Positions 1-42,131 of a stretch of 42,131 nucleotides of DNA are shown piece after piece (positions within the stretch are counted from its first letter, which is position 1; each line of letters begins with the position of its first letter). Made by a program: the position numbers and the translations under genes. The stretch comes from Bipalium vagum (Eukaryota): NCBI GenBank assembly GCA_037834085.1, contig JBBMKC010262065.1, positions 1 to 42,131 on the forward strand, given 5' to 3'. Under the pieces are notes generated by a model. That model did not search any database. It was not told the origin of the DNA and saw nothing but the letters and a program-made list of their open reading frames with translations.

Positions 1-44
1 ATTTTATTTGCCCGATTTTTATGACTTATTTTATTGACTACTAA

Positions 45-76
45 AAATACGACATTTCATACTGGACAACCTAATA
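45..76. mobile_element. Probable mariner terminal inverted repeat (right end of an element extending off the window start)
   Basis: Ends ...GGACAACCTAATA, the reverse complement of TATTAGGTTG, the same terminus as other mariners in this window. Confidence 0.4.
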
Positions 77-311
77 CTTTAAAATTTGGCAACATTTTAG
101 AATATATTTTTGAAATTTTAAATAAAATTAAGACATTTGCATTACTTCTTATACTTCTTAATGGTAAATCAAAAAATGATTGAGAAATTTTTTTACAGAA
201 CATTTATTATGTCTTTCTCCAGTAAAATACATTTTCATAATATGTTGATTTTTTTTCATTAATTACATCATCAAAAATAATTAAGGTTTTTAATTTCTTA
301 TCTAAGTTATC

Positions 312-1549
312 TAGAGGTTGAATTTCATTAACTTAATCAGTTAAAGTTACTTTTATTTTTTTTTATAATTGTATTTTTTATTTTCTTCAATTTTCGGTTT
401 TAATTTATATTTAAATTTATTTAAAATTTCGTTTTTAGATTATCAAAATTCTTTTATATTTACAATATTTGGTAATATAATATATATTAAAAATAATAAT
501 ATATATTTAATATACTTAGACTCGGGTTGAATAAAAGCAGTTTTAGAAAAACGTTAAGATTATGGGAATCTATATAGTTTCTGGCAATTGTTGCCACTTA
601 TATTTTATTTCCATGCTGAAAATATCTCCTGGATCGGATTTAATTGAAAAGAATACAGTGGCAAAAAATAGTTCATGATTGTTTCTCGTTATTAATTCTC
701 TTATTTTTCCCATTTTGCGAAAAGCGACGTTATCATAAAAAATTATTTGGTTGGTTATATTTCAGAATTCAATATTTGCAAGAAATTTCAAAACTTTTAC
801 CATTTTAACCACCTTCTTTGATCTCAAAACAGAGCAATTTGTCGTTTTTACAGGCAGCGCAAACAAAAAAGTTTCGATTTTGTACTATAATTACCCGTTT
901 TTTGGTATTTCATCAATAAAACATCTACCGTATCGTTTTCGCATCGAAGAATTCACATCAAACTCATCAAGAAATATCAACCGGTTAATATCTATTTCTA
1001 ACAGGTATCTTGCATTGTTAAATTCAGCTTCAATGTTATTGATAGAGTTTCTTCGGATTGGTTGTGAAGATATTCCTTTGAAACTATACTGAAAACTTTA
1101 TATGCATCGGTAAATTGAATCTATAGATATGTTTGGATTCATATTTGTTAAGGTTTCCTGTTTGATTTTTCCAACTGAGATACAAAATCTTGATCAATTT
1201 TAGTTTTAATAAAATCTTTGATTTCTTCTGCTATCTCACCTTTTCTTCCAGATTTTTTTTTCTAATAAATATTTCGGTTGTTCTAAATTTCCGGATTATT
1301 GATTGAGTCGTGCTGTAACTGACGCAAATCGTTAGAAATTTGAGCAATCGAGTTGCCTAGTTTGTGTATTTTGATTAATAATTCCGGAATTGCATTTCGC
1401 TTGAAATTTTTTCTGTTAGTTCTTGAATTTTCCATAAGGTTAGACTTAATGATAAAATAATGAGTTATTTTGAAAAAATTGATGAAATATTTTGAAAATA
1501 TAAATTAAGTATTATGAAAAAACAATTAAGTAAACTGAAAAGCCCTGTA
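312..1549 (-). mobile_element. Degenerate IS630/Tc1-like (DD34E) DNA transposon
   Basis: Frameshifted - strand transposase from ATG 1435 (MENSRTNRK..), with motifs LIFLDEFDVNSSMRKRYGR, DNVAFRK and FLPLYSFQLNPIQEIFSAWK. Terminus TACAGGGCTTTTCA (- strand) at 1549 with subterminal repeats. The left end is approximate. Confidence 0.8.
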
Positions 1550-2069
1550 AAATCCCACCTGATTAAAATTCATACTATTCCAAAAGAAAACATTTAATGT
1601 GATGACAATGTTTAACTTGTTCAATGTGTAAGAGGTATAATACTCTAAACAAGAGAAATTGATATTATTACTTATAATATTTAATAAAAATAACAGATCA
1701 TCTCACTTATTAGCTAGCAAATAATTTTTGCTAAATTTTAATTTTAAAATAAGATGGGATATATTTTATTACTATACATCAAATACTTTAATTTAAATAG
1801 CTTTAATTATGCTAAAAGTTAACTATTAAATTATGGACACCTAATAATATTCAATGTAATTATATTTCAGCTTAGAATTTATTTTCTAATTTTTGTAAGC
1901 TTATACTGTTAAACATATCTTGTTTGTAAATAATTAACTGGGAATGAATATTTCTTAACTCTAGAACTTAAAAAACAATAATAAAAATTATTGACTCAAA
2001 TCACACATATAAAGTTTTTGTTATTGAATTTTATTTAAATATACCAAATTCTTTATTTTACATTCGTAG

Positions 2070-5000
2070 TGAATATCAACAAAGAACAAATTTAAAGTTT
2101 CAAAAGTTAACTACAATTTTAATGAACAAACTTATATATCAACACCATGGAAAATGTTCAAATTTTTTTAATGAAAAACATAATTTTTCTGATTTATCTG
2201 AAAAAATTAGAAATTTGGAATCAGAAGGGTTAAAGTTAAGGACCCAAGTTGAGAGTATTCTATACGAAAGTATCCTTTTATTTTATTATATATATAATTA
2301 AATATTAATTTAGATAATGATGAAAGTACATCTCGTGTTTGTGAATCAGTCAGATATTCAATTTATTCATTCATGTAACAATGTTATTTTTAGATGAATG
2401 GATTTGACAACATAAATAGGAATTCTGATAAAGTTTTTCGATCTAATTTGTGTTTTTCAAAGTAAGTTTTTATTTAAGAAAATTAGTTTTTAAAATGTAT
2501 TGCAATTTTCAATTTTACACGACTCTGAATACTTCTGTTTGTTTAACTTTAAAATGTTAATTATTTTTTATTAAAATAATGAAGTTTTTTTTACCTTAAA
2601 TTCTAATAGTTTAATATTTAAATAAGTAATTTTTATAAGTAGAATAATGGATAAACAATATTTTATTCTTCATTTTAATGACTTTAATATCAGTAACTTC
2701 TCTAATGATAACCGAATTTATTTTATATTCAATTATTTCCCACAATAAGCAGTAGCTTGAAAAAATTTAGCATTTGCAAAAAGTTTAATTTAGAATGTTA
2801 GTGTTTTTATAAATTGTATTGAATAATTGAGGTTTACGTTCATTTCTTGTTATTTAACATTGATTTTACAAGAATAATTTAATTTATGGAAAAATAATTA
2901 ATTATTGCCTAAGTACATCTGAAAAAAATATTTTTTAAATAAATAAGCTATTCAGTATTTTATGATTTATTGTGCCAGAAACACGAAGATCAAGGTAGAC
3001 ACTAGCTGCTGAATGGACTAAACTCGTGACTTTTAAAAATAAATTTTCAAATGTAAATAGACTATTTTGTCTTTTTAATTATTTTAGTGTGAAAATGGAA
3101 CGGTTTAAAAGTAATAGTATGAGTGGTCCATGGGAGTTTTTTGAAGAAAAAATGGTCCATGAACCGAAAAAGGTTGAGAACCACTGTTTTAAACAAAACC
3201 TTAATTTAAAATAATGAAAAATTTAAATCTTTTAATGTAGTTCTAATCATCTATTTTTTAAATGTAATTGTTATAAAAAAATATCAATTTACTATTTTTT
3301 ATTGAAAATGCTATTCAATATTATTTTTAAAAAATTAAGAGTATATATTATTTTTAGGAATGACACAAATAGATTTCACTCAGAATCAATTAAAGATTGT
3401 TATTCTAAAGATAATATTAACAATTTATATAAAGAACTTGAAGAAAGTCGAGAAAGAGTAGAAAAAATGTATGAACAACTAAAACAGGTTTACAAAAATT
3501 TATAATTTTACTTTTTACGTGGTTAATTAGGAAAAGAATATTCATCAAATAGAAAAGAATGAGTTAATATTTTCTTTAGAGAATCTGAAACAAATAAACA
3601 ATAAATTAAAATCTGATGATACAAGTCACTTAGTGGAACTTAAAGAGCGTGAGAAAAAATTAGAATCTGTTATTGAATATATGAAAGAAAATCTTCATCA
3701 GTTAATGTGTGTAAATAAAAGACAAGAAGATGTAAGTAAATCAAACCTAATGATTTTTTTAATAATGAAATTTACAATTAAATGTTATTTATACTTTAAA
3801 AAATTAAGATTGTGAAATTTTAATATGGTAAAAATTAATTCCATGAACCAAACTATAATTTCTTTTAATACTCAAATTAATTTATTTTAACCCCTATAAA
3901 AAGATAATAATAATAACAAATTGCAAAACTGGCATAATAGATTGAGAAACGTATTATTGTATTGCGTTCATTCATAAGTTCGTGCGTTTTTAATGAAAAT
4001 ATTGTGCATGTTTTAGAGATAAAAATTTAGCAATCAAACAAATTTTATTCAGAAAAATAAAGACCTTTATGCTCAACTGTCTTAATCCAACGATGGGCAA
4101 GTTTTTCTATGCCACTCCGGTGCCATGTTTTATCTTTGAAAAGGAAAAATACACGACATCCATTTTCAACCTGTTCTATATTCTTAAACTGTCGTCCTCA
4201 AAGGAAATGAACCATTGATCATTAAAGGTAGTAATCGCTGGGTGCTAGATCTGGACTGAATGCAGGATGTGGTAAAATTTCAATTCCTTCTAACTGGGTA
4301 TTTATATTTTTCGTTACTCGCGCAGTATGCGGACGAGCATTATCCTATTTCAGAAGCACCCGCTTTCTGTTGACTAAAGCAGGATATTTTATGACTAATT
4401 GTTGATAAATCTGATCGAATTGAGTAGAATATAACTCAGCAGTAATGGTTTGGCCATCTGGAAGTACTTCGAAATGTATAATTCCTTCAAAGTCCCACCA
4501 CACGCACAACATGATCTTTTTTCCGAAACTACCTTGTGGTGGAACAGCCTTGGGCTTCTGGTCTGGTTCCAACCATTGATTTCTCCTGTTCGGATTATAA
4601 AAATATATCTATTTTTCATCGCACGTGACTATGCGACGTATAAAGCATTCATCATTTGGATTATTTAATAATTGATGACATATCGACAAACGTTGTTCAG
4701 ATTGACTTTGCTTCTAATCATGTGTTACTTCAGAAAAGCGCTTTTATCGCTTGTTATGTTGATGTAGATGACGAATCACGGATGGTTATGATGTTCTGGT
4801 CTCAGCCGACAATCTACACGTACCATTTGATGAATTCATTTCTATGGCTTTGAGAATTGCTTCCGAATCTACAGTGGTGGGACGTCCACTGCGAGGATAA
4901 TCATTGAGGTCCATGTCACCCTTGTTGAATTTTTTGAACCTCTTTTGAGTGGTTCTTATTGACACTAATTAATCGCTTTCAATTTAACATATTTTCTTTG

Positions 5001-8000
5001 CAGCATCTATGGTTGTGAAATTCTACTTCCAGTAATGTTTCAGAAGTATAGGGATTGCTAATTTATCTATGCTTTTTTCTGAATAAATAAATATATATGT
5101 ACACTACATATAACGTAATATAATTAAAAAGTATCTTACGCGTCTTTTTCTTAGCTTTCAAATGGTGTGCACCTTGTTAATATTTAAACAGATAATATAT
5201 TAAAAATTTTCTTTTAAATGTTATATAGAAAAAACGCACGAACTATGAATCAACCCAATATACAGTTTAAATCACAATTATCGTGTACAACAATATTAAA
5301 CAGTTTGTTTTATTTGAATTAAATTTGTTCTTTCCAAATACTGATAAAATACGAAAATGTAAATCCTATTACATTTTCAAATGTGTTTTTAGTACTAATG
5401 AAAATTGTTTATTTTAAATATATATATTATATAGCAAGTTATTTAGAAAAATCAAAACCTGAGGCCGTTGTAAGTAAGAATTTAAAGAACTTAAAATACA
5501 TCATTTTTATAATTAATTTGTTAAACAAAATTTAGATGCTGGATGAAAGCGCAAAACGCTTATTAGAACTGGAAAGTCTTCCTTTGGTAATGAAATCATT
5601 TGATAGATTACGCGATATTTTGGTAAAAATGGATTATCTTCAGTGTTCTGATTTTCTAACCAACTATGACTTAAAATATTGTTCCATCAATTCAATTGTT
5701 GAAATTGTTGATAATTGCTTTAAACAATGCATTTCTGATATTAATATTAGAGATGAAAAAATACGGCATTTAGAAGATGAAATTGAAATGACAAAAGAAA
5801 AATTATTCCACGACAACGAATCATCAATGGTTGAAATAAAGAATAAGTAAATTCTTTACTTTTAATATAATTATTAATAATAAGATTCTTTGAATGAAAT
5901 GTATTGTAAATTCTAATTAACTACTTAATATATATTTATTGTTGAGTTTTTATTTATTAATATTTTGGTTCTTATGATGATATATTACTACTGTTTATTT
6001 ATTTCAATAAAAGTATTATTTTATATTTTTCATTTGCATAAATGATTTCTTAATTTAAACATCTTTAAAATATATTAGGTTGGGATATAATAAATCTAAA
6101 ACATTTACAAAAGATTGCAAATTACTGCTAAATCAAATGGATTTGTTTAAATCATAAAACTCAATTAAATATAATGTTTCATTTAAATTTTAATGATTTT
6201 TTTTTTTAATGGTGAAATTTAATGTTTATATATTTTGTCATTGAAAAGAGATTATCTTCGAGTTCTGTTTTTGTATTGTTGGAAGCGATGAATTTCTGCC
6301 ATGGAAGCTACTAAGGAAATTTGCTATGCTAAAAGTGAAAATGTCGTCCACTTTCTCGTTGGAATAAGAAATTTGACTCTGATGATGTTAGTTTGGAAGA
6401 TCATGCTTGGATTTAGACGATGAAGTCTTGGTTTGTGCTCTTGAACAGCAACCAAGGTCAAATTGTCGTGATATGGGAGCAATACTTGGTGTTGATCACA
6501 AAACTGTTTTGCGAAAATTAAACAAACTGGATTATGTTTATAAGAAGCCTCGTCAAGACCCACATCAACTCACTGAAGCACAAGCTAATCGACGTTTGGA
6601 AATTTGTCGCAAGTTATTTGCAAACCCTTGGGACGATAAATTCTGGAGACACATTGTCAGGTCTGATGAGAAATGGGTTTATCTAATAAACCAAAATCGA
6701 CAAAAGTGATGGATTCTAAACGGTCAGACTACTGCTTCAGTGCAAAGACAAAATCTTTTTGGTAAGAAAGTGTCTCGTAGAATTTTGAAGTTATCCTCCA
6801 TTTTTAACTTATTCCCGAAGGACATGCCATTAAAGCCGATCTGTACTGCCAAACACTAGACAGAATTTACCCGAAATTTAAAGAGTACGCCGTAATTATT
6901 AGGCGAAAATTAGCTCTATTATAACAGGATAATGCCAAGCCTAACAGATCAAAGAAGTCGCAGAAAAAGTTCCAAGAACTGGAAGGAGTTGAGATTTTTC
7001 CGCATCCAACCTATAGTCCAGATGCAGCACCATCTTCCGATCCATGCAGCACTTCTTACGAGATCATAAAAAATGAAATAAGACTTGATGTTTAGATAAA
7101 GTGCATTTGATTATATTTCAAAAATATTCAATAGAATTATTAAAATTAATAATTATTATTAAAATTAATAATAATTAATCATCCGGACAATATTCGAAAA
7201 ATATTCATCAAAGTCTATTCGATAACTAATATTTTAAAATCAAACTGTTCATCATATTTCTATGAAATATAAATTAATAATTAAATGAATTAATAGAAAT
7301 TAAATCTTTAAACTTTTTTTATAAATCAATTTTTTTCCGATTTTACTTCGAAATAAAACATGATTTATTGTCCGTCCTTTGAAAATCAAAAAATATTTTG
7401 ATCTTAAAGAACATTCTTAATTAATTAAATTTAAACATAATTTAACTTTTATTTAAGATTAGTATATTTGGAAGAAAAAAACAGTTACTTAAAGCAGCAG
7501 ATTAACGAAATTACTGAAAATAATCAAAAAGAGATGAAGAGAGCAGAAAAAGAAATTTTAAAAATGAAGTTGAAAATGGACAATGACATGACCACTGCAA
7601 CTTCTGTGATAGATGGACTAGAAAATAATATTCAACAATTATCTATTAAACATAAAGTATTTTCAATTTTTCTCGTTTTTCATTATTTTTAAAGTTTTAA
7701 AATTTTATATTTTATTTGGTTCCACTGAATTTTGACAGGTCTATATTTTTGATTAATTAAAACAGTTTCAAACGGAAAATGTCAATTAAATATATTTAAC
7801 TTTTTTTGCAACCGTTGATCTGTTACTATACCCAGTTGCATATTTATGTATACCATATAATTTCAGTTTTCTTAACGTTTCTGTCGTTATAAGCATTTGA
7901 TCATCGTATAAAAGTTTAAATATAACAGTTTGTAAATCAGAATATTTTTACAATAACTAAATAATAGTTATTATAAATAAATAAATAAACTTTCTGTTAT

Positions 8001-11000
8001 TTTTTTCAATCAATATAACAAATTTTTATTTTATTTAAATAAATCGAATTTATGAAAAAAATATTTGCTTATCTAAAGCAATAACAGGGATGTAAATGTA
8101 AGTCTTGTCCATTAAAGACTGCTTATTTCTTGTAAAGTTGTACTTTTGAACAAATCTATTGAATCTATTCAACAAATTATTCTAGAATTTTGAAAAGCTT
8201 TGAATACAAAACTGATTATTATACTGTTCGTGCGCTGATCACAAAATTTGAGAAATATGGGACAGTTCAAGAAGTGGGCGAAAAGAAAATGCAGAAATGA
8301 TAAATTGTAAAGCCAGTTGCAGAACAGACTTTGCTTTTACAGGGTTTTCATCTCAATTTAATTATTTTAAACATCAATTTAGTTTTTAACTTTAATTTAG
8401 TATAATTTTTTTTACAAAAGTTAAGTTTCAAGTTAAAAAAAACTAAATTGAGATGTAAGCCCTATAAGTCCTTCTTCCATATTAACTAATAGAAAATCTT
8501 CCGTGTTTGGAGCTTGTTTGCGGACACAATTCTTCCACTTCGAAAATATATTTTCGATCGGATTGAGAAACGGAGAATAAGACGGTAAGAATACAACATT
8601 ATGTTCATTTCGCTCGATGAAGTCAGTAACCGTTTGATTTTTATGGAATGATACATTATCCATAATAAGCACATATTTCTTGTAATTATGATCATCAAAA
8701 AATCCTAAAAATTCTTCCGCATAACCCAAGAAATAAGATGTGATAAGTGGTAAAATTGATAATTTTTAAAATAAAATATAAGAACTTATTTGAACAGCAT
8801 TGTATTATTTAAACTAAGTTGTAATTTAACTAAATTTAATTTGTATATAATTCAATATTTTTGTTGACTATAATTATAATTATCACACTAAAATTACTGA
8901 TGAGCAAATTTTTTGGCCACCCTTAATAATATATTTTAATCAAATAAACTTATGTATATTAAAAATATTAAGTATTCATAAAATTTTCAAGTTAATTATT
9001 TTAACATTTGTTTATTCAATTATTTATTTTATACAAGTTCAAATTTATTGGCCACCATATCGGATTTTAAGTAAATCTTTGATTTTATTAGAATTAAATA
9101 TTTTATTTACAAAATATATATTTAGTTATGAAGGCTGGTGATCAAAAAAACGAAGTTTTAGTTTTACGAGAAGAAAGATGGGCTTATTCAAGAATTTCGA
9201 AGAAAACAAAATTATCCAAAAATTGTGTTAGGGGTATATGCCGAAAGCGAGCAGTAAAGAAGCAAATGAAAAGAGGACCGAAGCCTAAAATAAATCTAAC
9301 CATTAAGTTAAAAATTAAGAGACAAATAAGAAATCTGAAGGACAATTGTGAAAAGGTAAATTGTAAGAAATCGATTAATACCTGTAATATTCCAGCTTCA
9401 CGATTTACCGTTGCACGTTACCTTAAGAAAAAAAACATGACTTACAAAAAAATAAGAAAAAGTTTCCCACTTAAACCATTGGACAAGGCTAAACGGTGTG
9501 ATTTAGCTAAGAAGTGGTTGGCAGAAAATCACCTATGGGAGCGAACCATTTTTTCAGATGACTGGAGAACTGGAGAAATCAGAAATCATTTATCGTCCCG
9601 GGCACCAGAAGAAAGGTGGGGGAATTATGGTATGGGGAATGGTTTTCCCAAATGGTCTGTTATCTTTTAGAATATTAAATAGAGACTTCAAAAGTTAGGA
9701 TTACATAGATTTACTTTGCAAAACTATTGTACCAATTTCTAAATTGAATTATGAGGACAACTTCTGGTTCCTACAGGACAATTTCAGAATCCATACCCCA
9801 AGGATCGTTTAAAAATGGATGGATATTGCCAATTTCCAATTATTACATGGCCTGCTCGATCTCCAGACTTGAATACAGTGGAAAAAATTTGGTAAATTTT
9901 GGAAGATGTCATCTATGACAAGTTACCACTTATGTCTGAAAGTGGTTTAACGGAAGGATCACGGAAAGCCTTTCACTTGATCAATACGATCAAACGATTT
10001 ATTAAAAATCTTTATGATGCTTTAGAGGACATTTAGTGAAAGTAATTGTAAAAAATGATAATCAAATAAATAATAATTGTGTTGCTTTTTTTCAATGGGT
10101 GGCCAATAATTATTCACATATGAAAAATAAAATTTTGTAAATATCAAATATAAAAGTTCAAAACTATAATTAAAAAGTGCGAAAAACAACTTTTAACATT
10201 TTTCTATGAAAATACTTAACACAAAAGTTTCTTAAAATGATTAAAATTGCCTTTTTCAAGGTGGCCAATAAATTTCCTCATCAGGATTGAATTTGGATTT
10301 TCTTTATCAATTTTAATTTTATACATAAAATTTTTATGTGAGAATTAATAATTATAAAAAGTATAATTTAAACTGTTTAGTAAATTCTTATCAGGCCAAA
10401 TTTAAGCAAAATGTCCGACATTGAGAAATGGATGATTAAGGCCTACCACGAAGCCAGAAAATCAAAAAGATGGATCGGAAATAAGTTAGACAGAAATGAA
10501 AGCTCCATAAAATATTATTTGGAAAATGGAGATAGCAAAATCGTAAGCCTGACCCAAAGACAAAGATTTCGCCCAAAACGAAACGATTGATTATTCGCAA
10601 AGCCAGCAATAAATCGTTTTCAAACTCGACAATTAAACATGAACTTAAATTAAATGTAAGCAAGGAGACTATCCACCGTGTTATCAACAATTCCCAAGTC
10701 TTAAAATACTAAAAATGATGGTGAAAACATCACTAAAAACTGAACACAAATTGAAGCATTTGCAATGGGCGAAAATAAAGTTTCGCGGAGCGATGAATGG
10801 AAGCAGGTGGTCATCTGGAGTGACGAAAAGAAATTTAATTTAGACGGACCAGATGCCCATGCATACTATTGGCATGATTTGAGAAAAGAAATCATAATGA
10901 CACTGGGCGAAGGATCTTTAATGATATGGACCTGTTTCAATTTCAGCGGCAGGTCGAGTCTGGCAACTGTTTCCGGCAATCTAAATCAATCAGACTCCTG

Positions 11001-14000
11001 AAAAACAATCTACTACCTTTTTAAAAGATTTTGGCGGATTCAGCCCTCTCTTTCAGCAAGATAATTGCAGGTGTATCCCGTTCAATTATGGAATGGCTAA
11101 AAGGCAAAAATATTGAAGTTATGGACTGGCCGCCATACTCACCAGATCTAAATCCCATAGAAAACTTATGAGGAGTGTTGGTTCGGAAGGTATATGCTGG
11201 TGGAAAGCAACTCAATTCCATTGATGAGCTGCGATCGGCAGTTATTGGCTGTTGGGAAGACATAGATCAATACATCCCGGAAAATTTGGTAACTTCAATG
11301 CCAAATAGAATTTGTGACTATTTTTGCTCACGGTAGCTCAATAAACTATTAGAATCTTATTGGTACATTTTTTGTGAATAAAAATCTAGTTTTTGGAAAT
11401 TGCGGCAATTAATTTGTCGGTTTTTTCTTGATATTCTTTGCTGAATATAGTTGGTTATATTAAGAATTTTTCAATTAATTTTTACATTTGCATTAAGACA
11501 CGAATAGCTACATTATGTAAATATTTTGAAATTTTTGGACATAAGATAATGTCATTTTTGTAAGTGCGGCAATTAATTTGTGGCGCACTGTATAAAACAA
11601 TACTTTGATATAGCGCAGCATAACCATATATTTCTCATTCTGATATTTGGACCTGCCAGAACAGGGTTAGTACCATTGAATAATCTATCATGCATTTTTC
11701 GCATTGAAAGTTTTAATCCAACCTCTTCGATAAAAAATATTTTTATCTTAATAAAGTTCCTCCAATTCATAAAAAGTATTTGCATAATTGTAACGACATT
11801 CTATAGTTTTTTCAGTATTTCTACGAGCTGGAATAATTTGTAACTTTTTAAATGCAATTAAGACATGCTTATAATTTAACACTATTCTTGATCGAATATA
11901 AACATAAAGTTTGTTGTTTTTATGTCAAAATTACGTTACCTTCGTCCTTTCTGACTCTCATTGTTAGACATATTTGCTTCTTGGTCTTTACTCATTATAT
12001 TCCAAAATAAAATCAAAATTTATAAAAGAAATAATTAAAAAAAATTAATTATTTATACATTTGAAATTGTAGTATTATTTTAATTTATTAAAACTAAATT
12101 GAAGTTAAAGAAAACTAAATTGAGATAAAAACCCTATTTCGTCTACAGGTATCATTGGCAAAGTATCTGGCGGGCAAACAGCTGTTTGAAAATTATTAAG
12201 AATTAAAAGTGAATTAAATCTTCAAACTTATAAATTAAAATTTTGAACAATATCTAGTGGCCCGATAAGTCAAATTTAGCTATTCATGCCTTACCACACA
12301 AGTAAAATAGTTGCTTTTGGAATGAAGGCAAATATGATGTACAATAATTGAGATATCTCTGTTTTTCTCTTCCATAACGGTATTTTCCGCATTCAATACT
12401 CGCTATATATAGTTTGAGAAAAAATGATTGGTGGTCACCTCATTCAACAATTAAAGCAAAACCGGTGTTTTAGTAAAGCGATCTTTCAGCATTATGAATC
12501 TCCTCCCACACAAATTGCCACAAAAACCTTTTCTTACCTCAAATTTTTGTATAACCGAAATTATAATAAAATTTAAGAATGTTAAAAAAAACGACTCTAA
12601 ATTTTTTCAGTTAATTTTAATTTTCTTCTCTATGAATATATATGGTAATCAAACTTTTTATTACTGTTTGCAGAAAGAAAATGATACTTGGTTGTTAGAG
12701 AAAAAGTCCTTAGAAAAGGCTTACGATGAAAGTAATAAACAGGTAGCCATTTTTCGAGCAGAACGTGATCAAGCAGTCAATCAAAAATCTTCTCTTATGG
12801 CTAGATTAGATGCAACACAAGTATTTAAAAGTATAAAATTATTCTTTTATATGATAAAAACGTAGAGCAAATTATCAGAAACTGAAATACAATTATTACA
12901 GTTTCAGTCTGAGAAATATTCCAGAAATCAGCAAATAGACGCATTAAATAAACGCAATAAAGTCATTGAAGATAGTTTATCATACGCAAGAAAATATTTG
13001 GAAAACATTATAAAAAGCCTTGGTATTCCATCGTTCAAAGGAGACTGTTCGAATTCTAACAATGATGGATCAAATTCGAATATTATGCTACTTGATATAG
13101 AATATTCTGAAAATGAAAAACCGATATGGAGATTTAATAAACATGAATTTGAAGAAATAACAAATCAGGTATTTAGAAAAATATTTTGTTAAATAAGTGA
13201 AAACTGTAGAAAAATATTTTTAACGTAGTTTTTTATTTATTTTTGTTGCTGCAAGACAGGAATGCAATAATCGAATTTTTTTAGCATGATATGTATATTT
13301 ATAAAAAACATTGTTAATTATGTTTAATGAATGAATTTTTTCATATTTTGTTATTTTAAAAATTTTTTTAAGACATTATTTAAATTTAATTATCAAGGCC
13401 ATAAATATAAAAATATAAAACAAAAAAATGAATCTAACTTAATCTTTATGATATTATATTTCAACAGATTAATATTTAAATAAAATCAATAATCATTATA
13501 TTTATTAATTTTAAAACTTTAAATAAAATTTCTCTCCAAGTAAGAAAATTTTTATTATAATTAAAAATTACAGTGTTATGCAGAAATACATAGAAAAATA
13601 TTCAAAATATATATAAAATTATTCAGAAATATATAGAAAAATATTCAGAAATATATAGAAAATACTTCAGATATATAATGGAAATGTACACTAAATAAAT
13701 TATTGTCTCGCTAAGGTTTTTCTATAAACCGCGTCATGTTGCGAAAATAATCACTTAAATCTATGTTGTTATGCGTGAGTACTTGAGTAATTGTCCCGAT
13801 CTATAATTGTTTTCATAAATGATGATACAGTATTTGCGAATTTTAGCTGATGCGAGCATGGTGGCAGAAACTTGTAAGCAATACCTCGTTCTGTCAGCAA
13901 CTTAATAACATCTTTGTGGGGATGGAACCTGCAATTGTCCATCACCAATACATCCCCAGGATTTCGATCGAAATGATTGCATAGCTTATCACTAATAACA

Positions 14001-17000
14001 TCCATTGAAAGATCCGTCTTTGATTTCGAAGCATAAAATTCCTATAAATTTGATTTAATAAAAGACAGATGACAAAACAATGAAACCTGACATTTTAATA
14101 GCAACCGTGCAGCTGATATGTGACTAAAATGTGATCAAATTTAAATAGAAAAAATCGATTTTTTTTAATATATTTCTAAATGATTTTCTATATATTTCTG
14201 AATAATTTTCTATATATTTTGAATAATTTTCTATATATTTTGAATATAATTATATATATTTTTGCATATAATTTTACAATTAACTTTTAATTGTTTACAA
14301 CTCCAGATTAATTAGAAAATTTCTTACTTTAGTTTCTATATATTAATTTCATTTTCCAGACGTTATCTCTCATATTTTTTCGAAATCATGTATATATAAT
14401 TATATTTCATAGTTTTCCTCTTAATCGTTCCATCAAATCTTTCCAATTTTTTCTATTGTCAAAGCAATTATTCTTCGTGTATTCCTTGCTTGTTGATATT
14501 CTAAATATCATCTGTCTTGTTGCTTTTATCGTGTACTGAGTATATGCTATCTTGGTACTCCAATTCTTCCACCCATGTTCATGCGTCAATACAATCTGTC
14601 CTTGTACAGAATTGTCCTTCTATGAGACGCCATTATTGTTATGAGGCTTGTTTTCGGAAAGAGTAGTTGAATTCATATTCATTGGGTTCATAAGATTGGT
14701 GTGGTTATTCAATTCAAAGGTTTTACTTTTATCTACCTGAAAATCTTTGGATAAATTTATCCATTATTACTTTTTATCGACCTATCATCTTGTTTATTGG
14801 TGTTTAATTTAATTTACTGTAATTAATCTTGACGTTATAATATTTTTTAAATATTAAATTACATTTTATCTTTATAGGTAAATAATATTATCGAAAAGAA
14901 GAATGAATCAGTAAAAAAGCTAGAAGAGATGAAAATTGAATTTGATTTAATTTCAAAGGAACTGGAATATAACAAAATAGACAAAAAAAATTATGAACAA
15001 ATTATCAAAACTCAGAAAATAGAAATTGATAGTGCGAAGACTGATAATTCATATATAAATAACATAATAGGTTTGTATATTTGTCTTACTATTATAACCT
15101 CATGAAAAATAAATTATTATTTTATTATTATCAGATTTTTTATTATTACATCAAATTTTGTTTATTTAGAAAATAGAAATAATGAAATTGAACGGTTAAC
15201 AGCTGAGCGAGATTACTACTTTCAAATTTTAAATGAAAAAACGGAAGATTTAACTAATGTGAAAGGAGAGAAAGATAGATTACTCTTAATGGTAACATTA
15301 GTAATTGTATTCTTAATAATATAATATAATTCTTTTCGTTTAACCTCAAATCAACTTTATATTTTAAGCAAAAAATAATTCGAAAATTTTTATTTGAAGT
15401 TACGAAATATAAAGCTGGAATACTTAGCTGTATTGTTAGTTGAAAATATATTGATCTGTTATGAACATAAATGGTGTCATAATTTCAATTTGTCATAGAA
15501 GTTACCAAATTTTCAAGTTTATATTTATCTTCTAAACAACTAATGACCACCGATTGCAACTAAATAAAAGTGAATTGCTTTTCACTAGCATAAACCTTAC
15601 GAACAATCACTCCCCATAAGTTTTCAGTGAGATATAGATTCGATGATTACAGTTCATAATTTGAATATTCCAATTTAGTGATAAATGAAAGTAGATTGTC
15701 TGTTAAGTGTTTCTGATACTCATTGATTTTGATTACCGGAAAGTATTGCTAGACTCGGCTTGACACTGAAGTTAAAATATATTAAAATCATAAAAGAGCC
15801 TCCGCCAGTGTGTTTGAAAAAATAGTAGGCATAGCCAAATTAAACTTCTTGTCACTACAGATGATATGCTATATACAGATTGTTAGTGAAAATTAATCGG
15901 ATACCGGGATTCAAACCCGGGACCTTCACATGCGCATGCACTGCTCTGACCGCTGAGCTACATCCCCCGACTAACTTTCTATTTATCTCACAACCCCCTC
16001 CTTTAAAGCTCACATCCATATCCTTAACCGCCCCGAGTCTCTTTACTTCTATTTCCATTCAATTCCTTTACATTTTTACTTCCGAGACCTCGTCCGCTGG
16101 TTGGTGTCCTGATGTGGTCGCCATGTTAGTGAAAATTAATCGGAGATACCGGGACCTTCACATGCGCATGCACTGCTCTGACCCCTGAGCTACATCCCCC
16201 GACTAACTTTCAATTTATCTCACACAGATGATTCGTTTTATGTTATACTTTGTACTATCAGCAACTAAAAATATTATTTAAAGATTAATTTCTTTTTAAA
16301 TTAATCAAAATCTTAATTTTAAAATGTGTGGCAATTAATTTGTGTCGCATGGTATAGGATGCGTAAGATATTTGAGGACACATTGATGTCTCAGGGAAAA
16401 CAGAAATCTAATAAAAACTATGAACTTTATTGATAAAAAATTAATTAAGTTTTTTCAAAATTTTTTTCAAAAAAACCACCACCAGCTTGGATCGCTGCTT
16501 CCATACGAGGTCGAAATTTCCTTCATAACTTAACTAGTCATCGAAATATTTAGTCAAAATTTATTGAGAAAAAATTGTTGGGTCATCTTGTGAAGTTAAT
16601 TGATAAGAAAGCTAAAAGTACATTTGTTTGAACTTATTCATTTCCATTAAAAAATTAAATTTCTTATATGGGGTGAACAGACTTTTTACGAGAGCTGTAA
16701 AAAATAACAAAATATAAATTTCATACAATGTTCATAAAAATGTTCTTTGTTATTGTGAGAATTGTTGAAAAAGAAATATTGATTACTGACAAATGCAAAA
16801 GATTTTATCTAGGATTTTTTTCATATCTATATCTATTTTATATATGTATTTTATATGAAATTTATGATGTAGTTTTAATATCTACTACTAATAATGATTG
16901 GAACAAGATCGAACTTTAAAAGAAAAATATTTCTAGAAGCATCCTTGAAGACTTTTGACTACCTTTCCAAATCAATTTTTTGTGTAAATAAAATGGCCTA

Positions 17001-19226
17001 TATTAAAGATGAATTGGTTGTTATATCTCAAAATGAGACTAAGGAATATATTCAAAAATGTCTTTATATTTATTGAAAATGTAATTTATGGTAATGTAAT
17101 AATTTTTTGTAATACTGATGTTTAGTGTATAAATAAATAATATAACCTTTTCTAATAATTAATTTATAACATATTGTGAAATTATTAAAAACAGGTTTAA
17201 ATTAAAAATATATTTTGCTATAGCTGGAGGAATGTTGTCAAAAATTAGATTTACAAAATGAAATACATAATTCAAATCAAAACAATTTCTCAATGCAATT
17301 CCAGAAAAATGATAAATCCTTAAGTAAAAATGAAGATAAAATGAAAGTACAACATTCTTATGAAGATTTGTTGAAAATGTATGAAGATCAAACTGTGTGT
17401 AATGAACACATGCAACAAAAAAACAGTATATTATTGCTTTACTTTAAAAATTTTCTTATTTTAAAGATTAGATCATCTTCAAACAAAACTTAAAGATTTA
17501 TACTTGGGATATGACAAACTTATCGTTGAAAACAAATTATTGATTTGTAAACTAAAAGACTTTGAATCTGAAGTTTGAATTTTTTTCCATTACATTAATT
17601 ATACTTTATAATGTTTTTTTTATTTATTTTTTAGAAAGAATATTTTACGGAAGAACTTGAAAATAGTAAAAAATGTACACTGATAAAAGATTTAAATTTT
17701 AAGAAAAATTTGTGTGGCCCCAATACAGATACATCAAGTATATTTAAGTTAACTTATTAATTTTTAAGCTATAAAACAAATTTCAGCTATAAAATTTAAT
17801 ATGAAAATGTACCATTTAAAAAAATATTAATCAGGAGATTGAAGATATAATTATCAAAGAAAAAAGCGATGAGCTAAAATAATCGATTTCCTACCAATTG
17901 TAACTGAAAAATAATAAAATTGTAAACATTCCTTAGTTTTTTTTACTGTATCATTTATTTTATGGTAGCTTTTGAATTGATTATAAATCTAACCAATCAG
18001 AACCATTGGTTTATTATAAGTCATTATATGAACATCGTTTTTGCTTTCTGCTGTTCAGTATTACTACTTTGACAGCATGTTAAACTTTTACTTTCATAAT
18101 TGTTTGCTGATATTTTCAAAAAAATTATTTTGATCTGAAATAATTAAAAATCTTTTTAGGTTTTAAAAATGAAATAAAAATAATCCCAAGCGAAATAATA
18201 ACACAAAATAAAGATATTAAATCAAGTATGTTAAATGTTAATTTTTAAATACAATATATTATAATTATCCATTACTAACTGTTAATGATTTATCAGATGC
18301 AACTCCAAACAGTGACGATTCAAGACAAAAAATAAATCTTTTGAAAAAATTTGAACAGTCTCCGCATACTCAAAATGAAGTTGATGAGAAAAATAAACGA
18401 TTGACAAATCTGTTGAGGGAAGTTACAATTCAAAATGATAGAATGGCAAAAGTGGGAAACAATTTTATGGAAAATTATTGAAATTCTATTAAGGAACTTG
18501 AAGAAAACATAGAATTAAGAGATAAAAGCCAATGGAAAAATGTAGAAAAAATAAGCAGAAAATTTCAATTTTCAGAAATATGTAACAAGTATTTAAATCA
18601 TTTAAAGTTTAACTTTTTATGTGTCCTGTAACCTTTTAAAAATGAGTCTTAAAACATCGATAATTTCTGATTAACATAAAAGTAATGTACTGAAACTGTT
18701 TTTTATATTTTTTGAAAAATGAAATTTAAAAATTAATAAAAAATTTTTTCATTAAGTAATTTTATTTTGATTCTGTGGCCATTGGAAGGAAGAAATTTTA
18801 ATATCCAAATTTTGTCACAAAAGAATATCAATTTAATTCTCTTATTATTAGGCAGTTTTTGAATCAATAGTTATTTATCTCACAGAAACTTATTTGAATA
18901 TGTAATTCAAGAGATCTCTAATGTTCTTAAAATGAAATAATCATTTGCTTTTAATTGTAGTGAAACCTCTTGCCATTAATTACAACTAATTTTTATCTTT
19001 CAGAGCTCCTTCAGATATGATTAGAAAGAAAAATAAGAACGGTAATGAATCATTCTTGAAACAAATAAGACTTAGAATTTTTTCAGAACATATTTATGAA
19101 CTTAGGGAAGACCTACAAGAATCAATTAAAGCAGCAATGAAGATGTTATCTTCTAAAACAATTAAAAATTTCAATGACAATAATAATTACAAATCTGAAG
19201 ATCTTAATAAAAAGAAAATAGTATGA
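2070..19226 (+). CDS. Multi-exon long coiled-coil protein, ~950-960 aa; weak resemblance to CCDC158-like proteins; 5' end may be incomplete
   Basis: GT-AG exons in continuous phase: 2070-2269, 2314-2348, 2394-2461, 3358-3487, 3531-3735(?), 5435-5469, 5536-5846, 7458-7656, 12674-12820, 12866-13168, 14878-15070, 15170-15291, 17224-17425, 17472-17572, 17635-17737, 18160-18225, 18297-18451, 18494-18588, 19004-19226 (TGA). Composition is E/K/L/Q heptad-rich. First in-frame ATG at 2122; AATAAA at ~19248. Confidence 0.8.
2955..3186 (+). mobile_element. hAT-Charlie/Buster-type 3' remnant
   Basis: C-terminus [14 protein letters not shown] resembles the Charlie/Buster ..KQAQGSH* ending; terminus AAAAAGGTTGAGAACCACTG is the reverse complement of CAGTGGTTCTCAACC. 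Confidence 0.7.
3960..5260 (-). mobile_element. Full-length decayed mariner (DD34D), ~1.3 kb
   Basis: TIRs TATTGCGTTCATTCATAAGTTCGTGCGTTTT / AAAACGCACGAACTATGAATCAACCCAATA with TA at both ends; motifs [43 protein letters not shown]. Confidence 0.93.
6074..7070 (+). mobile_element. Decayed mariner (DD34D), 3'-truncated
   Basis: Left TIR TATTAGGTTGGGATATAA; ORF 6407-6709 has HTH, PHQLTE and [10 protein letters not shown]; downstream QDNAKP and [12 protein letters not shown]. Confidence 0.88.
8085..8300 (+). mobile_element. Tc1/mariner N-terminal fragment (DD41D/DD37D-like HTH)
   Basis: CAGGG-like start and the peptide [15 protein letters not shown]. Confidence 0.4.
8338..8466. mobile_element. 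~125 bp MITE-like element sharing TIRs with the adjacent IS630-like transposon
   Basis: Left AGGGTTTTCATCTCAATTTA; right, reverse-complemented, AGGGCTTACATCTCAATTTAGTTT; internal AATTTAGT repeats; TA at the ends. Confidence 0.7.
8897..10284 (+). mobile_element. Tc1-like element (IR/DR-type ends), decayed
   Basis: TIRs CTGATGAGCAAATTTTTTGGCCACC / GGTGGCCAATAAATTTCCTCATCAG; inner repeats at ~9041 and ~10098; ORF 9128 with IFSD, then QDN and [13 protein letters not shown]. Confidence 0.9.
10400..11590 (+). mobile_element. Tc3-like Tc1 element lacking its left TIR
   Basis: [43 protein letters not shown]; right TIR GTGCGGCAATTAATTTGTGGCGCACTG followed by TA; inner repeat at ~11402. Confidence 0.9.
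13569..14275 (-). mobile_element. Internally deleted IS630/Tc1-like element with long tandem-repeat TIRs
   Basis: Peptide [19 protein letters not shown]; ~21-22 bp unit TTCAGAAATATATAGAAAAATA about 5 times at 13578-13675, inverted copies at 14170-14266. Confidence 0.82.
14400..14790 (-). mobile_element. Ty3/Gypsy integrase remnant
   Basis: Degenerate [17 protein letters not shown] (cf. NG.IERQFRT) and [18 protein letters not shown]. Confidence 0.5.
15899..15967 (-). pseudogene. tRNA-Ala-like sequence (Pol III A/B boxes) inside the 3' LTR; not a functional tRNA
   Basis: GGGGATGTAGCTCAGCGGTCAGAGC..CGCATG..GGTCCCGGGTTTGAATCCCGGTATC; D stem GCTC/GAGC and T stem CCGGG/CCCGG intact; anticodon stem does not pair canonically. 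Confidence 0.85.
16142..16199 (-). pseudogene. tRNA-Ala-like sequence inside the 5' LTR (T-loop/B box deleted)
   Basis: Same sequence with a 13-nt deletion; acceptor stem GGGGATG/TATCTCC is complete. Confidence 0.8.
16355..16545 (-). mobile_element. DD37D (maT)-like 3' remnant
   Basis: C-terminal peptide [16 protein letters not shown]. Confidence 0.5.
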
Positions 19227-19912
19227 TTTGACCATTTTTGTGTCTCAAATAAAACTTGACCTTATACATTTCTGGGATATTTCGTGCACAATGTAATCGA
19301 TCTTAAATTTTGTTGACCATAAATAATTTTTTAAACGAAAATAGTAATTAATCGTTTATAAAATTGGAAAATATATATATACTGACTTCATACAATTTTG
19401 AAGTTTATGTGATATATTAAATTGTGATAACTATAATTGACAGATTAGTTAATCTTTTTAAAAAGTATTTCATTGAAATCTTTAGCTTTTTAAAAACAAT
19501 TATGCCAAAATTATTAAAATGATCATTTATAATACAATAGAATCTGGATAATGTTATTAAAAATGGTAGGTCCCAACGTGATCACATTACGAGAATTCTA
19601 AGGTATATAAAAGGTTGACAAGACCTGGTTCTTTCAATGAATCAAGAATTTATTTATAAAAATATCTATAATCATGTAAATTCATTAATAATAAATAGTA
19701 GGATTTCTTGACTTGCCTGCTCTGAAGAAAATTTCATATTGTTCAGAATTCATCAGTTTCTAGTACCATGTTTTTCATCCGTTAAAATTATTTTAAGCAT
19801 TATATAAGAATCAATTGTTTTTTTTCATTTTAATGCTACTCTAGCACATTTATCATGTCGGTGTTGAACAAAACATCAATTATCTATCTAAATAATAATA
19901 CTATTATATATA

Positions 19913-21390
19913 CACTTCAATAATTATCCGTACGATTATATTGCAAATAATAAAATAACATTTTAAGAAAAAGTTATTTGAATATTTTTAAGACTATTGT
20001 TTCTAAGTATAATAACCAATGCTACATATTTAAAAAACAATGACAGAATGAAAATAGTTTGTTTTACAAATATAAGCATAATTATTTGAGAAGTTTAAAA
20101 ATAAGTGAAAAAAATATCCGTACGAATATATTTATGTTAAACAGAAAAACAATAAGTAACAAAATTTTGTTCTTAATAATTAATTGGTCACCTCTTTCTT
20201 AATACTCATGTCACAGCGCTTATTCATAGAACTGACCACGTTATTACAAAAATATGGAATAATTTTGTGCCATTCCTCCAAGATACATTTTTTCAGCATG
20301 ATTTTTCCAGTAATTTACTTCTTCAGTTTTCTCTTCAATAGAGCCAATAAATTTTCAATTGGATTCACATCAGGTTATTGCCAAATCCATTTCATGACAT
20401 ATACCGGATTCGTGAACCCAATGAGTAATAATTTTGATTTGGTCTCTGTCGTTTTAGAATTTGAAGTCAGTCTCAAGATCCAGGTGATGGGCAGACTCTT
20501 TTTTAAAATAATCTTGCTTATACATTAATTATACTAATTTTCGAATTGCACAATTTAAAAACATTCCCAGACCATAACTGATATATTACCATGCTTCACC
20601 GCCGGACTGTATTATAATTTCATTTCTTCCCGGTTTACACTAAACATTAACCTTTCCATCCGACCAAAAAACGTTAATTTTACATTCGTCAGACCAAAGG
20701 ACTTCATTCCAGTCGGTTGAATGATTGAGAAGTTCTTTGACCCATGTAACATGGGTTTTCCGATTATTCTTTGAAATTAATAGTTTTTTGTGCCATACAT
20801 GAAACCCTATCTCTGAAAATCGATTTCTCACAGTTGACTGGAAAATTGATATGCCATTGTCTTTTTTAATTTCTATGCTTACTTTTTCAGCTGGTATCCT
20901 CCGATTTTTTTTCATAATTCTTTGAATTATTCTATCTTCTTTGATTGTTGTTAGTCTAGGTCTTCCTCTCCCAGGTCTAGTATTTACGCTGCTATCATGA
21001 GAAAACTTTTCCAACATATACTAGACGCTAGATGTCTGTTCGGAAGTCTGTAGAGCAGAAAAAAATAATCAATTCGGAAATAGAAATCCTGTAAAAACCT
21101 TGTAAAGTTATATACATTAAAAATCTACTTTTATTTACAAAAATAAAACGTTTAAACAATAATTTTTAAGATTTAACATAAATATAATGCTATTTCCTTA
21201 AAAGGTTAAGGTCATACGGAAAATTATTATATATTAATAATCAGAAAATTCGAATTTAAAAAATTTCATTATTAAAAATCGACACCAACCTTTATAAATA
21301 AACGCATTAATAATTATAAACGCCGAAAACTTGTTTTTCTTTAAAAAAATTGTTTCAAACTTATAATCGTACAGATAATATAAACCAGTG
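19913..21390 (-). mobile_element. Tc1 element (IR/DR-type), decayed, between the convergent genes
   Basis: TIRs CACTTCAATAATTATCCGTACGATTATA / TATAATCGTACAGATAATATAAACCAGTG; inner repeats at ~20114 and ~21213; ORF with GRGRPRLTT and WSDECK; PDVNPIENL. Confidence 0.9.
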
Positions 21391-22073
21391 ATGAAAAATG
21401 ACTTATAGAAATATTAAACACGAAACAACCAGATTTGCATATAACTGTAAGTTTACATATTTTAATTGAGAAAAATAAATATCTTGTAAACTTTTGCTAA
21501 CATTTAATAGCAGCGTATTATAAATTTTTTAAAATATCCAATGTAAATATAAAAAGGAGAATTTTTAAAATGTTATTTATTTTCAGTTAACTTTCGTTGA
21601 CATTGCAAGAAGCTAATTCAGAAGTCTAGATTCTAGATTACCAAAAAATCAGGAAGAATAAATTGAAATGAAGTTTATTTATTTTACTTTTATCCTACTA
21701 ACAATAGACAAAAAATTATACAATTCTTGATATTTTATTATGCAATACAGTAGAATTAATAAAATAACAATAATTAACAAGATTTTCGCAAAATGTATGA
21801 ATTATTCGAATATATACACATTGTTTGTTTTGGTAAAGCCGCAAATTTTTATGGTATCAATTAAAAAAGCAAATAATAAATTTAATCATAAAGTATAATA
21901 TACAATACTATTTACACAATCAATATATTTGAAAGCACTATTTAGTTTTTGTGGTAATTGATTAAAGACAATGGTATTAAAGTCTTCAACTTCCACCAAT
22001 TAATCTACATTAATAGTTATCACGATCTGCTGCAGAGATTATTTTAAGAAATTGATTTGTTCAGTAATAACAA

Positions 22074-25000
22074 TTACAGTTCAACTTCTTTAGATGAAAG
22101 GTCGGAATTTTTTGAATCATAATTCAATTGGAAACTAGAATGTGACAAATTATTACAAGCAATACACAGGGAGTGGTGATAAGATTTTCGAACACCATAT
22201 ATTGGAGAATGGGTTTTTGGAGATTCTACGTAAAAATCTCGTAATGAATCTGAATTTTCAAAATCAATTTTAAGATCCAATAGATTCGTTCTATTTGTTT
22301 TAAAATTAAAGCCGTTAAAGACCCATGGATTATAAGAATGAATCGAATCTTCATTATTGATTTCATTTTCAGAATGTATTTGACCCTGTAAATTGAAAAT
22401 TATCAATATACTTAATGGTAACTGATTGAAAGAAAAACAAGATAAAATTCAAATATTATAATATTCAATGAATAAATGAGCATAAAGATTAACAGATATT
22501 AGTTATTATAATTTCCGTTTTCTTAAGAATAACTGAAAATGTTTTTTTAATCAACAATAGAAATTACATATTTCATAATGTTGCGAACTGGTCCATTCAT
22601 TTAGTTCAAAATCATGAAGAAACCAAATTATCAATTTAGTTCAAAAGTGCAAAAAATCAAAGTTATGGATTATGTATAGATAAATATTGGGAATTTGATG
22701 TCATTCTTATCTGTTAATTTAGGCTATTTGGTACATTAAATTTTACAAGATTGAAAGTTATTAGAGACTAAATAAATTGTCTAGACAAATATGTGGATTT
22801 GAAATTGATGCAAAATTCACATCGAGTCTTCATGAATTCAAGCTTTGTAAATTTTAAGTCTACTCAAAAACTTATTTCATTCTAGTACCATTTCTTTTCA
22901 GGCTGATAGAATTTTGGTATAGATATATTCTAGTAGAATTGAAATTTTTTAAACTTCTTTCTACAATAAAATTGTGATACCAGACGTTTTTATGGAAAAT
23001 GTAAAATTATAAGATTCTTAAAATCGATGAAAAATATTCAAAAAAAAATTACAGAAAACTAATAATTAATATAAATCAAATAAAAAGTTTAAAAAAATAG
23101 AAATTTTTTCCAACATTTCATCATTATGATTTAAAGAATAAATCCCAATGAATTTTGCTATATTGTACATAACTTTTTCGAAAATAATTTGAAATGTATG
23201 CCTATATTATACACTTAATTTAAAGTCTGGATGAATTTCGCTATGACACGTTATTACCATTTGTATAAATTAAATAAATATATAACTGAAAATTTGAGTC
23301 ATTTATTATAACTTATAAATGAAATGGTAAAATTGTAACTCATCAGATTTTATTAAATGCGTAATAATAAATATTTATTTACTTCTATTTAAAATATATA
23401 AATTTGTGAATTTACTGAATTTTTTTTATTAAACTGATAAATGCATTCCAAGTCTTATTAGAATTTAATGTTCTCCAAATAAATTCTAAAATATTATCAT
23501 TGATATCATCATTGTTTCTGCTTCTTGATTTGATTGACTGTTTTAATCCAGACCTGAATAGTTAATTTTCAAAATGTTAATACTAAACATAAGAAAACCA
23601 AGCTTCTTTGACTGCGTGCAGTCGAACCCTGTTAAAACGAAAACCCCGTTTTAGTGAAAGTAATTCGCGTTCCGGCAATTATAAGACCTTTCACGTGTAA
23701 AAAAACCTCAACTTTAACGAGCCCTAGTCAGAGTAGTCCATGTGCATGTGAAAGGTTCTTGATTCGAATCCCAGTATCTCCCATTAATTTTCAACTAACT
23801 TGGCGACCTAACTTGGATTCCTAAAAATTGAATCCTCTCTTGTATGATCTAAGGCAAATTCTTTTACCAACTAAATGTTGTTTAGATGCATGATTTAATC
23901 GCTTTTGTGATGGACTTGAAATTTTTCTTTTTCAAATAAAAACTCAACGCCTTTATCTTCATCGAAAAAGATGTTATGCAATGCATAAATTGAAGGAAAT
24001 TTTCAACCTTAGATTTATATTATATATAATATGTTTAATTATAAAATTTATATAATAATTTGTCATTTATTATGCAATTAAACCGTAAATCTTAATTTAT
24101 TAATTAGATTTTATTACAACAAAAGATAGTACTCAAATTTGATAAATAGATTGAATAATGTAATTAAGAAAACCAGCAGTTTACTAACGTTTCTGATGAA
24201 GTACAAATGAATATCAAGAAAACTGGATTATCAATTAATAACATTTTTTTTTATTAAAAGAACTCAATATCATTTAATGAACAGGATTTTGTTCAAACAG
24301 ATTAAGCAATTTATTTTCACGAAGCATATGAAAATTCCATTAATTTGAATGTATTATATTATTAACAGATTAAACATTTAAAATTAAGCATTTGTGCATT
24401 TATAGATGCGACCATATAAATATCATTGTTATGAAGCCAAAATAATTTTGAGATGATGAATCATATCTATAAAGTTATAAAATTAGGAACACCATTGTTG
24501 TCTCTAGAACATTAAATATTAAAATTTTTAAAATGCATTTGTGAGGATTGTAAGTAAAAAATTATTTTATTGTTGTGTAAATAATACGGTTATCGGTAAT
24601 TATTTTGTTTTTGAATACACTTTGAAATTTTCTTTATTTGTTATGATTCTAATTATATAAAAAATGAAATTGTCGTAGCTTCCAGCAATAATATAAAATC
24701 AATCATATTTATAAACCCAATAATAAATAAGATTTCAGATAGGCTTCATTCTTCTAATAACCTCAAATTAACTTTTCAAAATAAAGAAAAAATATATTCA
24801 GCTTTGTGAGATGGATACTAAACGAGATATCAAGATTCAATAAACAGTTACATGATATGAGGAGGCTAATCAAGCCTGGGGAATTTTTTAAAAATATTTT
24901 AAAAGTATTATTGACATTTTAAAAAATAAACTTAAAATTTTAATAAAAAAAGGAATTTCCAGGTTTGAGAAAATTTGTTTAAATATTATTTGAATTATCA

Positions 25001-28000
25001 CTTAATAAAGCTATTCAAAAAAATGAGAGTAATTTGCTGAACATAAATCTAAGCGAAAGAGGGACAGATGACTGAGCCGAGATCCTCAATTCTGCTTTAC
25101 AAAAAAATTTGATTAAGTCCGGCTGAAATGGTATTTGGTAAAAAGAACTACCGAGATAGAATATATAAGGTAGCTGAAGAACAGATTTCGAAAAGAAAAT
25201 GAAAGATATGAAAACCCATGTGGTCCAAAAGTCCATGACCAAAGATACGTCTTACAAAACCAAAACGGAAAAAGAATTGAAAGCAATGTCAAGAAAATTT
25301 AAAAATTTTGAGAACGGTTGTATGAGGAGGCTAATTAGACCTGGGGAATTTTCCGTTATTGGCCAAATATTTTAAAATTGGTCGGAGTTCTGGACAAATG
25401 AGAAGATTAGCACTCTTCGGTACAATATTGACCCCAATCTCATTGTACCAGTCCATGGCCGATTTTATATAGTGACATGTTGCCAAATCAGGCCAAAGCA
25501 CAACTGTTACGTTATGAACAAGTAACATAGGAAGAAGTAGTTTCTGCAAGCACTCCTCAACATAAATAGTTTGGTTCATAATACTACAGGTTACAAAAAC
25601 TCTGCTTTTCAAACCACATTTACAAATTGCTTGCCAAACCAAATATTTTCCAGGACAAAAAGCTGACCAGGAAACTGATTGAAGTCTGCCTTGACATAAG
25701 TTTCGTCATCCATTATCATGCAGTCAAGGTTGTGCACGATATTGTCATACAGTTTTCGTGAACGATATTTGGCGGTTGCCTGCTGTTTAACGTTTCTGTT
25801 TTGAACCTTGCTCTTTGCGGACTTTTTGAACATAACCAGGCGAAATTTTAACTTTTTAGCCTTATTTTGTGAAATTTACTTACCACTTCCTTGACCTTTT
25901 TCTCTGAGACAAATCCATTCTTTCGTCCACTTATAACTTTTCTTACTGTGCTTAATCGTTTAACAAAGTTTTTAAGCACAAGTGTTACCGTTGATTTGGC
26001 AAAATTAGGATTTTTGCAATATCTCTGTGAGATAAATCCACATTTTCCAGCTTTCTGCGCACAATTAATTCGCGAATACTTTCTTTTATTGAGACCGTTT
26101 TCAAATTTTTATAGAAAATAAAAAATTTTAGATTCTTTATTATAAATTAATGATTCAGCTATAGATCTGTATGCTTACCTATATTTTTAAAATTATATCT
26201 GAGGTTTGTATGTGACAAGTTTTTTCCGTATACACTCTATTTACGATACAAGATGAATTAGAAGAAAAAACGAATCATGATTTTTTGTATGGAATTAATA
26301 TTTCAAAATAAACTTACAATGAGCTCCTGACTGTCAACATTTAAGTTACTGGTATTATTATTTTTAAAGATTTTCATTGAATGTCTTCGGGAACTAAATA
26401 AATTTTCATGTGGGCTCCCTTGATATTGATATTTATTATTCGGTCTAGTTGTACTATATTTTATATCCCTTTTCAAGTCTAGAGTAGATGGTAACAATAA
26501 TATTGATGGAGATCTGGAATAAGAATTCTTCAGTTTTCTATTACAGCTATTCTTTTGTATGTTAGAATCGAGATGATTAGTAAAGGAAAAATTATTTTCC
26601 ATTTTTTTGTTATAAGCGCCAATACTCTTATCTTTACATTGACAGTTTCTCGAGTTTGAATTTTCCTAAAGTAATGCAAAAATTAAATAAAAAAATAAAA
26701 TAACATTTAATTGGGATTATATATTTACAGGAACCCATTTCAGATAAATTTTTTTTAAAATGAACAAATAATTTTTAATGCAATAAACAATTTCAAAATT
26801 AAATTATTTGTGCATATTTCCATCTATCTGTCAATTTCACTATCTTATGAAATATTAATCATAGTTATATGTTAGTCTTTTCATTTATTATTATTCCGAA
26901 CTTTTATTTAAAAACTTAACTCTGATAATTTCTTAAAATTAATATCAAAATTTAATTTTAAAAACTTTATTGAATCTTTTAATTTTGTAAATCTTATAAT
27001 TATTTAAGTATAAAATTCTTATTATGACTTTTATTCCACAGGCATAAATAAACATCACTCGTTGGCAGAAATGTATTGGCTCGTATGGACTTTATTTTGA
27101 TTAATAAAGTTTATTTTCCATTGAATTATGACATTTTTACTTTTATAGTTGTAAAACAACATTATTTTTGCACCAACCTAATAGATACAAAAATTTGTAG
27201 ATTAAAAAAAATTGAGTTTTAGACTTATGATTTTTTACAAATCTAATCTTTTCTTCAAAAAAAATCATTTCTTCATTATAATCTTTATTTTTCATAGTCT
27301 AAGTAAAAAATTATTTGTGTATAGAAAAATAAAGATTTTGATTTGCATTAGTAATTCTCATATGCTTTCAAGATATGATATTTTTAAAATGAAATACATA
27401 TCGAGGAACCGAAGATAGGGGTGAATTATAATGTTATTAGATGTTAATAAATCCATAAATTTTAAAAAAGCACTAAAAATAAGTGTTTTGTATTTTTCGG
27501 TTCCCTTAATTTTAATAATTCAAAAAACGATTCATAAAAGGTCTGAAAATTTTGAATGTCAATCAATAATTATATATTATTGTAAAAAATATTTAATACC
27601 CAATACTTATTAAAATTCGAATAATTACAATTTGGATTTCAAAATTTTCCTTCTCAATGGAATATCAAAAACTTACAGGTTTTGATGTATAAGATTTAGA
27701 ATTCATATTGGTAAAAAGATAACTTAAATGCCTAGACCCAGAAAAATTGTCCTTGTATTTTTCGTTTCCTCTGCTTGAATGAACAAGTCGAATGTTTTTA
27801 GAATCATCACACAATAAATTTCTATTTAGAGTAGATAAAGAACGAATTACTGGAATTGGAGTAATCATGGTGATTGGAATTTCAGAATTACCATCAACAT
27901 TATTATTATTACGAATTTCCCTATCATAGGAACAAATTGGCATATTCTCGTTGAAAATTTCGCCAAGTAAATAATCTGGCAATCCAAATTCTCTCAAGGC

Positions 28001-31000
28001 CTGCAATCTTAATTGATGAAAAACCATCATCCAACTGACACATGGCATAAATAGAGCTCTTTGTACAATGACACTTGATTGTAGATCCTTAACTCTTTTG
28101 TGGATTCCATTTATCATTCGACAATTTAAATAAAAATGTTTTTTGTTTGATTGTGTATTATTTAATGTGTTATTTGGTTCTATAATACAATTCTGTTGCA
28201 CTGACAAAAATGGAAATTGAGATTGTGAAGGTGGTATAAGAATAGGATGAATTCTACCAGGAGGATGAATACTTTCTATTTCATGAATAACTGAATCGTC
28301 ATAGCATTTTATCACCTTGTTATTACGGGATCGTTCGTTAATTAATAATTTCAATTGTTCATAGAAAGAAACAACAAATCTTGGTCCTTGGAATAAGGCT
28401 GGCTGTTTTTTATTATCAAATATTGATTCTGGTAGATCTAAACTTAAGATATTGTACTTAGGTTCATTAGTTCTTGACATAAATATTTCTGTCCTCATTT
28501 CACGAGGATTTATCATTCTAAACCATGACTGTTTTAATTGTACCGAATTGAATGGGTCACTCATTTCTAATATATTCGGTATAGATGGTATTACTCCTCT
28601 CCGGATTAAAGAATACATGAGACTTTCTGTTCCAGGAAAAAAATGATTAAAGTTTATATAGGGTAGTAAATCATTAATGATTTCGGCTAGAGTTGGATCA
28701 GTAAGATGTTTGTTCTTAGACTGTGTTCGTTTTGAATAAAAATCTTTCAGAAGAATAACAATACTGCTATCTTTATTCGTTTCTTTTGGGATAACAGGTA
28801 AATCGAGCTGTCCTTCACCCCATTTTACAATAGCATTAAGAATTTCGGATTCTGGAGCCTGGGTAAATTTTGATGAAACAATTTCAATTAAATCACTTTT
28901 AGTCATTAATGATAAATACGGTGAATATATAATTTGCATAAATTCTTCTCTAATCCAAGAAATCACATGTCTTCTAATAATTTCTGATCCAAAAGATTGC
29001 GAACTCCAACGAAGAATTTCTAAAAAATTATTGATAGAAATATGTTTAATAATGAGATCCTCACAAAGATGACACAATAGTTTGAATTCAATAAATGAAC
29101 CAATTTGATAAAGTTGCATCACATCGCGAATACAGTTAATACAATTGGGTAAAAAAGTATGAATATAAAGACCGGCTGCTGAAAGATTTTCGGAAATAGG
29201 ATGCGAAAAATTGGACACATTATTATTACTGTTATTTTGCATTCGTAAAGAAGCAGTTAGATCAAGGGTTGGTGATCGACGATCAGGATATTGCCTATTA
29301 ACAATAAGCTGCAAATTTAGCTGACCTGTATACATACAATATAATAATACGCGAGCATATCTGTGAGATATAATATTTTCTTCTAGTGTTATTCTCATAG
29401 GGGAACTAGTTATTGACTCAAATGAAGTCATATAATTTTGATGAGAAGTACTGCTCAATTCTCGATTTTCATTATTCTGTTCGATCAACTTCAATTCTAT
29501 AATTCGCTTGAAAAAAGCAGACCGAGCAGCCAAAAGAGCACGATGACATGGAACATCATATGAAACACCCAATGGAAAGTTACTTTCATAATCAATGGTT
29601 GTTTCATCAACTTGTTCGCAATTGCTATTGTTACTTGTATTAAAATGACAATGGCGGATAAAATTCATATACTGTGGATTTTGACTAAAAGTTTTAGCAT
29701 CAAAAGGCGAAAAATCTAAATTCAAGAAATCGGTGGTTTGAACGAATACTAATACACAATCAGTATCCGAAGAATCTTCAAAAAGTCTTTTCATATCAAA
29801 CTGTAAACGATTTGGTAAATGAAACTTTTCTCTAAGTAAATAAATCATATCCCAATTATCAATATGATCTTCGTCGATATCAAGCTGCTCTGTGTAAATG
29901 TATTGAAGAATACTTTTAAAAACAGTTGGCGTAACAGATGAATTGTCCAGATGAATAGGAATTGGTTTTTTTAAGTGCTTCTGGTGTTGACAAGAACCAC
30001 AAATAGTTGAACCAAAACTATGATAACTACTTAACATAATATCTGGCTGAGCTTTCCATGAATAAAAGCACTGTCTGAAAAAAACGGATCGTATGGACAA
30101 CAAAGCACGGTGAACTTTAAAAATTTCTCCTCTATAAGAAATTTCAGTATCAGCAAATAGTCCAGTTTTCAGAAGAAAATCTAAATCTTGCTGAATAATA
30201 AATGACATTTAATAATCAATCAAAATAATAGGTCATTTTAGTTTAGCATTTCCCATGTAGGAAAAAAGCTATTCAGTTAATTATTTAAAATTAAAGATTA
30301 ACATTCCATATAGAACAATGGAAGTAGTAAGCCATTAAATATTTTTGCAAATTACAAAATAATTTCTTATTATTCGCAATATATTAGGGTCATTCATAAG
30401 TAATTTCATTTTCTTGTTTAAGTATTTCAAAGTAATTTTTTTAGTTGATAAACAATTTGAATATATTGATTTATATATCAATTTGAAACTTAATAAATTT
30501 TCTACCAAAAATATACGAAGCGGAAGTTGAAGATGTGGTCTCAATTCGTATAGCCCAAATCTGGCTCAAAAAATTTAATGAAGGTGACAATGATCTATAC
30601 AATCAACCACCTTCCGGTAGGCTACTAAATGTGAATCAAGAAGCGCTATTCAATGTTTTTGAAACCAAACCATCGACTAGCATTCTAATATTGTCTGCTG
30701 ATCTAGGCTTTTCCCAAGCAACAGTTGTCCCACAGCTTGTCAAAAATCAGGCAAAGCGATATATGGACACGTGTAAAAAGCTGCTGGAAAATCCGCGGGA
30801 TGATAATTTCATTAGACAATTTAGAACTTCTGATTTAAAGTTTATATATTTTACCAATCCTCACAAAAATAATCAGTGGTTGGACCCTGGGCAAGTGACA
30901 AAACCTGTTCCAAAAAGAGACCGATCCTCACAGAAGACATTATTGTGAGTTTGGTGGAATTACGAAGGCATGATCCACTTCGAATTTATTCCAAATATTA

Positions 31001-33676
31001 TATCGCAGACCTATATTGTGCTCGGTTGGATCGAATGTTTCTTAAATTAAAGCTGAAATATCCGGCATTGGTCAATCGAAAGCGTCATGGTCTTACAGGA
31101 AAATAATGCGAATCGCACACTGCCAAGAAAAAAATCGAGAACATCAAAGAATGTGAATCTTTTGAAATGTTACCACATCCAGCATTAGTCCCGATCTTGC
31201 CCCATCGGATTACCATCTTTTTCGATCAACAGCACATTTTCTCCGAGAGCGTAGATTCAATAACTTGGACGAGATCGAAACGGCGTGCCAAGAGTTTTTC
31301 AGGTCCAAGGACAAGGAATGGTATCAACAAGGAATTCAACAACTAGCAGATAGATAGACTTAAAACTATTAATTCAAATGGCCTTTGAAACATAATATAA
31401 TTTTGTTTTTTTATTATTTTAAATAATAAACGAAATTACTTCTGAATTACCCTAATATTTTAAAAAATTACTCGTCTTGTTTAATTACATTCTTAGTTTT
31501 TAATTAAACAGATTTTATTAATATTTAAGCATTAAAAATTATTCTAAAAATACAAAATTATAAATTCTTAGTTCGAAAAATAAATATTATGCATATTAAT
31601 ATAAATCTATAAAAGAATATATTTGAAATTATTGAAAATAAAATTCTTTTCTAAATTGACATTAAAAATTATAAAATTAAATTAATTATAATTATTTTTA
31701 GTTAAATTCGATAAAAAATTAAATTTTTATGCAAATCTCTTAATACAGGGATGCCCAAAATCAACTTGACAAGTAACTTTATCGGCCTTTAATCATCAAT
31801 AAGAATTGTGTAAAAAAAAGCAATATGTGCTTGGTTTTGAAACCCATTGTTTATTAATAAGATAAATTTTATTAATTCACTCAGCTAATTTCGATCTTTT
31901 CTCCTACAAACTGAATCCAATTTCATTTACATCTTATTTTAATATAGTGAACTAGTTTAGCTGTGAAAAAGTCTATTGCAATTCTTTAAGTTAAGAAATA
32001 AAATTAATTTATTTCCTGTAGATAAAAATCATCCCGAACTACTTTTATCAGATGCAAAGGGGTTCTGAAAGTTGGCCTTCTTGCAGATATCGTGACATTT
32101 TAATAACTTAAACATAAACCTAAAAAGTAAAAACTGATATTACTCGAAAGTCATTTGATTGAATATAATTTTGAGAATGGAATACATTAACTGATGAACA
32201 ATTTCCAACAAAATTTGCGGTCTAAGTCATTGTGGATTTAAAACCAAAATTTCAAAAGCGATCTTCTGATATGGACATTTATTCAAAGGAGATTAGAATG
32301 TTTCAAAATTCATTTCATTCCAATATTGAATATGTTACAAGTCGTTTTCAAATGGAAATTATTGATTTCAAAACTAACGATCAAATCAATGATAAATACA
32401 GGAAAAGAAACGTCTGAATGAAAAGGACTTTCCAATTTTAAAGCAATTTGCTTATAGATTTTTCTAAATTTGGGACTACCAACTTATACGAATAAACTTA
32501 TTCAAGAATGAAGTATCCAAAATTAAAATACAGGACAATTTTATCGGGGTTTTAGATTTTAATCATAACTTTAAAAAAATTTTTAAGCCAAAATCTATCA
32601 TTCACATTAAAATTTGAATGAAATAAAATTTATTTTTTGATTTTTTATTATTTAACCTTGTTTGTTTAGTATTGTTGTGTATTTAATTAAATTAATAATT
32701 AATTTATTTTTGAAATTTTCATGACAATTTAGAAAATAAAATTTCATTTTCATTAATTTAAAGTAAATTATTTAATAGATTTATGTTCATATTGATTTCC
32801 TGTGTTACATAAAAATGAATAACTAAAGAAATATATATTAAAATTTATAATAATTGTGAAATTTGAACTGCTGGAAATTTATAAAATAGAATCATGTACA
32901 TTATAAACAAGACAAAATATCAAATTTTTCAAATCAAGTAAATTGTTTATTAAAAAAATTTTAAATTGATTACTTTTTAAACTAATAACATGTAAACGTA
33001 ATTAATTCAAAGCTTCGATAAAATATCAAGAATATTTTTTTCAATTTTATTAGAAGCCACACGAAAATTAAAGTTTTTGTAAAATTTTTTTGAAAGATTT
33101 AAAAATTCAATATTTTAAAACTAAATTTAGAATTCTAATTAGTCAACATTAATTGGAAAATTGTATATTATCTAAGAAATTTTAAATAATTTTATTTTAA
33201 TTTAAAAATATTAATACCATTAATGATGGAACAACTGGTCGGCTATCTATAGCCTGTTTTTCCAATTCTTTTAAAATACTTATAGCATCATACTCATGCT
33301 TTAAAGCTTGTAATTCTTTTGGTGACCAAGTAGAAATAAATTCGTAAAACAATTTTGAATAGTCCAAACCATTAGTATTCATTTTTCTTTTAAATTTTGT
33401 AACCTTTTTTTTCAAATTGTGCAACTTGTACATTCCTTTTGTTGGAATTTGACTAATGCAAGATATTGATTGATTAGAAAAAACGTTTGATTTTTCTTTA
33501 TCGAGGCATTCTGGTACCTTCCTAAATAATCCTTGATATACATTTTATTAAATATTTATTCAAAACCTTTGCATTTTTAAAAAGTTTTGATTTCCAGCAT
33601 TTAAATTTTCGAAAGAATTAGATCTATTGTAGCAATAAAACCTGGTCTCATTAAAACTAGAAGTTGACAAACCCAT
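22074..33676 (-). CDS. BTBD7: BTB/POZ domain-containing protein 7 orthologue (2x BTB + BACK-like), ~1195 aa
   Basis: Exons 33676-33567, 33521-33218, 30190-27677, 26665-26318, 22385-22074, all GT-AG and in phase. The spliced protein MGLSTSS..LKKK..DYSKLFYEFISTWSPKELQALKHEYDAISILKELEKQAIDSRP..QDLDFL..FKVHRALLSIRSVFF..PCHRALLAARSAFF matches the BTBD7 N-terminal block as I recall it. The C-terminal exons are less certain. Confidence 0.88.
23619..23725 (+). mobile_element. pogo/Tigger-like left terminus
   Basis: Starts CAGTCGAACCC.GTTAAAACG, with subterminal AACCCCGTTTTAGTGA / AACCTCAACTTTAACGA repeats. Confidence 0.5.
23727..23817 (+). mobile_element. Diverged truncated copy of the tRNA-LTR TRIM (3' part of LTR plus PBS)
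   Basis: GTCAGAGTAGTCCATGTGCATGTGAAAGGTTCTTGATTCGAATCCCAGTATCTCCCATTAATTTTCAACTAACT followed by TGGCGACC; colinear with the 16.1 kb LTR-PBS junction. Confidence 0.85.
24853..25354 (+). mobile_element. Deleted Ty3/Gypsy remnant: two LTR starts flanking an integrase C-terminus
   Basis: 32-bp direct repeat at 24856 and 25321 (29/32 identical), each preceded by TG. Between them: RGTDD*AEIL, NSALQK, SPAEMVFGKR. A purine-rich run precedes the second copy. Confidence 0.55.
25355..26240 (-). mobile_element. DD37E (ITmD37E/TRT-like) transposon, 3'-truncated
   Basis: MDDETYVKADF.QFPGQ; MVWQAICKCG; WPDLATCHY..CPELRPI, with exactly 37 residues between the second D and the (mutated) E position. Confidence 0.88.
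27020..27183 (+). mobile_element. Hsmar1/cecropia-type mariner 3' remnant
   Basis: TGINK..RWQKCIGSYGLYFD**; TIR TTTTTGCACCAACCTAATA. Confidence 0.75.
30382..31457 (+). mobile_element. Decayed mariner (DD34D) with an internal deletion, related to the 3960-5260 copy
   Basis: TIRs TATTAGGGTCATTCATAAGTAATTTC / GAAATTACTTCTGAATTACCCTAATA; shared [10 protein letters not shown]; [12 protein letters not shown]. Confidence 0.92.
31860..32610 (+). mobile_element. hAT (SPIN/GTF2IRD2-like) transposase C-terminal remnant
   Basis: KLAFLADI, FQMEIIDFKTND, FPILKQFA, FGTTNLYE..SRMKY (hATC-like). Confidence 0.75.
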
Positions 33677-34569
33677 CAATTCATCGGTTTTAAGATTGCC
33701 TTATTAATAATTTCAATAGAAAATTTTAATTCTTACAATATCATTTATAAAAAAGACTTACAATTAAATTATGTACTATGACTTCATATGAAATAAAAAT
33801 AATTTAAAAAAATTAACAAGACAAAGTTGTTTGTAACTTTTTGTATATTAAAGCAATTTAAACAATCATTTTATAATTTACAAAATTTCTTAATTTCAAG
33901 AAAAATCTTAGTTACATTAATTTAATTTAATTAGATATAAAGTAAAATAAATATTCAATATACTGTCATATTTTCTTTTCTAAAATCTAACTATCAATAT
34001 AATTGATTTATAAAGACTAAAAAATAATCCTAGTAATGGCAATTTTGCAATTTTCTTTTCAAAATTCATAATTTTTTGTTTAAATTCAATTTGTTATTAA
34101 ATTTTGTGATTTATCTTTTTTTTTCGTTTGGCCAGACCTAGTTAGCACATATTTTAATTCAACTTTTAAATATTATGACAAAAGACCAAATTTAGAAAAG
34201 TTTAATATAACAATGCATATAACCAGGAACTCACATTCTGTAATATCTTGTAGATAGGGTGCTTACGATGAAATCCCATTAATTACTGATAGTGTAATGT
34301 ATGTTTTGGGCTACCCTTATAATCTCCATACTGTGATGGATATATAATACTATAAGTACTTTTATTCAGTTTTATTCAGAAGTACATGTTTCCAAAAACA
34401 ATTTCCAAAGAATTTTTTTATAAATGTAGAAAAAAAAATTCTCAAAAACACCAACTTTTTTATTTTGAATACAAGACTAAAACATCAGTAATAACATTTT
34501 TATTTACATTTCAAATGACCAAACACATTTTAAGAAACAGTGAACCTCGTGAACAATTGGATACTGGAA

Positions 34570-35460
34570 ATTAGTAGATTGTATTCATACCTTTATTTTT
34601 AATTACCTCTTTGATCCTTTTTGGTATGCTTTCGTAAAGATTTTTAATCTTGGATGTTTAATCGTCGCTCAATGATCCTCCGAATTCTTCCGAAGTGCAT
34701 CAATATTTGCAAGCCTACATATATGATCTCTGAAATTCAAATAAACCCACGACAGATCAATTACATACAGATCTATTAATTGAGCCGGCCAATCACTCAG
34801 TACGAATAACTTGGACTTTTATTAACTTGGTAACTAATCTTAACTTATGGCATGAAGTTCCATCTTGTTGAAATATATTCTGTGCCTCATATATTGGCAG
34901 TAACCCTTTCTTTATCATCCTGGTAAGCATCAGAATTCATCCGATCAAAACAACTTATGAGAACTCTGATACCATCTTCTTTGATTGCTCCACAAACTAT
35001 CAAACTCTTTCCTCCAAATTTAACAATTTTCGTAGTATATTTTGAATTTTATCTGGATTCTTGTGACCTATGATCGTATTATCTTCTTCTAGATATTTGG
35101 TTTATTTAAATATGATTTCTTCACTGCAATTCATCCGAAAAAACCACGCTTACTTAGAATGCGCTTCACAGTACTAACTGAAGACTTTTGGCTTGATTTC
35201 CAGTCGATAAAAAGACTACATACTGTTTTCTGGGTATTTTGCTTTGACATTCGAATAAATGATTTTTCTGATCTTTTTATATTTTTTGGCTTACGATCAC
35301 TTTTACATAAGTTTCCCAATGTTCCACATTGTTACAGTTTCCGTATAATATGTTGAACAGCATTCCTTGAAATATTGATTTCATTTGAAACTTTCCTCTG
35401 AGACAAACTCTTTTAATTTTTAATGACTAGTTTCCGAATATTTATTGATATCTTATCCAT
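34570..35460 (-). mobile_element. Decayed Tc1 transposase
   Basis: N-terminus SQRKVSNEINISRNAVQHIIRK, SVSTVKRIL, KFGGKSLIVCG, FQQDG; C-terminus YESIPKRIKEVIKNKGMNTIY*. Confidence 0.85.
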
Positions 35461-35659
35461 ATTTAACAAAAGAATTTCTAAAATTTAAAAAATATATTAC
35501 TTAACCATTATTTAAATATTGTTGATATTATATAATTGTTGTTTTACTTAAAAAATTAGTTTAAACCTTAAAATAGTTTATATATTTAAATAACATCAAA
35601 ATTAAAAAACGGCTTTTATAGCAAATTTTTTAAAATAATTATCAAACCTTTATTTGTAA

Positions 35660-36140
35660 TAATTTTTAATGAAATATAAAGCTAACACATACACGATGCG
35701 ACGGACAATTGTATAATATAAGAAGTATGTTCTTATTTTTATTTTTCTGCATGCGATAAAATTTTATTAACCATTCATTAAAAATAATTGTTGTCATCCG
35801 TTCTGATTTTTTAAAATAATAGTAACAGATTTCAGAATAGTTAAAGTGTTTTAATGACCTTGGACTTTTGAATTTTCCGACAACTAATGACTTCATTTTG
35901 ATAGATCCTGTCATGTTTGCATGAAAATACTGTTACTATATCCTTGAATGTTTTGATTCCTTTTCTAGTTTTCGACATAAGACTTTTTGAAGGAGATTGT
36001 TTAAAAAATAGAGCAGTTTTATCACAATTAAATATGGAATCAGGATCATACATATTAATCTTTTCATGGATCAAATTGTAATAGTCTTCATAATCTTTAA
36101 AATATTTGTTCGATGCCTCGCCTGATAAAGATATAAAGAT
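35660..36140 (-). mobile_element. pogo/Tigger (DDE_1) transposase fragment
   Basis: YDPDSIFNCDKTALFFK, MTGS.KMK.LVVGKFKSPR, ILLILYNCPSH. Confidence 0.85.
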
Positions 36141-36319
36141 ATATTTATATACAAAATGACAGATACGGACCACCGTCCTAGACATTTTTATTTAATGGTC
36201 CTCCTTTGGAATTTGAAAAAATCATTTTTTATAAAATTTTATTTTTAGGGTCTCAACTGTTTATAAATACGAAAATAGCAATTAAACAAAACAAACATGA
36301 AAAAGCCACATTTATTATT

Positions 36320-37340
36320 ATTAATTCATAAAAGATCACGTGTAAATTCTAAGGTACGCGCTGAATCGTCGTCATTTAAGAGAAAATGATTTTCCAATTT
36401 ACTTGCAAGTTGAAGGCCTTCGAAAATTAAATTAACACTAAGTGGGACTGATTTTTTTCCTGATTCATTGTCTTCAAAAGGATATTCGATGGGATCTAAT
36501 TCCAAACTTTTTAAAATTTCTTTGTCACATAAGGCTTCGTCCTGAAGCAATTTTTCAATACCGTTTTCGTCAAATTTATCAAAGCCTTCGCCACTATTTG
36601 CTTTGGCCATTGAAATAATTTCTGATGATATGGTTGTATTTGATTTGGTACATCTTTATTAGACACGCATTCAGACCAAACTTCTTTCCAGCATGCGTTT
36701 AATGGGTATTTAGCAATTTAAGCAATTGCTAATGCGACATGTTTTATACAGTTTAAAATATTAAAATCCTTCCGTACATCTGAAACTGTGATTGATTCAG
36801 TTTTTAGCTTATCGAAAATGTAATGAAAGGTTGAGTTTAAATTATTTTTTGAATGCCAAAATAATGCCCTGGTCTAATGATTGAATTAAGATAGTTATAT
36901 TTGGAGGGATAAAAATTATTTGTATGTTAGGATGTTCTACCTTTTCATGACCTGGTGCATTATCAAGAACTAATAAGATCTTAAATTCAAGACCTTTCTC
37001 TTTCATATAAATTTTGACTTCAGGTACGAAGCAGTTATTAAATTACTGAGTGAAAATCCCTGTAGTTACCCAAGCTTTTTTGTTTGGCATAAATGTACAT
37101 GTAGCTTATTTCTATCTTTTTCTTTTATTGCAAGTTGTTTTAAAGATTGATTTACAAGTAGTGGTTTCAACACTATCTCAAGATGCATTGCTGCAAACCA
37201 GTAAAGTAACGATCTTTGGCAGCTTCAGAAACACTTGCAAATTTTTCAAAACTTCTTATATAAGTGCAATTGGGCATTTTTTCCAAAATAATCCGGTTTC
37301 GTCCGGCACAACATTCACCATCTTTAATAATTTTGGCAAA
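36320..37340 (-). mobile_element. Tigger/TIGD1-like transposase remnant
   Basis: DETGLFWKK, KAAKDR, KKAWVT, FKILLVLDNAPGH, FIPPN, LDQGII; acidic C-terminal ORF 36326-36610. Confidence 0.85.
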
Positions 37341-37419
37341 CTCTTATATACTTTCATACACTCTTATGTATCTTGTCATATATCATATTAACAGAAGTGT
37401 AATTATTATAATATTTGTA

Positions 37420-38123
37420 TTATTATAATTGTCCAAGACCTTTTTCGTATGTTATTATCGTACTTGATCCATTTTTCGTCACATGTAATAAGACGTATCA
37501 AAAATGGATCGATCATGTTTTTATTCAAAAATGTTTGGCATATTGAAATTCGGTCTTTCAAATTCTTTTCAGTCAAATTATGCGGTATCCATATATCCAG
37601 TTTCTTTGTATGTCCACATTTTTCCAAATGATTTAAAACTGTTTGATGATGAATCACAAATTACTGAGCTATTTCGAGCCTGCTTATATTCCTGTCTTCT
37701 TCAACCTTCCTAATTATTTTATCGACTTTTTTAACAGATTGGTCAGCCAGAACGAGGTGCGTCTTTGACATCAAAATTTCCGGAACGAAATTTAGCGAAC
37801 CATTCACTGACTGTTCTATCCAAAACAGTATCCGCCCCATAAAGAGTATTAATCTTTCTACTTACCTGTGTAGCATTTTTACCTTTCAAGAAATAAATTT
37901 TCATTTTGGATCGCATTTCTTCTTTATTTATATCCATTGATAGAGATGAATAAAATTTTATTAATTAATCAAAATGCCTACTTTTCAAAGTTATTTGAAT
38001 GCTAGGATTATAATAAAATATAAAATGGTATGTTAAAACAATATCAATTTCAATCAAACTACATAAAGAACATTTTCACCGCATATTAACAAAATCGGCG
38101 GAAACTTTTTAGATTAGCCAATA
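37420..38123 (-). mobile_element. Mariner, 5' half
   Basis: MDINKEEMR..WFAKFRSGNFDVKDAPRSG; WIPHNLTEKN; LITCDEKWIKYDN; TIR at 38091-38123. Confidence 0.9.
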
Positions 38124-38604
38124 TATATACATGATTGAATTTTATTTATTATAAAAATGGAAATTACATTGGGAAATGAAATAATTAATAGAATTTAATT
38201 AAATATGAAATATAATAAGTAATTTGTATTAATTTTGTTAAAGTAAAATAAGTTTTCTATAGTATATAATTTATCATTATTATCCCTCATAATTTTCAAC
38301 ATTTAATAAAAAATTTCTGAATTTCTTAATATAAAAGTATATTGAGGTACATTTATAATTTAATGTTTTCATTAAATTCAGAATATAATTAAATTTTAAC
38401 TAAAAATTAAAAAATTTGAAGATAACTTTATCTTCTAAATCTTTTATTCTTAAAATTATGGAACTGTTGACTGACAATCTGAAATAAAATAAAAATAATT
38501 TTAGATAATATCTCAGAGTTATAAATTTCTCTAATTATTTGAAATATTATTTTTTTATTTGTGTCATTATTTAAAGATTTAAAAATTCATATTAAAAACC
38601 AATG

Positions 38605-39423
38605 ACATAGGTTAGTAGTAAAAGGTGCACCAGGTTTAAATTCGCAAAACTGATATGAAAGATGAAGCTATAGAAAGTTGGTGAATTTAAATCAAACTTG
38701 TAATCAGAAAGCTATGTTCTCGTTGGATATCGCATATCCCTACAATTGATCAAAGACGAGATCTCATTAATTAGTCGCTTAATTTAAGCAGGGAACCTCA
38801 AAATATGTTTATGATATCATCAGTGGCCATGAATCATAGATATACGCATATGAACCCGAAACAAACCAATATAAACTGTTTGGATATTTCAGGGAGAAAA
38901 ATTACCAACGAAAATTGTTCGATCCCGGAACACTTCCAAAAAGTAAAATCAGGTCATGTCGCTACCATTCCTTTAGATGATGGTTGCACAGTTTCTTCAA
39001 ATTGGTAAACTACAGTTTACTTGCCTGAAGTCGTGTAAGAATGGAGTAAAAACAATTTGAAACGCTCCATTGTGCTTCATCATGATAATGCCACTTCCCA
39101 TACAGCCCATTAAAAATTGTTTTTAGAGAAATCAAAACGTTGAATTATGTAGCCATCCATCTCATAGTCCTGATTTGGTATCAATGACTTCTTCACATTT
39201 GAGTCCATTAAAAAATGCTTGAGAATCGGTTTCATATTCCGAACAGACTGTAGAAGCATTCAAATCACATTTTTTGAACATACAGACTTTGGAATGGAAT
39301 AAATATTTCAATGACTGGTTTGACAGAATGCAAAATTGTATAGATTGTGACGGTGAATTGGTAATTATTGGTAATATATGCTGTTTGTGTGTCATTCCAG
39401 AAACTTTTCCACTGACCTACGTA
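38605..39423 (+). mobile_element. Decayed mariner (irritans-like termini)
   Basis: RKLCSRWI, IYAYEPET, LHHDNATSHTA, SPDLVSNDFF, WFDRMQNCIDCDGE; terminus GAAACTTTTCCACTGACCTACGTA. Confidence 0.85.
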
Positions 39424-39949
39424 TGTATTTTAAATCAAAATGTAAAGAAAATGCAAATGTCGATTTCTAGAATCTCATGAAAATGATCATAAGTTAACAA
39501 TTATCCATCTTGTTGATCAAGGCATCAATAAGAGAAATATTCAAAAATGCCGAAGGGTTACAATAAAGGTCTAGTTAATGTAATATGAAAGTAATATAAT
39601 ATAAGTCCGAAAAAGTCAAAGCTAATCAACCGAATTTTGAAAGATTTGAAAAGGAATTATCAGTAAATGATAGAAAAGTGGAAACTATTTTGTTATTTCT
39701 GAGGTTTTGGTTAGAGGAGTTAAATATATATTAGGTATAGAGACCAGAAATTAGATGGCATACAGAGATTAGAAGCACGTGAAAAATCAATCGGGAGGCA
39801 AAACTATTTCTTGGAAATCAATAAAGAATCAAAATTTTAGCTCGCAAATTTCTATTTCTGATTGTGTTAAAAATTATAAAATTCAGAAATAAAAAAAATC
39901 ATAAAATTTCAGAAAAAATAAATGAAAATTTCGGAATATTTTTACTCAA

Positions 39950-40420
39950 GATCTTTTTCTTCTGCTTTTTCCTTCGCTTTCGCATAAATATACTATATTC
40001 ACTCTTCTGGTCGCTGCTTATACGATTTAATATTCTTCAAATTGTGAGTCTTCATTCATTCATTCAATAATTCATTCTGTCTCATCCTAGATAAAGTTTC
40101 TTTGCATTTGCTTCCCCCTTTAGATATCCAATTTTTGTATAATATTTTTGTAATATCTAAGAACATCTTATCCGTCTACTGGCGATATCTCAGTTTTTCA
40201 GTAACCTTTGTGATAGACTATGATCCGTAAATATTTTTTTTAATATCCACAAGCAATGTCTGAAAATTTTAACCCCCCAATACTATCGCCTATTTCCTCT
40301 TCTCAATTTTTGTACAATTTAGTTCGTATTTTTATCAGTCCTCTATTATTGTACTGAATTACATGGTTCTTTTTTCCTTTTACTCGAGAGAGCCAACACT
40401 GTTATTATATTTGGAAGTTA
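39950..40420 (-). mobile_element. Ty3/Gypsy RT-RNase H remnant
   Basis: Degenerate ELNCTKIEK..AIVLG.KIFRHCL, IFTDHSL, YLKGEANAKKLYLG/ETLSR (cf. KG..N..AD.LSR). Confidence 0.6.
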
Positions 40421-40760
40421 ATATTATTTGAATTTTAATTTTTTTTATAAATTTCAAAATATCGATTTGTTATTTTTCCAATTTTATCTAACTATCTACT
40501 TTTTTTAATTAGCTGAATTTTAGATTTTATAAAGCTTTTTTTACTTTTAATTTTTTAACATTTTTTTTCTTTATAAGTTTTGTTTTTATTAAAATATATT
40601 GCATAATTATTTGGTAAATTATCAACTAAATTTACAATATCTTTTTAGTATGATTTTTAGATAGGTCTTAATTATGATAATAAAGTTATATGTGTTTTTT
40701 TAATTTTAAAGAACAGCTTTCACAACTAGAATTATTAAATATTTTATTTCGATTATTTAA

Positions 40761-41793
40761 TATTGGGTTGTCTAAAAAGTTTCTACCGATTTTAGCAATG
40801 TGAAAAACGTAAGAATGTTAAGACAATTCCAGCACCATCTTGGTCGACAATGTCATGTCATTTCTTTGGTAAAGATAAAATTCCGTCACTGTTGAACTTC
40901 TCTGGTTGTTCCCGGAAAACTGAGATAAGTGGTTCTGAATTCAATTCTACACCATCAACGATGTCTACAGTGAACAAAACAAATGATAGTCTGACGGTGT
41001 AATATAATATTTTATCATTTTTAAAATTTAGTTATATTTACAGATTTCTCAATTTTTTATTTAGTTTAATTTTATATTTTAAATTTTTTAACATTTTAAT
41101 ACTTTTTATTAATAATATAAATAGAATTATAATTGAATGTGTTATTGTTGAAAAGGCTTATTATAATAATAAGAAACTAATTTATTTGAATACTAATATC
41201 AGGACTATATTGAGGATGCAACAAAATTTCCTAATCAAGATCCTTCAATTTTTTTGAGTCATCAAAGACACATATGGTCTTGTGTTGTCATGGTGAAACA
41301 CAACGCCTTTCCTATTGATCAATTCTGACCGCTTTATTGCAATTACCTGCTGTACTCTAGTTAATTGTTGACCTTTAGAGAACAGAGTCAACATTTTGAT
41401 CTGGTTGGAGAATTTATTAGTGGATGATTCCTTTGTAATCCAACCAGATGCAAAGCATGACTTTCCTTGGCGTAATTTTGGCCTTGCTATGGTTTATGGG
41501 GTCTCATCACTTTTGTCTAAGATCATTTTCTAACATTGTTCAAGTATCTGATTCATTTTTCGTCACCAGTATTAAGACATTTCAAGAATCATTCGATAGA
41601 GTTTCTTTTCAGCAATGTTTTGCATATTGATAATTTAATAACATGTTAAATATTTTAAAGCAATTTGAGTGCTGTGATTATTAGATTTATGTAATTGAAA
41701 TATATAAACAAATAAAATATCAATATAAATATCCATAAACGTTTTTCGCCGCCTAATCATAAAATCGATGGAATCGTATTAGACAACCAAATT
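40761..41793 (-). mobile_element. Decayed mariner with an internal AT-rich insertion
   Basis: TIRs TATTGGGTTGTCTAAAAAGTTTCTACCGATTTT / AAAATCGATGGAATCGTATTAGACAACCAA; VVFHHDNTRP, YSPDI|TPSDYHLF, DGILSLPKK*. Confidence 0.88.
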
Positions 41794-42061
41794 ATTTCCA
41801 ATAGATAGTTTAATCAAAATTTAGACAATTCAATTATTGCATAACAATTTACAGCAGAGTTCGCCTAATCAAAATTCCTTGGATCCAAAAAAAAACATTC
41901 GAATTAGAAAAATTTGAATTAAAAATAAAAAATTTAAAAATTGAATTAATTTTATTACAGGATAGATGTTTGTCTGGTACTTTGAAGTATAATAGTAACA
42001 GTATATATAATTATTATATTGATTAGAAGCTTTTCACAAAAATTCTATAAATGTTATATAT

Positions 42062-42131
42062 AGCATTTTCAATTAAAAATTCACCATTTTCAAATAATAA
42101 TTCACCATTTTCAAATAAACATTCACCATTT
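42062..42131. repeat. Tandem ~21-bp repeats (TTCACCATTTTCAAATAA..), probably subterminal repeats of another transposon
   Basis: Three to four units running to the window edge; period similar to the 13.6/14.2 kb TIR arrays. Confidence 0.55.

Follow-up and report, generated by a model that had tools for sequence, protein, structure and literature searches.

A large family of Helenus-type TRIMs with tRNA-Ala-like LTRs in Bipalium vagum, and Ty3/Gypsy elements as their apparent partners

The DNA analyzed here is a stretch of 42,131 nucleotides from Bipalium vagum (the window), which carries on its minus strand, at 15881-16224, a 344-bp TRIM whose LTRs are built around a tRNA-Ala-like unit. Judged from its sequence, this element is very probably a TRIM of the Helenus (TRIMp3) type that would be transcribed by RNA polymerase III (Pol III) and mobilized by Ty3/Gypsy elements. 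The window copy itself is in all likelihood a fairly young yet damaged member of a non-autonomous LTR family with a full length of about 360 bp. All statements about the family rest on individual copies of the TRIM and of Gypsy-like elements, and the search space was the window's own assembly (440 Mb).

The element was delimited by direct reading and repeat finding. Read on the minus strand from 16224 down to 15881, it consists of a 101-bp LTR, a PBS, a purine-rich spacer of about 100 nt, a PPT, a single T and a 112-bp LTR (Table 1), and it is this minus-strand reading that makes the 101-bp direct repeat the 5' LTR. Both repeats have the form TG...CA, with TGTGAG at the start and CTAACA at the end. 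The PPT of the window copy is 11 nt long, and no ORF was found within its 131-bp interior. The preliminary description had proposed a complete 344-bp TRIM with tRNA-Ala-like LTRs at this site, and its coordinates and sizes proved right when the repeats, PBS, PPT and TSD were read directly. Neither LTR of the window copy has an intact tRNA-like unit. Alignment with sister copies showed that the 3' LTR lacks a TC in the 3' acceptor arm, which leaves it 2 nt below the family LTR of 114-115 bp, while 13 bp are missing from the 5' LTR between two TCCCGG repeats. This second deletion took the T arm and the B box and left the acceptor stem with its G3:U70 pair in place. The earlier statement that A and B boxes are present in each LTR is thus correct for the 112-bp LTR and fails for the 101-bp LTR, in which the B box is deleted.

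Table 1. Features of the TRIM copy, in positions of the window.
Feature	Position	Strand	Remark
TSD copy beside 3' LTR	15876..15880	.	CAGAT on plus strand, ATCTG in element orientation; identical to 16225-16229
3' LTR, 112 bp	15881..15992	-	TG..CA
Sole RNA-strand T4 run of 3' LTR	15889..15892	-	few nt past tRNA-like unit
tRNA-Ala-like unit of 3' LTR	15898..15967	-	Rfam RF00005 match 15899-15965
B box of 3' LTR	15907-15917	-	GGTTTGAATCC
A box of 3' LTR	15950-15960	-	TAGCTCAGCGG
Interior, 131 bp, non-coding	15993..16123	-	69% A+G; no RNA-strand T4
PPT	15994..16004	-	AAAGGAGGGGG; 1 nt ahead of 3' LTR; conserved across 19 aligned copies
PBS, 18 nt	16106..16123	-	TGGCGACCACATCAGGAC; abuts 5' LTR; complementary to tRNA-Arg(ACG) 3' end + CCA
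5' LTR, 101 bp	16124..16224	-	TG..CA; T4 at 16132-16135
TSD copy beside 5' LTR	16225..16229	.	CAGAT on plus strand; perfect 5-bp match

Undamaged LTRs of the family (114-115 bp) are composed of 25 nt with the TG tip, a 73-nt tRNA-Ala-like pseudogene at LTR positions 26-98, and about 17 nt with the CA tip. The acceptor stem of the tRNA-like unit, GGGGATG/TATCTCC, contains G3:U70, the base pair that marks alanine identity in tRNA, and the boxes in these LTRs are TAGCTCAGCGG (A box) and GGTTCGAATCC (B box). In the window, the Rfam tRNA model matched the 3' LTR on the minus strand with 31.4 bits, above the gathering score of 29, in agreement with the tRNA-like character claimed for the LTRs earlier. 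With E up to 1, Rfam gave this tRNA match alone for 15700-16400, and a 5S match was absent from the same region. ARAGORN called no tRNA in the window, because the 5' LTR is without T arm and B box and the 3' LTR without two acceptor-arm nucleotides. Among the sister LTRs, 21 were called by ARAGORN as 'tRNA-???', a cloverleaf with a 2-nt anticodon, that is, with a defective anticodon arm. A pattern search of host tRNA-Ala genes showed that they have the D arm in common with the tRNA-like unit and a different anticodon stem. The abnormal anticodon and the differing anticodon stem indicate that the unit is a pseudo-tRNA; in most Helenus families the tRNA unit is likewise non-functional (Kojima 2024, PMC10886601). 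Genome word counts placed the unit mostly within the LTR context of the TRIM family. Conservation per segment across 38 LTRs was near-uniform (0.95-0.99) and is uninformative on selection.

The PBS was compared with tRNA-Arg(ACG), a host gene for which, at locus L049, terminates in ...GTCCTGGCGTGGTCG. Once CCA is added, the 3' end of this tRNA is complementary to the PBS without mismatch in copy L002 (18 of 18 positions); most copies have 17 matching positions of 18, and the window copy has 16.

Searching the genome with the element yielded 2885 first-look candidates, and the 40 that were scored were 85-95% identical. All 19 copies with two LTRs among the fetched loci keep the order LTR-PBS-interior-PPT-LTR, with interiors of 129-132 bp. 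A perfect 5-bp TSD surrounds 13 of these 19 full copies, and in 2 more the TSD matches at 4 of 5 positions. The chance of a perfect 5-bp match is about 0.003 per copy at local base composition, so that 13 perfect TSDs in 19 copies are not a product of chance. The element thus belongs to a large family whose members share the order LTR-PBS-PPT-LTR and have TSDs of 5 bp. Within copies, the LTR pairs are 89.6-99.1% identical, and an identical pair was found in none of the 19 TRIM copies. The pair of the window copy is 98.0% identical (2 substitutions and 3 indel events), which places this copy among the younger of the sample. Exact matches of 17-mer or 14-mer words numbered 1306 for the 5' end of the LTR, 1062 for the tRNA core, 235 for the junction of 5' LTR and PBS, and 266 for the PBS 14-mer. 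The genome thus contains LTRs in the thousands and interiors in the hundreds, and because the word counts give a ratio of LTR to interior of about 5:1, many copies must be solo LTRs. Units made of an LTR plus a short piece of PBS were found without TSDs.

The copies also bear on a quite different origin, namely that a tRNA-derived SINE was duplicated in tandem by chance; nothing points to this beyond the two repeats themselves. Tandem duplication accounts poorly for hundreds of copies with the same PBS, the same PPT, the same TG..CA tips and fixed 5-bp TSDs, and an A-rich or LINE-like tail is absent from the element. We therefore regard this origin as practically excluded, being refuted by the TSD table and the alignment of the 19 full copies. 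The TRIM does resemble tRNA-derived SINEs (SINE2) in its tRNA-like head, which has A and B boxes, in its high copy number and in its short length. SINE2 elements, however, have a LINE-derived or A-rich tail and variable TSDs and are without LTR, PBS and PPT, whereas the Bipalium TRIM has all LTR hallmarks.

As far as its structure tells, the element falls within the published definition of Helenus (TRIMp3), a type of TRIM with a size range of 311-1263 bp (Kojima 2024, PMC10886601); the family is probably new, and the design has been known since 2024. The features held in common are a tRNA unit with A and B boxes in the LTRs, a PBS complementary to a tRNA, a PPT and the lack of coding sequence, together with the size range, the non-functional tRNA, the frequent solo LTRs and a PBS shared with Gypsy elements, as in other animals. 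Of the labels suggested at the outset, 'new family' is a fair one; a 'SINE-LTR hybrid' or a new lineage is not needed, since the Helenus definition fits the structure. In the same study, animal families are linked to Gypsy and have 4-bp TSDs, fungal families are linked to Copia and have 5-bp TSDs, and plant families, also Copia-linked, have 5-bp TSDs as well; wherever the TSD of an animal family is determined, Table S1 gives 4 bp, and the table includes no flatworm (PMC10886601). What the preliminary description stated of Helenus, namely 4-bp TSDs in animals, agrees with this source for the families of determined TSD. In contrast to the 4-bp TSD of the Helenus animal families, the Bipalium TRIM has a fixed 5-bp TSD. 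TSD length is outside the Helenus definition, being a property of the partner's integrase, and with the Bipalium family the catalogue rule of 4-bp TSDs in animals is broken: the partner integrase, not the host kingdom, governs the length.

The Bipalium TRIM further differs from the Helenus catalogue in its flatworm host and in the pairing of an Ala-like head with a tRNA-Arg(ACG) primer. Two short motifs of the TRIM family were absent from the consensus file of the 2024 study (PMC10886601), in which line breaks could hide them, and no later paper extending TRIMp3 was found in the literature searched. With the host taken as a flatworm, a large Helenus-type family is added from a phylum missing in the 2024 catalogue; for the field this is an extension and no surprise. 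Cassandra of plants and Ajax of nemerteans are likewise TRIMs with a fragment of a Pol III gene in the LTR, but their promoter is derived from 5S rRNA in place of the tRNA unit of the Bipalium TRIM. Ajax, too, has 5-bp TSDs in an animal (PMC10886601). Within the genome itself, the thousands of tRNA-Ala look-alikes will lead to overcounts of predicted tRNA genes and place sites that resemble Pol III promoters close to genes.

Candidate partners were found through the PBS. The end of a foreign LTR (...TAACA) followed by the start of the PBS, TGGCGACCAC, has 117 exact matches in the genome when the TRIM's own LTR is excluded, and 30 of these 117 loci were fetched. In 9 of the 30 (class A), the sequence departs from the TRIM after 14 shared PBS nucleotides and the interior leads into a gag-like frame. 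The class A copy at locus L088 has LTRs of 153-155 bp with the tips TGTGAGG...GCTAACA, and its PPT, TTAAAGGAGTGGCA, compares with TTTAAAGGAGGGGGA in the TRIM. A TSD, ATAAT, flanks this copy; it is a single example in AT-rich sequence. The coding pieces of L088 gave, in order, RVT_1 (E 2.5e-25), RT_RNaseH_2 (E 1.3e-21) and a weak SH3_Tf2-1 (integrase SH3) match, and a CCHC knuckle (zf-CCHC) was found in a sister copy of the class. The integrase core is deleted in the class A copy read, and a search of the Gypsy pieces against NCBIfam returned no match. Among solved proteins, the closest to the class A RT was the Ty3 RT 4OL8 (E 4.4e-34), well ahead of retroviral RTs. The content and order of the domains, with Ty3 RT as the best relative, identify class A as Ty3/Gypsy. 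Every Gypsy-like copy that was read is broken; among the relatives are some whose open frames are about 1000 aa long, one example being a 1138-aa frame on contig C194885. Ty3 itself makes 5-bp TSDs, indicating that this length is ordinary for the Ty3/Gypsy superfamily. The Ty3/Gypsy elements of this genome thus have in common with the TRIM the tRNA-Arg PBS start, a similar PPT, the TGTGAG...CTAACA tips and a 5-bp TSD; unlike the TRIM, they contain gag-pol remnants, and their LTR bodies are unrelated and lack the tRNA unit.

Eleven of the 30 sampled loci are hybrids, in which a foreign LTR and the shared PBS are followed by the TRIM interior and a tRNA LTR. The hybrid at locus L064 is bounded as a whole by a perfect TSD, GATGT, and its 5' LTR is 279 bp long and begins with TGTGAGA. 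LTRs of this 279-bp type form a repeat family, with at least 529 candidates whose matches have sharp borders at 1-279. One copy, on contig C53595, is found upstream of a Gypsy-like RT at a distance of about 2 kb, both on the same strand, and decayed Arg-type PBSs follow 2 other copies. At L083 and L058, the leader of a Gypsy-like element has given way to the TRIM interior together with the first 68 nt of the tRNA LTR, and L083 runs on into the gag of an element present in L062. The hybrids at L056 and L084 have TSDs that match at 4 of 5 positions in AT-rich flanks. At L037, a class A LTR, the TRIM interior, a tRNA LTR and a class A interior stand in a row on a contig of only 421 bp, for which reason little weight is given to this locus. 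The hybrid parts are 73-95% identical to the TRIM, and such old and individually diverged parts argue against assembly artefacts.

The simplest reading of the hybrids would be that TRIM and Gypsy nucleic acids swapped strands at the shared PBS within one reverse-transcription complex, and for hybrids without a TSD, recombination between genomic copies could be an alternative origin. We suggest only tentatively that the hybrids may be fossils of strand transfer between co-packaged TRIM and Gypsy at the shared tRNA-Arg PBS. If they are, elements in this genome would regularly exchange LTRs at a PBS that they have in common, and such exchange could have joined a tRNA LTR to a Gypsy-compatible interior, rather than the insertion of a SINE into an LTR.

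The same elements bear on whether Copia or BEL/Pao, rather than Ty3/Gypsy, moves the TRIM. In the elements that share PBS, PPT and tips with it, RT comes first, followed by RNase H and a remnant of integrase; RT_RNaseH_2 is present in them and Ty3 RT is their best solved relative. In addition, a hybrid that bears a Gypsy-type LTR has a 5-bp TSD, a length that Ty3 makes too. A Copia partner would fit the 5-bp TSDs, which accompany Copia partners in the 2024 catalogue (Kojima 2024, PMC10886601). Given the Ty3-like RT and the domain order in the elements sharing the signals, we rejected Copia as the partner and consider either of these superfamilies a very unlikely mover. Gypsy-type elements are thus apparently the movers of the TRIM, as judged from the shared PBS, PPT and tips and from the hybrids, and the mobilization in trans that had been postulated for the element finds support in the same observations. 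Together, the shared signals and the hybrids provide a concrete candidate partner, and they are a record, left in the genome, of a non-autonomous element recombining with its helpers.

In the life cycle that we propose, Pol III would start in the 5' LTR, at its tRNA-like unit, pass the weak T4 run of that LTR and stop at the T4 run of the 3' LTR. The borders of the RNA would give a U3 of about 25 nt, an R of about 80 nt and a U5 of about 8 nt, with the T4 run setting the R/U5 border. The resulting RNA of about 330 nt would be packaged together with Gypsy RNA and primed by tRNA-Arg, and Gypsy proteins would reverse-transcribe and integrate it. A single T4 run, at LTR positions 103-106, was found in 37 of the 38 LTRs. 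No T4 run occurs in any of the 19 interiors, where A4 runs number 24; with T at 17%, chance alone would leave an interior free of T4 in 92% of cases. Host tRNA genes terminate in T4-T6, which puts the T4 run of the TRIM LTR at the weak end of this range. Because the run of the 5' LTR lies upstream of the PBS, an efficient Pol III stop there would leave only an 80-nt RNA. Passing the first T4 run and stopping at the second would resemble the behaviour of retroviruses, in which the 5' one of the two poly(A) signals is disregarded.

The T4 run also speaks for another reading, in which the structure is as described and the template RNA would owe its origin to read-through or to Pol II activity in the neighbourhood, with the tRNA unit as a passenger or as a processing signal at which cuts by RNase P and RNase Z set the ends of the RNA. 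The run stands a few nucleotides past the tRNA-like unit and ahead of the PBS, within the range of lengths at which host tRNA genes stop, and its absence from the interior is not significant. Nevertheless, a U3 of 25 nt leaves too little room for a Pol II promoter of the usual kind, and the same R is needed at each of the RNA's two ends, which an internal Pol III start and a terminator in the LTR would give directly. The A box, the B box and the T4 run are, moreover, kept in nearly all LTRs, and Cassandra, the 5S analogue, is reportedly transcribed from its own Pol III promoter (PMC10886601). On these grounds we consider a template made without Pol III improbable and favor transcription from the tRNA-like unit.

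At the locus itself, the one public run found to contain it, a set of DNA contigs, agreed with the assembly in both flanks of the element; its depth jumps inside the element, and no empty-site joint was seen among the contigs listed. A BTBD7-like animal gene, for which a homologue search gave a single match at 78% identity, is present in the same window.

As shown in the table, a 13-bp deletion in the T arm of the tRNA-like unit, lying between two TCCCGG repeats, was found at unrelated loci in five of the 38 LTRs of the aligned TRIM copies (L-numbers denote loci fetched from the same genome). Further LTR deletions were concentrated in the repeat-rich anticodon region, and both sites are slippage hot spots within the tRNA-like unit. 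The two LTR ends of a copy could also differ: in L004, L005, L010, L011 and L030 the 5' LTR ended in ...TTTTCACTAACA, whereas its 3' partner ended in ...TTTTCAACTAACA, and the reverse arrangement was seen once, in L023. Such mismatched ends could be due to slippage or to LTRs of mixed parentage. In L026, L027 and three more contigs, a TRIM copy whose 5' LTR has an internal deletion was nested in a larger repeat, of which there are at least five copies. Every match of this nested copy began at query position 76, and the upstream flanks were common to L026 and L027; it is a single TRIM insertion that was duplicated together with its surroundings.

Features of the window, of TRIM LTRs and of a host tRNA-Ala-like sequence (G000:C-numbers are contigs of the same genome)
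Feature	Location	Strand	Details
ORF, 180 aa	window 9128-9670	+	weak match to the HTH of a Tc3-type transposase (E 9e-5)
Old 5'-truncated TRIM-family LTR	window 23727-23817	+	starts within D arm of tRNA-like unit
BTBD7-like ORF, 847 aa	window 27665-30208	minus	
13-bp T-arm deletion	5' LTR of L001, L002, L005; 3' LTR of L029, L030		
tRNA-Ala(CGC)-like sequence	G000:C240925:1119-1148		anticodon arm AGTCCATTCGCA

The old LTR fragment in the window is followed by just ~9 nt of PBS (TTGGCGACC), beyond which the DNA is unrelated. Since the BTBD7-like ORF has a stop codon at its end and an 837-aa homologue aligns with it over 97% of length, this fragment probably lies downstream of the gene rather than within one of its introns. 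At L063, L069, L078, L082, L071 and L060, an LTR of ~300 bp (TGTAAGG...GTAACTAACA), distinct from that of the TRIM, was followed by only 12-18 nt of tRNA-Arg PBS and then by unrelated DNA, and in L069 this unit was bordered on either side by an (AAT)n microsatellite. Past the LTR ends in L041-L043, the sequence was complementary to tRNA-Arg(ACG) over 40-76 nt. No TSD was found around the LTR plus short-PBS units. Both these units and the L041-L043 sequences resemble plus-strand strong-stop products that were inserted, in some cases apparently after read-through of the primer tRNA.

At the window TRIM (15870-16239), the summed contig depth in the only public run that contains the locus, which is not a copy number, was ~25-35 in the flanks, ~18,000 in the interior and 50,000-208,000 in the LTRs, peaking over their tRNA core. 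This order agrees with the genome word counts.

The tRNA-Ala(CGC)-like sequence has an anticodon arm nearer to the TRIM tRNA-like unit than that of the other host tRNA-Ala genes. Two possible origins are a gene related to the source gene and a variant of the TRIM whose anticodon loop is normal. The two tRNA-Arg(ACG) genes of L049 (G000:C262788:1-595) may represent a tandem unit, because they lie 523 bp apart on a single short contig. Several other short contigs (L044-L046) carried the 3' half of tRNA-Arg(ACG) alone, followed by a T6 terminator. Elsewhere in the window, the 180-aa ORF is probably a Tc1/mariner remnant.
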